Positions 1-55,736 of a stretch of 55,736 nt of DNA are shown piece by piece (position 1 is the stretch's first letter; every line of letters starts with the position of its first letter). The stretch comes from a virus (taxonomy: Duplodnaviria > Caudoviricetes). Where the stretch lies: IMG/VR virus record IMGVR_UViG_3300027985_001320, positions 1 to 55,736 of that record. The stretch is one strand, 5' to 3'. The notes beneath the pieces were generated by a model that did no database searches, was not told where the DNA came from, and was given only the letters and a program-made list of their open reading frames with translations. The position numbers and the translations under genes were made by a program.

Positions 1-345
1 TATTATATTAAATATTTATAAATATAAAAAACCAAAGAATTAATAAATAAAATAAATTTTATTTATAATACTCTTTACGCGTGGCATACGCACACGCGAT
101 AGAGAAGCAAGATTTTTCAAAGGATATTTTTCCTTCGGAAAAACCTACCCCTCCGGGTTAAAACCCGGTAAAATCTATCGGGTAACCATCGCAAAAAATC
201 CCCTGGAGGGGGATTTATAAAAAATTCAACAGGGTTTACCTGGTAATGCTGTTCGCCGCAATTATACGCGCGCGCGGGCGCGGGCGCGCGACTGAGAGTT
301 GCAGTAGAAAAACCCTGAAAACAACGCTAAGTGTTTGATTCTATG
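1..345. other. Non-coding AT-rich region with short inverted repeats, CG tract and IHF-like site (possible origin/regulatory region)
   Basis: 1-70 almost pure A/T. Short inverted repeats at 127-143, ~154-169 and 196-216. (CG)n-rich tract ~268-290. TAAGTGTTTGATT at 328-340 (reverse AATCAAACACTTA fits WATCAANNNNTTR). No credible ORF. Function is inferred. Confidence 0.35.
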
Positions 346-377
346 GGGAAAAATGCGAAAACGGTAAAAAAATACTT

Positions 378-660
378 GCGTGACACATGGTTTGAACGTG
401 AAGCTGCGCAGTGTCTCCCACCCATCGCCAAGTGCGAGCACTGTCTCCCCGTGACCCCAAGGCTTGGCCCCATGGCTGAGGGATGCTGCGTAAAACTTCA
501 CGTCACTGCACGATCGTGTGCTTGGAACCCGTAACACCACCACGGAACTGGTCGACTTACCCTCGAAATGTTTCCCCCAACGGTGTGTGCTACGGGCAAG
601 GCAGGAGGCCTTGCTCGAACGAGGACCCTGTGCGCCTACTGGGCATACCGCCCCCCAACC
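378..660 (+). ncRNA. Candidate structured non-coding RNA
   Basis: Nested helices found by eye: 396-403/496-503, 406-417/480-491, 528-533/591-596, 534-538/582-586, 596-602/608-614. No credible ORF. Strand uncertain. Confidence 0.4.
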
Positions 661-674
661 ATCGGAGCATCACG

Positions 675-893
675 ATGAATTCACCGCAAGTTATCACGAT
701 CGCTGTACAAGGCGATTGCAGCACCGGTACCCCCAGCGTGGTCAACGTGATCCGCCAGGCGCTACTCCACGCCTATGGTGCCCAGACCGCCATCCTGGTT
801 GAGTCCTCGGGAGACGCTGTGGCGCTCGCCCCGTCAGCGGATACCCTGTTCGTGCTGAAAGAAAAAACCACCCCGACTTTCTCGAATAGCTGA
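675..893 (+). CDS. Small hypothetical protein (72 aa), degenerate P-loop-like N-terminus, paralog of the next gene
   Basis: GGAG at 664-667 then ATG 675, in frame with ORF 483..893. VITIAVQGDCSTGTPSVVNVIRQAL resembles TIRIAVAGSGATTVLRLIEKNL of the next gene. Confidence 0.65.
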   Translation: MNSPQVITIAVQGDCSTGTPSVVNVIRQALLHAYGAQTAILVESSGDAVALAPSADTLFVLKEKTTPTFSNS

Positions 894-930
894 TACCCTA
901 TCGGCCGCTACGTTGGAGCGAGACATCACG

Positions 931-1440
931 ATGAGTCATTCTGATAATAAAACCATTAGGATCGCCGTCGCCGGTAGCGGCGCAACTACCGTATTGCGCC
1001 TGATCGAGAAGAACTTGCGCGCCACCTATCCGGACGCGGTCGTTCAAGTGTCGGCGGATATGCCCGATGAATCTGGCCTTCTTTTTGTTAACGAGGCGAG
1101 TCTGTCGAGGCACGAAACAACAATCCCGCTGGAACCCCTAGGGATCAGGCAAGTCCTCGACTTGGTCGTTAAAGCCCGTGAAGCCGTGGCGATCGATCAC
1201 ATCGAGACTGGGTTATGGGCAGCAGAACTCTGTGAGCTGTTGCCGCCGGAGGTTAAGGCTGACGTTAGCCGCATTAAGCAGGCCATTCGTGAAAACAGCA
1301 ACCCGTTTATTGGGTTTGATGATGAGCGGACGGAAAACTTGCACCACTACCTGACCACCTGCAGTAAAGATTTTCTCCAGCGTGAAATTCAGGCCTTAAT
1401 GAAAACAATCGAGTTCCTTAAACCTTACAGCGAAGAGTAA
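931..1440 (+). CDS. Hypothetical protein (169 aa)
   Basis: ORF 913..1440. ATG at 931 is preceded by CATCACG, the same context as the start at 675. Confidence 0.75.
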   Translation: MSHSDNKTIRIAVAGSGATTVLRLIEKNLRATYPDAVVQVSADMPDESGLLFVNEASLSRHETTIPLEPLGIRQVLDLVVKAREAVAIDHIETGLWAAELCELLPPEVKADVSRIKQAIRENSNPFIGFDDERTENLHHYLTTCSKDFLQREIQALMKTIEFLKPYSEE

Positions 1441-1488
1441 TCCCTTCACGTAGGCAAAAGGTCGGTTGCAGGAAAGGCAAACCTTAAC

Positions 1489-1575
1489 CCCCCGGTGGTG
1501 AAATTGGTAGACACAAGGGATTTAAAATCCCTCGACCCTTAGGTTGTACCGGTTCGACTCCGGTCCGGGGGACCA
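1489..1575 (+). tRNA. trnL: tRNA-Leu (anticodon UAA), type II with encoded CCA
   Basis: Acceptor CCCCCGG/CCGGGGG, discriminator A, CCA. D-loop with GG. Anticodon arm AGGGA-TTTAAAA-TCCCT. Long variable arm. T-arm ACCGG-TTCGACT-CCGGT. Confidence 0.96.
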
Positions 1576-1595
1576 CTTACTAAAGCGAGACGGAT

Positions 1596-1838
1596 ATGGA
1601 CAGGACTGTGGATGACGATAAGATCGCTGAAATAATCGACCTACCCGTTAAGTCTGACCTCATTACCGATCGGGTAAAGGGACCTGAGAATCGCTTTAAA
1701 GAAATGATGGCAATGCGAAAAGCCATCAGTATCGGGAAACGGCCAAATTGCTTACGCAATAAGACCTGCCTGTGCGGCAGTGGGTTAAAGTTCAAACAGT
1801 GTTGTGGCCGGGTGCGGCGAGCCGATAAAACGAATTGA
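1596..1838 (+). CDS. SEC-C (SecA C-terminal-type) zinc-binding motif protein
   Basis: RNKTCLCGSGLKFKQCCGR matches the SEC-C consensus RNxxCPCGSGKKYKxCCG. Confidence 0.85.
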   Translation: MDRTVDDDKIAEIIDLPVKSDLITDRVKGPENRFKEMMAMRKAISIGKRPNCLRNKTCLCGSGLKFKQCCGRVRRADKTN

Positions 1839-1873
1839 GTGTTGTCACTAACGGTAAGACTAGGTTCTAACCG

Positions 1874-1914
1874 ACCAAGGTAGCGGGTGGCTACTACCTT
1901 GGGTTTTTTTTTTT
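1874..1914 (+). terminator. Intrinsic terminator
   Basis: CCAAGGTAG...CTACCTTGG stem followed by an 11-T run. Confidence 0.85.
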
Positions 1915-1954
1915 GCAAAATCTATGATTCCGACTACGACTAAGGCCGCCTATC

Positions 1955-3286
1955 ATGCTTACGTTAACCCCAGAACTACAGTCGTTATACACTGATGAGG
2001 ATGTTCTTGCATCCCTTCAGGCTGTTGACACCCACGTATCCGTACAGGCTAATGAACCGATCACCGCGGACATTAAAAAGATTTTCGATGAAGAGTGCAG
2101 TGACGTGGTTTTCGACCGCGCGCTTTTGAAAAACATGGTGGAATACGTCCAACGGTTTTTGCATAAAAACAGCGATCATGTTGATTTTTTCGGGGGTAAC
2201 TTAACCGGTGTGCAAGTGGTACGGTTTACCGATGCGGACAGCAATCGACTCTTCGATGAAATCTTGGAAGTCGATGAAGATACCATGCAACGTAAACTGA
2301 ATGCCCATCCGAAAATTGATCCGGAATGGAAGCGCGTGAGCAGTATCTATAACGTGACCATGCTGTGGTTACTCTACAGCTTTCAGAACGCTTCCAAACT
2401 TAATGCCAAAGAACGTCGTCAGGGACAGATGTCAACACTGATCATGTTGCAGGCTAAGTTTTTAACCAGCTATTTGTTTCAAGCCTACCGGTATCCGGCC
2501 GACCCTGATATTGCACAAGCGGCCGCCGAACAACTGAACCGTAAGTTTATTTTGAAGCAGGCAGGGAACTGGTATAACGTGCTGGTGATTCGGGCAACCT
2601 ATATCCTCGATAATAAATACCCCAACCTGTGGGCTCATTTTAACGATGACAGTGAAATCATCGATGCGGTTCAAGACATACAGCAGGGGATTAAATCCGT
2701 TGCTAAGAGCGTTACCGCTGTCTTCTACGACATGCATAAGGCGGGTAAACGCGTCATTTCCACATCGAACATTATCGACATCGAAGGGGAATCTCAGATC
2801 CGAGCTACCATTCGTCGGGTAACGGAATATAAGCGCTACCTGCAAGATATATCGCATGATGCAAAGGACCTGATCAAAGATGAGTTGGTTAAGATCATCT
2901 TGGAATATATGCCTACCGCCAGTGAGCGCTTTTTCCGTGAGACCTTGGTGTTTATCGCTGAGTCTCGGGGGAGTCGCCAATATGAACGGCTTATTAACAC
3001 GTTCATTGATAACCTCATCATCCATGCCTTCGGGGTAATGGATCGTGACCGCGCGCAGTTGGCTAAGGGACATTTTGGGGAGATTTTAACGCGTCTGCAG
3101 GGGGTCTATATGTCTGCCCGCTCGACCGACCCCAGCTTGTTGGAGTTGCGTCAGATGGGGGAGCAGTTAGTCGTTAAGGGCAGCCATGCCACTTCGCAAG
3201 GTACCATCGCCGCCGTACGCACCAGCTTAATGCTCTACTTAGTGCTACGTGCCTTAGCCATGAAACACTATCACCAAATGAGCTAA
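1955..3286 (+). CDS. Conserved phiKZ-like virion structural protein (probably gp32 family) with N-terminal propeptide-like segment
   Basis: 443-aa ORF with KNSDHVDFFGGNLTGVQVVRF, typical of this chimallivirus core family. Convergent on the terminase gene. Confidence 0.65.
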   Translation: MLTLTPELQSLYTDEDVLASLQAVDTHVSVQANEPITADIKKIFDEECSDVVFDRALLKNMVEYVQRFLHKNSDHVDFFGGNLTGVQVVRFTDADSNRLFDEILEVDEDTMQRKLNAHPKIDPEWKRVSSIYNVTMLWLLYSFQNASKLNAKERRQGQMSTLIMLQAKFLTSYLFQAYRYPADPDIAQAAAEQLNRKFILKQAGNWYNVLVIRATYILDNKYPNLWAHFNDDSEIIDAVQDIQQGIKSVAKSVTAVFYDMHKAGKRVISTSNIIDIEGESQIRATIRRVTEYKRYLQDISHDAKDLIKDELVKIILEYMPTASERFFRETLVFIAESRGSRQYERLINTFIDNLIIHAFGVMDRDRAQLAKGHFGEILTRLQGVYMSARSTDPSLLELRQMGEQLVVKGSHATSQGTIAAVRTSLMLYLVLRALAMKHYHQMS

Positions 3287-3287
3287 C

Positions 3288-3321
3288 GAAGAGAGGCCCT
3301 TAGGGCCTCTCTTCTATGCTG
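3288..3321. terminator. Bidirectional hairpin between convergent genes, followed by TATGCTG
   Basis: GAAGAGAGGCCC-TTA-GGGCCTCTCTTC (12-bp stem). Confidence 0.75.
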
Positions 3322-3330
3322 TGGGTTAGG

Positions 3331-5475
3331 TTAGTGTCGGATCCTGATGGTAATATTGCCGCGCTGATGTTGATGGTCCTGTCGTTTCTTAGAGGCGTTA
3401 ATAACCGCATCGATTGATTCCAACAGCGTATCATCATCTTTGACTTTTCCCGCCAAGACTTTAAGTCGCGATTTGATAATTTCTTGCTGTATCGGACTGT
3501 CACAATTCTCCAGCATCTCTGTCATGGCCTCGATGGCACCGCGCAGACGACCTTGTTCCTCTCGCTGATACTGCTCTGCGACACTAAGGGTGGTGGATTC
3601 CCGTTTACAGGCGGATAATACCCGGCCCGGGTCAATGCCGTAGTAGCTTAAGTTAAGCCCGTGCATAAGGAACCACTGTGCCAGGAGCCAACTCACCACC
3701 CGGTCATCATGCTGCCCTTCACTGTGGTCGATGCGACCGTCCTTCACTACCAACGCCATGAGTTCAGCCGCCAGGTGTTCATCGTAGATCCCATGGGCAC
3801 AGATCGATGTGGCACGCTTAAAGACGTTTACATACAGTTCCCGCCGACTGTCCCCGGTGGTTACAAAACCGAAAAAGCCTTTGTACTTTACGTACACGGC
3901 GGGATCCCGGCGGTGTAACGGCCCCTGAATGAGCTTAAAGGCCTCTTTTGTCGGCCCTGAGGCTTCATGTACCACTCGGTTATAGATCCGTTTAAAGGGG
4001 TCTTCACCGTGTTCTGGCAGCATCGTTAACAAAGTATCGATGATGCTCTGCGCGGTGGACTTACGTTCGATCACCAGGACCGTATTACGGTTAGCCACCA
4101 TAAACTCCAAGAGGAACTGAGTGTAACGGTTTAAGAGGGTTTCATTACACGCCATCGACCCCACGGTTTCTCCGGTCTCACTGTCCACCAGCTCCAGCGA
4201 CAGTCGGTCACGCCCGATACCCTCACTGGTATCAAGCCCAAGGATGTAGGTCTTGTGTGGGTTATGCTGCGGCCGTTGGTGTACCGGTACAAACCAATCG
4301 AAGAGGTACTCACCGCCAAAGAGTTCGGTATCCACCGCCGGCCGTTTTACACGAAGAATAATGGCCCGCGCCTGTTCTTCAAGGGGCGACATCAGGTCAC
4401 CGGAGGTCCAGATATTCAGTAGATCACGGTCAGCGGCTTCACCACTTAAACCCGTTTCCTTTGCGGTTCTAAAGAGCCACTCATCACTGTACCCTAACTG
4501 GCGGTGTGAAAAAACCGCCGACACGATATTCTTATCCCCAGGCGAATACTTAGTAACGATCTTTTCAAAATGGTCCTTATCGATCGAGTCCATCAGGGGC
4601 TCTGACCACGGACACCCACCGGTTAATAACCCATAGACGTACGCCCCGTCTCGGCTATTCAATTTACCAGCGGTCGTGGTTAGCATCGTGCCGTAGGGGT
4701 TACCGCTTTCAATAGCCTCTCTGCGTGCTGCGATACCCCCCGGCATCGCTGCTTGCATGGTAACCTGTATGTTGAAGAAGAAGGGCGACTCGTCGATTTG
4801 GCGCACCGGGGTAGTCATCCCACGCCCTAGGTTATCCGCACCCTGGACACTACTGCGGGCTACCCCCGTGATATACCGGTTATTACGGGCATAGTAGGTA
4901 ATCTCATGTTGGTTATCGAGGTCAACCCCTTTCATTGTTTCGTTAAGATAGGACGGCATGCGTGCCATTAATGCTTTCATGCGGTGAATGTTCGCGCGCC
5001 GCAGCGGATCGTCTTTAGTGAGCATGGTGTGGTCGGTGTTATTCGACCAGAACATTAAACAGCCACTTTGAATACAGTCAGCGATAATCGACTTACCCGT
5101 TTGTCGTGGTTGAATCAACAGGATATCTTGTCCAGCCCAGAATGTCCAAAAGAGGGCCATATTGCCTCGGTCAGCCCGAAACTGAAACCCATCCCCCGCG
5201 GACGCCCGGGGCGGAATGCGGATAATTTCACGCAATACATACGTGGGGTTCAACTCACACTCCACTCTAATGCGTGTTTTTAACTCCCCCGATAAGTTGG
5301 GGTCACGGGGATTAACCCCCACAAGCTCACGGTCCAACAACGCCAGTGGCCATTGATGGTTTTTGATGTGCATGTTTTTATAATCTTGCGCCAACGCCAG
5401 AAACGTTTTATTCGTAGTGTTGGTGTCAATAATAGCCCCTGGATGATTCATCCAGTCGTGTCGGAAGATAATCAT
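3331..5475 (-). CDS. terL: Terminase large subunit (phiKZ gp25-like)
   Basis: Walker A PRQTGKS, Walker B RQIDES, motif III TTTAG, RNase H-like nuclease LGLDTSEGIGRD and HDDRVVSW. 714 aa. Confidence 0.93.
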   Translation of the reverse strand: MIIFRHDWMNHPGAIIDTNTTNKTFLALAQDYKNMHIKNHQWPLALLDRELVGVNPRDPNLSGELKTRIRVECELNPTYVLREIIRIPPRASAGDGFQFRADRGNMALFWTFWAGQDILLIQPRQTGKSIIADCIQSGCLMFWSNNTDHTMLTKDDPLRRANIHRMKALMARMPSYLNETMKGVDLDNQHEITYYARNNRYITGVARSSVQGADNLGRGMTTPVRQIDESPFFFNIQVTMQAAMPGGIAARREAIESGNPYGTMLTTTAGKLNSRDGAYVYGLLTGGCPWSEPLMDSIDKDHFEKIVTKYSPGDKNIVSAVFSHRQLGYSDEWLFRTAKETGLSGEAADRDLLNIWTSGDLMSPLEEQARAIILRVKRPAVDTELFGGEYLFDWFVPVHQRPQHNPHKTYILGLDTSEGIGRDRLSLELVDSETGETVGSMACNETLLNRYTQFLLEFMVANRNTVLVIERKSTAQSIIDTLLTMLPEHGEDPFKRIYNRVVHEASGPTKEAFKLIQGPLHRRDPAVYVKYKGFFGFVTTGDSRRELYVNVFKRATSICAHGIYDEHLAAELMALVVKDGRIDHSEGQHDDRVVSWLLAQWFLMHGLNLSYYGIDPGRVLSACKRESTTLSVAEQYQREEQGRLRGAIEAMTEMLENCDSPIQQEIIKSRLKVLAGKVKDDDTLLESIDAVINASKKRQDHQHQRGNITIRIRH

Positions 5476-5520
5476 GACTGTTTATACCTGTTTGATAGTG
5501 TAGGCGTCATAGGGCCCTAA

Positions 5521-5546
5521 AAGAGGGGTCCCAAAGGACCCCTCTT
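5521..5546 (-). terminator. Hairpin between gp26-like gene and terL
   Basis: AAGAGGGGTCC-CAAA-GGACCCCTCTT, followed on the minus strand by TATGACG. Confidence 0.65.
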
Positions 5547-5560
5547 ATAACCCCCCATCA

Positions 5561-7234
5561 TCAGGAGGGGGGATTGACCAAGGTATGTATCGGCAAGGCA
5601 GCCATGCCGACTTGTAACGTTACCCCGTTGGCGAGGCGTTTTTCGAAGTGGATGGTGACCAGACTCCCTTCGGCCAGTAACGTCCCCACGGTAAACACCG
5701 TGTTCCAGTAGGTGATCGGGTACGTCGTACTGACACCCGCCAGGGTTAACCGGAAGTGGGTCGGAATCAGATCGTCCAGGGTCTCTACTTGATCATTCAG
5801 CACCGGCAAGCCTTTGCGCAATAGCTCGTCGACCCAGATAGCCATGTCACTGATACCCGAATCGATCTTGACATTGTACAGATTGGTGTTGACATATGCA
5901 ATCGTTGCAAAGAGGTTTTCACCGTACCAGCTCGGTTGTTCCGTGGTAAACTTCACCGCCCAGTTACCGGCGTAGGTCGTGCCGATATTCTTCAACCAGA
6001 TCTTTTCCGTCTGCACGTGATTGTAGTTACTGAAGCGACCATTAACCGACCGCAGGTTAACCGTAAAGGTTAGCGTTTGCTCGGCCACGTAGTTGGTTGG
6101 GTAGAACGGGTTAGAGTTCGCCCCTAACTGTACATACGGCGTAATGTAGTAGAACGCATTACGATCGATCATGTACAGATAATGTTCAAGGGTATACCCT
6201 TCGGCTTCACTGATCCAGCGCGGGAAAGTGAAGATCTTACAGTTATATGCCCCCTCCGCTTGAATCGCTTTGACAGTATACGGCTGTTGTATAGAAGCTC
6301 CGTCCGGTGCTACCACCAATGACGACGTCGTTTCGCCTTCACCGAAGTAGTATTTCAGCACGATTTCTCGCGTCGCATCCGGAATCATCACGTTGAAGTT
6401 CGTCAGTCCCAGAATCGCAAACTTGTTACCGTCGATGGCGATCCGCAGCGATGTCCCGTCGGCATAATTAACCACCCCTCGCATCAGGATCCCGTCCAGG
6501 TTGACGTTGTTAGGCACTTCCAACATACGATCGTCAGTGGCAGAGAGGAACTCACACTCCAGCCCAATTGAGTCAACCTGTTTGGGTGCGGTGGCATAGT
6601 CTGGAATGTAGTTCGTCTGCATTACGATCAGCGGCTGAACCTTCACAATCCCGCCCGTCGCACTGTAACCAACGAAGACCACTTTCTCCCCATCGGTCAC
6701 ATCCCGGGTCGTGTACCCGATCACCGGGTGCTTAGTGGTGACGTTTTGGTACTCATCTGTCGACACCAGTTCCATTGGAATCTTGTTGCTGACAAACTCA
6801 CCTGACGCATTGAACCACGCACTGATGATCGCATCTTCATTCGACAGATCCGTCCCGACAAAGATGGCATAGCTGACGACTGAAGAGTCATGTGTCACCA
6901 GCGAGCTATCCACACCCATCCGGGCAGGGACGACATCGTAGTTGATATAACACCGAAACATCTCGGTTTGATGCCCCCCTGAAAGCCCCAGCAGACCATC
7001 CTCTACCGAGGTATCAAGGTCACTGGTTGGGTCAGACCAGGGTTCGAGTTCAGACGTATAGTCTTCATTGACGACGGTGACGATCCAAAACCCCGTCAGT
7101 CGGTCCCATGCCATATCACCCACATTAGGAACGGCCCGTCCCGTTCCATCCTGACCCGTGTAGAGACTGTCCAGGGCATGGAGCCGCCACTGCTCATCGG
7201 TGGGGGGGATGGGGACAATAATATCCACTGCCAT
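5561..7234 (-). CDS. Virion structural protein, phiKZ gp26-like (likely tail/baseplate)
   Basis: 557-aa beta-rich acidic ORF. Syntenic position between terL and gp27-like. N-terminal W...LYTG.DG.G..VPNVGD motif. Confidence 0.7.
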   Translation of the reverse strand: MAVDIIVPIPPTDEQWRLHALDSLYTGQDGTGRAVPNVGDMAWDRLTGFWIVTVVNEDYTSELEPWSDPTSDLDTSVEDGLLGLSGGHQTEMFRCYINYDVVPARMGVDSSLVTHDSSVVSYAIFVGTDLSNEDAIISAWFNASGEFVSNKIPMELVSTDEYQNVTTKHPVIGYTTRDVTDGEKVVFVGYSATGGIVKVQPLIVMQTNYIPDYATAPKQVDSIGLECEFLSATDDRMLEVPNNVNLDGILMRGVVNYADGTSLRIAIDGNKFAILGLTNFNVMIPDATREIVLKYYFGEGETTSSLVVAPDGASIQQPYTVKAIQAEGAYNCKIFTFPRWISEAEGYTLEHYLYMIDRNAFYYITPYVQLGANSNPFYPTNYVAEQTLTFTVNLRSVNGRFSNYNHVQTEKIWLKNIGTTYAGNWAVKFTTEQPSWYGENLFATIAYVNTNLYNVKIDSGISDMAIWVDELLRKGLPVLNDQVETLDDLIPTHFRLTLAGVSTTYPITYWNTVFTVGTLLAEGSLVTIHFEKRLANGVTLQVGMAALPIHTLVNPPS

Positions 7235-7245
7235 GATATCACCCT

Positions 7246-9894
7246 TTATTCAAAGGCCCCGAGATAGGTATCCAGGGCTAAAACTGTGAGATTCGTGCCG
7301 GACTCATAGGGCACCACTTGGTAGTGGGTCGCCATATCCAACCGCCCGTTGAAGTAGACCGCGTTTACCCGGTCTAGGAACTGATACTGATAGATGTTGA
7401 CACTGACTTTGAAGTTATACGCATGGGGATGGACGTACTGATACTGCTCGTCGATCCCCTGGTAAGCAGGGTCATACGCTAAGGCCCACTCGTAATCCGC
7501 TAACCACGACTGAAGCTCCATCTCCGTATAGGTCGATTCGACCTTTGCCCGATCGATATATTCCCCCAACATCATCCGAGTCACGATGAGGAAAAAAGGT
7601 GAGTACAGGCGATGAAGGATAGGTGTCGTCGTGGGTAGTGTCTTCTCAGGCTCCGGTAGTAACGGTGTCATGTAGTTACTGATCCGACGATCGAGGTCCT
7701 TACTCACGGCGCGCATCGAGCGCATCGTTGAGACCGTCACCTCGTGTAACGGCACAATGACATCATCAATCGCATAGGGCATCCCGTTAAGCGACTCATC
7801 TACTGCCACACCACTGTCGGCTTCTGAAAAGAGCAAATCGTCACGGTGCACAACAGCCCCGCCTACAGTAATGCGGCTGACCTTATCGTCCCGAATATCG
7901 TAAATCGAGTTACGGGACAAGAGACCCCATTTCACAAACCCGCTGTCTTGATCCTGTTCTCGCTCCAGCGCCGCACTGGGGTGACCGCTGATAAAGGCAT
8001 AGATTACATCCACATCAATGCCTGTCTGATGGCGATAACGTTTGTTATAGACCATGACGTTCGGCCACTCGATTTTGTAATCGATCCCTTCAATCAGTGC
8101 TTTACCGTTCATCCACAGATACACTGTGCCTTTCGGGAACACTAGGTTGATAGGGGCTTCATCAACCCCATCGGACTGAATCGACGTCAATTGGAAGAAT
8201 AACGTGTCATCAACCCGGTCGGTCTGCGGGGTGATAAGATTAACAACGTTATACCGATCCGATACGATCAGGGTGTGGGTTAAGTTCGGATTGATCGACC
8301 ATACGACCTCATTCGCTGTGTTCACCACCACCACGCTGGGATCATCCGTCACATCGACCCAGGCCTCGGTTGGATTACCAACGCCATCATCCGGACAGGT
8401 GTAAAAACGCCAGCCGTAGAATGGGTCTATCGTAAAGGGGGTCCCGTTATTGTGTGTATCGCGGTATTCATCGAAGCGATCACGACGTTCGCCGATGTAC
8501 GCTTCCACGAGGGTCGCGTCCGCGTTTTGACAATAATACCGGGTCCCTGATGGGTGATTATAGATCCCTAACAAATACCCATCGGCCCCATATTCACAGA
8601 GCGTAGCCCCAAATTGTAGCGAGAAACTGAGGTCGACCCCTTTAGTGCCCGAAAAATCAACCACCTTAATCGGACTATCTGCCACCAATTTACTGATCGC
8701 ATTATACCCATAGGCCCGATCGATCAGCGCTTGGGTCACCTCTGTTTGTTTTGCACGCATCAGTTCGACGTAACCTGCAGTCTCCAGTTTGGGGGCTGAC
8801 CATTCCGCAAGCGTGCTGAGCGTCCCTGTAAGGGCCGCTATGAGGTCTTCGTCCGAAAGCTTATACAACTCCTTAATACGACTGTTCTCGTCTACAAGGG
8901 GCCGTTTGAAGCCTGCACGGCGAATGATCATGCGAACCGTCATATCCTCGATCAGTGTACCATCCCCCAAACCATCCACTAACGCCTGCACGTGGTCAAT
9001 ACGAATCGCATAGTCCCGATGTGTCAACATCCGCACCGCACTGCGTAGATTACGGTGATAGTAGATGCCAGTGAAATGTCCCAGGGCATCTTTTTTCACC
9101 AGGTAGATATCGACATCATCGAAATATTCAATGGTATCGACGTCCACCCCACCATAATGCAAGATATATTTCCGGGTATTGTCCAGCTCACTTAAGAAGG
9201 TCGGGCAGTCCGGAATGGGGATGTCCACGATCCGCTTGACAGAACCATCCCACACCAATTCCGCATAATCACCGATCGCCATATTCGCGACTGTTAAGGC
9301 GTCCACCAACCGCCCGTTAATAAAGGCATTGGTGTGCCCCGGCATCGCCGCGTAGGTGGCGTACTGCTGCGCCATAGCCGTTTTATCCGATACAGAACCG
9401 ACATTCATGCCATTTGCATACGTCGCATACGGATAATCATCTGACCGGACGGACCCATAAAACGCATTGGTATAGAAGCGAAAGAATAAACTCTCGCCCA
9501 TGAAATCTACATCGAACCGAGCGTCTTTACGGATCGCTACGATCACGTTACGGTTAGCGGTTACCTGTATATACCCGTGGGTCAGGGGCAGGTGGTTACC
9601 CCGTTCACCGTACAGGTCGATAATCATGTTACTCTGATTAACCACGTAGTTAAAGGACACCCAGGCTGACTGTATATCCAATAACCCCATGATCGCCGGG
9701 TGTAGCTGACCGATCTGGTAGACGTGCCACAGACTACCGGTATCCGGTAGGCCATAATCCCGGTACATGATACGGATCCGCCGCCGGATACCGGTAGGGG
9801 ACGTCAGTCGGGCGGCTTTAAAAGTATACTGGCGATCCTGGTAAGGGGAGCACCACACATTCGCAATCGCATGTTCGCGAAGAAAACTGTACAT
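7246..9894 (-). CDS. Virion structural protein, phiKZ gp27-like (likely baseplate)
   Basis: 882 aa. N-terminal FL..HA..NVWCSPYQDRQ motif typical of the family. Synteny. Confidence 0.72.
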   Translation of the reverse strand: MYSFLREHAIANVWCSPYQDRQYTFKAARLTSPTGIRRRIRIMYRDYGLPDTGSLWHVYQIGQLHPAIMGLLDIQSAWVSFNYVVNQSNMIIDLYGERGNHLPLTHGYIQVTANRNVIVAIRKDARFDVDFMGESLFFRFYTNAFYGSVRSDDYPYATYANGMNVGSVSDKTAMAQQYATYAAMPGHTNAFINGRLVDALTVANMAIGDYAELVWDGSVKRIVDIPIPDCPTFLSELDNTRKYILHYGGVDVDTIEYFDDVDIYLVKKDALGHFTGIYYHRNLRSAVRMLTHRDYAIRIDHVQALVDGLGDGTLIEDMTVRMIIRRAGFKRPLVDENSRIKELYKLSDEDLIAALTGTLSTLAEWSAPKLETAGYVELMRAKQTEVTQALIDRAYGYNAISKLVADSPIKVVDFSGTKGVDLSFSLQFGATLCEYGADGYLLGIYNHPSGTRYYCQNADATLVEAYIGERRDRFDEYRDTHNNGTPFTIDPFYGWRFYTCPDDGVGNPTEAWVDVTDDPSVVVVNTANEVVWSINPNLTHTLIVSDRYNVVNLITPQTDRVDDTLFFQLTSIQSDGVDEAPINLVFPKGTVYLWMNGKALIEGIDYKIEWPNVMVYNKRYRHQTGIDVDVIYAFISGHPSAALEREQDQDSGFVKWGLLSRNSIYDIRDDKVSRITVGGAVVHRDDLLFSEADSGVAVDESLNGMPYAIDDVIVPLHEVTVSTMRSMRAVSKDLDRRISNYMTPLLPEPEKTLPTTTPILHRLYSPFFLIVTRMMLGEYIDRAKVESTYTEMELQSWLADYEWALAYDPAYQGIDEQYQYVHPHAYNFKVSVNIYQYQFLDRVNAVYFNGRLDMATHYQVVPYESGTNLTVLALDTYLGAFE

Positions 9895-9918
9895 AGGACC
9901 TCCCGCCGGGTCGAAAGA

Positions 9919-10845
9919 TTAAACCGTAATCAGTGCACCCATTTGCTGCTGGTAACGCTGCCGTTCGGCCAGGGGGGCGGCCTCCAACAGTTCGGCGATC
10001 TTGGTTTTACGGTAACTCCGATCTCCCAGGGCCTGCAGCGCCAGCGCATGAAACAACGGCGGGTACTCCAGTGCGATGGCCACACTCTCACGGTGCGCCG
10101 CCCCCATGAAGGTATTTTGGAGATAACTGTAAAGGACGCCGATATCCAAGCGCGCCAGGCGTATCGGGTCCGCCCGTTTGAGTAACTCGACCAGCGAGTG
10201 AATATTCAGGATCGGACCGAACTCTTCTTCACGGAAGCGTATGAAAATTTCATCGGCATTGACGCGTGTAATCACCCCCAATTTATTGGTGTAACGCCGC
10301 AGCACCAGATCGCTGCTCAGATCCACCGGGGTCTCTTCAAACAACATCAACCAGTAAAGCGCCGTGTAGACACTGACCCATTTCATGGCTTCCGGGTTAA
10401 GCAACTCCCGTTGACCTAACACGCCGGTGATCCAGCGGGAAAATACACGACCGACTAAGCCACTGATGGCTAACAGATCCAGCGGCCCGTTATTAATCCA
10501 GGCCTTGGAGATGGCCGCCCCAAACAACGGAATGCCGCTGTCGTAACTGTTCGGAATCCGAAAACTATGAGTGCGTGTATCTTCCTGAACCCACCCCTTA
10601 CCATAGACCGCTACCATCCAACTTTCGGTAATGGAAAGATGGGCGGATTTGAACAGAATCGGATGTTTGAACTGAGCGACTTCGGTGTTACTCGGTGGGA
10701 CAACCAACACCCCTTTTACATCTGTTCCTTTAATACTGTCGGATAATATGAGTAAGTCACTGACTAAAGACCGCTGTAGCTGACGGACGATGCTGGCAAC
10801 GGACATTCCGCTGCACAGAGTAGTTTCATATGGCGTCTTAAACAT
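9919..10845 (-). CDS. phiKZ gp28-like conserved protein
   Basis: 308 aa. MFKTPYETT start and VAIALEYPPLF near the C-terminus. Divergent from the sheath gene as in phiKZ-like phages. Confidence 0.65.
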   Translation of the reverse strand: MFKTPYETTLCSGMSVASIVRQLQRSLVSDLLILSDSIKGTDVKGVLVVPPSNTEVAQFKHPILFKSAHLSITESWMVAVYGKGWVQEDTRTHSFRIPNSYDSGIPLFGAAISKAWINNGPLDLLAISGLVGRVFSRWITGVLGQRELLNPEAMKWVSVYTALYWLMLFEETPVDLSSDLVLRRYTNKLGVITRVNADEIFIRFREEEFGPILNIHSLVELLKRADPIRLARLDIGVLYSYLQNTFMGAAHRESVAIALEYPPLFHALALQALGDRSYRKTKIAELLEAAPLAERQRYQQQMGALITV

Positions 10846-10959
10846 CTCTTTGTTCCTTCTCTGTGTTTTTAGCTAAAAACATTGCATAACTGGGTAGCAA
10901 TACCCTTGTTTTACCGCACCCGAGCACTATACAATACAGCCCTAAATTAGGAGCACCCG

Positions 10960-13041
10960 ATGACAACACTCATCAAAAACGGAGCACCGAAGTTCATTCC
11001 GCTCGGCGCCCAAGATATTTCGGCAGCTACGTCTGAAGAAAACACGCCAGTCTATCCGGTGAACTTCCCGCATCTGTACATCTATGCGCAGCGCGGCCGT
11101 CTCGAACCGCTGGCGTTGTTTTTGAGCCAGGCCTACAAGGAATACGGCGACGAAACGTTTAACGAACGTAGCGTCTACTTTAACCACCAGACCGTTTTTG
11201 CCACCAAAGCGTTTGGCCCGAAAGCCAACAAAATGCTCCTGCAGCGTTTGAAACCCGATGACGCCAACGACCCGGCGACCCTGGTGCTGTGGGTTGACGT
11301 ACTGGAAGCCGACCTCCCAGTCTATCAGCGTGAGGCTGATGGCAGTTACACCTACGTCGACGGGGCCCTGGTGGATACGGGTACTACCGTGGCCGGGGTA
11401 AAACTGTTGTGGTCGGTGGTTCCGTTGGACCGTGATGGCGGCGAGACCCTGAAAGGACTGCAGACGAAACCCGGCACGATGGCCGGTACCCTTGACGGTT
11501 CACCGGTGACCTCTACGCTGTATCCGATCCTGCCGTTGGAGGTTTCCAGTTTCGGCGCCTACGGTAACAACATCGGGATTCGCCCGTATGCCCCGACCCT
11601 GTCCAGCACCACGCCGGTCGATGAAGACCTGATCGATGACCAGTCGGCTTACCTTTACCGTATCCAGATGGTCGAAAAAGCCACCACCAGCACCACACCT
11701 GTGGTGACGCGGACGGCCGATGGCGACAACTACGTCGAGTTCATGCTGAAACCCGGTGCGGTCAACACCAAACTGAATAGCGACCTGTATATCGACGACG
11801 TCGTCATTTCGGCTTACAAGCCGGAAACGCTGTATGCCGCTGACTACTACGACGATGCACCGTTCGGCCAGCTGTATGTGTATCAGGATAATATCGATAC
11901 CGTCCTCGGTAAGATGTACGCCGCGGAAACGGCGGAAGGCACGCTGGACCTGCCGACCACGGCGGATGCAAAATACATCATGAACCTGTTTTCCGCGACG
12001 ACGTATGACGATGTGCCCTACTACGCCGTTCAGGTAGCGGGCGTGGATGACGGCGGTGTGATCTTTACCGAAACCTCTACGCATTATGCGGCCGGCGGTT
12101 CTGACGGCACTATGAACGATACCGCGTTTGCAGCACTGGTGAAACATCAGCTGGATAACTACGGTGAGCTGGAATACGACATCGCTAACGCGCTGCGTTA
12201 TCCGGCCTCCAGTTACTGGGACACCGGTTTCCCGCTGGAAACCAAGTACTCGTTCTTCAACATCCTGAATAAGCGCTCCGACGCGATCCCGTTTGTATGT
12301 ACCCAGGATGTCAACGAAGAACTCAACACCGCCAGTGAAGATGGGTCTGTAGCTGTCAGTCTGGTTACCCGTGCCCGGGCTTACCCGGAATCAACCTGGT
12401 ACGGTACACCCACCGCCCGCGCCGCCCTGTTCGGCTGGGCCGGTAAGCTGATGAACTCGAACTACAAGAAAAACGTGCCACTGTTGATCGAGTTCGCGGC
12501 GATGTACGCAGGGATGCTGGGGTCCGAAAGCCCGCTCTTTAACGAGCGCAAAGCCTTCGATACCCCGAGCGGTAAGAAACTGAGTCTGATCGACCCGGCG
12601 ACCACCAACGTCGTGACCCTGACCGAATCACTGCGCAACAAAAACTGGGCAAACGGTCTGGTGTACGCCGAATACTGCGACCGTAACCAGTTGGCCTTTA
12701 CGCAGTTCCAGACGGTACATGAAGACGATACGTCGGCGCTGAACACCATCCTCACCGCCTCGGCGTTGTGCCTGATCGACCGTGTGTGTCGTCAGACACA
12801 TATCGATCTCTCCGGTACGACCAAGTTCGAAACGGAACTGGAGTTCCTGGAAGAAGCGGATCGCCGGACAACTGAAGCCCTGCAGAAGATCCTGTCTGAG
12901 CGCTTTACGTTCTCGGTGCAGTCCGAGGGTAACGACCCGCGGGGGTATGTATGGTACACCAAAGTCTATCTGGGCGCCAATATCCAGAAGACGGTTAACG
13001 TACAGACCACCATTGTTCACCGTAAAGATACTGGAGTATAA
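10960..13041 (+). CDS. Contractile tail sheath protein (phiKZ gp29-like)
   Basis: 693 aa. IKNGAP...LGAQD start, YG.ETF...S.YFNHQT, GGSDGTM and WDTGFPLETK motifs. AGGAG RBS and strongly biased codon usage. Confidence 0.88.
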   Translation: MTTLIKNGAPKFIPLGAQDISAATSEENTPVYPVNFPHLYIYAQRGRLEPLALFLSQAYKEYGDETFNERSVYFNHQTVFATKAFGPKANKMLLQRLKPDDANDPATLVLWVDVLEADLPVYQREADGSYTYVDGALVDTGTTVAGVKLLWSVVPLDRDGGETLKGLQTKPGTMAGTLDGSPVTSTLYPILPLEVSSFGAYGNNIGIRPYAPTLSSTTPVDEDLIDDQSAYLYRIQMVEKATTSTTPVVTRTADGDNYVEFMLKPGAVNTKLNSDLYIDDVVISAYKPETLYAADYYDDAPFGQLYVYQDNIDTVLGKMYAAETAEGTLDLPTTADAKYIMNLFSATTYDDVPYYAVQVAGVDDGGVIFTETSTHYAAGGSDGTMNDTAFAALVKHQLDNYGELEYDIANALRYPASSYWDTGFPLETKYSFFNILNKRSDAIPFVCTQDVNEELNTASEDGSVAVSLVTRARAYPESTWYGTPTARAALFGWAGKLMNSNYKKNVPLLIEFAAMYAGMLGSESPLFNERKAFDTPSGKKLSLIDPATTNVVTLTESLRNKNWANGLVYAEYCDRNQLAFTQFQTVHEDDTSALNTILTASALCLIDRVCRQTHIDLSGTTKFETELEFLEEADRRTTEALQKILSERFTFSVQSEGNDPRGYVWYTKVYLGANIQKTVNVQTTIVHRKDTGV

Positions 13042-13043
13042 CG

Positions 13044-13898
13044 ATGAGTCGTCTCGCTAATACCATCGTCCGCACGAGCAGCTTGGTGCGCAGCGATGCG
13101 CAGTCCAAGATGGTGGACCCGCGCAACAATGGGTTGTCCGGCGGGATGCCGGACTATCAAAGCATCGTCAGCAACAGCGCGTACGTACGACGCGACCTGG
13201 TCGCGGTTCTGATCACTGAACCGAAAATGTTCAGTCAGTACACGGACGCCGCGGCGCTGACTGCGATGCTGAAAGCCTGCGTCGAAATTCACTGGGACTG
13301 GACCGGGATCAACGGTACCCTGACCGTTGAATCGGATGAACGTCAGGTCACCAAAGGTGGCCAGATGATGCAGACCCCGACCAACGTTACCCGTCAGCCG
13401 TCCGTGCCGGTCGCCGCCAGTTATGAACGTCCGGGACGTGTGTTCAGCCGTCTGATTGATTTCATCATCCGTTCGGGCATTCGCGATGAGCGTAATGCTC
13501 GCGCCACGGCCATGAACTCCGGTGATGTGACCGATCAGCTGTTGGACTTCTACAGCATGCAGGTGCTGTTCTTCGAACCGGACCCGACCGGCCAGTTCGT
13601 GGAGCGTGCCTGGTTCTGCACCAACATGTATCCGAAAGCCGGTAACGATAACTCTGCCAGCAAAACAGCGGCACAGGGGGGTGAAGCGTTGGACTTCAGC
13701 GTTGAGTGGGCATGCATGGACATCGTCAACGATAACGTTGATGCCATGGCACAGGCCTACCTCGATGGTCTGAAAGACAGCTACTTCGATCCGCAGGCCC
13801 TGGCGATCCCGGATACGGAACGTAGTGCAGCGGTTCAGGCGGCTGAGTATGGCTATGCTGAATCCATTGCGGCAGCTAACGAAGCGGCGGGCGTGTAA
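13044..13898 (+). CDS. Tail tube protein (phiKZ gp30-like)
   Basis: 284 aa directly after the sheath. SAYVRR, LFFEPDP and AWFCTNMYPK motifs. Confidence 0.85.
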   Translation: MSRLANTIVRTSSLVRSDAQSKMVDPRNNGLSGGMPDYQSIVSNSAYVRRDLVAVLITEPKMFSQYTDAAALTAMLKACVEIHWDWTGINGTLTVESDERQVTKGGQMMQTPTNVTRQPSVPVAASYERPGRVFSRLIDFIIRSGIRDERNARATAMNSGDVTDQLLDFYSMQVLFFEPDPTGQFVERAWFCTNMYPKAGNDNSASKTAAQGGEALDFSVEWACMDIVNDNVDAMAQAYLDGLKDSYFDPQALAIPDTERSAAVQAAEYGYAESIAAANEAAGV

Positions 13899-13900
13899 CG

Positions 13901-13970
13901 AAAAAAAAAAAGTGTACTCGGGTTAAAAGGAGAGAGGGGCCAGCGCCCCTCTCTCCTTTCATTTATGCCG
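13901..13970. terminator. Bidirectional terminator (hairpin; TATGCCG on + side, A-run on the other)
   Basis: AAAGGAGAGAGGGGC-CAGC-GCCCCTCTCTCCTTT at 13926-13959, A-run at 13901-13911, TATGCCG at 13964-13970. Confidence 0.8.
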
Positions 13971-13972
13971 CC

Positions 13973-15457
13973 TTATTTTGTTTCGTTGGCCTGATCCGCA
14001 ACGACACTGTGGATGGCCGCTGTCAGTTCTACCATGGTCGGTACCCCCATATCGGCGGCCGGGTCATCCACCGGGGCTTCAGTTTGCTTTGACATGCGCC
14101 GTGCTTTCAGTTTACCGAGTTCGGACTTCTGTTCGCGACGATACTCCAGATCACGCTGGAGACGATCGTCTACCCGTGCATCGAAGTGCAGCCGGAACAG
14201 GTCCTCGGCTTTTTCACTGATATCCTGCAGCAGCCGACGCTCAGTATCTGTTAGCCGGTAGTAGTCCGGGTATTGCGTCAGATGATTGTTCTCCTCGATA
14301 ATTGCTGAATACAACCCGTAAATAAGATAAGATTCCAGCGGCAGGTTAAGCGAGTCACTCGCCTGTTCCAGCTCCGCTTTAGCATAGGCTGCTTCCCACC
14401 CCATCTTCAGGCTCTTGAAGATATCCCGTACGTTGGTCTGTACATCCGAGTTGGCATAATCGATGTAGCAGAACGCTCGATCGGTAATCAGCTCGGCCAG
14501 CCGTTCGTTCGCCTCTGGGGTATCCATCTTATCCAGGGAGACCATTTCCTCGAAGATGGGCCGTTGGGCATAGCTCATGTGGCCGAGCATGTTGTCGATA
14601 AACGCCCATTCTTGTGCAGTCGCTGCCAACAACTTACCGTCATGATGACGGTCCAGATAGCAACGGTTATCGACATCCGGGAAGCCGATAGCAATAAACC
14701 CTTCGACATAGGCGTTGTAATAGCTGATGCCATCCACGATGGAGATCGCGCACCGGTTCTGCTCACACAGCGTACACAGCATGTCGTATACTGCCATCGG
14801 TGAGGTGATGTCGTCACGCGTATCGACGATGAACTTGTGGGGTGGGGTTTCAGTTTCCAGTTGTTCGTAGAAATAGGCGGCGTTGCCGATCATGGTATCG
14901 ACGATATGTTTACACCCCATCGCCACAAACTCATCGTGGTTTTCAGCAGCCTGGAGCAGGATAGACTCATTGCCTTCCAGCAATTCTTTCTCGATCAAGT
15001 ACGTGACGAGTCGATTATAAACCTTCACGCCATTCGTCGTGCTATGCGGCACACCGGCCAACTGACACAGTTCACGCAGGAAGTTACCTTGTCGCGTGAC
15101 GTTGGTATGCATCATATCCAGCCACTCGATACGGATCAGGTCCGCATCACCCTTTTCGACCATGGTCTCGTAGTAAAACTTAGCGAAGACTTCACAGTGC
15201 TGGTCCACCGCGTCCGTGTTATCGGCCACCTGCGACCCTTGTGCCGTCAGCAGGGCGACGAGTTCTTCTTCTGATGCTTCATCGAAGAGGGTCATGTTCG
15301 GTGCGGCGTCATCACTGTCCGGATCGGGTTGTTCTTCCGCGGTTTCGACTTTGGTCTCCAGCGCATCCTCATCGATCATCTCATCGAACATTTCATCGAT
15401 CAAGGTGTTGATAGTATTGGTCGTGTTGTTTGCTTCGGTCATCGTTAAAAATCCCAT
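13973..15457 (-). CDS. Acidic hypothetical protein with 100-aa internal repeat
   Basis: 494-aa ORF, D/E-rich N-terminus, duplicated LxxLC...S..(N/D)G...YN..V...I motif. Confidence 0.8.
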   Translation of the reverse strand: MGFLTMTEANNTTNTINTLIDEMFDEMIDEDALETKVETAEEQPDPDSDDAAPNMTLFDEASEEELVALLTAQGSQVADNTDAVDQHCEVFAKFYYETMVEKGDADLIRIEWLDMMHTNVTRQGNFLRELCQLAGVPHSTTNGVKVYNRLVTYLIEKELLEGNESILLQAAENHDEFVAMGCKHIVDTMIGNAAYFYEQLETETPPHKFIVDTRDDITSPMAVYDMLCTLCEQNRCAISIVDGISYYNAYVEGFIAIGFPDVDNRCYLDRHHDGKLLAATAQEWAFIDNMLGHMSYAQRPIFEEMVSLDKMDTPEANERLAELITDRAFCYIDYANSDVQTNVRDIFKSLKMGWEAAYAKAELEQASDSLNLPLESYLIYGLYSAIIEENNHLTQYPDYYRLTDTERRLLQDISEKAEDLFRLHFDARVDDRLQRDLEYRREQKSELGKLKARRMSKQTEAPVDDPAADMGVPTMVELTAAIHSVVADQANETK

Positions 15458-15466
15458 CGATTACAG

Positions 15467-15853
15467 TTAGGTTGCGCTAGTACGAATACGGTTGATGATC
15501 GTCTGTTCCATAGTGTACATGTCACGCCGGAACGTATCAGTGATACTTCTAACCAACAGCATACCAAGATCTTTTTCAAACGTTTCTTTGAACAGTTGGA
15601 TCAACACTTCATTGTTGTTGTTGATCCAGTCCTTGGCAAATTCAGTCATCCACTCTTTGATCACTGCCTTAAAAAGCTCTTCAGCTAAACTGGGGGACCA
15701 TTGATCGTCTCTGGCGAAGAAAAAACGTTCCAAAGAGGTCTCGACCATTTTAATCATTTGTTCATCGGTCAGCAACGAGGCGAAATGTTCTCGCATCAAG
15801 TTAACCGCACGATCTTCAAACGTTGTTTTGATATCAAGTTCTTTATTAGCCAT
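15467..15853 (-). CDS. Hypothetical protein (128 aa, helical)
   Basis: ORF with GAGGGAG RBS, co-oriented with neighbours. Confidence 0.75.
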   Translation of the reverse strand: MANKELDIKTTFEDRAVNLMREHFASLLTDEQMIKMVETSLERFFFARDDQWSPSLAEELFKAVIKEWMTEFAKDWINNNNEVLIQLFKETFEKDLGMLLVRSITDTFRRDMYTMEQTIINRIRTSAT

Positions 15854-15945
15854 GTTACGCTCCCTCTATCTATTAGCTGTCTAATAGAATGCGCCATGTA
15901 TGTACTGGGTTACGTTTATTAGCGCCGCTGCGCATTAAAAAATAA

Positions 15946-15987
15946 CGGCATAGATGTCGAGTAGTAGGGGTTAGCCCCTACTACTCG
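15946..15987 (-). terminator. Hairpin plus TATGCCG element
   Basis: CGAGTAGTAGGGG-TTAG-CCCCTACTACTCG (15958-15987). Minus-strand TATGCCG at 15952-15946. Confidence 0.75.
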
Positions 15988-16009
15988 TTAAACGTATAAC
16001 GCGTGAGCC

Positions 16010-16483
16010 TTAGGTGGACAGCTTCTCCAGACCGTAGGCCTGCAGGTCCTTACGGACATTGCTGACGACCGTATTACGGATGTCACGTTTGGCCCAGGCA
16101 ATAACGGTATTGCCGTACACCGTCTTGGTCTTCTGTTTTTCCCCCTCGGCGATCCGGCCAGCCGGCACCTGAGATTCACGGCTGGTGGTACCTTTCAGTG
16201 TATCGTTGCCGATCTTGACTTTGCCCATCGTCACCGACGGCAGGCTGGGATTCTCTGCCATCATTTCGATGGCGTCGCGGCCGAAGGCGTAGAGAAAGGC
16301 AGCGTGGATGTTGCCGTCAGCGACCTGGTGTTTGATATGTTCGTCCAGGTCGATGCCCAGTTTGTCCAGGATGTAGGTGGCCGCTTCATCAGAGGGGGTG
16401 ATCGTACCCGCTTCCGGGTCCTTCACGTTGAACTCACGCAGTTGTTCACCGAGCTCTGCGATCATGGGTTTTACTTCGGACAT
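16010..16483 (-). CDS. Hypothetical protein (157 aa), likely highly expressed
   Basis: AAGGA RBS before ATG 16483 (MSEVKP), in frame with ORF 16010..16549. Biased codon usage. Has its own promoter-like motif and terminator. Confidence 0.8.
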   Translation of the reverse strand: MSEVKPMIAELGEQLREFNVKDPEAGTITPSDEAATYILDKLGIDLDEHIKHQVADGNIHAAFLYAFGRDAIEMMAENPSLPSVTMGKVKIGNDTLKGTTSRESQVPAGRIAEGEKQKTKTVYGNTVIAWAKRDIRNTVVSNVRKDLQAYGLEKLST

Positions 16484-16590
16484 GTCATGTTCCTTTTGTG
16501 GGACGCTATGTTTTGGGTTTGCAAACCAAAGGTGTGCTTTCTCGTGCACATGTAGTGGGTGCCACGTTCTGTTTTACGCTGTACACACTA

Positions 16591-16616
16591 CACCATGGTA
16601 ATACGGGGTTGAAAAA
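16591..16616 (-). promoter_or_regulatory. Putative phage-RNAP (early-type) promoter
   Basis: TTTTTCAACCCCGTATTACCATGGTG, 19/26 identical to the motif at 40086-40111. Core resembles the phiKZ early motif TATATTAC. Confidence 0.55.
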
Positions 16617-16630
16617 TCTTACAGTCTACC

Positions 16631-18568
16631 CTACCGGATAACCCCTCTCGCCATCGCGGACAACACTTGTCCAGGTAATGTACCTGCCGTAATTAATGCC
16701 ATCCGGTTAGGACTGAAGTATTGGTCAAACTGACCCATCATTCTAGCGACGTTGATCCGCAGTTTTTTCCCGACGTAAATCTGATCCTGTAAACTTAACG
16801 ACCCCAACGTGGCCAGGTAGTCCGTATAGTTATTGTCATCATCGAATAACGCCTGAAGGCTATCCAGTGGCCCGGCGTCGGGTTTTACGGGCATGAAGAG
16901 AGCTTTACTCAGATCGGCCACGGTAAAGGTGATGTCGATCCCTAAGGCGCGCCCCTCTTTATTCCAGCCGATGTTACCGGTCCCGCGTTCGATCGTGATA
17001 TTTTTAATGACACCGGTTCGTATTTGCTGGTGACCTTGAAAGAACATTTCGCACAACATCGGCGAGGTCCATGACTGCCGGCCCGTCGCCAACGGCGCAG
17101 CCCCACAAAAGATCATGGAAAAGGGTAAGTAGATGGCCATCAATTGAGAAAATACGTTACCGTACGGACTGCGCAGTGGGATGGTAAAGGTCGTAGTCGG
17201 AAATTCCACATCGGTGGTATCGTACATGTCCGGAATGTCAACAAACGCCCGACCGGCAAAGGCCGCCACCCCCGACAGCTGGATCTTATCCAAGAACCCC
17301 ATGGTCAAATCCCCAATCGCCCCGCCGACTTTCTCGACGATATCGAAAAGGCCATCCCCGATATTACCGTCTGCTAAAGAAAAGCGTTTTTCGCGAGCAC
17401 TGTTGATAGCGGAGTTCATCGACTCCGCTAGTGGGGATGTTTTGGTGTTGTTCGTTAGCGATTCGGATACCGTACCGACGTGGTTGACACGAAACCCGAC
17501 AAACATTGAACCGTCGTTAACATCCGCTTCACCCGACGTAATGAATTGTTGCAACTTCGACGTCCATGTATCCGTATCATTAGCCGCCGCATCGACTTTA
17601 CTACTTTCCGTCTGGTTATAGCTGCGGCTCATGTAATCGTTAATAAACGCATCGAAACTGCGTCCCCTATCCACCAGGTTACTTTCCGCGGTATTATCAA
17701 AATAGGCAGCGATTTTAGTGCGTGCATCCTCCGCGGATGTCGATACATCCAAAATGTCAACGATCTGTTCATACTGCTGCATACCCAAGCGCTGCGCCCG
17801 GTTGGCGATCCGGAACACGTCGATGTTGCCGTTATCATCGAATACATCCGGCATGAACTGATGCATCTGTTCACGAATCTCGGCGGTCAATTCGACCCCA
17901 TCGGTTGCCTGGTTTGACAAGTTAACCCCCGGCTCGGTGCCTCGCGGGCGCCAGCCTAAATTCGCGGCGATACCATTGAACATCGTATTGACGGCGGACC
18001 AATAGACCGCTGGGTTAGGTTCGACATACATGTACTTACTGCGCGGTTTGTTTAAGAAGAAGCGAATCATTCGTCCCGCCATGACCAACGGCATGAGTGG
18101 AATAGTCGTGACCGTACCGGCGATGGAACCCACCGAATAAAAGAAGCCAGGGGCTTTACCGGTCCGGGCGACCGACGACATTGACGGGTTATAGAAGTTA
18201 CCAAAGAACTGTGTCAGTGAATTAAAACGCGCCAGCCCAAAGCGTAAGTAGATACGCTGCTCGTGGGCCGAAAAGACCTCTCCGTAGATGCGTGTAAGAC
18301 CACCCCCTACAGCCTTTGCATTGGCTTTGATATTCCCGACACGCCGCTCAACCGTATCCTGCGAATTGAAGCGCCCCGGTATCCGTAAGTCGGCAAAATC
18401 ACAGGGCTGGGGTAACGGGTTACACACAAATGACCCGCCGGGGGCGGTATCGATAAACTGCAGACTGACTTCTGTCCCTTCCCGAATCTTTTTGTCGATA
18501 GAGGTCAGCGACGATCCGGGGACCATAAACGACCGCCCGATCCAATCCACATCTTTTAAATTTGCCAT
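16631..18568 (-). CDS. Virion structural protein, phiKZ gp182-like (baseplate/hub region)
   Basis: 645 aa downstream of gp181-like. DTAPGG...NP.PQ, FG...FNSL..FF and LRSPYGN..S motifs. Confidence 0.72.
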   Translation of the reverse strand: MANLKDVDWIGRSFMVPGSSLTSIDKKIREGTEVSLQFIDTAPGGSFVCNPLPQPCDFADLRIPGRFNSQDTVERRVGNIKANAKAVGGGLTRIYGEVFSAHEQRIYLRFGLARFNSLTQFFGNFYNPSMSSVARTGKAPGFFYSVGSIAGTVTTIPLMPLVMAGRMIRFFLNKPRSKYMYVEPNPAVYWSAVNTMFNGIAANLGWRPRGTEPGVNLSNQATDGVELTAEIREQMHQFMPDVFDDNGNIDVFRIANRAQRLGMQQYEQIVDILDVSTSAEDARTKIAAYFDNTAESNLVDRGRSFDAFINDYMSRSYNQTESSKVDAAANDTDTWTSKLQQFITSGEADVNDGSMFVGFRVNHVGTVSESLTNNTKTSPLAESMNSAINSAREKRFSLADGNIGDGLFDIVEKVGGAIGDLTMGFLDKIQLSGVAAFAGRAFVDIPDMYDTTDVEFPTTTFTIPLRSPYGNVFSQLMAIYLPFSMIFCGAAPLATGRQSWTSPMLCEMFFQGHQQIRTGVIKNITIERGTGNIGWNKEGRALGIDITFTVADLSKALFMPVKPDAGPLDSLQALFDDDNNYTDYLATLGSLSLQDQIYVGKKLRINVARMMGQFDQYFSPNRMALITAGTLPGQVLSAMARGVIR

Positions 18569-18591
18569 TGCAAATGCTCCCTATGTCAAAA

Positions 18592-18613
18592 GCGGGGAGG
18601 TTACCCTCCCCGC
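18592..18613 (-). terminator. Hairpin between gp181-like and gp182-like genes
   Basis: GCGGGGAGG-TTAC-CCTCCCCGC, followed by TTTT on the minus strand. Confidence 0.55.
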
Positions 18614-18628
18614 GCTACACCGTATACA

Positions 18629-21600
18629 CTAACTTACATTACGCTCAGCATTGATCCTGAACCCCCGACCCCGTTCCCGCTGCGGGGAGGTTTTCGCAGG
18701 TGCAGTCGCCGCGACGGGTTGTGGGTTCGTCGCTGCCGGCCGGTCCCGTGTCAAGGTGACCAGGGTAGTCAACTCCTCACGGATACCTTTCTGCACTGTG
18801 AGCTGTTCACTCAACAACCCGGCCATCGTTGACAACTCCTCAACCATGGTCTCCCGGAGCGTCTCTTGGCGCGCCTGGACCTTATTCCGCAACCGTTCCC
18901 GCTCCGCTTGTAGCGGATTAGCCGGTCCCGTTGGGGTCGGCGTCCCGTAGGTGGCGGAGGCCGCGGCCCCAGTGATACTGAGGGACGACTTCGGTGCCAC
19001 GCCAGTCATCGCCCCTGTAAGATCCGCCGGACTATCCTCAGTGGTCCGTTGCTGAAGTTTTAAGGCTTGCTTGAGTGCGGTCACTTTAGTCGGCCCGGAC
19101 GTCACTGCCCCTTTAATCGTTTCAGGCGGTAAGAGGGGTGCTTCGGGTGTGGTATTGGTAGTGGCTTCAACGACCTCCTGGGTTGTTTTATCGAAGTTAA
19201 CCCCCGCAAACTTGGACGAGTGCTTACGCACCAATCCATCCATGTGTTGGTACAATTCACCCACTGTCCGCGCCCGACCGCCCTTCGTAAAGAAGATCGA
19301 CGGGTTGTTCCTTGCCCCGCTCGGATCAACGGCATTTGCTGGTGCTGAACTGTCCGCCCGTAACATGATGGACGCTTTAGGTGCCCCTAGGAAATGGGCC
19401 AGGTAGATATCCGTATCCGTTACCGGACGGTCTAACACTTTGCTCAGTGCATCATAGTTCTCCTTGATGAATTCAGCCCCCATCAGTGCTGAGGCCCGCG
19501 GATCCAACCGACTGGCGTTCGGGGAGAGCCCATATTTGGCCCCGTGGCGAGACAACATCGTAGCCCACGTACTATCGATAAACTGATAGAGTCCGGTCGC
19601 GGACCCAACCGGTGCCTTAGCCCCCGCCTTGAATCGGGACTCAATGCTCGCCATGGTCATCATCAGGTGTGGATCAACACCCGCCATCGCGGCTACCGCC
19701 CCGATGAGATCATAGTAGTACTGTGCATCCCCATCCCCAGCCGGTATCGGTAAGTTATTGATATCACCGACCGTACCCTTACCTGGGTGGACGACGATCG
19801 CCCCTAACGGCAAGGGGGGCGGTGACGTCAGATGGCCCGCGGAGCGTTGGGCTTGCCGTGTTTGCTGGCGCTGTGCTAACTGCGTGTTCTGTGCCGGCGT
19901 CCCCGACGTGTTGCCAGATGCTGAGCGCTGACCCCGGTTTTGTAACCGGGCCTCACGGGCGGCGTTGCTGGTGCCCACCTTCGGCAGCGGGGAAGGTTTA
20001 TACTCCTCTTGTTTTGCATTCTCCCGCAGTTGGTCGATGATGGCCTTAATGTCACTTAAGGTCGTCTCATAGGACTCCCCACTAAAGGGCCCGTACGGCA
20101 CGTTGATAACACTCATGCTACGTTTGTCATACGTAACCTGCGTACCGACTAACGCCGTAGCGATCGCCAGTTTATCATTCCACGTCATCCCGATTAAACC
20201 CGACGTGACCGTCGCTGTAGGCGCCACTTGGTGTAGGGCACTGATAAAGGTTTGGATCACGGGTAAGAACCGGTATTCTACCCAGTTGCCCCAGGCCAGA
20301 CGATCCTCTTCGGTGACGATCCCAAAGTTACCCCCTTCGCTCGCCACCAGATCAGCGATTGAGCCGGTAAACTCAACGCACCCCCCCGCCAACACGGATA
20401 GGCTATCCACAACACGACGCTCCAGTGACATCAAGGCATTGACACTGGGTTTGCTGTAGCCGATTAAACCATAGAGTGCCAAACGGATCTGCATCAAAGG
20501 ATCCAGCTCCACACCCTGTGTGCCCACCATGCGAGCGGTCACCCCTAATCCGGTTGTTGTAGCGACAGCACCCACTACAGCGCCTGTAGGCTTCCTCAGG
20601 GCCTCACTACGTGGCGTTGCGGAGACAGCAGGGGGTTTGGCTAGGGCAGTCGCTGCAAGCGCTCCAGCCGCCATTCTAGGAGCTTTATCACCTTTTGACG
20701 AATCCTCACTGTGTTCAGCAATGATCGCAGCGCGTAAATTAGCGATGGCGGACTGGTCGTTAAAGGGGGTCACTGAAGCCAGCGGCCCGATCTGTGCGTT
20801 GTACGACACGGTTCCAGTGGCGGATGCAACATCGGCGACGACTTGACCCGTCATCCGACTAAGGTCTTTAAAGGACTTACCTACGGCATACCGCTGTTTC
20901 GCACTGACATGTGCCAGAAAGACCGGTTTGAAGCGCTGCTGGAACCACTCCATCCAGTTCCGCACCGCTGTCATATCGCTTTCATCAATGCCGAACGCCT
21001 GAATAACCTCACCCAGACCCTTACCCGGGGAACGTAACTGTGGACCTTGCTCTGTAAACGCCACATAGTCCTCACAGTACGTTTCCAGCCCCAGCGCCGC
21101 TTCCGCAATGCGTTCATGATCCGGATTGACCCCATACTCCATGATACGGAGTTTACCCAAATCGTTACGCTCACGCCGGAACCAGCGGTAAATGCCATAT
21201 CCCGCTAACCCCGCCCCGGCAACGACACCCGCGCCGACTAACACCGGGGCTGAAAACAGCCCCCCCAGCACCCCAGCGATTGAACCACCGACGCCGCCTA
21301 AAGACCCCAATATACCGAGCATGCTAGTGCCGCCCGCTGTGATCCCGGACAAAGCGGCACTCCCTAATGAAGTAGTTCCCGCCAGCAGCCCTAGTTTACC
21401 TAGCCCAGTTGACGCTACGCGACCGACCGTCTTAATGAGGCTTTTCGGCCGCTTCAAAAGACGCCCCGCTTTTTTCTTCAGCCACTTCCCGCCTTTCTTC
21501 AAACGATCCCACAGACTGCCATCCATGATATCGGTGATGTCATCTGCGGTATCCACGGCATCCAGCAGTGAGCCCTCCTCGTCGTCGTCTTCCTCGGGTT

Positions 21601-24600
21601 TCTTATTCCGTCCGGTGATGAGGCTAATCAGACTTGCCAGACCACCCCCAAACAACGACGGCCGTTTAGCGTCCGGCACCGGTTTACCGTCGCTATCCAC
21701 CGTCCCCGCCTGTGCGGCACGCTGTGCCTGCCAGGACCCGGTCCGCAGTGTCGGTTCGAGTCGTTCATCCAGAATGTCACGGATATCCGTCAACAGGCTA
21801 ACCTGCTGCTTGCCTGCCGTCCCGAAGGCGATCAGGGGATTACTCTCCCCGTCACCGACCACGCGGTTGAATAACCCACGACCTACATCAAAGGCGCCTT
21901 TATATAAACGCCCGGTCATCCGGAGCATCGACAGCGGGAGATTGAACGCCATTCGAGCAAACTCACCCGCCCGCTGTTTAATACTCTTAAAGGGTTTACC
22001 ATACTGGTCGACCAGATTCGGCAAATCTTCAAGGGCGATCCGATCCTTATTGTTGATATCTACGATAGGACCGGTGATATCACTGACCCGTGCGATCGGG
22101 GTGGTGCTGCCTTTAACGAAGTATCCGCCGTTGGCCATAACCGTCCCGACCAGGCGTGGACTGGATTCACCTTTAACATAAACCGACTGCGGACCATCGG
22201 CGAGATCCCGGAGGAACCCAATGCCGCTCTGAACGGCATGTACCCCCATCATGGGCAGGCTGAACGCCATACCCAGATACTTACCGTAGCCCTTAAGGAT
22301 GGTTGAAATTAAATCCGTTAACACCGGTTTACCCATCCGATCGGTCAGGCCCTTCTTGTAGTCCGCATAGGACAATACGATTTCACCCGACGCGTCCAAG
22401 ACATCCCCGGAGATATCTTCCCAGCGTGTTAAGACCTTCCGCGTATTGGCATCAATGTACTCGCCGTTCAGTAGCTTTTCTTTCAATAAGCGCGGCCGGC
22501 GCTCCCCACGCACGTACAGGTTGATCCATTCGTTGGCCCGCGCCACTGTGGAACTGATCAGGTTCCCCGTCATCGACGCGGCCCCGGATAATCCTTTCCC
22601 AAAGAGACCAACGAGCCCGGCATACCCAGTGAGAAGCTGACCACCCGCTTTACGGAAGGTCCCGCCGACCGTCATCGGAGGGCGCCCCTCATTTCCACCT
22701 TTCCACTGGAACCGTTTGATATAACGACTCATTCGCCCAGACAGTTCACTATCCTCCTGGATCAATGACCGGATATAGTCAGCATTGTAGTAACGGCCGG
22801 GTTTAACATGATCCCCCCGGTTAATCCGCTCTTCCAAACTATCCAGCCACTGCTCTGGGTCAAACGGCTCATCACTTTTCATGGCAGCGTCAAGTGACGT
22901 TCGGATTTCAGCCTTTATTCCCCGTAACCGTTCGAGGCGTTCCCGTCCGGCTTCCGTGATCGAAGAGGCGGCATCGGTAACCGAGGCGCGCATTCGACCT
23001 ACCCAGCCCGTACGCCCCCACCGTTTCGGATCAAAGTCGGCTAGCGACAAGCGTGGTTTTCCGCCTGGGCCCACCGGGCCTGGACCACCCCCACCACCGT
23101 TGGGTCCCGCCCCACCTGGAACCCCCTGATTATCCCATTTGGTCAGCAGGATCAGAATCTCACGGCTGACATTACGGTTATCATGGTGATCCATCAAGAA
23201 GGCATTGGTTGCATTGGCGGTACTGCGCGTATTCTGATCGATGGATAACAGAAGGTCATCGAACTTGGCCAGCGATTCTTGATTATCCGGATTGACCCCG
23301 GGCGGTGGGGTCATGCGAATATCCCGAATCGCCTCCGCAATCATTCGGGCGGTTTCTTGGCCCACCGCCGTAACATCATCAGCCCATGCCGGACGAGCGC
23401 TATCAGTGCGACGATCAGCATCACGCTGCATGTCACCAACAGTCGCCCCAGCGCCCGGATACGTCGGCGCAGCTGCATCACTTAATCCCTCATCCTGGCT
23501 ATAAAGGTAATTCGCAAGGTTATCAAAGTTGATACCCACCTGGTTATTACTAAACTGCGTCAGCCCCAGGTCGCTCAAAGCCCCTAGTCCATATTGGCGA
23601 GCGATAGTGTTCAGCACTTCCTGTGCTGATGTGGTATTGCTGATCGAACGCCAGCCATACGAGGCCTTCGCGCGGCGATCATACTGCGCCCGACGTTCTT
23701 CATTTGACAGATCCGTACGGGTATATTCACTGAAGAACGCGGCCAGCTGCGCGGCGTCGTTGGGGCTACCATACCGGCGGTAGGTATCCTCATCCGCCAA
23801 GACGGCCATGTTGATGCCGTGCCCGGCCATCCGGGCAAAGGTAAAGTATTTACCTAAGATAGCACGCGCGCTGGCGGATAGCTGACCGTCCGGATCAAAG
23901 GCGTCGATCATGGAGGTGACATAGGTTTCACTGGGGTTTAAGCGTGACCGTAGCGTGGATTCAATACTACGCGTTACGGTGCGCCGATTCTCCACTCGAC
24001 CCGTACGTGGGTCGAAGATCGACTCTTCACCCCCTTCTCCAGTCAGGATACCCAGGCGCTGATGGATTTTTGCTAACCAGGACGGAATCACTTCGCGAAT
24101 AGCGATGTCCGTATCGGAGGTATACGGGGTCGATTCCCCCATATTACCAAACTCACTCTCATTCTTGCGCAGCGTGCCGTCGACCGTAAAGGTATCCATC
24201 ATACTGCGCAGCCAGTTCACTACGGGGTTAAGTGCCCGGCCTTTAGTGGTCATGGGGTCAAAGAGATCGCTACCGCTTTTGGCAAAGTCGTTGATCTGGC
24301 CAATGTAATCGTTCCCGAATACCGCGGCCCGGTTACCCCCTTCTAACAACCACGGGTAACGCTCCAGCAATCGCCGAATCTTAGGCGCCAGCCACATCGC
24401 CCCTTCGCTGCCGAGGATACTCCCCCCAGCGAGCCCCGCCATCTCGGCCCCAGATGGACCCGGCATATCGCTAGCCATTGCATCCATGCCCATCGTCGCT
24501 TGGGATATCTGCCCGCCCAACGATGATAACTGGTTCTGTAGTGCGCCGCGCAGGTTCTTCGCCGTCCGCTGGGCGAACGTGCTCATGTAACGCCCTGCCG

Positions 24601-25438
24601 TATTGTACGTTCCGCTTAAAATACGCTCACGGATAATGGCGTCCCCCGTTTCCCCCCACCGCAGTTTGAGGAAGTCAGGTAACCCTGTGTTTTTGATCAC
24701 GGCCCGCATCCGTTCATTCATGTCTTTACCAAAAGCGGTAAAGGCTTTAAAGTGGTCACGGGCCACATAGAGATGCCGGTATTTTAATTCCAGCGATTTT
24801 TGCTGGTAACGCAGGGTAATAGTGTTCTGATACCCCGAAAGCCGTGCCGTATCACGGCGAATATACTCCAGCTGCTTAAGGGTCAGTTTCGTCCCTTCTT
24901 CGCTGCGCATTTCCCGCAGATTATCGAGGTCGAGGCGGTATTTATCCTGTTCCGCCTGGAGTGTCTGTTGTCCTTCACTGATCGCTAAGAGTGTCTGTTC
25001 GACCCCCGCTTCTTCCATGCTCGGCAGTGCGCCGACCCCTGGTCCTTTCTCAAGGGCGCGGTTAATACGGTCCCGCATCCGCTCGGGCAGAAATTTACCG
25101 CCTTTCTCCATTACGCCGCGGCCAAGCCGCTTGACGTCTTCCGCGTAAGGCGCAAGGTCGTGCTTGGCCGTATCGTATAGGTCGCCAACGACACGGGATA
25201 CGTCGTTATACGCTGGGGCTACAGCGCTATAACGTTCAGGTAGCGCATCCGAAATGGCCCGGCGAACAGTATCCGGTTGAGTTAGTTGATCCAGTGCCCC
25301 ACTGAAAACGCCTTTACCCACCTTTTCTACTGGGCTGCGACTATCATCGACTTCGTCTGGTAACGAACCATCGAATAACCCATCATCAAAATCATCAAGG
25401 TCAACGTCGTCAACATTAATATCGTCGTCTTTGGCCAT
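18629..25438 (-). CDS. Large tail protein with soluble lytic transglycosylase domain (phiKZ gp181-like; tape-measure/cell-puncturing)
   Basis: 2269 aa. C-terminal SLT motifs ASIESRF, SATGLYQFIDSTW, DPRASALMGAEF and YLAHFLG. Gly-rich hydrophobic segment. Divergent from the vRNAP beta' gene. Confidence 0.87.
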   Translation of the reverse strand: MAKDDDINVDDVDLDDFDDGLFDGSLPDEVDDSRSPVEKVGKGVFSGALDQLTQPDTVRRAISDALPERYSAVAPAYNDVSRVVGDLYDTAKHDLAPYAEDVKRLGRGVMEKGGKFLPERMRDRINRALEKGPGVGALPSMEEAGVEQTLLAISEGQQTLQAEQDKYRLDLDNLREMRSEEGTKLTLKQLEYIRRDTARLSGYQNTITLRYQQKSLELKYRHLYVARDHFKAFTAFGKDMNERMRAVIKNTGLPDFLKLRWGETGDAIIRERILSGTYNTAGRYMSTFAQRTAKNLRGALQNQLSSLGGQISQATMGMDAMASDMPGPSGAEMAGLAGGSILGSEGAMWLAPKIRRLLERYPWLLEGGNRAAVFGNDYIGQINDFAKSGSDLFDPMTTKGRALNPVVNWLRSMMDTFTVDGTLRKNESEFGNMGESTPYTSDTDIAIREVIPSWLAKIHQRLGILTGEGGEESIFDPRTGRVENRRTVTRSIESTLRSRLNPSETYVTSMIDAFDPDGQLSASARAILGKYFTFARMAGHGINMAVLADEDTYRRYGSPNDAAQLAAFFSEYTRTDLSNEERRAQYDRRAKASYGWRSISNTTSAQEVLNTIARQYGLGALSDLGLTQFSNNQVGINFDNLANYLYSQDEGLSDAAAPTYPGAGATVGDMQRDADRRTDSARPAWADDVTAVGQETARMIAEAIRDIRMTPPPGVNPDNQESLAKFDDLLLSIDQNTRSTANATNAFLMDHHDNRNVSREILILLTKWDNQGVPGGAGPNGGGGGPGPVGPGGKPRLSLADFDPKRWGRTGWVGRMRASVTDAASSITEAGRERLERLRGIKAEIRTSLDAAMKSDEPFDPEQWLDSLEERINRGDHVKPGRYYNADYIRSLIQEDSELSGRMSRYIKRFQWKGGNEGRPPMTVGGTFRKAGGQLLTGYAGLVGLFGKGLSGAASMTGNLISSTVARANEWINLYVRGERRPRLLKEKLLNGEYIDANTRKVLTRWEDISGDVLDASGEIVLSYADYKKGLTDRMGKPVLTDLISTILKGYGKYLGMAFSLPMMGVHAVQSGIGFLRDLADGPQSVYVKGESSPRLVGTVMANGGYFVKGSTTPIARVSDITGPIVDINNKDRIALEDLPNLVDQYGKPFKSIKQRAGEFARMAFNLPLSMLRMTGRLYKGAFDVGRGLFNRVVGDGESNPLIAFGTAGKQQVSLLTDIRDILDERLEPTLRTGSWQAQRAAQAGTVDSDGKPVPDAKRPSLFGGGLASLISLITGRNKKPEEDDDEEGSLLDAVDTADDITDIMDGSLWDRLKKGGKWLKKKAGRLLKRPKSLIKTVGRVASTGLGKLGLLAGTTSLGSAALSGITAGGTSMLGILGSLGGVGGSIAGVLGGLFSAPVLVGAGVVAGAGLAGYGIYRWFRRERNDLGKLRIMEYGVNPDHERIAEAALGLETYCEDYVAFTEQGPQLRSPGKGLGEVIQAFGIDESDMTAVRNWMEWFQQRFKPVFLAHVSAKQRYAVGKSFKDLSRMTGQVVADVASATGTVSYNAQIGPLASVTPFNDQSAIANLRAAIIAEHSEDSSKGDKAPRMAAGALAATALAKPPAVSATPRSEALRKPTGAVVGAVATTTGLGVTARMVGTQGVELDPLMQIRLALYGLIGYSKPSVNALMSLERRVVDSLSVLAGGCVEFTGSIADLVASEGGNFGIVTEEDRLAWGNWVEYRFLPVIQTFISALHQVAPTATVTSGLIGMTWNDKLAIATALVGTQVTYDKRSMSVINVPYGPFSGESYETTLSDIKAIIDQLRENAKQEEYKPSPLPKVGTSNAAREARLQNRGQRSASGNTSGTPAQNTQLAQRQQTRQAQRSAGHLTSPPPLPLGAIVVHPGKGTVGDINNLPIPAGDGDAQYYYDLIGAVAAMAGVDPHLMMTMASIESRFKAGAKAPVGSATGLYQFIDSTWATMLSRHGAKYGLSPNASRLDPRASALMGAEFIKENYDALSKVLDRPVTDTDIYLAHFLGAPKASIMLRADSSAPANAVDPSGARNNPSIFFTKGGRARTVGELYQHMDGLVRKHSSKFAGVNFDKTTQEVVEATTNTTPEAPLLPPETIKGAVTSGPTKVTALKQALKLQQRTTEDSPADLTGAMTGVAPKSSLSITGAAASATYGTPTPTGPANPLQAERERLRNKVQARQETLRETMVEELSTMAGLLSEQLTVQKGIREELTTLVTLTRDRPAATNPQPVAATAPAKTSPQRERGRGFRINAERNVS

Positions 25439-25495
25439 GGTATACCCCCACTGTAAAACACTGTTGAATCATAGGTTCAGCGTCAGGAGCCGCCA

Positions 25496-27139
25496 ATGTT
25501 GCCCTTTAATATCGAATTATTGGACGTCACACCGTTCACACGCCAGATGCGTCCGATCAAAGTGTTAGATACCTTCGAAGGAAACACGACTAACTTTCAT
25601 CCCGACGGTCTTTTTTCAACAGAGATCTTTGGGCGTGTGGGTGATGATGTCCGCGATCAGCGGTACTCGTACATTGAATTGAACACGACCATTTTACACC
25701 CGATTATATTCCGACTGTTTATGCAGTTAAAACGGCTTTATGTCGGGATACTGGAAGGCACGCAGTATGCGCGCTGGGATCCTGAACTGAGTGACTTCGT
25801 GGCAGCGAATGCCTTGGAGGGACAGACGGGTTATGCCTTCTTTATTAGCCATTGGCGTGAGATCAAATTCAAGCCGACTAAATCCCCGATTCGCCAAGAC
25901 CGCATTAAAGCGATTGTAGGGCACCAGAAAGGGCTAGCCTCCGCCGCTGAAGTATCACGTGTCTTGGTGATCCCTGCGGGTCTGCGTGATGCTGAAATCA
26001 AAGATGACGGTCACCGTGTCGAAGATGAGATCAACACCTTTTACCGCGACATCCTGCGGATTGCTAATACAATTGGCTTCACGACTGGCGAAGTAAAAGG
26101 TAACCAGTCCAGTATCATCGATAACTCACGCTACATCATGCAGCAGCGTTTTAATGCGATCTACTGGCAAATACATAACTTCCTGTTTAAGGGGAAAGGC
26201 AGCTTTATGCTCAGTACGGTGATCTCTCGCCGTATCTATAATGGTACCCGTGGGGTCTTTACCTCGATGGATATGCGGGCTGGAAACCTGACGGCCGATA
26301 ACTACCCACGCTTTAACCAAACGGTCCTGGGGCTGCACCAGGCCTCCCGTGGTGCGCTGCCCAAGGTTATCTATGCCCTCCGTCAAGGGTGGTTGGCAGA
26401 CGTCTTCAGTGGTCAGGAGGGAATGTGTACCCTAGTAGACCCTAAGACACTTAAACCGACGGAAGTGCGAGTACAGCCCGATACATACGACCGGTGGACG
26501 ACTACCGAAGGTCTCGAAAAAGTGATCGCGATGCTGGATGAGGTATCACTACGTAACCATCCGATTATGGTAGAAGGGTTCTATCTGGGGCTGGTGTACA
26601 TATCACCCCTCGGGCATAAGCCCCTCACGTATCGTATCTTTAACAATATCGACGACCTCCCCGAGGGTTTAGACCGAGCGAATGTCTATCCACTTAACTT
26701 AACCCTACTTATCTATTTAAGCGGGCTCTCGGTCTGGGATACGTTGTGTATGTTGGTGACACGCTATCCAATTACCGGGTTAGGGTCAATTTACGGGAGT
26801 GAGTTGTATCTGAAAGTCACGCTGGACTCTACGGAACGTTATCAGTTGGATAACGAGTGGAACCCAACTGACATCAAAGCCCGGGAGTTTCCTTCTATTT
26901 CGGAAGAAGCCCGATTTATCGATACCATTATCCCAAACCCGTCTCGCTTACAGGGGATGGGCGCCGACTTCGACGGTGATACGGGCAGTGCTACGATCAC
27001 GTATACGGATGAGGCGCTGGCTGAACAGAAACGGTTACAACAAACCCGTGAGTTCTGGCTATTGCCGGACGGCCAACTGAAAGCTAGCGCTAGCTACCAT
27101 ATCACCAACTTATTCTTTAAAAACATGACAGGTAAATAA
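25496..27139 (+). CDS. Virion RNA polymerase beta' subunit fragment with catalytic DxDGD motif (phiKZ gp180-like)
   Basis: DGLFSTEIFG (RpoC DGLFCERIFG-like), VIPAGLRD and GADFDGD. 547 aa. Confidence 0.92.
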   Translation: MLPFNIELLDVTPFTRQMRPIKVLDTFEGNTTNFHPDGLFSTEIFGRVGDDVRDQRYSYIELNTTILHPIIFRLFMQLKRLYVGILEGTQYARWDPELSDFVAANALEGQTGYAFFISHWREIKFKPTKSPIRQDRIKAIVGHQKGLASAAEVSRVLVIPAGLRDAEIKDDGHRVEDEINTFYRDILRIANTIGFTTGEVKGNQSSIIDNSRYIMQQRFNAIYWQIHNFLFKGKGSFMLSTVISRRIYNGTRGVFTSMDMRAGNLTADNYPRFNQTVLGLHQASRGALPKVIYALRQGWLADVFSGQEGMCTLVDPKTLKPTEVRVQPDTYDRWTTTEGLEKVIAMLDEVSLRNHPIMVEGFYLGLVYISPLGHKPLTYRIFNNIDDLPEGLDRANVYPLNLTLLIYLSGLSVWDTLCMLVTRYPITGLGSIYGSELYLKVTLDSTERYQLDNEWNPTDIKAREFPSISEEARFIDTIIPNPSRLQGMGADFDGDTGSATITYTDEALAEQKRLQQTREFWLLPDGQLKASASYHITNLFFKNMTGK

Positions 27140-27140
27140 C

Positions 27141-30100
27141 ATGGCCCGTTACGACTCGCTCTATCGTCGCTATGGTGCGTTTAAGCTCACGCAGTTGGCA
27201 AACCCCCCGATCAATTTTACGACAGAGTTTGAACTGCCGCTAAATGCGCTTTATCACTTTGTACCGCAGGTTATCCATGATCGTGGACCGTCCATGGACG
27301 ATTTCATGGTCAAGCGGTATAAACACCCGGTCCGGGTTGATCACGTCAGTCAGTTGACCGTTGTTGAAGGGACCCCCCGGCATCTGTCCACCGATATCCG
27401 TAACTTGGCCCGGGATTACCACCGCGCCCATCCACACTTTCGGCCGGCACGAAACGTGGAGGCGACCTTGAATGACGGCCAGACCTTGCTGGTCGAAAAC
27501 TACGGTCTGCTACCGTCCATCTACCGGTATACCGCCAGCATGTACAGCGACTACTATCGGCGGATGAACCTTAACGAAACCGTAATGGCCCAGGTCGTTG
27601 CGTTTAATAAACGCAGTGATCGTCATCAGTTCATTCGCATTAAGTTGCCCGAAGCCCTGCCGACCTACGCCTTGTTACGCAGTGTGGTCGACGCCCGTCA
27701 GAATAATAATGCGCGCCGCTTCCGTGAGCTGATGTTGGAGCACTTCAATACGTTTGAACTCTATTTCATCGCCTTTCTATGGGCGGAAATGGTCGCGCCG
27801 ACCCATCCACTGGAGGCTTATGATAATTTCAACGTGGTGTTCTATGACTACGGTAAGTTCACCTGGTTGAATGTCGGCCAGTTGATTCGGTGGGCCCAGA
27901 ACGATAAGGGGGTAAGCCAGCAAGCCTTGGGTGATGACGAGCACATCGACTGGGTGGCATCGAGTGACGCCGAGGCGTCACTCCAAGGTATCGACCGTAA
28001 GATCGTCGACGTGCAGATGCGTTTCTTGCGCCATCTGATCGCGCTGATGGAGGTGCGGACGAAAAATGATGTTCAGGATGACCCGACCGAACACCCTGAG
28101 CCGGAAGAGGTGGGATATAGTGAAGAAGAGACGGTCGTTCTGGATCCGGAAGACATTGATCGTGATATTGCTCACCTGGAAAAGGTCGCAGAAGCGAATG
28201 TCACCAATGACACCATTGACCGTCCGGAACCCACGATTCTCGACGGCGTAAAAGTCGTCGCCGATGAGATGGCGGATGCTGGACTTGTTTCCGGGGCGGA
28301 ATACCGTCGGATGTTGAAAAACGCTGATCGGTTTAAAGAAGTGCCTAACCCCTATGGGGGCCCGGGGACCCTAGCCGATCTGGCGGTGGTCACCCATGAG
28401 GAGATGCAGATCACGGCGCCGAAAGTGATCAAGTCGATCGAGGGGGTGACGGACACCTCCATGTTGAAACAGACGTTTAATGCCGCTGACAAAACCTACA
28501 CTAAAAATATCCTGCCGAAGCATATTACTCAGGCGGTCATGCAGGTGCAGAAAGAGGGTTATTCTGTCGTAGGCTATACCGTCGAACCGGTCATATCCGC
28601 TGTTAATGACTACAGCATCCACCGGGTCACGATTATGCCGCCAAAAGGCAGCCCATTTCAAATGACATTCCGGCTACCGACGATCAATGCCGGTGGGACG
28701 ATGTTGATCGATGGGACGGAGTATCGGTTTCGACCGCAACGTATCGACATGCCGATCCGTAAAGTCAGCGCCAGCCGCGTGGCATTAACAAGCTACTACG
28801 GTAAGGTCTTCGTCGACCGTGCAGAAAAGAAAGCGTATAACTTGACCAACTGGCTGCAGCGCATTATACAGGACGCGATCAGCGATAATGAAAATACTAC
28901 CCTGACGAACGGCGTATTTGGTAATGCCTTTTATAAAAACATCCACGTACCGTTGCACTACAGTATCATTTCACAACAGGTCAGATCGTTTGACCTGAAC
29001 GGGATCGCGTTCTATTTTGATTATGAACGCCGGGTGGACCATTTCGGGGCCAGTGTTGTAAAACAGGCCGAAACAAAAAACTTTATTCTGGTTGGCCTGC
29101 GTAACCAGAAACCCGTGGTCATGGGAAATGATAACGTGGTGTATGAGGTTACCCCTCGCGGTCCGGAGCCGTTGGGTACGATCCCGGCGCTGATGGGCTA
29201 CAGTGCAGACCAAGTGCCGATGATGATGGCGACCGTCATGGTCTATGGTAAACCGGTACCCTTAGGGCTGGTGTTGGGGTATTACATTGGGTTACCGCAG
29301 CTGTTAACCCTCACCGGGGCGGAATACCGCTTAATGAATGCGCGGACGCGCGACCAGATCGCCCCCGATGAATTTGTTATTCGGTTTTCCGACGAATGGT
29401 TGGTTATCAACCGGGATAGTCCCCTGGTGGAATTGATCTTTTCCGGTTTTTTGGAAGCGAGCAAAATTCTACCGCGGTACAGCTACGCCCAGTTTCGTCA
29501 GCCCGAAATCTACATCGGTGTTCTGGAGCAGATGAAGATCAGCGTGACCTATGCCCGGGAGATACGGGACCTGCGCACGCGTTTCATCGACAACATTACG
29601 GTGGGACTGTTAGAACAGATGGGGGAACCCACCGCGTGGGTGCCGTTACTGTTACGTTCAGCTAAACTGTTAACGACGGAATGGCATCCTGACGAGATGT
29701 CCATGGCGTACCAGCGTTTCCGTGGATCGGAACGACTAGCGGGGACCGTCTACAATGAAATCAGCCGGGCGATCAAACAGGAGACCGCGAAACCAGCGAG
29801 CGCCCGTGGTAAGTTGACGATTAACCCAGAAGCCGTTTGGATGTCCATTGTCACGGATGCGGCGATGGATATTGCTAAAACCTCTAACCCTATCGCACAG
29901 ATCCGCCAGAACGAGACGGTGACGCACACGGGTAAAGGCGGACGCGGTGGTAAGAGCATGGTCTATCGGACGCGTAAATTCTCCGATGAGGACCTGGGGG
30001 TAACCTCAGAAGGGACCGTCGACTCAGGTAGTGTTGGGATCGTGAGTCAAGTATCACCCGCGGCGAATATCACGTCATTGTACGGTACCACGCGACCTTA

Positions 30101-31307
30101 TAACCCTGAAACCGATGGCCCGGCCTCTGTAGTCTCCAGCGCGGCGCTGTTAGCCCCGTCCGTTGAACATGATGCGATCCAACGTATCATCTTCGTAGGG
30201 ATTCAGCAAAGTGCGGGGGTGTCGGGGATCGGTTATCAACCGTCACCGGTGAATACCGGCTATGATAAGGTGATCGCGCATGATACGGACTACCGCTTCT
30301 CCGGTATCGCAGAGCAGGATGGTGTTGTTACAAATATCACCGACCGTGTCTTATCGGTACGGTATAAAGATGGCACCGAAGCGCACTTTGAACTGGGCCG
30401 TATCTACGGAAAGGCGGCGGGTCTGGGTATCCCGCACACCTTAGTTGCCAATGCAAAAATAGGCCAGTCGTTTACCGCGGATGACGTGCTGGTCTATAAC
30501 AAGGAGTATTTCCAGCCGGACTATAATGAACCCAGTCAGGTCATCTGGAAAGCGGGCGTTTTAGTCCGTACCGCGCTCGTCGAACGCGACAGTACCCATG
30601 AGGATGCCTCTGAAATCTCTCCACGGGTAGCACAGTTGTTGTCGACCCCGATCACTAAGGTACGAGAGATTACGCTGCGTTATGACCAAGCGATCAGCGA
30701 ACTCGTTAAACCTGGAGCGTCTGTCAACGCTGAGGATATTCTATGCATTATAGAGGATGCGGGATTATCTGAAAGTGGGGTCATCAGCGATGAGAGTCGG
30801 ATGACGTTGCGCCGACTGGGGCGCGATGCACCTTCGGCGGATATCCGTGGGACGGTGGAGCGGATCGAAGTACTGTACAATGGTGATTTAGAGGAGATGA
30901 GTCAGTCGCTGCGTGCGGTGACACGACGTTCTGATCTGGAGATGCAGCGCCACCATACCGCCATGGGGCGTCCCGGTAAAATGTCCGGTGCGGTTACCGC
31001 TTCGTATCGTGTGGAGGGTAATCCGTTGCAGGATGGTAACGCGGTTATTCGCATCTACATCAGTACATTGATTCCCATGGATATAGGGTACAAGGGGGTA
31101 TACGCTAATCAGATGAAATCCATCTTTAGCGGTATTATGTCCGGCCCCAACACCATGGCAGACGGTACTGATATTGATGCCTTCTTTAGTTATCAGAGTA
31201 TCAACAACCGTAACGTTGACTCCGCCATCCGAATCGGCATGGCTAACTTTAACTTGGAAACCCTGGCCCACAATGCCATAGCCCTGTATAAAGGAACGAC
31301 ACAATGA
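27141..31307 (+). CDS. Virion RNA polymerase beta subunit, N-terminal part (phiKZ gp178-like)
   Basis: 1388 aa. RPQRIDMPIRKVS..RVALTSYYGKVF, TGKGGR, SEGTVDSG.VG, THEDA and NQMKSIF motifs related to RpoB. Confidence 0.88.
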   Translation: MARYDSLYRRYGAFKLTQLANPPINFTTEFELPLNALYHFVPQVIHDRGPSMDDFMVKRYKHPVRVDHVSQLTVVEGTPRHLSTDIRNLARDYHRAHPHFRPARNVEATLNDGQTLLVENYGLLPSIYRYTASMYSDYYRRMNLNETVMAQVVAFNKRSDRHQFIRIKLPEALPTYALLRSVVDARQNNNARRFRELMLEHFNTFELYFIAFLWAEMVAPTHPLEAYDNFNVVFYDYGKFTWLNVGQLIRWAQNDKGVSQQALGDDEHIDWVASSDAEASLQGIDRKIVDVQMRFLRHLIALMEVRTKNDVQDDPTEHPEPEEVGYSEEETVVLDPEDIDRDIAHLEKVAEANVTNDTIDRPEPTILDGVKVVADEMADAGLVSGAEYRRMLKNADRFKEVPNPYGGPGTLADLAVVTHEEMQITAPKVIKSIEGVTDTSMLKQTFNAADKTYTKNILPKHITQAVMQVQKEGYSVVGYTVEPVISAVNDYSIHRVTIMPPKGSPFQMTFRLPTINAGGTMLIDGTEYRFRPQRIDMPIRKVSASRVALTSYYGKVFVDRAEKKAYNLTNWLQRIIQDAISDNENTTLTNGVFGNAFYKNIHVPLHYSIISQQVRSFDLNGIAFYFDYERRVDHFGASVVKQAETKNFILVGLRNQKPVVMGNDNVVYEVTPRGPEPLGTIPALMGYSADQVPMMMATVMVYGKPVPLGLVLGYYIGLPQLLTLTGAEYRLMNARTRDQIAPDEFVIRFSDEWLVINRDSPLVELIFSGFLEASKILPRYSYAQFRQPEIYIGVLEQMKISVTYAREIRDLRTRFIDNITVGLLEQMGEPTAWVPLLLRSAKLLTTEWHPDEMSMAYQRFRGSERLAGTVYNEISRAIKQETAKPASARGKLTINPEAVWMSIVTDAAMDIAKTSNPIAQIRQNETVTHTGKGGRGGKSMVYRTRKFSDEDLGVTSEGTVDSGSVGIVSQVSPAANITSLYGTTRPYNPETDGPASVVSSAALLAPSVEHDAIQRIIFVGIQQSAGVSGIGYQPSPVNTGYDKVIAHDTDYRFSGIAEQDGVVTNITDRVLSVRYKDGTEAHFELGRIYGKAAGLGIPHTLVANAKIGQSFTADDVLVYNKEYFQPDYNEPSQVIWKAGVLVRTALVERDSTHEDASEISPRVAQLLSTPITKVREITLRYDQAISELVKPGASVNAEDILCIIEDAGLSESGVISDESRMTLRRLGRDAPSADIRGTVERIEVLYNGDLEEMSQSLRAVTRRSDLEMQRHHTAMGRPGKMSGAVTASYRVEGNPLQDGNAVIRIYISTLIPMDIGYKGVYANQMKSIFSGIMSGPNTMADGTDIDAFFSYQSINNRNVDSAIRIGMANFNLETLAHNAIALYKGTTQ

Positions 31308-31504
31308 ACACCACAATGACCGAAAAAGAGTGTTACCTGCAGAACTTAGCCGTGCTGAGTACGCTGGCGGAACTGGTGAGCGACGTACTGGTTGATATCG
31401 CCGGTAACGACATGGCAGCCGGTATCGGTGACGACCCTCTGACGAAGGCAACGGCCGCTAACTTTGCCGCCGCGCGCCTGAACAATACCGTCCTGGCAGG
31501 GTAA
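31304..31504 (+). CDS. Small hypothetical protein (66 aa), translationally coupled to vRNAP beta
   Basis: ATGA overlap with the beta stop codon. AAGGA RBS. Followed by a hairpin at 31495-31513. Confidence 0.65.
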   Translation: MNTTMTEKECYLQNLAVLSTLAELVSDVLVDIAGNDMAAGIGDDPLTKATAANFAAARLNNTVLAG

Positions 31505-31549
31505 CCCCCTGCCGTTTGTGTTTAATCTGTAAAGGTTGAGGAAGTTACC

Positions 31550-33016
31550 ATGTTGAGTCAAACCGCTGTAAGCGCCATGTCGGTGCTGGCCTATGAGCTG
31601 GCGAAAAAAGGTAAAGTGGTATCGGTTGTACACGAGACAGTCATGGCCGCTGGGATGGGGGCGTTACAGCCAGGGCTGGTTGCCACTACTGCCCCGGTGG
31701 CCGACAATACCCTGGTTAACGGTGAACCGGAATACACCGTGGTGGAAGCGTCTCGCTATAAAGATGCATCAGGCGCCTATCTCCATGATGAAAAAATGAA
31801 AGAGCTGCGTCAGCTGGTCGGTGACCAAGTACTCGCCAATATGGCGCTGGCCCGTAATACGGTGCAGCCGTTGGTGCGGCGGGTATACGACGCCATCGAT
31901 GCGCGCACCGAAGAACGGTCACGCCTTGCCATGATGCCGATCAGCATTTTGACGCATCGGCCGGCGGCGATCTGGCGGGCGGATGCCCTGCTCCAGGAGC
32001 TGAGTAATCTGGAACTCGTGGCCATCGAGAAGATCAGCACGACCCCGCGGTGGCCGTTGCCGACCCCGGATGTGATTACGGCCCGGATGTTAACCGGGGA
32101 TCCGGCGTTCGATGCCCTGGTCGCGGCTTTTATCGAACAGGAAGGTATCGACAACATCGTGCAGGTTTTCCGCGAACTGTTCAGTACCGCCGGTGCCACC
32201 AGTGCGACCCAGCGCCTGAATGATACCAGCGAACGCTCCGCCAATTTCAATCTGACCGCCTACCTATTGGCCCGTGGTCTTCAGCGTAACCCGCTCGAAG
32301 GACTGCGTATGTCAGAGGTGGACTATGACACGCTGCTGCGTAAAATCTATCAGCAAGCCGGCCGCTCACTGTCCCGGGTGATTAAACGCCGGCTCGATGA
32401 TGAACGGACATCAAACCTGCGGCTTGACTATGAGATCAACGTCACCAGCCTGCCGGCGCAAACGCCCTCAACTATCCACGTCTACGGGCCGTCCTACGTG
32501 AAATGGCTGGAGGCAGGGGGTACCCCTGAGGTGTTGATGGGGTCTGCCGTCAGCAACCGGAACATCGATGGGGCCGATCTGATCAAACATAAGGACTACT
32601 ACATCGAGAAGTGGACAGTCTTTAATGACCGTAACCAGCGCTTGGTGGAAGAGCAGCTCTACAACTACCGGTGTGCCGCAATTTGCGACGAGGTCCGTAA
32701 GATCATCGGGGAAGGTGAATACAATAACGACGTTGACCCGACCGTGCTCTATGCTCGCCTTAACGAGGTGTTTGCCAATACCCCGCGGACGGTTCGGACA
32801 ATGCCCGTCGCCATGGCACGTCGTTTGGTGTGTCGTGTACTGTTCCCGAAATCGGATGCGGAGTTGATTCTCTCTGAGCAGGAGGCCGCGATGTCACGTC
32901 ATCCTGGGATGACTGCCCGTGAGGCCGCGTTAGTCGCCGGGGAAGTGATCATCACTGACTTCCTCGGCAAACAATTGCAGTTGCAATCGATCACGATCGC
33001 AAACGCTAATCGCTAG
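31550..33016 (+). CDS. Conserved virion-associated protein (phiKZ gp177-like by synteny)
   Basis: 488 aa. WLEAGGTPEVLMG motif. Lies between vRNAP beta and gp176-like genes. Confidence 0.6.
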   Translation: MLSQTAVSAMSVLAYELAKKGKVVSVVHETVMAAGMGALQPGLVATTAPVADNTLVNGEPEYTVVEASRYKDASGAYLHDEKMKELRQLVGDQVLANMALARNTVQPLVRRVYDAIDARTEERSRLAMMPISILTHRPAAIWRADALLQELSNLELVAIEKISTTPRWPLPTPDVITARMLTGDPAFDALVAAFIEQEGIDNIVQVFRELFSTAGATSATQRLNDTSERSANFNLTAYLLARGLQRNPLEGLRMSEVDYDTLLRKIYQQAGRSLSRVIKRRLDDERTSNLRLDYEINVTSLPAQTPSTIHVYGPSYVKWLEAGGTPEVLMGSAVSNRNIDGADLIKHKDYYIEKWTVFNDRNQRLVEEQLYNYRCAAICDEVRKIIGEGEYNNDVDPTVLYARLNEVFANTPRTVRTMPVAMARRLVCRVLFPKSDAELILSEQEAAMSRHPGMTAREAALVAGEVIITDFLGKQLQLQSITIANANR

Positions 33017-33033
33017 CGATAGGGAGAGTCACG

Positions 33034-33747
33034 ATGGATGTCAGTCAGTTAACCCGAAACCGCCAGCAGATCGCGGCGGCGTTAACCGATCCGTCATCCG
33101 GTAAGTGCCTGGCGAAGCGGCCGTTGAAGGTACATATCCTGAAACGGTTTACCGAGAACCAGCTGGCCTTCATAGGCCAGCATGTTCTCACGCTTGCCGT
33201 CTTTGGTATCATTATCGATGACACCTACTATAACCCGTTTAGTTTACCGACGATGGTTGAAATGCATCCGGATTCAATCGTCAGCGTTAAAATAGACGAT
33301 GTTGAGTATCTGGAGCTCAGTTTCGATAAAGGCAGTGCCGTCATTGCGAATAGTCGTGTGGTGCAGAAAAACACCTTACCGTACTATGAACACAATGACT
33401 TTATCAGTAAAGGTAAAGGGGCTTGGTTTTTAAATGCCGATGACATGGCACGGTTATTTACGTATTGTCGTAAATACGCCGGCCGTCCCCGGGGCGCTAA
33501 TCGGGCGGTGATGGAGATGATCACGTCGTTTATCCTGCGACGCCCTGGGGATTTAACGCAGTTTTTCCGAACAGATCCGTCGGCCGGTCCGGACGACTTT
33601 ACCCTGGTACGGTTTGAATCGGTCAGCTATGGTGCCTCCAACACCCTGGCCAAAGTGGCCGGCTCCTACAGTGAAGAGGGTGAAATTTCAGCCCTGGTCA
33701 ACCCCAGTGATCGACTTGAACGTATTGAAGAATATGTACGTATGTAA
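33034..33747 (+). CDS. Virion RNA polymerase beta' C-terminal subunit (phiKZ gp176-like)
   Basis: 237 aa. C-terminal SYGASNTLAKVAGSY.EEG..SALVNPS...E.IE resembles the RpoC C-terminus. Immediately upstream of the protease. Confidence 0.7.
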   Translation: MDVSQLTRNRQQIAAALTDPSSGKCLAKRPLKVHILKRFTENQLAFIGQHVLTLAVFGIIIDDTYYNPFSLPTMVEMHPDSIVSVKIDDVEYLELSFDKGSAVIANSRVVQKNTLPYYEHNDFISKGKGAWFLNADDMARLFTYCRKYAGRPRGANRAVMEMITSFILRRPGDLTQFFRTDPSAGPDDFTLVRFESVSYGASNTLAKVAGSYSEEGEISALVNPSDRLERIEEYVRM

Positions 33748-33759
33748 AGGAGCATGAAC

Positions 33760-34572
33760 ATGGCCATCCCGATGAGAATGATGGGAAACTCGATCCGCCC
33801 GGGGGTGGATGGGTTTCAGTTTCGGTGTACCGCATTAGAGGGCACTGGAAAACAAGGTATCCTACCGCAAAATAGCGATGGGTCTTACACCGTCGTCGTT
33901 GGCGGATTAGGTATCGTTCACAGTAACGGGGAAGTCCATAACCCGGAGCGCCTGCGCGAATGCCTGCAGGCTAACAGCGATTTAATGCGCCGCATCACCG
34001 AAGGGACACTGCGGGGCGAGAATGGCCATCCCGTTCGGGACCCCAGTATGTCCCGTATGGATTGGTTCAAACGGATTATGACCATTGCGGAGTCGCGGAT
34101 CTGTGTTCATTTCGACGACCTCACCGTCGGGGCCGAGCCCGCTAAAGATCGCATGGGGCAGTGGGTAACACCCATCATCGCCCGTATCCGCCCCGCCGGT
34201 GAGCTGGGGTATGTAACGGAGCAAGAGATCAAAGATCCGAAACAGAACATCTGTTTTTCTATTCGTGCGCTGGTGACCCCGATGATGTCGGGCGGACGCC
34301 GTGAGAGCTACATCAATACGCTGGTCACGTATGATAAAGTGAATGAGGGGGGTGCGCCGGTGGCGCGGAAATGGTCTTCTCCGTCGCTACAGAACCAGGT
34401 GGTCGAGGCGGACGAATTAGATTTCTTTAACCACCAGATCATCCATGCGGTTTATGAAGAGATGCAGACGCATCCGGAATCGTTGCACCAGTCCTATGAA
34501 ATGATCATGGACCTTCGGAGCCAGATGAAGCGTTTGCAGATGGACCGCGCGGCTGCACCGGTGACCTGGTAG
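33760..34572 (+). CDS. Prohead (head maturation) serine protease, phiKZ gp175/T4 gp21-like
   Basis: LRGENGHP (catalytic His), FSIRA (catalytic Ser) and TYDKVNEG. AGGAG RBS 7 nt before ATG 33760 (ORF opens at 33754). Confidence 0.88.
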   Translation: MAIPMRMMGNSIRPGVDGFQFRCTALEGTGKQGILPQNSDGSYTVVVGGLGIVHSNGEVHNPERLRECLQANSDLMRRITEGTLRGENGHPVRDPSMSRMDWFKRIMTIAESRICVHFDDLTVGAEPAKDRMGQWVTPIIARIRPAGELGYVTEQEIKDPKQNICFSIRALVTPMMSGGRRESYINTLVTYDKVNEGGAPVARKWSSPSLQNQVVEADELDFFNHQIIHAVYEEMQTHPESLHQSYEMIMDLRSQMKRLQMDRAAAPVTW

Positions 34573-34582
34573 GGGGTGTACT

Positions 34583-35926
34583 GTGAGTGGCTACTATGAC
34601 GCACTGCCCTTACCCATCCGTCGGCAACTAACCTTAATCCCCCCTGAAGATCGCCACACCCAACCCTACGCGTACCATGTCAGTAAAGCACCTAACATCA
34701 AACGGTTTTTCCCCTGGGTACCGGACACTACCATGCCGGGTGAAAACCGCTCGGTATTGCGTGTGCCCTGCGCGTTGGATGTGCTCTATTGCTTTGCGGG
34801 CAACGGGACGATTACTGGCAACTTCTTTGATCGGTTTTACAATGGCGAATCACCCATCCGGTGGACGCTCTACCGTATCACCTCGGAGGAGCTGTACCAG
34901 CCGGCGGAGAAACTACTGCCGGATGTCGATAAAACAAAAGAAGTCTGGGTACTACCGAAGGATAAAACCGGCTATGTGCCGGAGATCGTCGGCGAAATCT
35001 ATGTCGTACGGTACCATGAAGACCTTAACTACTACAAAGATCATCGCACCAGTATCGAGATGGCCATCAAGATCTTTCCGGGCGGTAGCGCCTGGGTCGA
35101 TGGGCGCGAGGCTACACCCGGAACCTACCTCTTTACCAGCCGCGGTCAGCACACGTACGGTTTGCCGATAGGCGCTAGTCGCCTCTATCCTATCTCTGAA
35201 GCGCGTTATGCTGAAGTGATAGCAGGAGAAGGCTCTACGCAAGAAATAAGCCCTGTGGCCATTCTGGAGCGTCTGAGCTATATCCCTGAACGTGTGCGTA
35301 AAAAGATCCGCATCGATAGCAAGGAGGACTTAGGGGAGGCTGACCTGCTGTACGTGAGTCTTAAGGGAAAGGTCGGTCGCCTAGTACCCGAATATCGGCG
35401 AGTCAACGACACGGTGGATGGCATCTCACAGTTCCTTCCCCACGTTGAGGTCTACCGCTATCTGGAGTTGGCCTTAGAAGCCTTTAATCTTCCCTATGAC
35501 CCCAACCCGAGTCGCCTGAGTGCCGACGATAACCCTATACTGCATCTGTACAGTGTAGATTACGCGCACGTGATCACCGTCGATAATCCGGGCTACAAAG
35601 ACCGCTGGTTTTTGCTGGAGGAACCGCCTGTCTATCGGTATTACTTCCCGGTAGAACACGCGCAGGTCATGGTTACGCACCATGTGCAGCGCACCATAAA
35701 CGGCGCCACCACAACGGATTTGGTGATTTTGGTTAATGTGTTACGGGAAGGTAAGATCGCGACACTCTCAGAGGCGACCTTAACACAAGGGGTCTATGAG
35801 ATTAAATATCTCAACATTCAGGAGGGGAGTTTGGGTAAAGGTGGCACAGTGATGCAGACCACGCAAACACTGTGGGATGAGGCAATGGCTAAGGTCAGTG
35901 TACAAGGCCTACCGGTTGAATGGTAA
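34583..35926 (+). CDS. Putative head protein with two tandem homologous domains; first has ADP-ribosyltransferase-like motif order
   Basis: 447 aa. YHVS...RFFPWVP...ENRSVLRVPCA...PDVDKTKEVW in half 1, related LYVS...RLVPEY...LPHVEV in half 2. Confidence 0.55.
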   Translation: MSGYYDALPLPIRRQLTLIPPEDRHTQPYAYHVSKAPNIKRFFPWVPDTTMPGENRSVLRVPCALDVLYCFAGNGTITGNFFDRFYNGESPIRWTLYRITSEELYQPAEKLLPDVDKTKEVWVLPKDKTGYVPEIVGEIYVVRYHEDLNYYKDHRTSIEMAIKIFPGGSAWVDGREATPGTYLFTSRGQHTYGLPIGASRLYPISEARYAEVIAGEGSTQEISPVAILERLSYIPERVRKKIRIDSKEDLGEADLLYVSLKGKVGRLVPEYRRVNDTVDGISQFLPHVEVYRYLELALEAFNLPYDPNPSRLSADDNPILHLYSVDYAHVITVDNPGYKDRWFLLEEPPVYRYYFPVEHAQVMVTHHVQRTINGATTTDLVILVNVLREGKIATLSEATLTQGVYEIKYLNIQEGSLGKGGTVMQTTQTLWDEAMAKVSVQGLPVEW

Positions 35927-35930
35927 TCGT

Positions 35931-35971
35931 GTGTAGGAAGGGGGAGTTCCCCCTTCCTACACGTTATGCCG
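35931..35971. terminator. Hairpin plus TATGCCG between convergent genes
   Basis: GTGTAGGAAGGGGG-AGTT-CCCCCTTCCTACAC, then TATGCCG at 35965-35971. Confidence 0.78.
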
Positions 35972-35974
35972 ACC

Positions 35975-37114
35975 TTAAAGTGTCGTGTTGTAAAGTGCAT
36001 TAAAACAGGATAAAAGCGGTTGCTGCGTATACATCCCGCTGATGGCACAGGGCATTCGGTAGGCAGATAGGGGTGACAGAAGCGTTAACGCGTCCTCACT
36101 GGCGGCCATAAAAGGCGCTAGATTCAAGACCGTGGTTGTCCCCCGGGTAGAACGGTCCCACATAGGGTTCAGTTTTACCAGCAGCAGGGGTAACGCTATC
36201 TGATCGGCTTCACGCGCCGCCCGATCCATATCGCTATAGAATCGATAAAAGGCTAATACCAGTGTCGGTAACGTCGGATACAAAACACGCGTGGTTTCAA
36301 TGGAAATGGCATCAACCAAAAGCTCTAAGATCGCAATGAACCCCCGGGTATAGGCCAGTTTGATCGCTTCCGTCACCGCGATCAATTTAATGTCCGCATC
36401 CGTAATAGCGCCCAGCGCATTGGTTACCAGAGTGGTAGAACCCGTATAGACCGCGCGCTTTAGGGTTTGTCGTGCTAACGATAGTCGGGTCGCCTGATCC
36501 GTTTGCGTATCACTCTGGCTTTCCAGTGTGGTGTACAGGTTAAATAAGGCTACGGCCCCGGTGACATACGTGGCATCGATTCCCCGCAGCGTAATCGTTT
36601 CGCCATCGATTACCACGCGGTTCCCTGTCACTGTGGACACCGTACTGGCTAAATCACCCAGCACCTCTTTGTAGAGATCCTCCGCTGACCCCAATACACT
36701 GTCTGAAAGCCCTCCGGTCATTTCAGACAATTGTGCCTCCAACCCGTCCAGATCCCCAGCGACCAGCTGCCCTGCCGCTTCGAGTGAACTGATGCCGGTC
36801 AGTTTTCCCAACTCGGCTAAGTCCTGTAACCCTTGTAGTCGTGCCGTCTCGGTTAAGATATCAATCCCTGGGATATCCCCTGCGATTTTAATCAGATCTT
36901 TTCCGGTTAAGGCTTCGCCTATGCCGACGATACCTTCTAGTGAACCAAAGCGCTTATCCCCTAAAGCCTCGAAGAGCGCATTACCGGTATCGGATAACAA
37001 CGCCGGTAACGCATTTTTAACTAAGGTGTCGCCGGTATCATAGACATCCAGCGCTAACAACGCATCTTTCGGTCCGGCCGAAAATACTGAGGATGCTATT
37101 TTATTCGTCGCCAT
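35975..37114 (-). CDS. Conserved phiKZ-like virion structural protein
   Basis: AGGAG RBS before ATG 37114. N-terminal IASSVFSAGPKD.L...DVY motif recalled from chimallivirus virion proteins. Confidence 0.6.
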   Translation of the reverse strand: MATNKIASSVFSAGPKDALLALDVYDTGDTLVKNALPALLSDTGNALFEALGDKRFGSLEGIVGIGEALTGKDLIKIAGDIPGIDILTETARLQGLQDLAELGKLTGISSLEAAGQLVAGDLDGLEAQLSEMTGGLSDSVLGSAEDLYKEVLGDLASTVSTVTGNRVVIDGETITLRGIDATYVTGAVALFNLYTTLESQSDTQTDQATRLSLARQTLKRAVYTGSTTLVTNALGAITDADIKLIAVTEAIKLAYTRGFIAILELLVDAISIETTRVLYPTLPTLVLAFYRFYSDMDRAAREADQIALPLLLVKLNPMWDRSTRGTTTVLNLAPFMAASEDALTLLSPLSAYRMPCAISGMYTQQPLLSCFNALYNTTL

Positions 37115-37151
37115 GACAAACTCCTGGGAAGGTTGACTATAGCATTTAAGC

Positions 37152-37202
37152 AAAAAAAAAAATAAGTAGGCTATAGACAGGGGCGTTTCCCCTGTCTATA
37201 GC
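37152..37202 (-). terminator. Intrinsic terminator of the leftward accessory operon
   Basis: GCTATAGACAGGGG-CGTTT-CCCCTGTCTATAGC (37170-37202) with a minus-strand T-run at 37152-37162. Confidence 0.8.
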
Positions 37203-37322
37203 AAACAAGAGTCAATATTAATTACCCCGTGGTTATGAGGATAACGTGTTAGCTGAAAAAACGCGCTGAGTAAAGCACTTTACTTGCGACTGTCGTGTTG
37301 ATCGCGCGGGGCGTTACGAATG

Positions 37323-37697
37323 CTAGTTTATTCGAATAACGGTTCCACTAAAAGGTAGGTGAATTAACAAGTCGCGGAAGAAGGGCACTACTTCGAGGGG
37401 AACATCCCAACCTTTCAGTTCCCAAGTAGTTGGGACAATGACGAACTCTCCCGTGTCGTCATAACCGCCTATGCTACATTCAAACTGCATCATAAGTACT
37501 GAAAAGCGCGATGATTCATCAAGAACCCGTAATGGTTTATCGGGGTTCTCACGTCGCCATTTAGCATTAGCCTCGATAGCGATGCGTGGATCAATTCGAT
37601 CTTCTTTTACGGGATCATCGTAAGAACCGAGTAACCAGTTACTTAAATCGATTGGAAATAAGAAGCCGGCGCGTGTACCGCGTTGTTGTGCTTTCAT
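37323..37697 (-). CDS. Hypothetical protein (124 aa), paralog of the upstream gene
   Basis: AGGTG RBS before ATG 37697. C-terminal GYDDTGEFVIVPTTWELKGWDVPLEVVPFFRDL. Confidence 0.75.
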   Translation of the reverse strand: MKAQQRGTRAGFLFPIDLSNWLLGSYDDPVKEDRIDPRIAIEANAKWRRENPDKPLRVLDESSRFSVLMMQFECSIGGYDDTGEFVIVPTTWELKGWDVPLEVVPFFRDLLIHLPFSGTVIRIN

Positions 37698-37731
37698 ATT
37701 GACACCTATTAAAGGATGGATTACGATACAA

Positions 37732-38016
37732 CTAGACTCGTGGAATAAGACGAAGCTTGCGGAAGAAAGGGATAGCCTCATTAGGGACATCCCATCCGCG
37801 TGCTCTATAGGTGGTGGGAGCGATGACATGTTCCCCGGTCTCATCGATACCTTCAACCCAGGCCGTAAAACAACTATCGAAATCGACTTCTTCTACCCGA
37901 CCGAGCACCTGTTCTTTGGGTACACCCAAAAGGCGAGTAACGGCTTCATTAACCGCCCGTTCCCTGAGAAACCGATTACCGTAGTCGGCATCGAAATCAA
38001 AGAAATCGTTAATCAT
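37732..38016 (-). CDS. Hypothetical protein (94 aa), paralog of the downstream gene
   Basis: C-terminal GIDETGEHVIAPTTYRARGWDVPNEAIPFFRKL. ATGA overlap with the previous gene. Confidence 0.75.
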   Translation of the reverse strand: MINDFFDFDADYGNRFLRERAVNEAVTRLLGVPKEQVLGRVEEVDFDSCFTAWVEGIDETGEHVIAPTTYRARGWDVPNEAIPFFRKLRLIPRV

Positions 38017-38540
38017 TGGTCATTCCTTTTTTTAGCTCTTGAAGCAGTGCGGGCCGCGAGTGCTTTCTCGAATAGTGCTTTGGCTTGCTGAAAACCGCCA
38101 TTCTGTTCCATGTCCTCGCGCGTTGTTATACCTGTCACTAGAACAGCGTTATAGGTCGCGCCAAGCAATTCGTCCGATGAGCAGGTGATGGCATGGTCCT
38201 GACTCTCCGCCGTATAGATCGCCGACATGGCATAAGCTACCAGATAACTGACACCCAAATGGCGTGTGCCGGTGGTGACGCCTTCAGCCAATTCCAAATA
38301 GTAACGCACGACCAGATAAAGTGCTTTGGCTCGTTCTCGAAGATACTCGACGACACCTGCTTTAGACAGTTCATCCATATAGCGAACCATCTTGTTTGGC
38401 GTCGGCACATCATCGGTAATATTCACGGTAACGCCCATGCGTTCAGCCCATACCCGGGTATTGTGTCCGAGGTTATAGAGGTTACAGCTGAATTTACAAC
38501 CATATTCCTCATAACGCTTTATTGCGGTTTCAAAGTCCAT
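38013..38540 (-). CDS. Hypothetical protein (175 aa)
   Basis: AAGGAG RBS, overlaps neighbours in operon fashion. Confidence 0.75.
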   Translation of the reverse strand: MDFETAIKRYEEYGCKFSCNLYNLGHNTRVWAERMGVTVNITDDVPTPNKMVRYMDELSKAGVVEYLRERAKALYLVVRYYLELAEGVTTGTRHLGVSYLVAYAMSAIYTAESQDHAITCSSDELLGATYNAVLVTGITTREDMEQNGGFQQAKALFEKALAARTASRAKKRNDQ

Positions 38541-38877
38541 TGGCTGTCTCCTTCACCTGTTCAACATTAAGTGTTATCCGGACAGTTCGAGGGAAACTCA
38601 CCACGCTACTGGGTATCTCACTTCCCAATGTAGAGTACAGAGATTTTACGGTAACCTGCTCACCAGCTGAATTCAGTCCAGTTATCTCTACCGTAAGTTG
38701 TTTATCAATTTCGAGCGGATGGCCAACGATACGTTTGGTGCCGATAGTGACCACGGTTTTATCGACATATCGTCTTGGTGACAATTGACGATGGAGTACA
38801 AACGAAAGTGTATCCGTTCTCTTTTCTTCCGAATTGGAATGATGTATATCCATGTTGCCGTCATTTGACAATGTCAT
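38530..38877 (-). CDS. Hypothetical protein (115 aa)
   Basis: Start moved to ATG 38877 (AGGGG RBS) because the upstream extension contains a terminator hairpin. Confidence 0.6.
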   Translation of the reverse strand: MTLSNDGNMDIHHSNSEEKRTDTLSFVLHRQLSPRRYVDKTVVTIGTKRIVGHPLEIDKQLTVEITGLNSAGEQVTVKSLYSTLGSEIPSSVVSFPRTVRITLNVEQVKETANGL

Positions 38878-38911
38878 GATATTTCCCCTAGTAGATTCAG
38901 TAAAAATATGA

Positions 38912-38944
38912 AAAGAAGAGAAGGGTCGGTCCCTTCTCTTCTTT
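38912..38944 (-). terminator. Hairpin terminator
   Basis: AAAGAAGAGAAGGG-TCGGT-CCCTTCTCTTCTTT (14-bp stem). Confidence 0.7.
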
Positions 38945-38968
38945 AGGGTTAAAAACAAACGTTTGGTC

Positions 38969-39547
38969 TTAAAACTTATCAGTTGAGGTTATCTGGAAGT
39001 CAGATGGGATGATCATGCCCAATTCCGGATTCACCTCGTAGGTCATGCCATCGATGATGATGTGACCTATACCACTATTGTTTAACTTGACGACCGGCAC
39101 GCCGTCGGTCCCACCGGGTTCTGATTCGGCGACTTCAGTCAGTCCCTCTATATCGACCTCAAAAGGAAGGGTAGCTAATCCTTCTTTATTCTTTCGATCG
39201 TAGATGACTTTTGAGTGCACCGTCGTGCCATGCTCCCATTCGTTGAGGATGATGAGTTTAGACCGTAGCGGGTTGACGAAATGGATAGCCATTAGAAAGC
39301 CACCCCATGTCATACGGTTACTGGTGAGTTGCTTAACGATGTTGCCCCGATCACGTCGTCTGGATTTACCTTGCGCCGACAAACGGCTGGCAGGGTCATT
39401 CAGAAACTGGTTCATCTTGGTTTGCCACATGGCCATGTTCATTCCAAGATCCCCTATGATCGTACGCCATAGCCGAGTGAATACATCACAGGCTTCATTG
39501 ACGCGCTTATCGGGGTCATCGAGGAGCGCTTTCACGATCCTTGACAT
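38969..39547 (-). CDS. Conserved chimallivirus hypothetical protein
   Basis: 192 aa. LWRTII.DL, FLNDP and RGNIVKQL...MTW motifs recalled from phiKZ-like core genes. Confidence 0.65.
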   Translation of the reverse strand: MSRIVKALLDDPDKRVNEACDVFTRLWRTIIGDLGMNMAMWQTKMNQFLNDPASRLSAQGKSRRRDRGNIVKQLTSNRMTWGGFLMAIHFVNPLRSKLIILNEWEHGTTVHSKVIYDRKNKEGLATLPFEVDIEGLTEVAESEPGGTDGVPVVKLNNSGIGHIIIDGMTYEVNPELGMIIPSDFQITSTDKF

Positions 39548-39559
39548 AACGAGTCCTGT

Positions 39560-40060
39560 TTAGTTGAGTAACTGCAACAGTGCATGCGTCGCACACAGTG
39601 CAGTGCTCACAGTAGTAAAACCCATCCGTGCGATAACGATGTTATCGAGGTATGGGGCTAACGCTGACAAAGTTTTGATTAGGTCATGATAAACTCCTTC
39701 TGGGGGTAAGTTATGGTGGGCATCGTCTTGTAGAAAGTATTCCAAAGATACCGTGATCGCTTCACGTCGAGGAAACCGACGTGGTTTGGGTGGATAGTCA
39801 CCCCGGCTACACTGTTCGGTGAAATCAGTCAGGCTAGGCAGAAGCTCCGGCACGGTACGTGCCCGTGTCGAAAACTGGAGTTGTTCCGCTCGACGGGGCG
39901 AGTAGCGGTCAAAGTGTATCCCCGACAATTGTGCGTGTAGCTGCAATAACGCCTGTACGTATCCGGAAAGCTCTTCCGGTGTCCGTGGCAGTGGTCGAGC
40001 AAGAAATTTACGACATAGATGCCGATGGCGACGTCGACGACGCCAGTCTGTAAACCACAC
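39560..40060 (-). CDS. Hypothetical protein (166 aa) with Arg-rich N-terminus
   Basis: AAGGAG RBS before GTG 40060. Confidence 0.7.
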   Translation of the reverse strand: MWFTDWRRRRRHRHLCRKFLARPLPRTPEELSGYVQALLQLHAQLSGIHFDRYSPRRAEQLQFSTRARTVPELLPSLTDFTEQCSRGDYPPKPRRFPRREAITVSLEYFLQDDAHHNLPPEGVYHDLIKTLSALAPYLDNIVIARMGFTTVSTALCATHALLQLLN

Positions 40061-40085
40061 AGTTAACTCCTTACACCTAGCATCT

Positions 40086-40111
40086 CACAATGATAGTATA
40101 GGACTGAAAAA
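40086..40111 (-). promoter_or_regulatory. Putative phage-RNAP (early-type) promoter
   Basis: TTTTTCAGTCCTATACTATCATTGTG, matching the motif at 16591-16616. Heads the leftward 37.3-40.1 kb gene cluster. Confidence 0.55.
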
Positions 40112-40142
40112 CTATTTATTGGACGTACGTTCATGGAGGTAT

Positions 40143-40679
40143 ATGATGTCAGATATGAATACAGAATTACAGACATCGGCGGCGGCTGAAGATCAGGTCC
40201 AGGTTGCCAATGAGTATCTGGCTGAAGTGTTTAAACACTTTGCCGACCAGAACCCGGCTAAGGAGATCGCTAAAGACCCCGATGCCTTAAAGTTGATGCT
40301 TCAGCTCAACGGTGCCATCAATACCAACTTCGTCCAGATGAAACGGTTGGGCATCGAAGAGAAAGGTAAGATTACCGATCGGATGGTTCAGGAAATGGCC
40401 CGTCAGGTATTGGAGAAAATGCGGGAGAATATGTCCCCTAGCGGCCGGGTGATTGACGCGACTGCCGAGGTGATCGTCCCCGAACTGGACCTTCCGGATA
40501 TTACCGATGCCAATCCCGACCGCCTCCATATGGGGCGGGACTTTCGCGGTAGTTTTGACGACATGGTTGAGGACTACCGTGAACACGGGGCGGTTACCTT
40601 ACCGACAAAACCCGACGAGTCCAGCGAACGCCTTATCCGCTCCGATCCCGCGGCAATCATTCCGCCGGATCTTGCGTAA
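40143..40679 (+). CDS. Hypothetical protein (~178 aa, helical)
   Basis: GGAGG at 40135-40139 before ATG 40143/40146. Confidence 0.75.
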   Translation: MMSDMNTELQTSAAAEDQVQVANEYLAEVFKHFADQNPAKEIAKDPDALKLMLQLNGAINTNFVQMKRLGIEEKGKITDRMVQEMARQVLEKMRENMSPSGRVIDATAEVIVPELDLPDITDANPDRLHMGRDFRGSFDDMVEDYREHGAVTLPTKPDESSERLIRSDPAAIIPPDLA

Positions 40680-40683
40680 TAGA

Positions 40684-40725
40684 CGCAGGAAGGATTATCC
40701 TTCCTGCGGTTTATGTTTTATGCCG
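40684..40725 (+). terminator. Hairpin plus TATGCCG
   Basis: CGCAGGAAGGAT-T-ATCCTTCCTGCG, then GTTTATGTTTTATGCCG. Confidence 0.7.
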
Positions 40726-41459
40726 GATAAATCGATCAAACTGAATTCCGCCACCGGATGAATCGCCAGGGCGATAAACTCCGCCATAAACAACTCCAGC
40801 GCCGCAAACGGATTAGATTGCACGGGCGTGTCAACCCCATAGAAGACCTGCGGTTTCGTAGCGAGGGTCGCATCCAGAGCAGGTGCTACCATATAAGTGG
40901 CTGGTGTCGGTTGTTTGGCTAATGCCTCGATGTGTAAACCAAGCCATTGGTTAAAATCATACACCACGACCAAACTGTATTCATCGCGCAACCGTTTGGG
41001 GGTCAGCGCTTCGGGTGGAATACTGACCATTTCGATCGTGGTGTACGGTGCACTATAATGCGATGACATCACTTCCGCAATAAAGTGCTGCTCCCGTGCG
41101 GATAAGACGTAGGGGTAATAGTTGATTTGTAAGGTAAGGTCTTGGGTTACGGGTTCGTTAAACCCGTTTTGTTCAAGTTTACGTAGCATCGGTTGAAGGT
41201 GGGCGATCAGGTCCGTGGGCCGTGAGGCTTCGAGGACAGCATGGTCCCGTGCCCGGTACCGTTCGGCGAATGCTTCGTTACTCACCTTCCCATGGGTGAG
41301 AAAGGACCAGTTGTCTGAAGCCCGGGTAGTATACCGTGGACCCAACAGCCCCGCCGCCGCCTCTTCATCCAGCAGCGCCAGAGTGCCTAGCCGGGTATCT
41401 AGCAAACAATCGAGTTCGATCAACAGATGGGAGTCTTCGCCAATAAGATTCATCTTCAC
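40695..41459 (-). CDS. Conserved chimallivirus protein with HAD-like N-terminal motif
   Basis: 254 aa. LLIELDCLLDTRLGTL resembles a degenerate HAD motif I. Confidence 0.6.
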   Translation of the reverse strand: MKMNLIGEDSHLLIELDCLLDTRLGTLALLDEEAAAGLLGPRYTTRASDNWSFLTHGKVSNEAFAERYRARDHAVLEASRPTDLIAHLQPMLRKLEQNGFNEPVTQDLTLQINYYPYVLSAREQHFIAEVMSSHYSAPYTTIEMVSIPPEALTPKRLRDEYSLVVVYDFNQWLGLHIEALAKQPTPATYMVAPALDATLATKPQVFYGVDTPVQSNPFAALELFMAEFIALAIHPVAEFSLIDLSGIKHKPQEG

Positions 41460-41465
41460 CTGCTC

Positions 41466-42047
41466 CTACTGTGCTTGGTGTGTCTGATGTTCCAGCACGT
41501 GTGCCAACTCAATCAACATCTGCTGCAGTAGTGGGTAAATCATCAGATGTACCACCATCCACGGATGTAAGGCGATAACCGTCGAGAGTTCTTCCGAAGA
41601 GGCCAGACGACCATAAAACTGATCACGCTCTTCGCCCGCCGCGATGCGCACATTACGGCTATAGCCGAGAATCATTTGTGATTTAAAATCACGATAATTC
41701 AGATCCGTCCGCATCACCGTAAAGGGAATATAGGTGATGGTGGGGATTGCCGTCACGACTTCAGCATAACCGGACACTTCCTCCCAACAGGCACTCGCGA
41801 CCTCTTTGGTTAAAAAGGCCGGCGGGTACCGGCGCATGATGGTCAGCCAGCGCGTGATCGGCATCAGGCTCCCGTGTTCCTGCAGCAATTTTTCGATGGA
41901 AATACCCGCTGCACGATTAGTCGGCTGTTGTTTATAAACCTTAGCCGTTAAGGTTAATTCCAACTTGGCCTCTCCCATCAAGAAGGCGCGGGTTTCTTTT
42001 AACGCTGTGGTGAGTAGTGTCGAATCCAATTCCATGCTAGCTAGCAT
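41466..42047 (-). CDS. Hypothetical protein (193 aa)
   Basis: ORF in the operon between the vRNAP beta-C gene and the HAD-like gene. Confidence 0.7.
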   Translation of the reverse strand: MLASMELDSTLLTTALKETRAFLMGEAKLELTLTAKVYKQQPTNRAAGISIEKLLQEHGSLMPITRWLTIMRRYPPAFLTKEVASACWEEVSGYAEVVTAIPTITYIPFTVMRTDLNYRDFKSQMILGYSRNVRIAAGEERDQFYGRLASSEELSTVIALHPWMVVHLMIYPLLQQMLIELAHVLEHQTHQAQ

Positions 42048-42052
42048 CCTGA

Positions 42053-42724
42053 CTAAAAGTTATTGTTAAGGTGCATTCCGAACATCAACGTCGAAGCGGT
42101 TTCGACGGACTTCGGCCGGCTCCGATCCATGGGATAAAACGATTGACGGAAGTTACCCGTTTCAGCGATCATCTTATTCATGGCCCGCATCGCGTCTAAG
42201 TCACCCCCACGGAACTTTAACATCTCGATAATGGTTTTATCCATCTTCTGGGCAAAGACCATTTGCAGTTCAGGGTTGGACAACTTAGAGGCTTTCGATT
42301 TACCGGTCACCTGGGCACTTAGGTCATCTATGTGTTTGTTATCTTTCGGGATGTTTTTCTTCTTATCCAGGATCTGTTCCTGGGCGCGCAAAGGCAAGAG
42401 CAGAACAGGATAAGGCTTCGGGGTCTCATAGATCATACCGGTCGCATTATCGGACAGATGGAGTTTCTGCCAGATGGGTCGCCCTAACGCCACTGATGCG
42501 GTCCGCATTAAGTCTTTATCGATGGACATCCCTTTGAAGTTAGGGAGCGTTACCCGCAGCGTTTCGGTACGCGCTTCTAACCGGGCCATGTAGTCGTCAA
42601 ACTGACGGTCGGTCATCCGGTTGAACTGGGCGGCCATGCGTGCTTGGTTACCCGTGCCGGGAAAGAGCTTCTCAATCCACTCCAGGAGGTAGTTCTGCGT
42701 TTTCTGACGATTGACAAGTGCCAT
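42053..42724 (-). CDS. Virion RNA polymerase beta subunit, C-terminal part (phiKZ gp149-like)
   Basis: DDLSAQVTGKSKASKLSNPELQ...IIEMLKFRGGD aligns by eye with the RpoB C-terminus ([23 protein letters not shown]...EMLTVKSDD). Also DNATG..Y.TP. GGAG RBS before ATG 42724. Confidence 0.8.
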   Translation of the reverse strand: MALVNRQKTQNYLLEWIEKLFPGTGNQARMAAQFNRMTDRQFDDYMARLEARTETLRVTLPNFKGMSIDKDLMRTASVALGRPIWQKLHLSDNATGMIYETPKPYPVLLLPLRAQEQILDKKKNIPKDNKHIDDLSAQVTGKSKASKLSNPELQMVFAQKMDKTIIEMLKFRGGDLDAMRAMNKMIAETGNFRQSFYPMDRSRPKSVETASTLMFGMHLNNNF

Positions 42725-43265
42725 GGTATTCACTCCACGTGATGGGCATACGGACTATAAAATAGACGACGCCCCGCGCCTCCTCATGATGGGCGGCGAG
42801 CTTCATCATGTGTCCGCTGCCGCGAGAAAAACCGTCCCAGAAAATACCGATATGGGTGGCGATGTCCGCCATCTTGACATTACGGATCATCCCCGCTTTA
42901 ACCCCCAACCCGTTCCAATCGGCCCGCTCCACCCAATAAGACCAGCCGTGGGTGCGACAATACTCCTCTATAATTGCATCGACCCCCGATGCGCCCCCAA
43001 TCACGATGAGGGTGTCCTCTCGATCAAACTCACGCAACCCGGCATCCAAAATCCCATAGATCGTATTCAGGCACCAAATATCACGACTTCCCGAAAACAC
43101 CAGCCGGTTAGCATAGGCGTCAGCAGCTTCTTCCAAAGTGTTGTGTTTAACCGGCGGTTGGTAGATCCGCTTTTGCGGCAGTTCGATATGGTGACCCCAA
43201 ATCTCACTCTCTAAGTAGCTATCGTCCTCACAGACCCAAAGATCATCACAAGGATTCATTGACAT
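42672..43265 (-). CDS. SLOG-superfamily (YspA/DUF2493-like) nucleotide-binding protein
   Basis: LVFSGSRD, IVIGGASGVD, ADW..LGVKAGMIRNVKM and FWDGFSRGSGHM motifs. Confidence 0.82.
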   Translation of the reverse strand: MSMNPCDDLWVCEDDSYLESEIWGHHIELPQKRIYQPPVKHNTLEEAADAYANRLVFSGSRDIWCLNTIYGILDAGLREFDREDTLIVIGGASGVDAIIEEYCRTHGWSYWVERADWNGLGVKAGMIRNVKMADIATHIGIFWDGFSRGSGHMMKLAAHHEEARGVVYFIVRMPITWSEYHGTCQSSENAELPPGVD

Positions 43266-43557
43266 ACAACTCCACGATCACAGGAAGAACAAACCGACTG
43301 ACTTCAATCATCCACAAGTGGGGATCAACCAGCCGGTCATCTAACGCTTCACGCGCATCAACCCCCCGAGGACCCTTATCTTTCAGGAGCCGTCTCAGTG
43401 AATAGTTGAGCACCGGTATCTGCTCCTCGTACGGACGATCGTTGAACTCATCGATATCCCGCCCTTGGGCCTTAATGCGTTCATTTAGCAGAGTAGCGGC
43501 GCCTACGCACCGCTGCTCCAAACGATACAGCATTAAGGCTAGTAAGTTACTAGCCAT
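43246..43557 (-). CDS. Hypothetical protein (103 aa)
   Basis: ORF directly downstream of the recA-like gene. Confidence 0.7.
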   Translation of the reverse strand: MASNLLALMLYRLEQRCVGAATLLNERIKAQGRDIDEFNDRPYEEQIPVLNYSLRRLLKDKGPRGVDAREALDDRLVDPHLWMIEVSRFVLPVIVELYVNESL

Positions 43558-43560
43558 CGG

Positions 43561-45045
43561 TTAGTCATCCTCTTTAGTGGCCGGCAGCTGATCCAACGGC
43601 GTGCGCGCATGTTTGGGTACGGCCGCGGCGTCCATCCAATAAGGGACGTATGTCCCTTTACACATTTTCAACAGGTCTTCCGTCGAGAGCTCTTTACGGG
43701 GGTTGGCAGCCTCATCCTCTAAATGGACCCAGTAGAAACGACATTCCAGCAACACATCCCAGTCATACCCTCGGCGGGTTAAGATATCACGCATCGCTTT
43801 CGGCGTCACCAGGAGTTCACGCGAGTACGCGAGTTTTTCATGGGTTAACTGACACAGTTGGGCGGTGATGTGAATCGCACTTTGCAGTTTATAGTCATTA
43901 TCCAATTCCGTACGGATCGTCGTCCGTTGATATTTCTTACCAGGGTACAGATCGACTTCCATAAACTGCTGTGACCCCCCTAAGCCCCAGTAGTTGTAGT
44001 TTTTACGCAGATAGTGGAAACTGGTCAAGTCGATCCGAATCCCTTCCTCCTGTGATAACACAAGATCGACATTGATGCCGGAGGAGCCCCCTTTCCCGCG
44101 TAGCTGACGGTAGGTGATCAACTGTAAGTCGGTGGCACCCGCCATTTTGTTTTCGATCTCATTGCGCGGGTACTCCGGGGCCTTGGTGGACTTGTTATTC
44201 AGCATCTCCATGTGCACCCCTAACCAGAAGTTAGCGGTCATGAAGGTAAACCGTTCCGGGCAATACTTCAGCGATAAGTTACCCATGAAACTGAGTTTCT
44301 TCTTATTGGTCGGAAAGAGTTCCAGTTCAACACGGTCACCCACATGTGCCGTCATCAAGGCATACATCTGCCCAATCGCTAATACCGACGGGAGCTGATT
44401 CAGCATCTGTGTTTTCGCCGCCCCCAGCCGTGCGGCCTCCATGTTCATGCCGCTTTCACCGACCTTGTTGTCGGTATGCATCTTCTCTAATGAGCTGAAC
44501 ATCATCATGGAGATAGAATCCAGCAAAATGATCGCCGGTGTAAATTGGGTGATCGGTACCAACTTACCGTCAGTGTCTTCGTTGCCAAAGGGCGCCGTCC
44601 GGGTGATCTTTTTAGCATCCGCTACCCGTCCATCCCGCCAGAGCTTCATCTGGTGGAAAATACCATCACCGGTATACTTGGTCATGTCGGTGTAGATATA
44701 CGCATTCGTTTGAAACTTCAGCTCGTACTCTTCATCCCCCGTATGGTGATAATAGAGTTCTTTTTTACGATTGATCGCCCCTGAATCTTCATCATCGTAA
44801 CACAACAACTGACTGCCATTATAGCGATGCAACGCCCGCCCACCTAAAAACTCGATGAGCGTCGTTTTACCCATGTTACCACGTGCGGCGACCCCCGTGG
44901 TGCGTGAAATGCCGCCATTAACAATCGAGTTACCATGAACGCCCGGTAAATAGTCACCGGTGATAAGATCAAAAAGGCCACCGACATTAAGGCTAGGACG
45001 TACATCGTCCGCCGGGGTAATTACAGATGCAAGATCAGATGACAT
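43561..45045 (-). CDS. uvsX: RecA/UvsX-like recombinase (phiKZ gp152-like)
   Basis: RPSLNVG.LFD..TG, Walker A ARGNMGKTT, Walker B ILLDSIS, LMTAHVGD and LRGKGGSSG. 494 aa. Confidence 0.85.
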   Translation of the reverse strand: MSSDLASVITPADDVRPSLNVGGLFDLITGDYLPGVHGNSIVNGGISRTTGVAARGNMGKTTLIEFLGGRALHRYNGSQLLCYDDEDSGAINRKKELYYHHTGDEEYELKFQTNAYIYTDMTKYTGDGIFHQMKLWRDGRVADAKKITRTAPFGNEDTDGKLVPITQFTPAIILLDSISMMMFSSLEKMHTDNKVGESGMNMEAARLGAAKTQMLNQLPSVLAIGQMYALMTAHVGDRVELELFPTNKKKLSFMGNLSLKYCPERFTFMTANFWLGVHMEMLNNKSTKAPEYPRNEIENKMAGATDLQLITYRQLRGKGGSSGINVDLVLSQEEGIRIDLTSFHYLRKNYNYWGLGGSQQFMEVDLYPGKKYQRTTIRTELDNDYKLQSAIHITAQLCQLTHEKLAYSRELLVTPKAMRDILTRRGYDWDVLLECRFYWVHLEDEAANPRKELSTEDLLKMCKGTYVPYWMDAAAVPKHARTPLDQLPATKEDD

Positions 45046-45135
45046 TAGGTATACTCCATGTCGTTACTAAAAACACTGTGTGCTCTCCTAAATAATGTGT
45101 GCTGCTAGTTTAAATTAACGTGAGGATTTATATCC

Positions 45136-45957
45136 ATGACTGAAACGTCTACGCTGTTGCCGCTGGTCACCACTTTGGACCGGCATGTTACCTGGGCCGA
45201 GCATGGCATCCAGCGACCGCTGGAAATCTCCACTCAGGGGTTGTCCGATTATTTTTCTGGTGTCACTCAGGCCTTCAACGCGACGGACACGTTCACCGGA
45301 TATATTAAAGGCCTGTTTTCATCCACCCACCGCATGGTGCGTTATCTGAATAGCGCCACCTATTCGCAGCTGAAAGATAAAGAGTTCTATGTGCCGCTGG
45401 GGTTTACGGGTAACCTGTACGAGTACGTTCAGGTACTGACCGATTCGGGCCGCTATATCGAGTCAGGGCTGGCGTTTATTACGGACGCTATCAAGTGGAT
45501 GGGGTCGTTGAATAACGACCCAGACCAGTTTCGTAACCGCACCCAGCCCCGTTTCAACTATCCCGACACGGTCACGATGCAGAAAGCATTGAAGCCGTTC
45601 TTCGACAACACCGAGCACACCACGCAACCGTTCGGGGCCATCGTTATGAATGTCGGCCAGTATCGCGATGCGCTGTTACAGATGAACGAGCTGTCCGATC
45701 GCAGTACCCTTAAAGTAACAGAACAGGTCCATCAACAGATGACCACGTTCGTGACCTATGCGAAACTGTTGGTCGAACAGATCGAAGATGCCTATGACCC
45801 CGTGCCGGTCTCAAAAGAAACCCATCAGATGCTATCGGCCTTGTTCAAGGAAGCGGATGTATTCTTTTCGATGACGGCGATCCTGCTTTATAACCGTAAG
45901 CGATTGGCGGTGGCGCTTCAGGATAATGAAGCGTTGTTAAAGAAATTTGTGAAATGA
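45136..45957 (+). CDS. Virion head protein (phiKZ gp153-like) with N-terminal propeptide-like segment
   Basis: 273 aa. VPLGFTGNLYEY motif. Divergent from uvsX, between uvsX and RNase H as in phiKZ-like phages. Confidence 0.62.
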   Translation: MTETSTLLPLVTTLDRHVTWAEHGIQRPLEISTQGLSDYFSGVTQAFNATDTFTGYIKGLFSSTHRMVRYLNSATYSQLKDKEFYVPLGFTGNLYEYVQVLTDSGRYIESGLAFITDAIKWMGSLNNDPDQFRNRTQPRFNYPDTVTMQKALKPFFDNTEHTTQPFGAIVMNVGQYRDALLQMNELSDRSTLKVTEQVHQQMTTFVTYAKLLVEQIEDAYDPVPVSKETHQMLSALFKEADVFFSMTAILLYNRKRLAVALQDNEALLKKFVK

Positions 45958-45958
45958 T

Positions 45959-46005
45959 CGACATACGCCAGAGAGGAGGGGTGCCCCTCCTCTCTGGCTA
46001 TGCCG
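45959..46005. terminator. Bidirectional hairpin flanked by TATG(C/T)CG on both strands
   Basis: GCCAGAGAGGAGGGG-TG-CCCCTCCTCTCTGGC (45967-45998), TATGCCG at 45999-46005, reverse TATGTCG at 45965-45959. Confidence 0.8.
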
Positions 46006-46015
46006 TTTCGTGCAT

Positions 46016-46477
46016 TTAGGCCAATACCAACTCGGGGTCCAGCAGAACATCCAGATCGCGCCGCATGTCGTCAGCGCGGCCATAGCGAAACCAATCGGGA
46101 CACCGTTCGATAAATAACCGTTTTAAACACTCCCGCCCTTCCGGTTCACGCATCACACTTTCCAGATCTTTACCGTGACAGAGTTCATCAATGGCGACTT
46201 CAATATTCTCACCATACCACAAAGTGGCATGGATGGCCGCCGGCCACTGTAACGCAGCCTGTGTCTGACTCAGTTTCAACGCATCCACAATCCGTTGTAG
46301 CGCGTCGGGCTTAGGGTCTGACGTGTGGTTGAGAACACCGTAAAGCGAGCCGATATACATGGCGCGTTGCGTTTGCCCCGACACCCAACACAACATGGAC
46401 CGGATCACCGCCACGGCGAGCCGTGTCGATAATCGACGCGACGCATCACTACAATGCGCATGTAGATGTGTTTTCAT
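46016..46477 (-). CDS. Hypothetical protein (153 aa)
   Basis: AAGGTG RBS. P.WFRYG motif. Downstream of RNase H. Confidence 0.7.
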   Translation of the reverse strand: MKTHLHAHCSDASRRLSTRLAVAVIRSMLCWVSGQTQRAMYIGSLYGVLNHTSDPKPDALQRIVDALKLSQTQAALQWPAAIHATLWYGENIEVAIDELCHGKDLESVMREPEGRECLKRLFIERCPDWFRYGRADDMRRDLDVLLDPELVLA

Positions 46478-46493
46478 GTGTTATCACCTTGCC

Positions 46494-48143
46494 TTAAGTT
46501 TGTTTAAACCGCATGTTGGAAAACGGAGATTCCCATAGACCATAACCTTCGGCACACGTAATGTAGGTCGCATACCGAATCACGATTGGTGTTTCTGCCC
46601 AGGTCACGAGCGTAACAGTCGGCTGTTGGTCTTTGATTCGACCAAACAGGTTACGGGCCGGTAGATCCAATCCAACACATACCCGTACATTACCTTCGGT
46701 TCGGTCTTGCTGTCCGGTCGGGTAGTAGTGGCACGGAATATCCAGATGGTGGGTCGTGGCGGGCAATACCACGCGGGTAACCGGTTTCTCTTTAACCACA
46801 GTCGTCTCAAAGAAACGGTCAGTTATATCCGTAAATGCAAAGAACTTTGACTGTTCCCCCTCGTTTCGAATGGTTTGCAACCGTTCATCCATCGCGATGA
46901 AATGATCAAAGGCACGACGTGCTAACTGCGGCGGGTGGAGATGCGTGCTCACCGGCTTTTGATCCATCAGCGAGAGGTTAAGGTTACCTGTCCCAAAGAC
47001 CAACGCTTCACCTTGACTCTGCTTAATCAACTGCGTGTTCTTGGGTGGAAAGATTTCATCTAACCGGACGTAGAACAGCGTCTCGTAATCATCCCACTGG
47101 GGGCTATGGTGTCCCCGAGGGACGATACGATCAAAGTCCGCAATCAGCCGACTGTGCTGGCGTGCCAGCACTTGGTTAAATATATCATCGACCGTTTTGG
47201 TGTAAATGACCGCCGCACTGGTCGTACTCAGTAGTTTCCCCACCTGGGCGTCTTCTTTACTGTCATGGTTGCCCAAGGTCAATACATAGTAGTCTCCCAC
47301 CTTGGGCAGTTCCCGCTGGCGACTGGTGAAATACCATTTCGGCTGATCAATCAGCCCGGTTTCAATCCGATCAGGGTTCCAGTATTTGGCCGCCTCACTC
47401 ACTAACCACTGGGCTTGGGTACGACACAAGGCGATATCACCCTGGTTATTGATAATACCCAACGTAGCGTTCTGGTCCGCCTGTTTATTACCCGGACTCA
47501 ATGAGTGGCCTTTACACCAACTGATAAATAGCGTGTTGTGCTCACAATACGTGGTGATTAATGCCTTCATCTCCAACAGGAGTTCACTATTGGGTACGCC
47601 GGCCAGTTCCTGCGGTGTTTTGCGCATGGCATTGATTACGTAGGTACTATCGGGACGGAGCACCAGCACGGTAATCTTTTCCGCTATCGCAAAACGTATG
47701 GTTTCGATCACGGCGGTAATCTCCGCCGTATTATTGGTGCCTTCACGGCTCCCTGCGAGGAACAGATCCACGTAAGACGTGACCGTAACCTGTGGCAGCA
47801 GTCCCGTCTCTGTCGCCGCTAACGGGGTCTGTGCCTCGGTAAAGAGCGCCTGCAGTGCACCCCACGTATCCACGTCCGGTGGGGTCAGTTGACTAACGTC
47901 AGCGGTATAACTGCGGCGCCAAACCTTTTCTTTATCATCATTAGGTTCACCTTGCTGCTTTTCGATCTTAGCCGCTTCCAGTCGATACCCTAACGGGGTG
48001 GCGGTAAACCCATTCGCGCCGATCCCTTTTTTCTGTAACACGGGGGTATAGAAATACCCGTGCGCCCCGATGCCGGTAACGCCGTGGCTCGGGCGGGCGC
48101 CCCCATCCGTATAAATAACAGCATAGCGTGCAGTGGCGGTCAT
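46494..48143 (-). CDS. rnhA: Ribonuclease HI with large insertion and C-terminal extension (phiKZ gp155-like)
   Basis: IYTDGG, TNNTAEI, PDSTYVI and WCKGHS...GNKQAD catalytic motifs. AAGGA RBS before ATG 48143. Confidence 0.88.
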   Translation of the reverse strand: MTATARYAVIYTDGGARPSHGVTGIGAHGYFYTPVLQKKGIGANGFTATPLGYRLEAAKIEKQQGEPNDDKEKVWRRSYTADVSQLTPPDVDTWGALQALFTEAQTPLAATETGLLPQVTVTSYVDLFLAGSREGTNNTAEITAVIETIRFAIAEKITVLVLRPDSTYVINAMRKTPQELAGVPNSELLLEMKALITTYCEHNTLFISWCKGHSLSPGNKQADQNATLGIINNQGDIALCRTQAQWLVSEAAKYWNPDRIETGLIDQPKWYFTSRQRELPKVGDYYVLTLGNHDSKEDAQVGKLLSTTSAAVIYTKTVDDIFNQVLARQHSRLIADFDRIVPRGHHSPQWDDYETLFYVRLDEIFPPKNTQLIKQSQGEALVFGTGNLNLSLMDQKPVSTHLHPPQLARRAFDHFIAMDERLQTIRNEGEQSKFFAFTDITDRFFETTVVKEKPVTRVVLPATTHHLDIPCHYYPTGQQDRTEGNVRVCVGLDLPARNLFGRIKDQQPTVTLVTWAETPIVIRYATYITCAEGYGLWESPFSNMRFKQT

Positions 48144-48159
48144 GCGGAATCCTTTTTCT

Positions 48160-48579
48160 TCAGTGCTTCGTAGCTTGACTATTAGATAGGCCTGCCCCAT
48201 CGCGTTTTACGTTAAGCGGTGCAGGCCTTAGACATTCCCGCCGTATCTTCTTCAGCAACCCTTCCTGTTCATGTGACAGCGCCCGAATGTAGCTCCGTAA
48301 TTCACTGATATGCGTAATTAAACGACGTTGAATGTAATCCCGGTCATGCAGTTTGTCTTGGGGGATCACCGGCTTCTCGGGTAAGGGGGGGACCGTGGGA
48401 CGTAGTAGGTCACGACACCGATCGTCCACTGCCCCGGCCGTATTTAGCTGATCAACATGAATCCAGGTGTAGTTGTTCAACACTGCATTAGGATCAGGTT
48501 CATACAACGCTCCATTCGGGAAACTACACCCGGTTAGTCCAACACACACTATCCAGACGACGTGACGATTGATAAACAT
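48160..48579 (-). CDS. Lipoprotein, putative outer-membrane spanin (o-spanin)
   Basis: Hydrophobic signal peptide with lipobox LTGC, Pro-rich segment, downstream of an i-spanin-like gene. Confidence 0.6.
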   Translation of the reverse strand: MFINRHVVWIVCVGLTGCSFPNGALYEPDPNAVLNNYTWIHVDQLNTAGAVDDRCRDLLRPTVPPLPEKPVIPQDKLHDRDYIQRRLITHISELRSYIRALSHEQEGLLKKIRRECLRPAPLNVKRDGAGLSNSQATKH

Positions 48580-48602
48580 AATAGACAACCTTGTCTTAAA
48601 TT

Positions 48603-49112
48603 TTAGTCGATATCGCGTAATAACCGGTTAACATCAGCACCGGGTTCTGCCCGGCGATACCCTTGATTAGGGACCGGTAGAGGTGCCACGGCCCCTTGAC
48701 CGAGTTGACGTTTTAAATCTTTTACTAAGATCACCAGCTCAGCCCCCCGTTCTTGCTCGACTGACAACGCTAAGCGGTATTGCTCTAGCAAATCAGTCAT
48801 CACAAGTAAGCGGTCTTCGGTCTGTTCACCGAGTGCCCGTGCGTAATCCAACGCTTGCAGGGTTTTATCGTGCTGATGCGTCAGTGCCGCCAATTCAGCA
48901 TGGACCCGGACATTCTGCTGATTAACGGTAAAGGCAAAAAAGGACATATACGCAAAGAAGAGAAACAACAGCGTCCCCTCCAACATCAGCATGCTAAACG
49001 GATTGGTTTCTTTCCGCCCAAACTGCGTATCCTTACGGTTCGTATAGGCTTCTTTTATAAACGGTAAAAACAGCACGACAAACCGAATCAGTGAGCCTAT
49101 AAAGTTGTTCAT
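48603..49112 (-). CDS. Membrane protein with coiled coil, putative inner-membrane spanin (i-spanin)
   Basis: N-terminal hydrophobic helices (LLFLFFAYMSFFAFTV) followed by a heptad-rich region. GGAG RBS. Confidence 0.55.
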   Translation of the reverse strand: MNNFIGSLIRFVVLFLPFIKEAYTNRKDTQFGRKETNPFSMLMLEGTLLFLFFAYMSFFAFTVNQQNVRVHAELAALTHQHDKTLQALDYARALGEQTEDRLLVMTDLLEQYRLALSVEQERGAELVILVKDLKRQLGQGAVAPLPVPNQGYRRAEPGADVNRLLRDID

Positions 49113-49293
49113 CTACATCACTCCAACTATTGACAGCCTGAACCGTCGGATATTTGCTTACTGTGGGGCCTGATTATATAGATCTTGAGGGTCTTTTTAC
49201 CTCAGTTAACCGGTGTAAACCACCGATCAAGCTTAGGCGTAAACGCTTAAACTAGAATCATACTTTAGCGGTCACAAAGAAGAGGGGCGACCT

Positions 49294-51552
49294 ATGTATA
49301 CCTTAAAGGGCTTTATCGAACTGCCGGGGTGGGAAGATAACGCCAGTAACGCACTTGCACGTTTCGGTGAACTAGCCCCGATCCGACGCACCTTCGCTAA
49401 AGACAAAGGGATCTACAGTGACGACACCTATCCCGGTGTACGGTTACTGGCATTTATGAGTGAAGACGCCACCGGCGTCGTGACGGCGCCCGTGGACGTG
49501 ATCTCCGTGGTGCTCAATCTGGCCCACTGGCTACGTGGCCATGCGGTGGCCGGCACTCTGAGCGATACGGAAACGGACTTAGCTGCCGCGATTATCGGCG
49601 CCTTTGGCACACAGGTCGCTAACGTCGACGTCGGGACCATTGTTGAAGAGGCTGTCACCGGCTACCGTCTCCCTATTCGTCTGCGCTTTAACGTCACCGG
49701 TGGCACCGATACTCAAGATGTGAGCCTGTGGTTCACGGATGCTGAATTCGCCACGACTTATCCGGAATACTCTATCGCGGTCATCCCCCCGGTGGCCGAT
49801 CTGGATGCCTTCTATAACCAGCTGTCGGCGGCGGTCCAAACGCAATACGTACCGCGCACCGTGACGGAAACCCTGGCATTAGTACAAGCCAACCGTGGCC
49901 TGTATCCGGAAACATTGTCAGCTGGGCTTGAGTTTAACGCGTACTTCGTCAATGCACCGGGTACCCCGTTTATTTCGACCGTATGGACCTACATGAACTG
50001 GGGGGTGGCAGGCGATAACATCGATGTTATCCGCACCGCCTTACAAAACTACATTCTGGATAATAGCACCCACACCCGGGCGGAGTGGACGCCGATTCTC
50101 CCTGACCTGTTCTTGTCGACGGAGTTTGTGATCGTCCCGGGGTGGAATGTTTATGCGATTCCGAACCAGGAACTGGTCAGCGGACTGTACAGTCCCCAGC
50201 TGTCGTACGTGCAAATCAACCGCCTGCTCGGGAATGGGTTACCTGCTGAGTATCTGGCGAACGAAGCACAACTGCAACTCACGGTCGTGGTTACCGCGTC
50301 CATGTACAAATCATTGGGGTTGGTGACGGCCGGTGGGCCTGAAAACCGGGCGGGGATGGAACGGTTAAACCAGGTGATGACCGACTATATCGTCGTCCCA
50401 ACGACCAACTCTGAGTTCAACCGAATGAGTAGCATTACCCGTGAGTGGGTCGTCTTGCTGAACAAAGCGTTGTTACAAGCCGAAGTCGCCGACGACAGCT
50501 ACGAGTTAACGCCCGGCTTTAGCCGTGTCATCCGCGATGACCGCGTGTATATTTCGTTTTTCTACGACAGCGTACTTTATCTGGTATTAACCAAAGCCAC
50601 GCTGAGTGATCAGGATGTCAATAACGTGCTGATCCTGGATACCAGCGGGGACGGCACAGGTACCACCGTCACCTATTTTGGTGATGTGGGTTATTTCGCA
50701 TCAGGTATCTTGAGCTCCACTGCACTCACCCCGAATATCGACGCCATCGACTTGACGCAACTGGCGGATGCCGTCTCCTTCAGTGCACTGACTGTCGAAC
50801 GCAAGCAGTTGGTCGCGAGTACCAACGGCTCCCGCGGTGTCTTCGGGGGCGGTTGGGTCAGTGAAACCGAAACGGCGGTCTCCAGTTTGGAGTACCTCGA
50901 CTATGTGTTGCCGGCATTGGTGCAGACGTTTGGGGCTCTGGTGCAAGGGCGTCGAGAGATGGCCGCGGTTTCCGGTAGTGGCTACGCGGTCTTCGGGGGA
51001 GGCTATAGCACCACCTACCAGAACCACCTGGACGTGATTGACATTGCGATCCCAGGGGATGCTGTGTCGTTCGGGACATTGGCCACCGCCCGCTACGGGG
51101 CCGCCGGCACGTCGAACAACTTGACGGGGTATATTGCCGGGGGGATGACCAATCTACCGCTTGATACTTTGGAGTCGTTTGACATCCTGACCCAAGCGGA
51201 TGCGGCCACCTACAGTTTGTTGACGGTTGCCCGTGATCATCTGGCAGCGGGTTCTGATGGTACCACCGCGGTCTTCGGGGGCGGTAATACCGGCACGATG
51301 GTTAATACGATCGACAAACTAGCCTTTGCCGTTCCGGGCGCGACGACCGACTTCGGCGACTTAACGGTGGCGGTGGATGGCAATGCGGCCGCGCACAATG
51401 CTACCCGTGTTCTGTTCGCTGGCGGGCGCAGTGCAACCACCATTCCCGTCGATAATATCGGCGTGATTCTGCCGACCACCCCTGGAAATGCGACACCCTA
51501 TGGTAATCTGCGGTCGGCCACCGCGTCGTTGGCTGGCACGTCCGGCGCTTAA
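49294..51552 (+). CDS. Virion protein: phiKZ gp157-like N-terminal module plus six kelch-like (GG-repeat) blades
   Basis: MYTLKGF...FGELAP...TFAKDKG and ILDNSTHTRAEW...PDLF..TEF motifs. Six ~47-aa repeats of the form xxFGGG...IDI..PG.A..FG.L..AR. Confidence 0.72.
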   Translation: MYTLKGFIELPGWEDNASNALARFGELAPIRRTFAKDKGIYSDDTYPGVRLLAFMSEDATGVVTAPVDVISVVLNLAHWLRGHAVAGTLSDTETDLAAAIIGAFGTQVANVDVGTIVEEAVTGYRLPIRLRFNVTGGTDTQDVSLWFTDAEFATTYPEYSIAVIPPVADLDAFYNQLSAAVQTQYVPRTVTETLALVQANRGLYPETLSAGLEFNAYFVNAPGTPFISTVWTYMNWGVAGDNIDVIRTALQNYILDNSTHTRAEWTPILPDLFLSTEFVIVPGWNVYAIPNQELVSGLYSPQLSYVQINRLLGNGLPAEYLANEAQLQLTVVVTASMYKSLGLVTAGGPENRAGMERLNQVMTDYIVVPTTNSEFNRMSSITREWVVLLNKALLQAEVADDSYELTPGFSRVIRDDRVYISFFYDSVLYLVLTKATLSDQDVNNVLILDTSGDGTGTTVTYFGDVGYFASGILSSTALTPNIDAIDLTQLADAVSFSALTVERKQLVASTNGSRGVFGGGWVSETETAVSSLEYLDYVLPALVQTFGALVQGRREMAAVSGSGYAVFGGGYSTTYQNHLDVIDIAIPGDAVSFGTLATARYGAAGTSNNLTGYIAGGMTNLPLDTLESFDILTQADAATYSLLTVARDHLAAGSDGTTAVFGGGNTGTMVNTIDKLAFAVPGATTDFGDLTVAVDGNAAAHNATRVLFAGGRSATTIPVDNIGVILPTTPGNATPYGNLRSATASLAGTSGA

Positions 51553-51559
51553 ACCGGTC

Positions 51560-51590
51560 GCTGGGGAAGGGGGTAACCCCCTTTCCCGGC
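51560..51590 (+). terminator. Hairpin between the two gp157-like paralogs
   Basis: GCTGGGGAAGGGGG-TAA-CCCCCTTTCCCGGC, followed by TATGTC at 51600. Confidence 0.6.
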
Positions 51591-51620
51591 ACCCTGAATT
51601 ATGTCTCCATGGAGCCTGTT

Positions 51621-54600
51621 ATGTATACCGTCAATGGTTTTATCGAGATCGCCGATTGGGTCGACAATACCACGGCGACAGTGGCGCCGGTGGGGGAACT
51701 CTCACCCATTGCCCGCACCTATGCGCAAGATAAGGGCCGCTACGCCAGTGAGTCGTATGAGGGATACGAACTCATCACATTTATTAGCCGCGATCAAGAT
51801 GACCAGTACGTCACCTTGCCACAGGTAGCGGTGGATGCGGTATTTGACGTGGTGTTGTATTTGCAAAATCTTGCCGATGCGGGCATCTTGCCCTTGACCG
51901 CCGCGCAGCTGAAATTGGATCTGATTAACCGATACACGAATGGCTATAGTAACTTCGCCCTCAGCGAGGTAGTCGCTACCGGGATCGGGCAACAGCGGTT
52001 CATCAATCGCCTGAGCTTCAACTTTACTAGCCTCACCGGTCAGTCCTTTGCCTTTGCGTTGTGGTTTTCCAATGCGGAATTTATCGCCACCTTTCCCGCC
52101 TTCCTTACGGCGGTGATTCCGCCAGATGAAGACCTGAATACGTTTTATCTCAAAATGGCGGGCTATACAGCCGATACTTTTACCGCGGCCCCCTTAGTGG
52201 ATGTTTTAATGGCGATCCGCTTAACCCGTGCGCAGTACCCCGAAACCTTGCTGACGACCCGGGAGTATACCGCCCACTTTTTCAATCTGACGCTGGTTGA
52301 ACAACCCCTAGTTAACTTTGCAACCACCTGGACGATCCTGGTGTGGGGGACGCAATCCCCAGCCGAATCCACTATTCGGGCGGCGTTACAAAACTACATT
52401 CTGGATAACAGCGATTATACACGCAGCCAGTGGGCGAAAGTCTTTCCCGAACTCTTTAACGCTCAAGAATTCATTGTTATCCCCGACTGGGATATTTATG
52501 CGATTCCGAACCAGGAAGTGGAGGCTGGTCTCTATAGCCCAGCGGTTAATTACCACCAGATCAACCGGATGGTACGGGAAGGGCTACCAGACGATTATAA
52601 CGCGCATCTCAGCGACGTTCAGAAAAACCTGGAGCTGACTACCTTTATTTACAAATCGCTCTCTCTGGCGGTTATAGGCGGCCTTGACAACGCGATCGGC
52701 ATGACGTTACTGTCGGCGGTTTTCCCAGACTACGTTTTAGTTGATTCACTGGATCCCCGTTTTGCTCGCATGGCCCCACGGACGCAAGCATTTGTCTTGC
52801 TGCTAGAAGCAGCGATCATGGAGGCTGAAGGGTTGACGCCGTACAACCAATTGGATGTTCGGTTTAGTCGAGAATTCCGCGACGGGCGCTACTATGTCAC
52901 CTTTGACTATGAGGAACTCCATTATCTCGTACTGGCGAAGCGGTCGATGCACGTGCAGGACATGGATAATCACCTGCTGTTGGATACGGCACTTCATACG
53001 TACGTTAACCCGCATGAGGAAGCGATCGAGGTGCCACCGGAGCCCGTACCAGACCCCGTGTATACGTTCTTGGAGAGCAAAACGGTCGCCAGTGATGAGA
53101 AAGGGATTGTTTTCATCGACGATGATGGTTACATCAAACCCTTTGCTGAAGATTATAACGTCCGGGCGCAAGATGCGGTGTTGGGATGGGGGCGTGTTCC
53201 AGCAATGATCTCAGCGTCCTGTACGGGCAATTTGGTGTTGGTTCTGGATACCGCCGGTGAGGTCACTTTCCTTGGAACCAGCGGCCAATTTAACGTCAAT
53301 GATTACCGCCTTGAACGGTTTAAGAATGTAGCGTATGTTAACGCCAGTTTTTACGATGCCGCCTTGATGGTCTTTCTGGACGGGACCGTTCACGCAATTG
53401 GTGCCGACTGGTATGGTGAAATCTCTGGGGTGAATAACGCAGGCATTACGGACGCGATTGCTATCTGTGGCGGTTTCTTTCATACCACAGTGCTGCATGA
53501 AGGGGGAACCTGCTCAACGTATGGGATTGTCTCTGAAGCCTATTTAGCCCGTGAAGCCGAAGTGACCGGAGTTGTTAAATTATATCGTAGCGATACCTTC
53601 AGCATCTATCAGTACAGCGATAACAGCATTGAATTTAACTCGATCTATGACACGATCTCGCCAACATCTGCATACGCTTTGATGTCTGACACTGATCGTC
53701 AGAATGTTAGAGGTTATGCTATCGCCGCTAGTGTCCACATCATCATGTACCTGGATGGGACCGTCAAAGCTTTTGTGGCGGCAGGGTCGGATGACTACGA
53801 TATTGCTGCGGATATTAACGCCGCGGGGATTATGGATGCTGTGGAGGTGGCCGGCGGGCGCCGTAATGCTATGATCCGCCATGCTTCTGGTGCGATTACA
53901 GTGTATGGGACTACAGTCCTGAGTAGCATCATTTCGGCGTGGCAGCAGGACGGTGTGGGTTTTGCTGGGGTGTTTGATGCAGTCGCGATGGAGGTCGACG
54001 CAGCATGTGGCTATGCATTACGCAGCGATAATACCCTGATTAGTTTTGGGGATAATTACTATCGGAACAGCCCTACCGCTTCACGAGGGTTTGGCGAAGG
54101 GAACCTCGTTAAGGTCGAGGATTATGATGACTGTTATCTAGGGTTATTTGATAACGGTTATGTCCGTTGGACCGACCTCATAGTCGATAAGCAAGATACT
54201 CAAGTCGTGCACACTGATGCGGTTGATATCGCGATCGGCTACTACAGTTATAAGAACACACCGGTCGTGGTACGCTCTGACGGGGGCGTTGACGTTACGA
54301 TCAGCACTACGGAGGGTGACCTGATTGCGGCGTCAGTCAGTGGAATTACGGATGCGGTGAAGGTGGCGGCAGGGAAAGGTTATCTGGCCGTTCTTCATGC
54401 CACTGGACGTGTCAGTATGCATGGGGTTGATACGTATGGTACCTTCGCCGAGGTAGAAGCGTGGACGGATATTATTCAGATATTCGGTGAAAGGACCTAT
54501 GTCATTGGGGTGGATGCTACGTTAACTGCGTATACTGCGGGTAACTTTGCGTACGGCCCGCAGGGCGAGACGGACGTGGTAGGGGTCAGTACGTATGCGG

Positions 54601-55517
54601 ATAGTTGTATGTGCATGTACCCCAATGGTTCGGTCAAGGTGTTCGGTCCCTATCACGGTACGGTCATTGAGTACGTTGGTAACTTTATGCGCAGCATCGT
54701 TCAGATTCACCGTGACTATGACCGCGCCGTCATGATGGATGATGCTGGACATTTAATCAAGTACACATATCATGCCGAGGCGGCCGAAGCAACTAACCTC
54801 CAGGGGATCACGGTCACCCCCACCGGAACAGTTCAAGCCCCTGAAGTGCCCATATCAGCCCTACCCGATACACCCTCTCCTCATGGACCACGTGGGTATG
54901 TTATCGGAGGGGACGATGTCGGGTTTCGCAATGATTACACGGATTTGATCCAGATCATCGATATTGCGACACCGGGCAACACGGGCTATTTCGGTAGCTT
55001 GATTTATGCCCGATCTGAAGCGGTGGCCGCGTCAAATGGTCACCGTGCCGTCTTTAACACCGGGGAGGGGTATGGTCCGACCTGGAACCGTACGGTTTTT
55101 GACTACATCCAGTTAGGGACACCTGCGTTAGCGGCGATCTACGGTGACAGTGGATTGTCGGTAGCCTGGGCACAAGGGTCGTCGGTGGGGGATGTGGCTT
55201 TGTTTGTGGGCGGATATGATACCGATACCTGGGACAGTATCCGCACCATCTTCCAGTGTCAGCTCTCCACACCTGGCACAGTCGCCAGTTATTCGGACCT
55301 GAGTAAGGAGCTGGAGGAGGGGACGGCCACGTCGGATAACAGCCGCATTTATCTGATCGGCGGATATGAAACTCTGGACTATAACTACGCCATGGGCGTC
55401 ACCGTTCTGGATCCGATCCAACAGACAGAAGCCAATGACTTTGCCACCTTCACAGTATCGTTGGGGGGAAATATGTCGGCGGCGTCGACCTCAGGCCGTA
55501 ACAGGTGGTGGTTATAA
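51621..55517 (+). CDS. Virion protein: gp157-like module, RCC1-like repeats and kelch-like blades; reading frame disrupted near 55,493
   Basis: GGAG RBS before ATG 51621. N-terminal ~440 aa paralogous to 49294..51552. Repeats such as GITDAIAICGGFFHTTVLHEGGTCSTYG. Four kelch-like blades, then a frame change. Confidence 0.72.
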   Translation: MYTVNGFIEIADWVDNTTATVAPVGELSPIARTYAQDKGRYASESYEGYELITFISRDQDDQYVTLPQVAVDAVFDVVLYLQNLADAGILPLTAAQLKLDLINRYTNGYSNFALSEVVATGIGQQRFINRLSFNFTSLTGQSFAFALWFSNAEFIATFPAFLTAVIPPDEDLNTFYLKMAGYTADTFTAAPLVDVLMAIRLTRAQYPETLLTTREYTAHFFNLTLVEQPLVNFATTWTILVWGTQSPAESTIRAALQNYILDNSDYTRSQWAKVFPELFNAQEFIVIPDWDIYAIPNQEVEAGLYSPAVNYHQINRMVREGLPDDYNAHLSDVQKNLELTTFIYKSLSLAVIGGLDNAIGMTLLSAVFPDYVLVDSLDPRFARMAPRTQAFVLLLEAAIMEAEGLTPYNQLDVRFSREFRDGRYYVTFDYEELHYLVLAKRSMHVQDMDNHLLLDTALHTYVNPHEEAIEVPPEPVPDPVYTFLESKTVASDEKGIVFIDDDGYIKPFAEDYNVRAQDAVLGWGRVPAMISASCTGNLVLVLDTAGEVTFLGTSGQFNVNDYRLERFKNVAYVNASFYDAALMVFLDGTVHAIGADWYGEISGVNNAGITDAIAICGGFFHTTVLHEGGTCSTYGIVSEAYLAREAEVTGVVKLYRSDTFSIYQYSDNSIEFNSIYDTISPTSAYALMSDTDRQNVRGYAIAASVHIIMYLDGTVKAFVAAGSDDYDIAADINAAGIMDAVEVAGGRRNAMIRHASGAITVYGTTVLSSIISAWQQDGVGFAGVFDAVAMEVDAACGYALRSDNTLISFGDNYYRNSPTASRGFGEGNLVKVEDYDDCYLGLFDNGYVRWTDLIVDKQDTQVVHTDAVDIAIGYYSYKNTPVVVRSDGGVDVTISTTEGDLIAASVSGITDAVKVAAGKGYLAVLHATGRVSMHGVDTYGTFAEVEAWTDIIQIFGERTYVIGVDATLTAYTAGNFAYGPQGETDVVGVSTYADSCMCMYPNGSVKVFGPYHGTVIEYVGNFMRSIVQIHRDYDRAVMMDDAGHLIKYTYHAEAAEATNLQGITVTPTGTVQAPEVPISALPDTPSPHGPRGYVIGGDDVGFRNDYTDLIQIIDIATPGNTGYFGSLIYARSEAVAASNGHRAVFNTGEGYGPTWNRTVFDYIQLGTPALAAIYGDSGLSVAWAQGSSVGDVALFVGGYDTDTWDSIRTIFQCQLSTPGTVASYSDLSKELEEGTATSDNSRIYLIGGYETLDYNYAMGVTVLDPIQQTEANDFATFTVSLGGNMSAASTSGRNRWWL

Positions 55518-55736
55518 TTCGTCGGCCACGAGTTTGATGTTCTACTTCGATACCGCGGTGGGGGGTAACGCTGCATCATTCGGCCAGTTAACGGCGAGTC
55601 GTAAGGCCGGTGGTGGAACGTCCGACGGCACCCAGGGTGTCTTTATCGGCGGTACTGTAAGTTATACCAACAGTAAAACCATCGACTACTTCACGTTCGA
55701 TAGCCCCGCCAATGCGGCGGACTACGGTGATTTAGA
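55492..55736 (+). pseudogene. Out-of-frame (+1) continuation of the kelch-like propeller of the preceding gene, running off the window end
   Basis: Translates QAVTGGGYNSSATSLMFYFDTAVGGNAASFGQLTASRKAGGGTSDGTQGVFIGGTVSYTNSKTIDYFTFDSPANAADYGDL, i.e. two more blades. Confidence 0.7.

Follow-up and report, generated by a model that had tools for sequence, protein, structure and literature searches.

The prohead protease of a phiKZ/SPN3US-like jumbo phage, and those of its two closest relatives, carry Gln or His at both positions of the C-terminal tail where self-cleavage after Glu is expected, which suggests that in this small lineage the enzyme may have come to cut after a different residue. The phage is represented by a 55,736-nt (55.7-kb) fragment, IMG/VR record IMGVR_UViG_3300027985_001320, which was analysed over its whole length and is called the window here; the two relatives are designated P0002 and P0005. 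Every characterised protease of the gp21/gp175 kind, in T4, phiKZ, 201phi2-1 and SPN3US, is described as cutting after Glu (PMC9026906, PMC5694885, PMC10052503). The phiKZ and 201phi2-1 enzymes cut after S/A(/G)-x-E (PMC9026906, PMC5694885), T4 gp21, which has the same kind of head-maturation role and self-processing, cuts after L/I-x-E (PMC9026906), and for the SPN3US enzyme A-x-E cuts are given at 14 mapped sites, its own AQE-203 among these (PMC10052503, Table 2). No prohead or capsid-maturation protease with specificity for Gln turned up in a literature search. Cleavage after Gln, with a small P1' residue and some tolerance of His at P1, is known from the picornavirus 3C and coronavirus main proteases, but these are unrelated, chymotrypsin-like cysteine proteases of RNA viruses and offer an analogy only.

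The protease and its gene neighborhood

The protease and its catalytic residues, the latter assigned by alignment, are located as follows (row counts refer to the best 150 of 704 family members).

33754..34572, + strand: prohead (head maturation) protease, 272 aa, of the Peptidase S80 / phiKZ gp175 / SPN3US gp245 type, identified by PF20034, phrog_3014, synteny and an AF2 model
34027..34029, + strand: His92, predicted catalytic, H in 152/152 rows, aligned with SPN3US H77
34258..34260, + strand: Ser169, predicted catalytic, S in 152/152 rows, aligned with SPN3US S153
34333..34335, + strand: Asp194, predicted catalytic, D in 152/152 rows, aligned with SPN3US D178

The ORF matches PF20034 with 196.3 bits against a cut-off of 23.4 (E 5.4e-58; residues 23-238 correspond to profile positions 1-213 of 229) and phrog_3014 with E 3.9e-60, and S80 alone is reported for it by Pfam. 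The main alignment contains 152 S80 rows, the family being represented by the best 150 of 704 members at E <= 0.001. H77, S153 and D178 are the catalytic residues of the SPN3US protease (PMC5694885), and Arg171, two residues past Ser169, is also present in 152/152 rows (best 150 of 704). Since His92, Ser169, Arg171 and Asp194 are invariant, the window protease is not a dead copy; the gene encodes an intact, predicted active S80 prohead protease. It shares with SPN3US gp245 (MEROPS S80) the Pfam family, the gene neighborhood, the His/Ser/Asp residues and two tail motif positions, although the two proteins are only ~30% identical.

When the AF2 model of the protease (pLDDT 85.8) was used in a fold search of the PDB, the top three matches were chains of 5JBL, T4 gp21 (probability 1.00, E 1.2e-3, TM 0.66 by target, 173 columns), and the first match after these had a probability of only 0.12. 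The model thus has the herpesvirus/T4 gp21-like protease fold, with T4 gp21 as its best structural match. However, the two proteins are ~13% identical and belong to different Pfam/MEROPS families; a 96-row alignment compared with T4 gp21 (Peptidase S77) by hhalign gave an insignificant profile match (probability 0.7%, 59 columns), and an hmmsearch of PDB sequences with the S80 profile returned nothing relevant. As judged from the model, the window protease is related to T4 gp21 at the level of the fold only.

The order of genes at the locus (tail fibre, two vRNAP subunits, gp243 and gp244 orthologs, protease) matches that at 212-222 kb of SPN3US, and the locus is syntenic with SPN3US gp240-gp246, a gp246-like gene following the protease. 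The record is ~20% complete and contains no major capsid, portal or inner-body genes. S-L-E motifs present in a 392-aa protein (35975-37153) are irrelevant here, since this protein corresponds to the baseplate pin gp174 of phiKZ, its ortholog.

Gln and His at the tail autocleavage positions

Two conserved motifs of the C-terminal tail are altered in the window protease (↓, point of cleavage).

34384..34392, + strand: tail site 1, S211-L212-Q213, the K-[YFW]-x-S-P-x-[LM]-E autocleavage motif with Gln replacing Glu
34480..34488, + strand: tail site 2, S243-L244-H245, the second conserved [GAS]-x-E↓S motif with His replacing Glu

The earlier note had claimed Gln at the protease's own expected tail site, and the alignment makes the case more strongly than it did: the column of Q213 holds 148 E, 3 Q (the window, P0002 and P0005) and 1 R among 152 rows (best 150 of 704), the lone Arg being in a frameshift-like sequence, P0042. 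The same column houses SPN3US E203, the P1 residue of the experimentally mapped gp245 self-cut AQE-203 (PMC10052503, Table 2), and phiKZ E210. The phiKZ gp175 and 201phi2-1 gp268 proteases, for both of which C-terminal processing is reported (PMC9026906), are also of the S80 type and share the tail motif K-W/Y-x-S-P-x-L-[P1], but phiKZ has A-L-E210 where the window has S-L-Q213. The column of H245, which houses SPN3US E234 (ATE-234 is given as a possible motif in PMC5694885), has Glu in 146/148 other rows (best 150 of 704) and H, H and Q in the trio. At both columns Glu is present in 26/26 proteases from further loci. Site 2 had been missed in the earlier note. Thus, the window protease lacks a C-terminal autocleavage motif ending in Glu, which lowers its standing as a typical member of the family but not its membership in S80.

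The change is confined to these positions. Glu makes up at least 80% of five alignment columns; the trio retains it at three of these, the structural columns 89, 113 and 198, and the window departs from it only at the two P1 columns. Likewise, at none of 13 conserved-Glu columns in three further head proteins does the window have Gln. Both observations argue for a shift to Gln at P1. P0005 has Gln at both tail sites; therefore, the same E-to-Q change would have occurred twice in the ancestor of the trio.

The main rival to a P1-Gln shift is that specificity for Glu was kept and the ancestral tail sites were simply lost, so that the tail is cut at A/P-D-E221 or S-x-E249, or never, while the S-x-Q motifs are coincidental and the proteins carrying them unprocessed. 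We consider this a serious possibility but a clearly less probable one. Besides A-L-E29 near the N-terminus, the window protease has A-D-E221 and S-Y-E249 in its tail, and the corresponding motifs A/P-D-E221↓L and S-x-E249↓M are conserved in the trio, with D220-E221-L222 and S247-x-E249-M250 invariant in all three tails; these could be real cut sites, which argues against the shift. However, P3 of E221 is Pro in 2/3 of the tails, and Glu is not conserved at columns 221 and 249 in the 148 other rows (best 150 of 704). Loss of the sites also fails to explain why both acquired one and the same residue, Gln, replaced later by His in one sub-lineage, when a mixture of residues would be expected, and why P6-P2 of site 1 stayed unchanged across 49% identity.

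A second alternative, which we regard as highly unlikely, is that the tail sites with Gln or His mimic a substrate but resist cleavage, so that a retained autoinhibitory or targeting tail sits in the active site or regulates it while other substrates are still cut after Glu. The E-to-Q replacement is isosteric and is accompanied by an intact P6-P2 motif, as such a mimic would be, and a bait loop in which every Glu had been replaced by Gln no longer gave a response to T4 gp21 (PMC12991175); therefore, a Glu-specific enzyme of this kind is not expected to cut Gln sites, a point that also counts for the P1-Gln shift. In addition, the extreme C-terminus of the protease (Trp272, P-V-x-W) is conserved and common to the 447-aa protein encoded downstream, which may point to targeting as a function of the tail. 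Against this reading, C-terminal processing is described as common to the T4, phiKZ, 201phi2-1 and SPN3US proteases (PMC9026906, PMC5694885), and it would be left unexplained why S-x-Q is conserved where other head proteins are extended at the N-terminus (see below).

Changes specific to the lineage

In a tree built without the tail, the proteases of the window, P0002 and P0005 form one clade (SH-like support 99). The clade comprises just three proteases, and its genomic context comes from the window, the other two members lying on short contigs of 4149 and 5623 bases; this counts against the shift. Scans of viral contigs with the window protease or P0002, and a metagenome scan with a three-row alignment of the trio, confirmed no further relative; with P0005 as the query, 30 loci in metagenomes and 21 in viral contigs were recovered, all at <=45% identity.

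Two clade-specific replacements of conserved residues are as follows (counts, best 150 of 704).

33919..33921, + strand: His56, replacing a conserved Asn; N in 141/148 others, H, H and C in the clade
34306..34308, + strand: Ser185, replacing a conserved Lys/Arg; S in the trio, against 80 K and 63 R among 148 others

Proteases from further loci have N at column 56 in 26/26 and K/R at column 185 in 26/26. The signature formed by N56, D126, D176 and [KR]185 reads NDD[KR] in 62/148 rows (best 150 of 704), and the combinations HGPS and CGPS are unique to the trio, which argues for a shift in P1 specificity; retention of Glu specificity would leave these changes at otherwise conserved positions unexplained. 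The changes at N56, D126, D176 and K/R185 are candidates only for determinants of specificity. In five E-type rows without K/R at column 185, P1 is still Glu, which counts against the shift. According to the model, residue 185 lies in strand 182-196, which forms a hairpin with strand 167-179, and probably pairs with residue 176. A role of K/R185 in the S1 pocket, as the partner of P1, was considered and dropped, since it is predicted to pair with D176 in the hairpin away from Ser169, seven residues along the strand.

Candidate sites in other head proteins

One candidate substrate is the ortholog of SPN3US gp262 and phiKZ gp32.

1955..3286, + strand: 443-aa head protein, ortholog of SPN3US gp262 and phiKZ gp32 (phrog_2921, E 6e-116)
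2012..2020, + strand: candidate cleavage site S20-L21-Q22↓A-V, kept in P0156 (71% identical)
2039..2047, + strand: candidate cleavage site S29-V30-Q31↓A, 10 residues ahead of the conserved block

This protein, whose only in-frame start is the ATG at 1955, has matches in SPN3US, phiKZ and 201phi2-1 and an N-terminal extension of 36 residues. Compared with its counterpart P0156, the extension is identical at 10/42 columns and the remainder at 296/407, yet S-L-Q↓A-V is kept, which argues for a P1-Gln shift and is left unexplained if Glu specificity was retained. In the MAFFT column of this S-L-Q, the ortholog P0186 reads S-L-E, and among seven E-type orthologs whose extensions are long, five show [SAG]-x-E directly before the conserved block. 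The stretch containing S-V-Q31 is missing from P0156; its spacing of 10 residues from the block is that of S-L-Q in P0156 and S-L-E in P0186, and is near that of AAE in SPN3US and GHE in relative G014. On the other hand, P0156 has A-L-E near its N-terminus, which argues against the shift. The proposal that S-x-Q stands at the N-terminus of the 443-aa protein where a Glu site is expected is thus supported, for S-L-Q22, by the conserved island and by the S/A/G-x-E motifs of extended relatives.

The evidence from two further head proteins, the first belonging to a family present in 18/20 records, is mixed.

45136..45957, + strand: 273-aa head protein, ortholog of phiKZ gp153, 201phi2-1 gp238 and SPN3US gp214 (phrog_4682)
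45229..45237, + strand: candidate cleavage site I-S32-T33-Q34↓G, V-S-T-Q↓G in P0154 (49% identical)
31739..31747, + strand: V64-V65-E66 in the 488-aa ortholog of phiKZ gp177, 201phi2-1 gp271 and SPN3US gp243, near the mapped SVE-60/AVE-61

The motif [IV]-S-T-Q↓G is shared by the window and P0154, and the first 225 residues of the window protein contain no [SAG]-x-E; both points favor a P1-Gln shift. The window I-S-T-Q also resembles the mapped I-S-Q-E of phiKZ (SQE-52) and I-S-T-E of 201phi2-1 (STE-64). However, MAFFT and hhalign both place the STQ in an insertion outside the cleavage column, and hhalign pairs the first residues, M-T-E, with the cleavage motif. Of the claim that this STQ occupies the position of the expected Glu, the conservation of the motif therefore stands, while homology of the column does not, which favors retained Glu specificity. 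The gp177 ortholog points the same way, since it keeps a Glu near SVE-60/AVE-61, the mapped cleavage sites in gp177 orthologs (PMC5694885). This region is variable across an alignment of 32 gp177 orthologs, and P3 in the window is Val; SPN3US gp243 has N-V-E at the mapped-site position and is given as uncut (PMC5694885). Processing of gp153 and gp177 orthologs differs between phages, SPN3US gp214 and gp243 being listed as unprocessed (PMC5694885), which favors the reading that the window proteins are left uncut as well.

Two other proteins had been put forward as substrates in the earlier note.

27915..27986, + strand: linker of the vRNAP large subunit (ortholog of phiKZ gp178 and SPN3US gp241) with S-Q-Q261 and S-L-Q282, weak candidates
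34583..35926, + strand: 447-aa protein downstream of the protease, with candidates S-T-Q220 (35234-35242) and S-V-Q441 (35897-35905)

The vRNAP linker is variable and acidic, its S-x-Q occur at chance level, and E-type phages have S-x-Q there too (RP12 twice, G016 twice), which argues against the shift; no processing of SPN3US vRNAP subunits is entered in Table 2 of PMC10052503. Only the N-terminal ~100 aa of the 447-aa protein match SPN3US gp246 and phrog_5043, and just 2 matches were found among locus ORFs. The protein is not a duplicated module, as its halves have no significant similarity.

Motif frequency and codon use

All nine S-x-Q sites named in the earlier note are present where it had placed them. 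An overall enrichment is absent: the count of S-x-Q is 40, where shuffled sequences give a mean of 40.6, which, together with the chance S-x-Q in linkers of E-type phages, favors retained Glu specificity. For [VAIL]S.Q[AGSN], a pattern chosen post hoc, there are 8 occurrences where 3.3 are expected, and 25/1000 shuffles reach this count. As a measure of motif avoidance, ratios of observed to expected [SAG].E and [SAG].Q were compared for orthologs of four head proteins, and those of the window do not stand out from the values of 24 relatives. The warnings attached to the original proposal, that S-x-Q can arise by chance and that A-L-E29 lies near the protease N-terminus, were thus well placed.

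A third explanation, that the Gln residues are an artefact of sequencing or assembly, or that CAG/CAA is read as Glu, is next to impossible. Site 1 has Gln on three independent contigs. Both codons are used at the listed sites, CAG in the protease, the gp153-like protein and both sites of the 443-aa protein, and CAA at both vRNAP and both 447-aa sites, and called genes contain 445 CAG and 226 CAA. Glu encoded by GAA/GAG is retained at the structural conserved-Glu columns, and every ORF of the window stays open under table 11. For practical purposes, recoding or sequence error is refuted, in agreement with the earlier argument from codon use.

Implications

Taking the observations together, we put the chances at about even that the lineage of the window, P0002 and P0005 has undergone a true shift of P1 from Glu to Gln, or a broadening, with His tolerated. 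On this reading, which goes beyond the alignments, the candidate Q/H sites would be cut and the pocket would have changed. The protease would enter the prohead, release itself through cleavage of its C-terminal tail behind S-L-Q213 and at S-L-H245, and trim short N-terminal extensions of head proteins after S-x-Q, as in the gp262/gp32 ortholog and perhaps also in the gp153 ortholog. The proposal that protease and substrates co-evolved to P1-Gln is favored by the tail columns and the S-L-Q island of the 443-aa protein and disfavored by the gp153-like STQ, the vRNAP linker and V-V-E of the gp177 ortholog; because the substrate evidence is mixed, co-evolution is only plausible.

Host CBASS CD-NTases carry Glu-containing bait loops that are cut by prohead proteases (PMC12991175). 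Re-tuning of P1 from Glu to Gln, with the tail and propeptides following, might have been driven by such immune sensors as a form of immune evasion rather than by neutral drift, although we think this unlikely.

If Glu specificity was kept, the trio would merely be a lineage in which autocleavage sites were lost or moved, and the case would be of modest interest. A true shift, on the other hand, would represent a natural switch of specificity with a short list of candidate determinants, in which four conserved positions change along with P1, and the basis of P1 recognition in the prohead-protease fold would become directly testable. It would also affect annotation, as propeptide boundaries in jumbo phages are predicted from S/A/G-x-E motifs, and would matter for host defences in which loops containing Glu serve to detect an active prohead protease.

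The phage fragment

The window (55,736 bases) is an entire IMG/VR record of the linear fragment class, with no near DNA match found among deposited phages. PHROG and Pfam scans of its 44 genes (greedy ORF call) indicate a phiKZ/SPN3US-like jumbo phage, encoding a terminase, a tail sheath, a 2269-aa tail fibre/lysin, two virion RNA polymerase (vRNAP) subunits and virion proteins, as well as a UvsX-like recombinase and RNase H. The order of genes from 25.5 to 36 kb is that of SPN3US at 212-222 kb: vRNAP subunits, gp243 and gp244 orthologs, protease, and a gp246-like gene. This record, which is ~20% complete, contains no gene for a major capsid, portal or inner-body protein. The features considered here are as follows (a slash in a motif marks the putative cut).

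1955-3286: 443-aa protein, ortholog of SPN3US gp262 and phiKZ gp32
33754-34572: prohead protease, 272 aa
34384-34392: protease tail site 1, S211-L212-Q213
34480-34488: protease tail site 2, S243-L244-H245
34583-35926: 447-aa protein, gene 3' of the protease, candidate substrate with two S-x-Q sites
45136-45957: 273-aa protein of the gp153 family
488-aa protein: ortholog of phiKZ gp177, with T-V-V-E66/A near the mapped sites
vRNAP linker sites: S-Q-Q261 and S-L-Q282, in a variable acidic linker

An S80 prohead protease

Assignment of the ORF to a prohead protease, made in the earlier note, is borne out by matches to Peptidase_S80 (196.3 bits; Pfam cut-off 23.4) and to phrog_3014. The closest cultured relatives, from Ralstonia phages RP12, RP31 and FLC1-1B and Xanthomonas phage LucasX, are ~40% identical. 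For the AF2 model (mean pLDDT 85.8, 96-row alignment), the sole convincing PDB match is T4 gp21 (5JBL; probability 1.00, TM 0.66 by target). All 152 aligned family members have His92, Ser169, Arg171 and Asp194; of these, His92, Ser169 and Asp194 are the counterparts of SPN3US gp245 H77, S153 and D178 (PMC5694885, available text). The protein is an intact S80 enzyme; its novelty would lie in the P1 residue, not in the family membership.

Gln and His at the P1 positions of the protease tail

The characterised prohead proteases of this kind have a P1 Glu, the cleavage motif being L/I-x-E for T4 gp21, S/A(/G)-x-E for the phiKZ and 201phi2-1 enzymes and A-x-E for that of SPN3US (available text of PMC9026906, PMC5694885, PMC10052503), whereas the window protease has S-L-Q and S-L-H at the aligned tail positions. 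An exhaustive HMMER search yields 704 family members at E <= 0.001; the best 150 of these, plus previously found proteins, were aligned to the window protein (152 rows). K-W-S-S-P-S-L-Q213 falls in the highly conserved motif K-[YFW]-x-S-P-[SAGT]-[LM]-E-S, and among these rows from the best 150 of 704 the Q213 column holds Glu in 148, Gln in three and Arg in one. The Gln-bearing proteins are those of the window, P0002 (79% identical) and P0005 (49% identical), a trio in which the P6-P2 residues of site 1 are identical. With the annotated proteases of SPN3US and phiKZ included in the alignment, E203 and E210, respectively, occupy the same column, and autocleavage of SPN3US gp245 has been mapped by experiment to AQE-203 (PMC10052503 Table 2). 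The claim that Gln stands at the protease's own tail cleavage position is thus upheld.

Of the 148 other rows, 146 carry the Glu of the second tail motif, [GAS]-x-E/S; the trio has S-L-H (window), S-M-H (P0002) and S-M-Q (P0005). SPN3US E234 also aligns here, and ATE-234 is considered a possible further cleavage site by its authors (PMC5694885, available text). Both tail columns are Glu in all 26 further proteases from fetched loci (26 of the 51 loci L019-L069, the remaining 25 including duplicate contig copies and short contigs). The one row with Arg in the Q213 column, P0042, has an Arg-, Ser- and Gly-rich C-terminus (~80 residues) that does not resemble the family and looks like the product of a frameshifted gene call.

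Five columns of the protease family are at least 80% Glu; the window retains Glu at 89, 113 and 198, in the catalytic domain, and is changed at just the two P1 columns. Three other head proteins together have 13 columns of conserved Glu; in these the window has Glu in 10, Leu, Asp and Ala in one each, and Gln in none. Recoding or sequence error is excluded in practice by the Glu kept at conserved catalytic-domain columns and by the use of both Gln codons, which the earlier note had also reported (CAG four and CAA four of eight substrate and tail Gln codons). A FastTree phylogeny of the catalytic domain only (columns of residues 20-205; 151 rows, P0042 omitted) places the three Gln-bearing proteases in one clade with SH-like support of 99. 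Given the two Gln residues of P0005, one per site, the most parsimonious history would be two parallel Glu-to-Gln changes in the trio ancestor, after which Gln at site 2 gave way to His (CAG to CAC in the window).

These three proteases, and relatives of two candidate substrates described below, suggest that in this lineage the enzyme cleaves S-x-Q motifs behind the Gln, and perhaps also cleaves after His, the likeliest reading, which we hold at roughly even chances. The main rival, less probable, is that Glu specificity is retained, the tail being cut elsewhere or not at all; x-D-E221/L and S-x-E249/M, common to the trio tails, favor this. An uncleavable, retained regulatory tail appears improbable. 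Replacing every Glu of a CBASS CD-NTase bait loop with Gln abolishes its response to T4 gp21 (PMC12991175, preprint, available text); therefore a Glu-specific enzyme of this fold would not be expected to accept Gln. A full-text literature search, with the primary phiKZ and 201phi2-1 papers and supplements outside its scope, found no report of Gln cleavage by a prohead or capsid-maturation protease.

Changes in the enzyme body

The trio also departs from the family at several positions that are otherwise conserved. Asn56 (N in 141 of 148) is replaced by H, H and C in the trio, Asp126 (D in 101 and E in 14 of the 148 others) by Gly, Thr174 by Val, Asp176 (D in 101 of the 148 others) by Pro, and Lys/Arg185 (K in 80, R in 63 of 148) by Ser. 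N-D-D-[KR] at 56/126/176/185 occurs in 62 of 148 rows, the HGPS or CGPS of the trio is unique, and all 26 locus proteases have Asn56 and Lys/Arg185. Strands 167-179 and 182-196 form a hairpin in the AF2 model, so residue 185 should pair with 176, which is itself seven residues along the strand from Ser169. A role for Lys/Arg185 as partner of the P1 carboxylate was dropped, as the model puts it opposite 176. Because of this geometry, the lack of a basic residue at column 185 in five Glu-type rows (relatives with Glu at the tail P1 columns), and the phiKZ residue there (Tyr, not the adjacent Lys, by MAFFT), the changed positions are proposed as possible parts of a remodelled substrate groove and do not amount to an identified S1 pocket.

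Candidate substrates

All nine S-x-Q sites listed in the earlier note lie at the coordinates it gave, and the window's proteins contain no excess of S-x-Q (40 observed, shuffle mean 40.6). For the longer pattern [VAIL]S.Q[AGSN] there are 8 matches (3.3 expected; at least 8 in 25 of 1000 shuffles), with 6 of the 8 in homologs of head proteins, a post hoc count that carries little weight. S-x-E is over-represented in the 44 called proteins (80, shuffle mean 59; 1 of 1000 shuffles reaches 80).

SPN3US gp262, an ortholog of the 443-aa protein, is possibly cleaved according to its authors (PMC10052503, available text). The ATG at 1955 is the sole in-frame start, and the 36-residue N-terminal extension is therefore translated; extensions of at least 20 residues are present in just 4 of 45 database homologs. 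An S-L-Q/A-V island is common to the window protein and its homolog P0156 (71% identical), which share 10 of 42 columns in the extension and 296 of 407 in the remainder. Long extensions are found in seven Glu-type orthologs (SPN3US, RP12, G014, G011, P0186, P0192, P0195), five of which have [SAG]-x-E within ~25 residues of the conserved block; P0186 has S-L-E in the MAFFT column of the window S-L-Q. Of the two sites proposed here, the first is thus kept in P0156, and the second, S-V-Q31, lies in a stretch missing from it; an A-L-E near the P0156 N-terminus counts against the S-x-Q pattern. A run of 13 T (1905-1917) lies in the 36-base gap between the 443-aa gene and a divergent minus-strand ORF (1580-1918).

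In the gp153 family, the cut falls at SQE-52 in phiKZ gp153 and at STE-64 in 201phi2-1 gp238, and SPN3US gp214 is described as uncut (PMC5694885, available text). The cleavage column in 18 orthologs from 20 records has [SA]-x-E in 12, V-L-E in one and x-M-N in four (RSL2-like); SPN3US has no motif there. The window 273-aa protein has I-S-T-Q34/G and P0154 (49% identical) V-S-T-Q/G, and [SAG]-x-E is absent from the N-terminal region of both. By MAFFT and hhalign, the window STQ falls within 18 inserted residues on the downstream side of the cleavage column; hhalign instead sets the first residues of the protein on that column. The proposed site is thus conserved in P0154 and lies outside the mapped column; as aligned, its likeness to mapped sites is one of motif and rough position, not column homology. 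Four RSL2/RSF1-like loci (L072, L073, L074, L077) have Q/R-M-N where 12 of the 18 orthologs have [SA]-x-E, and their proteases have Glu at both tail sites; their gp153-family protein is probably unprocessed, as in SPN3US.

The 488-aa protein argues mildly, not decisively, against Gln cleavage through its T-V-V-E66/A: the cuts in phiKZ gp177 and 201phi2-1 gp271 lie at SVE-60 and AVE-61, respectively, with SPN3US gp243 given as uncut (PMC5694885, available text). The surrounding region varies among 32 orthologs, and SPN3US has its uncut N-V-E there. Residues 33-40 (31646-31669) are an insertion ending G-A-L-Q, followed by Pro, that is missing from all 32 aligned orthologs. The vRNAP linker sites, also proposed as substrates, are given no weight; Glu-type phages have S-x-Q there too (RP12 twice, G016 twice). 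The 447-aa protein is about twice the size of SPN3US gp246 (209 aa), and its gp246/phrog_5043 match is limited to the first ~100 residues (about 30-148); no relatives of its second half are detectable among the fetched loci, nor is similarity between its two halves. The S-L-E-rich 392-aa protein (35975-37153) was set aside because it is the ortholog of phiKZ gp174, a baseplate pin, beyond reach of the head protease.

The protease ends A-P-V-T-W (34552-34569) and the next gene product L-P-V-E-W (35906-35923), with no third P-V-x-W ending among called window proteins. In L049, a Glu-type locus (around 10650-11050), the protease and downstream ORF both end P-A-Y-T-K-W, and at least 90% of 96 protease family members have a C-terminal Trp. 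This common ending may be a prohead-targeting tag.

Implications for head maturation

Cleavage after Gln would serve to remove the C-terminal tail of the protease and would trim a few head proteins, the enzyme otherwise behaving like gp175 and gp245. Host CBASS sensors detect prohead proteases via bait loops (PMC12991175, preprint, available text), and it is possible, as pure inference, that such sensing provided a selective reason for the P1 switch.
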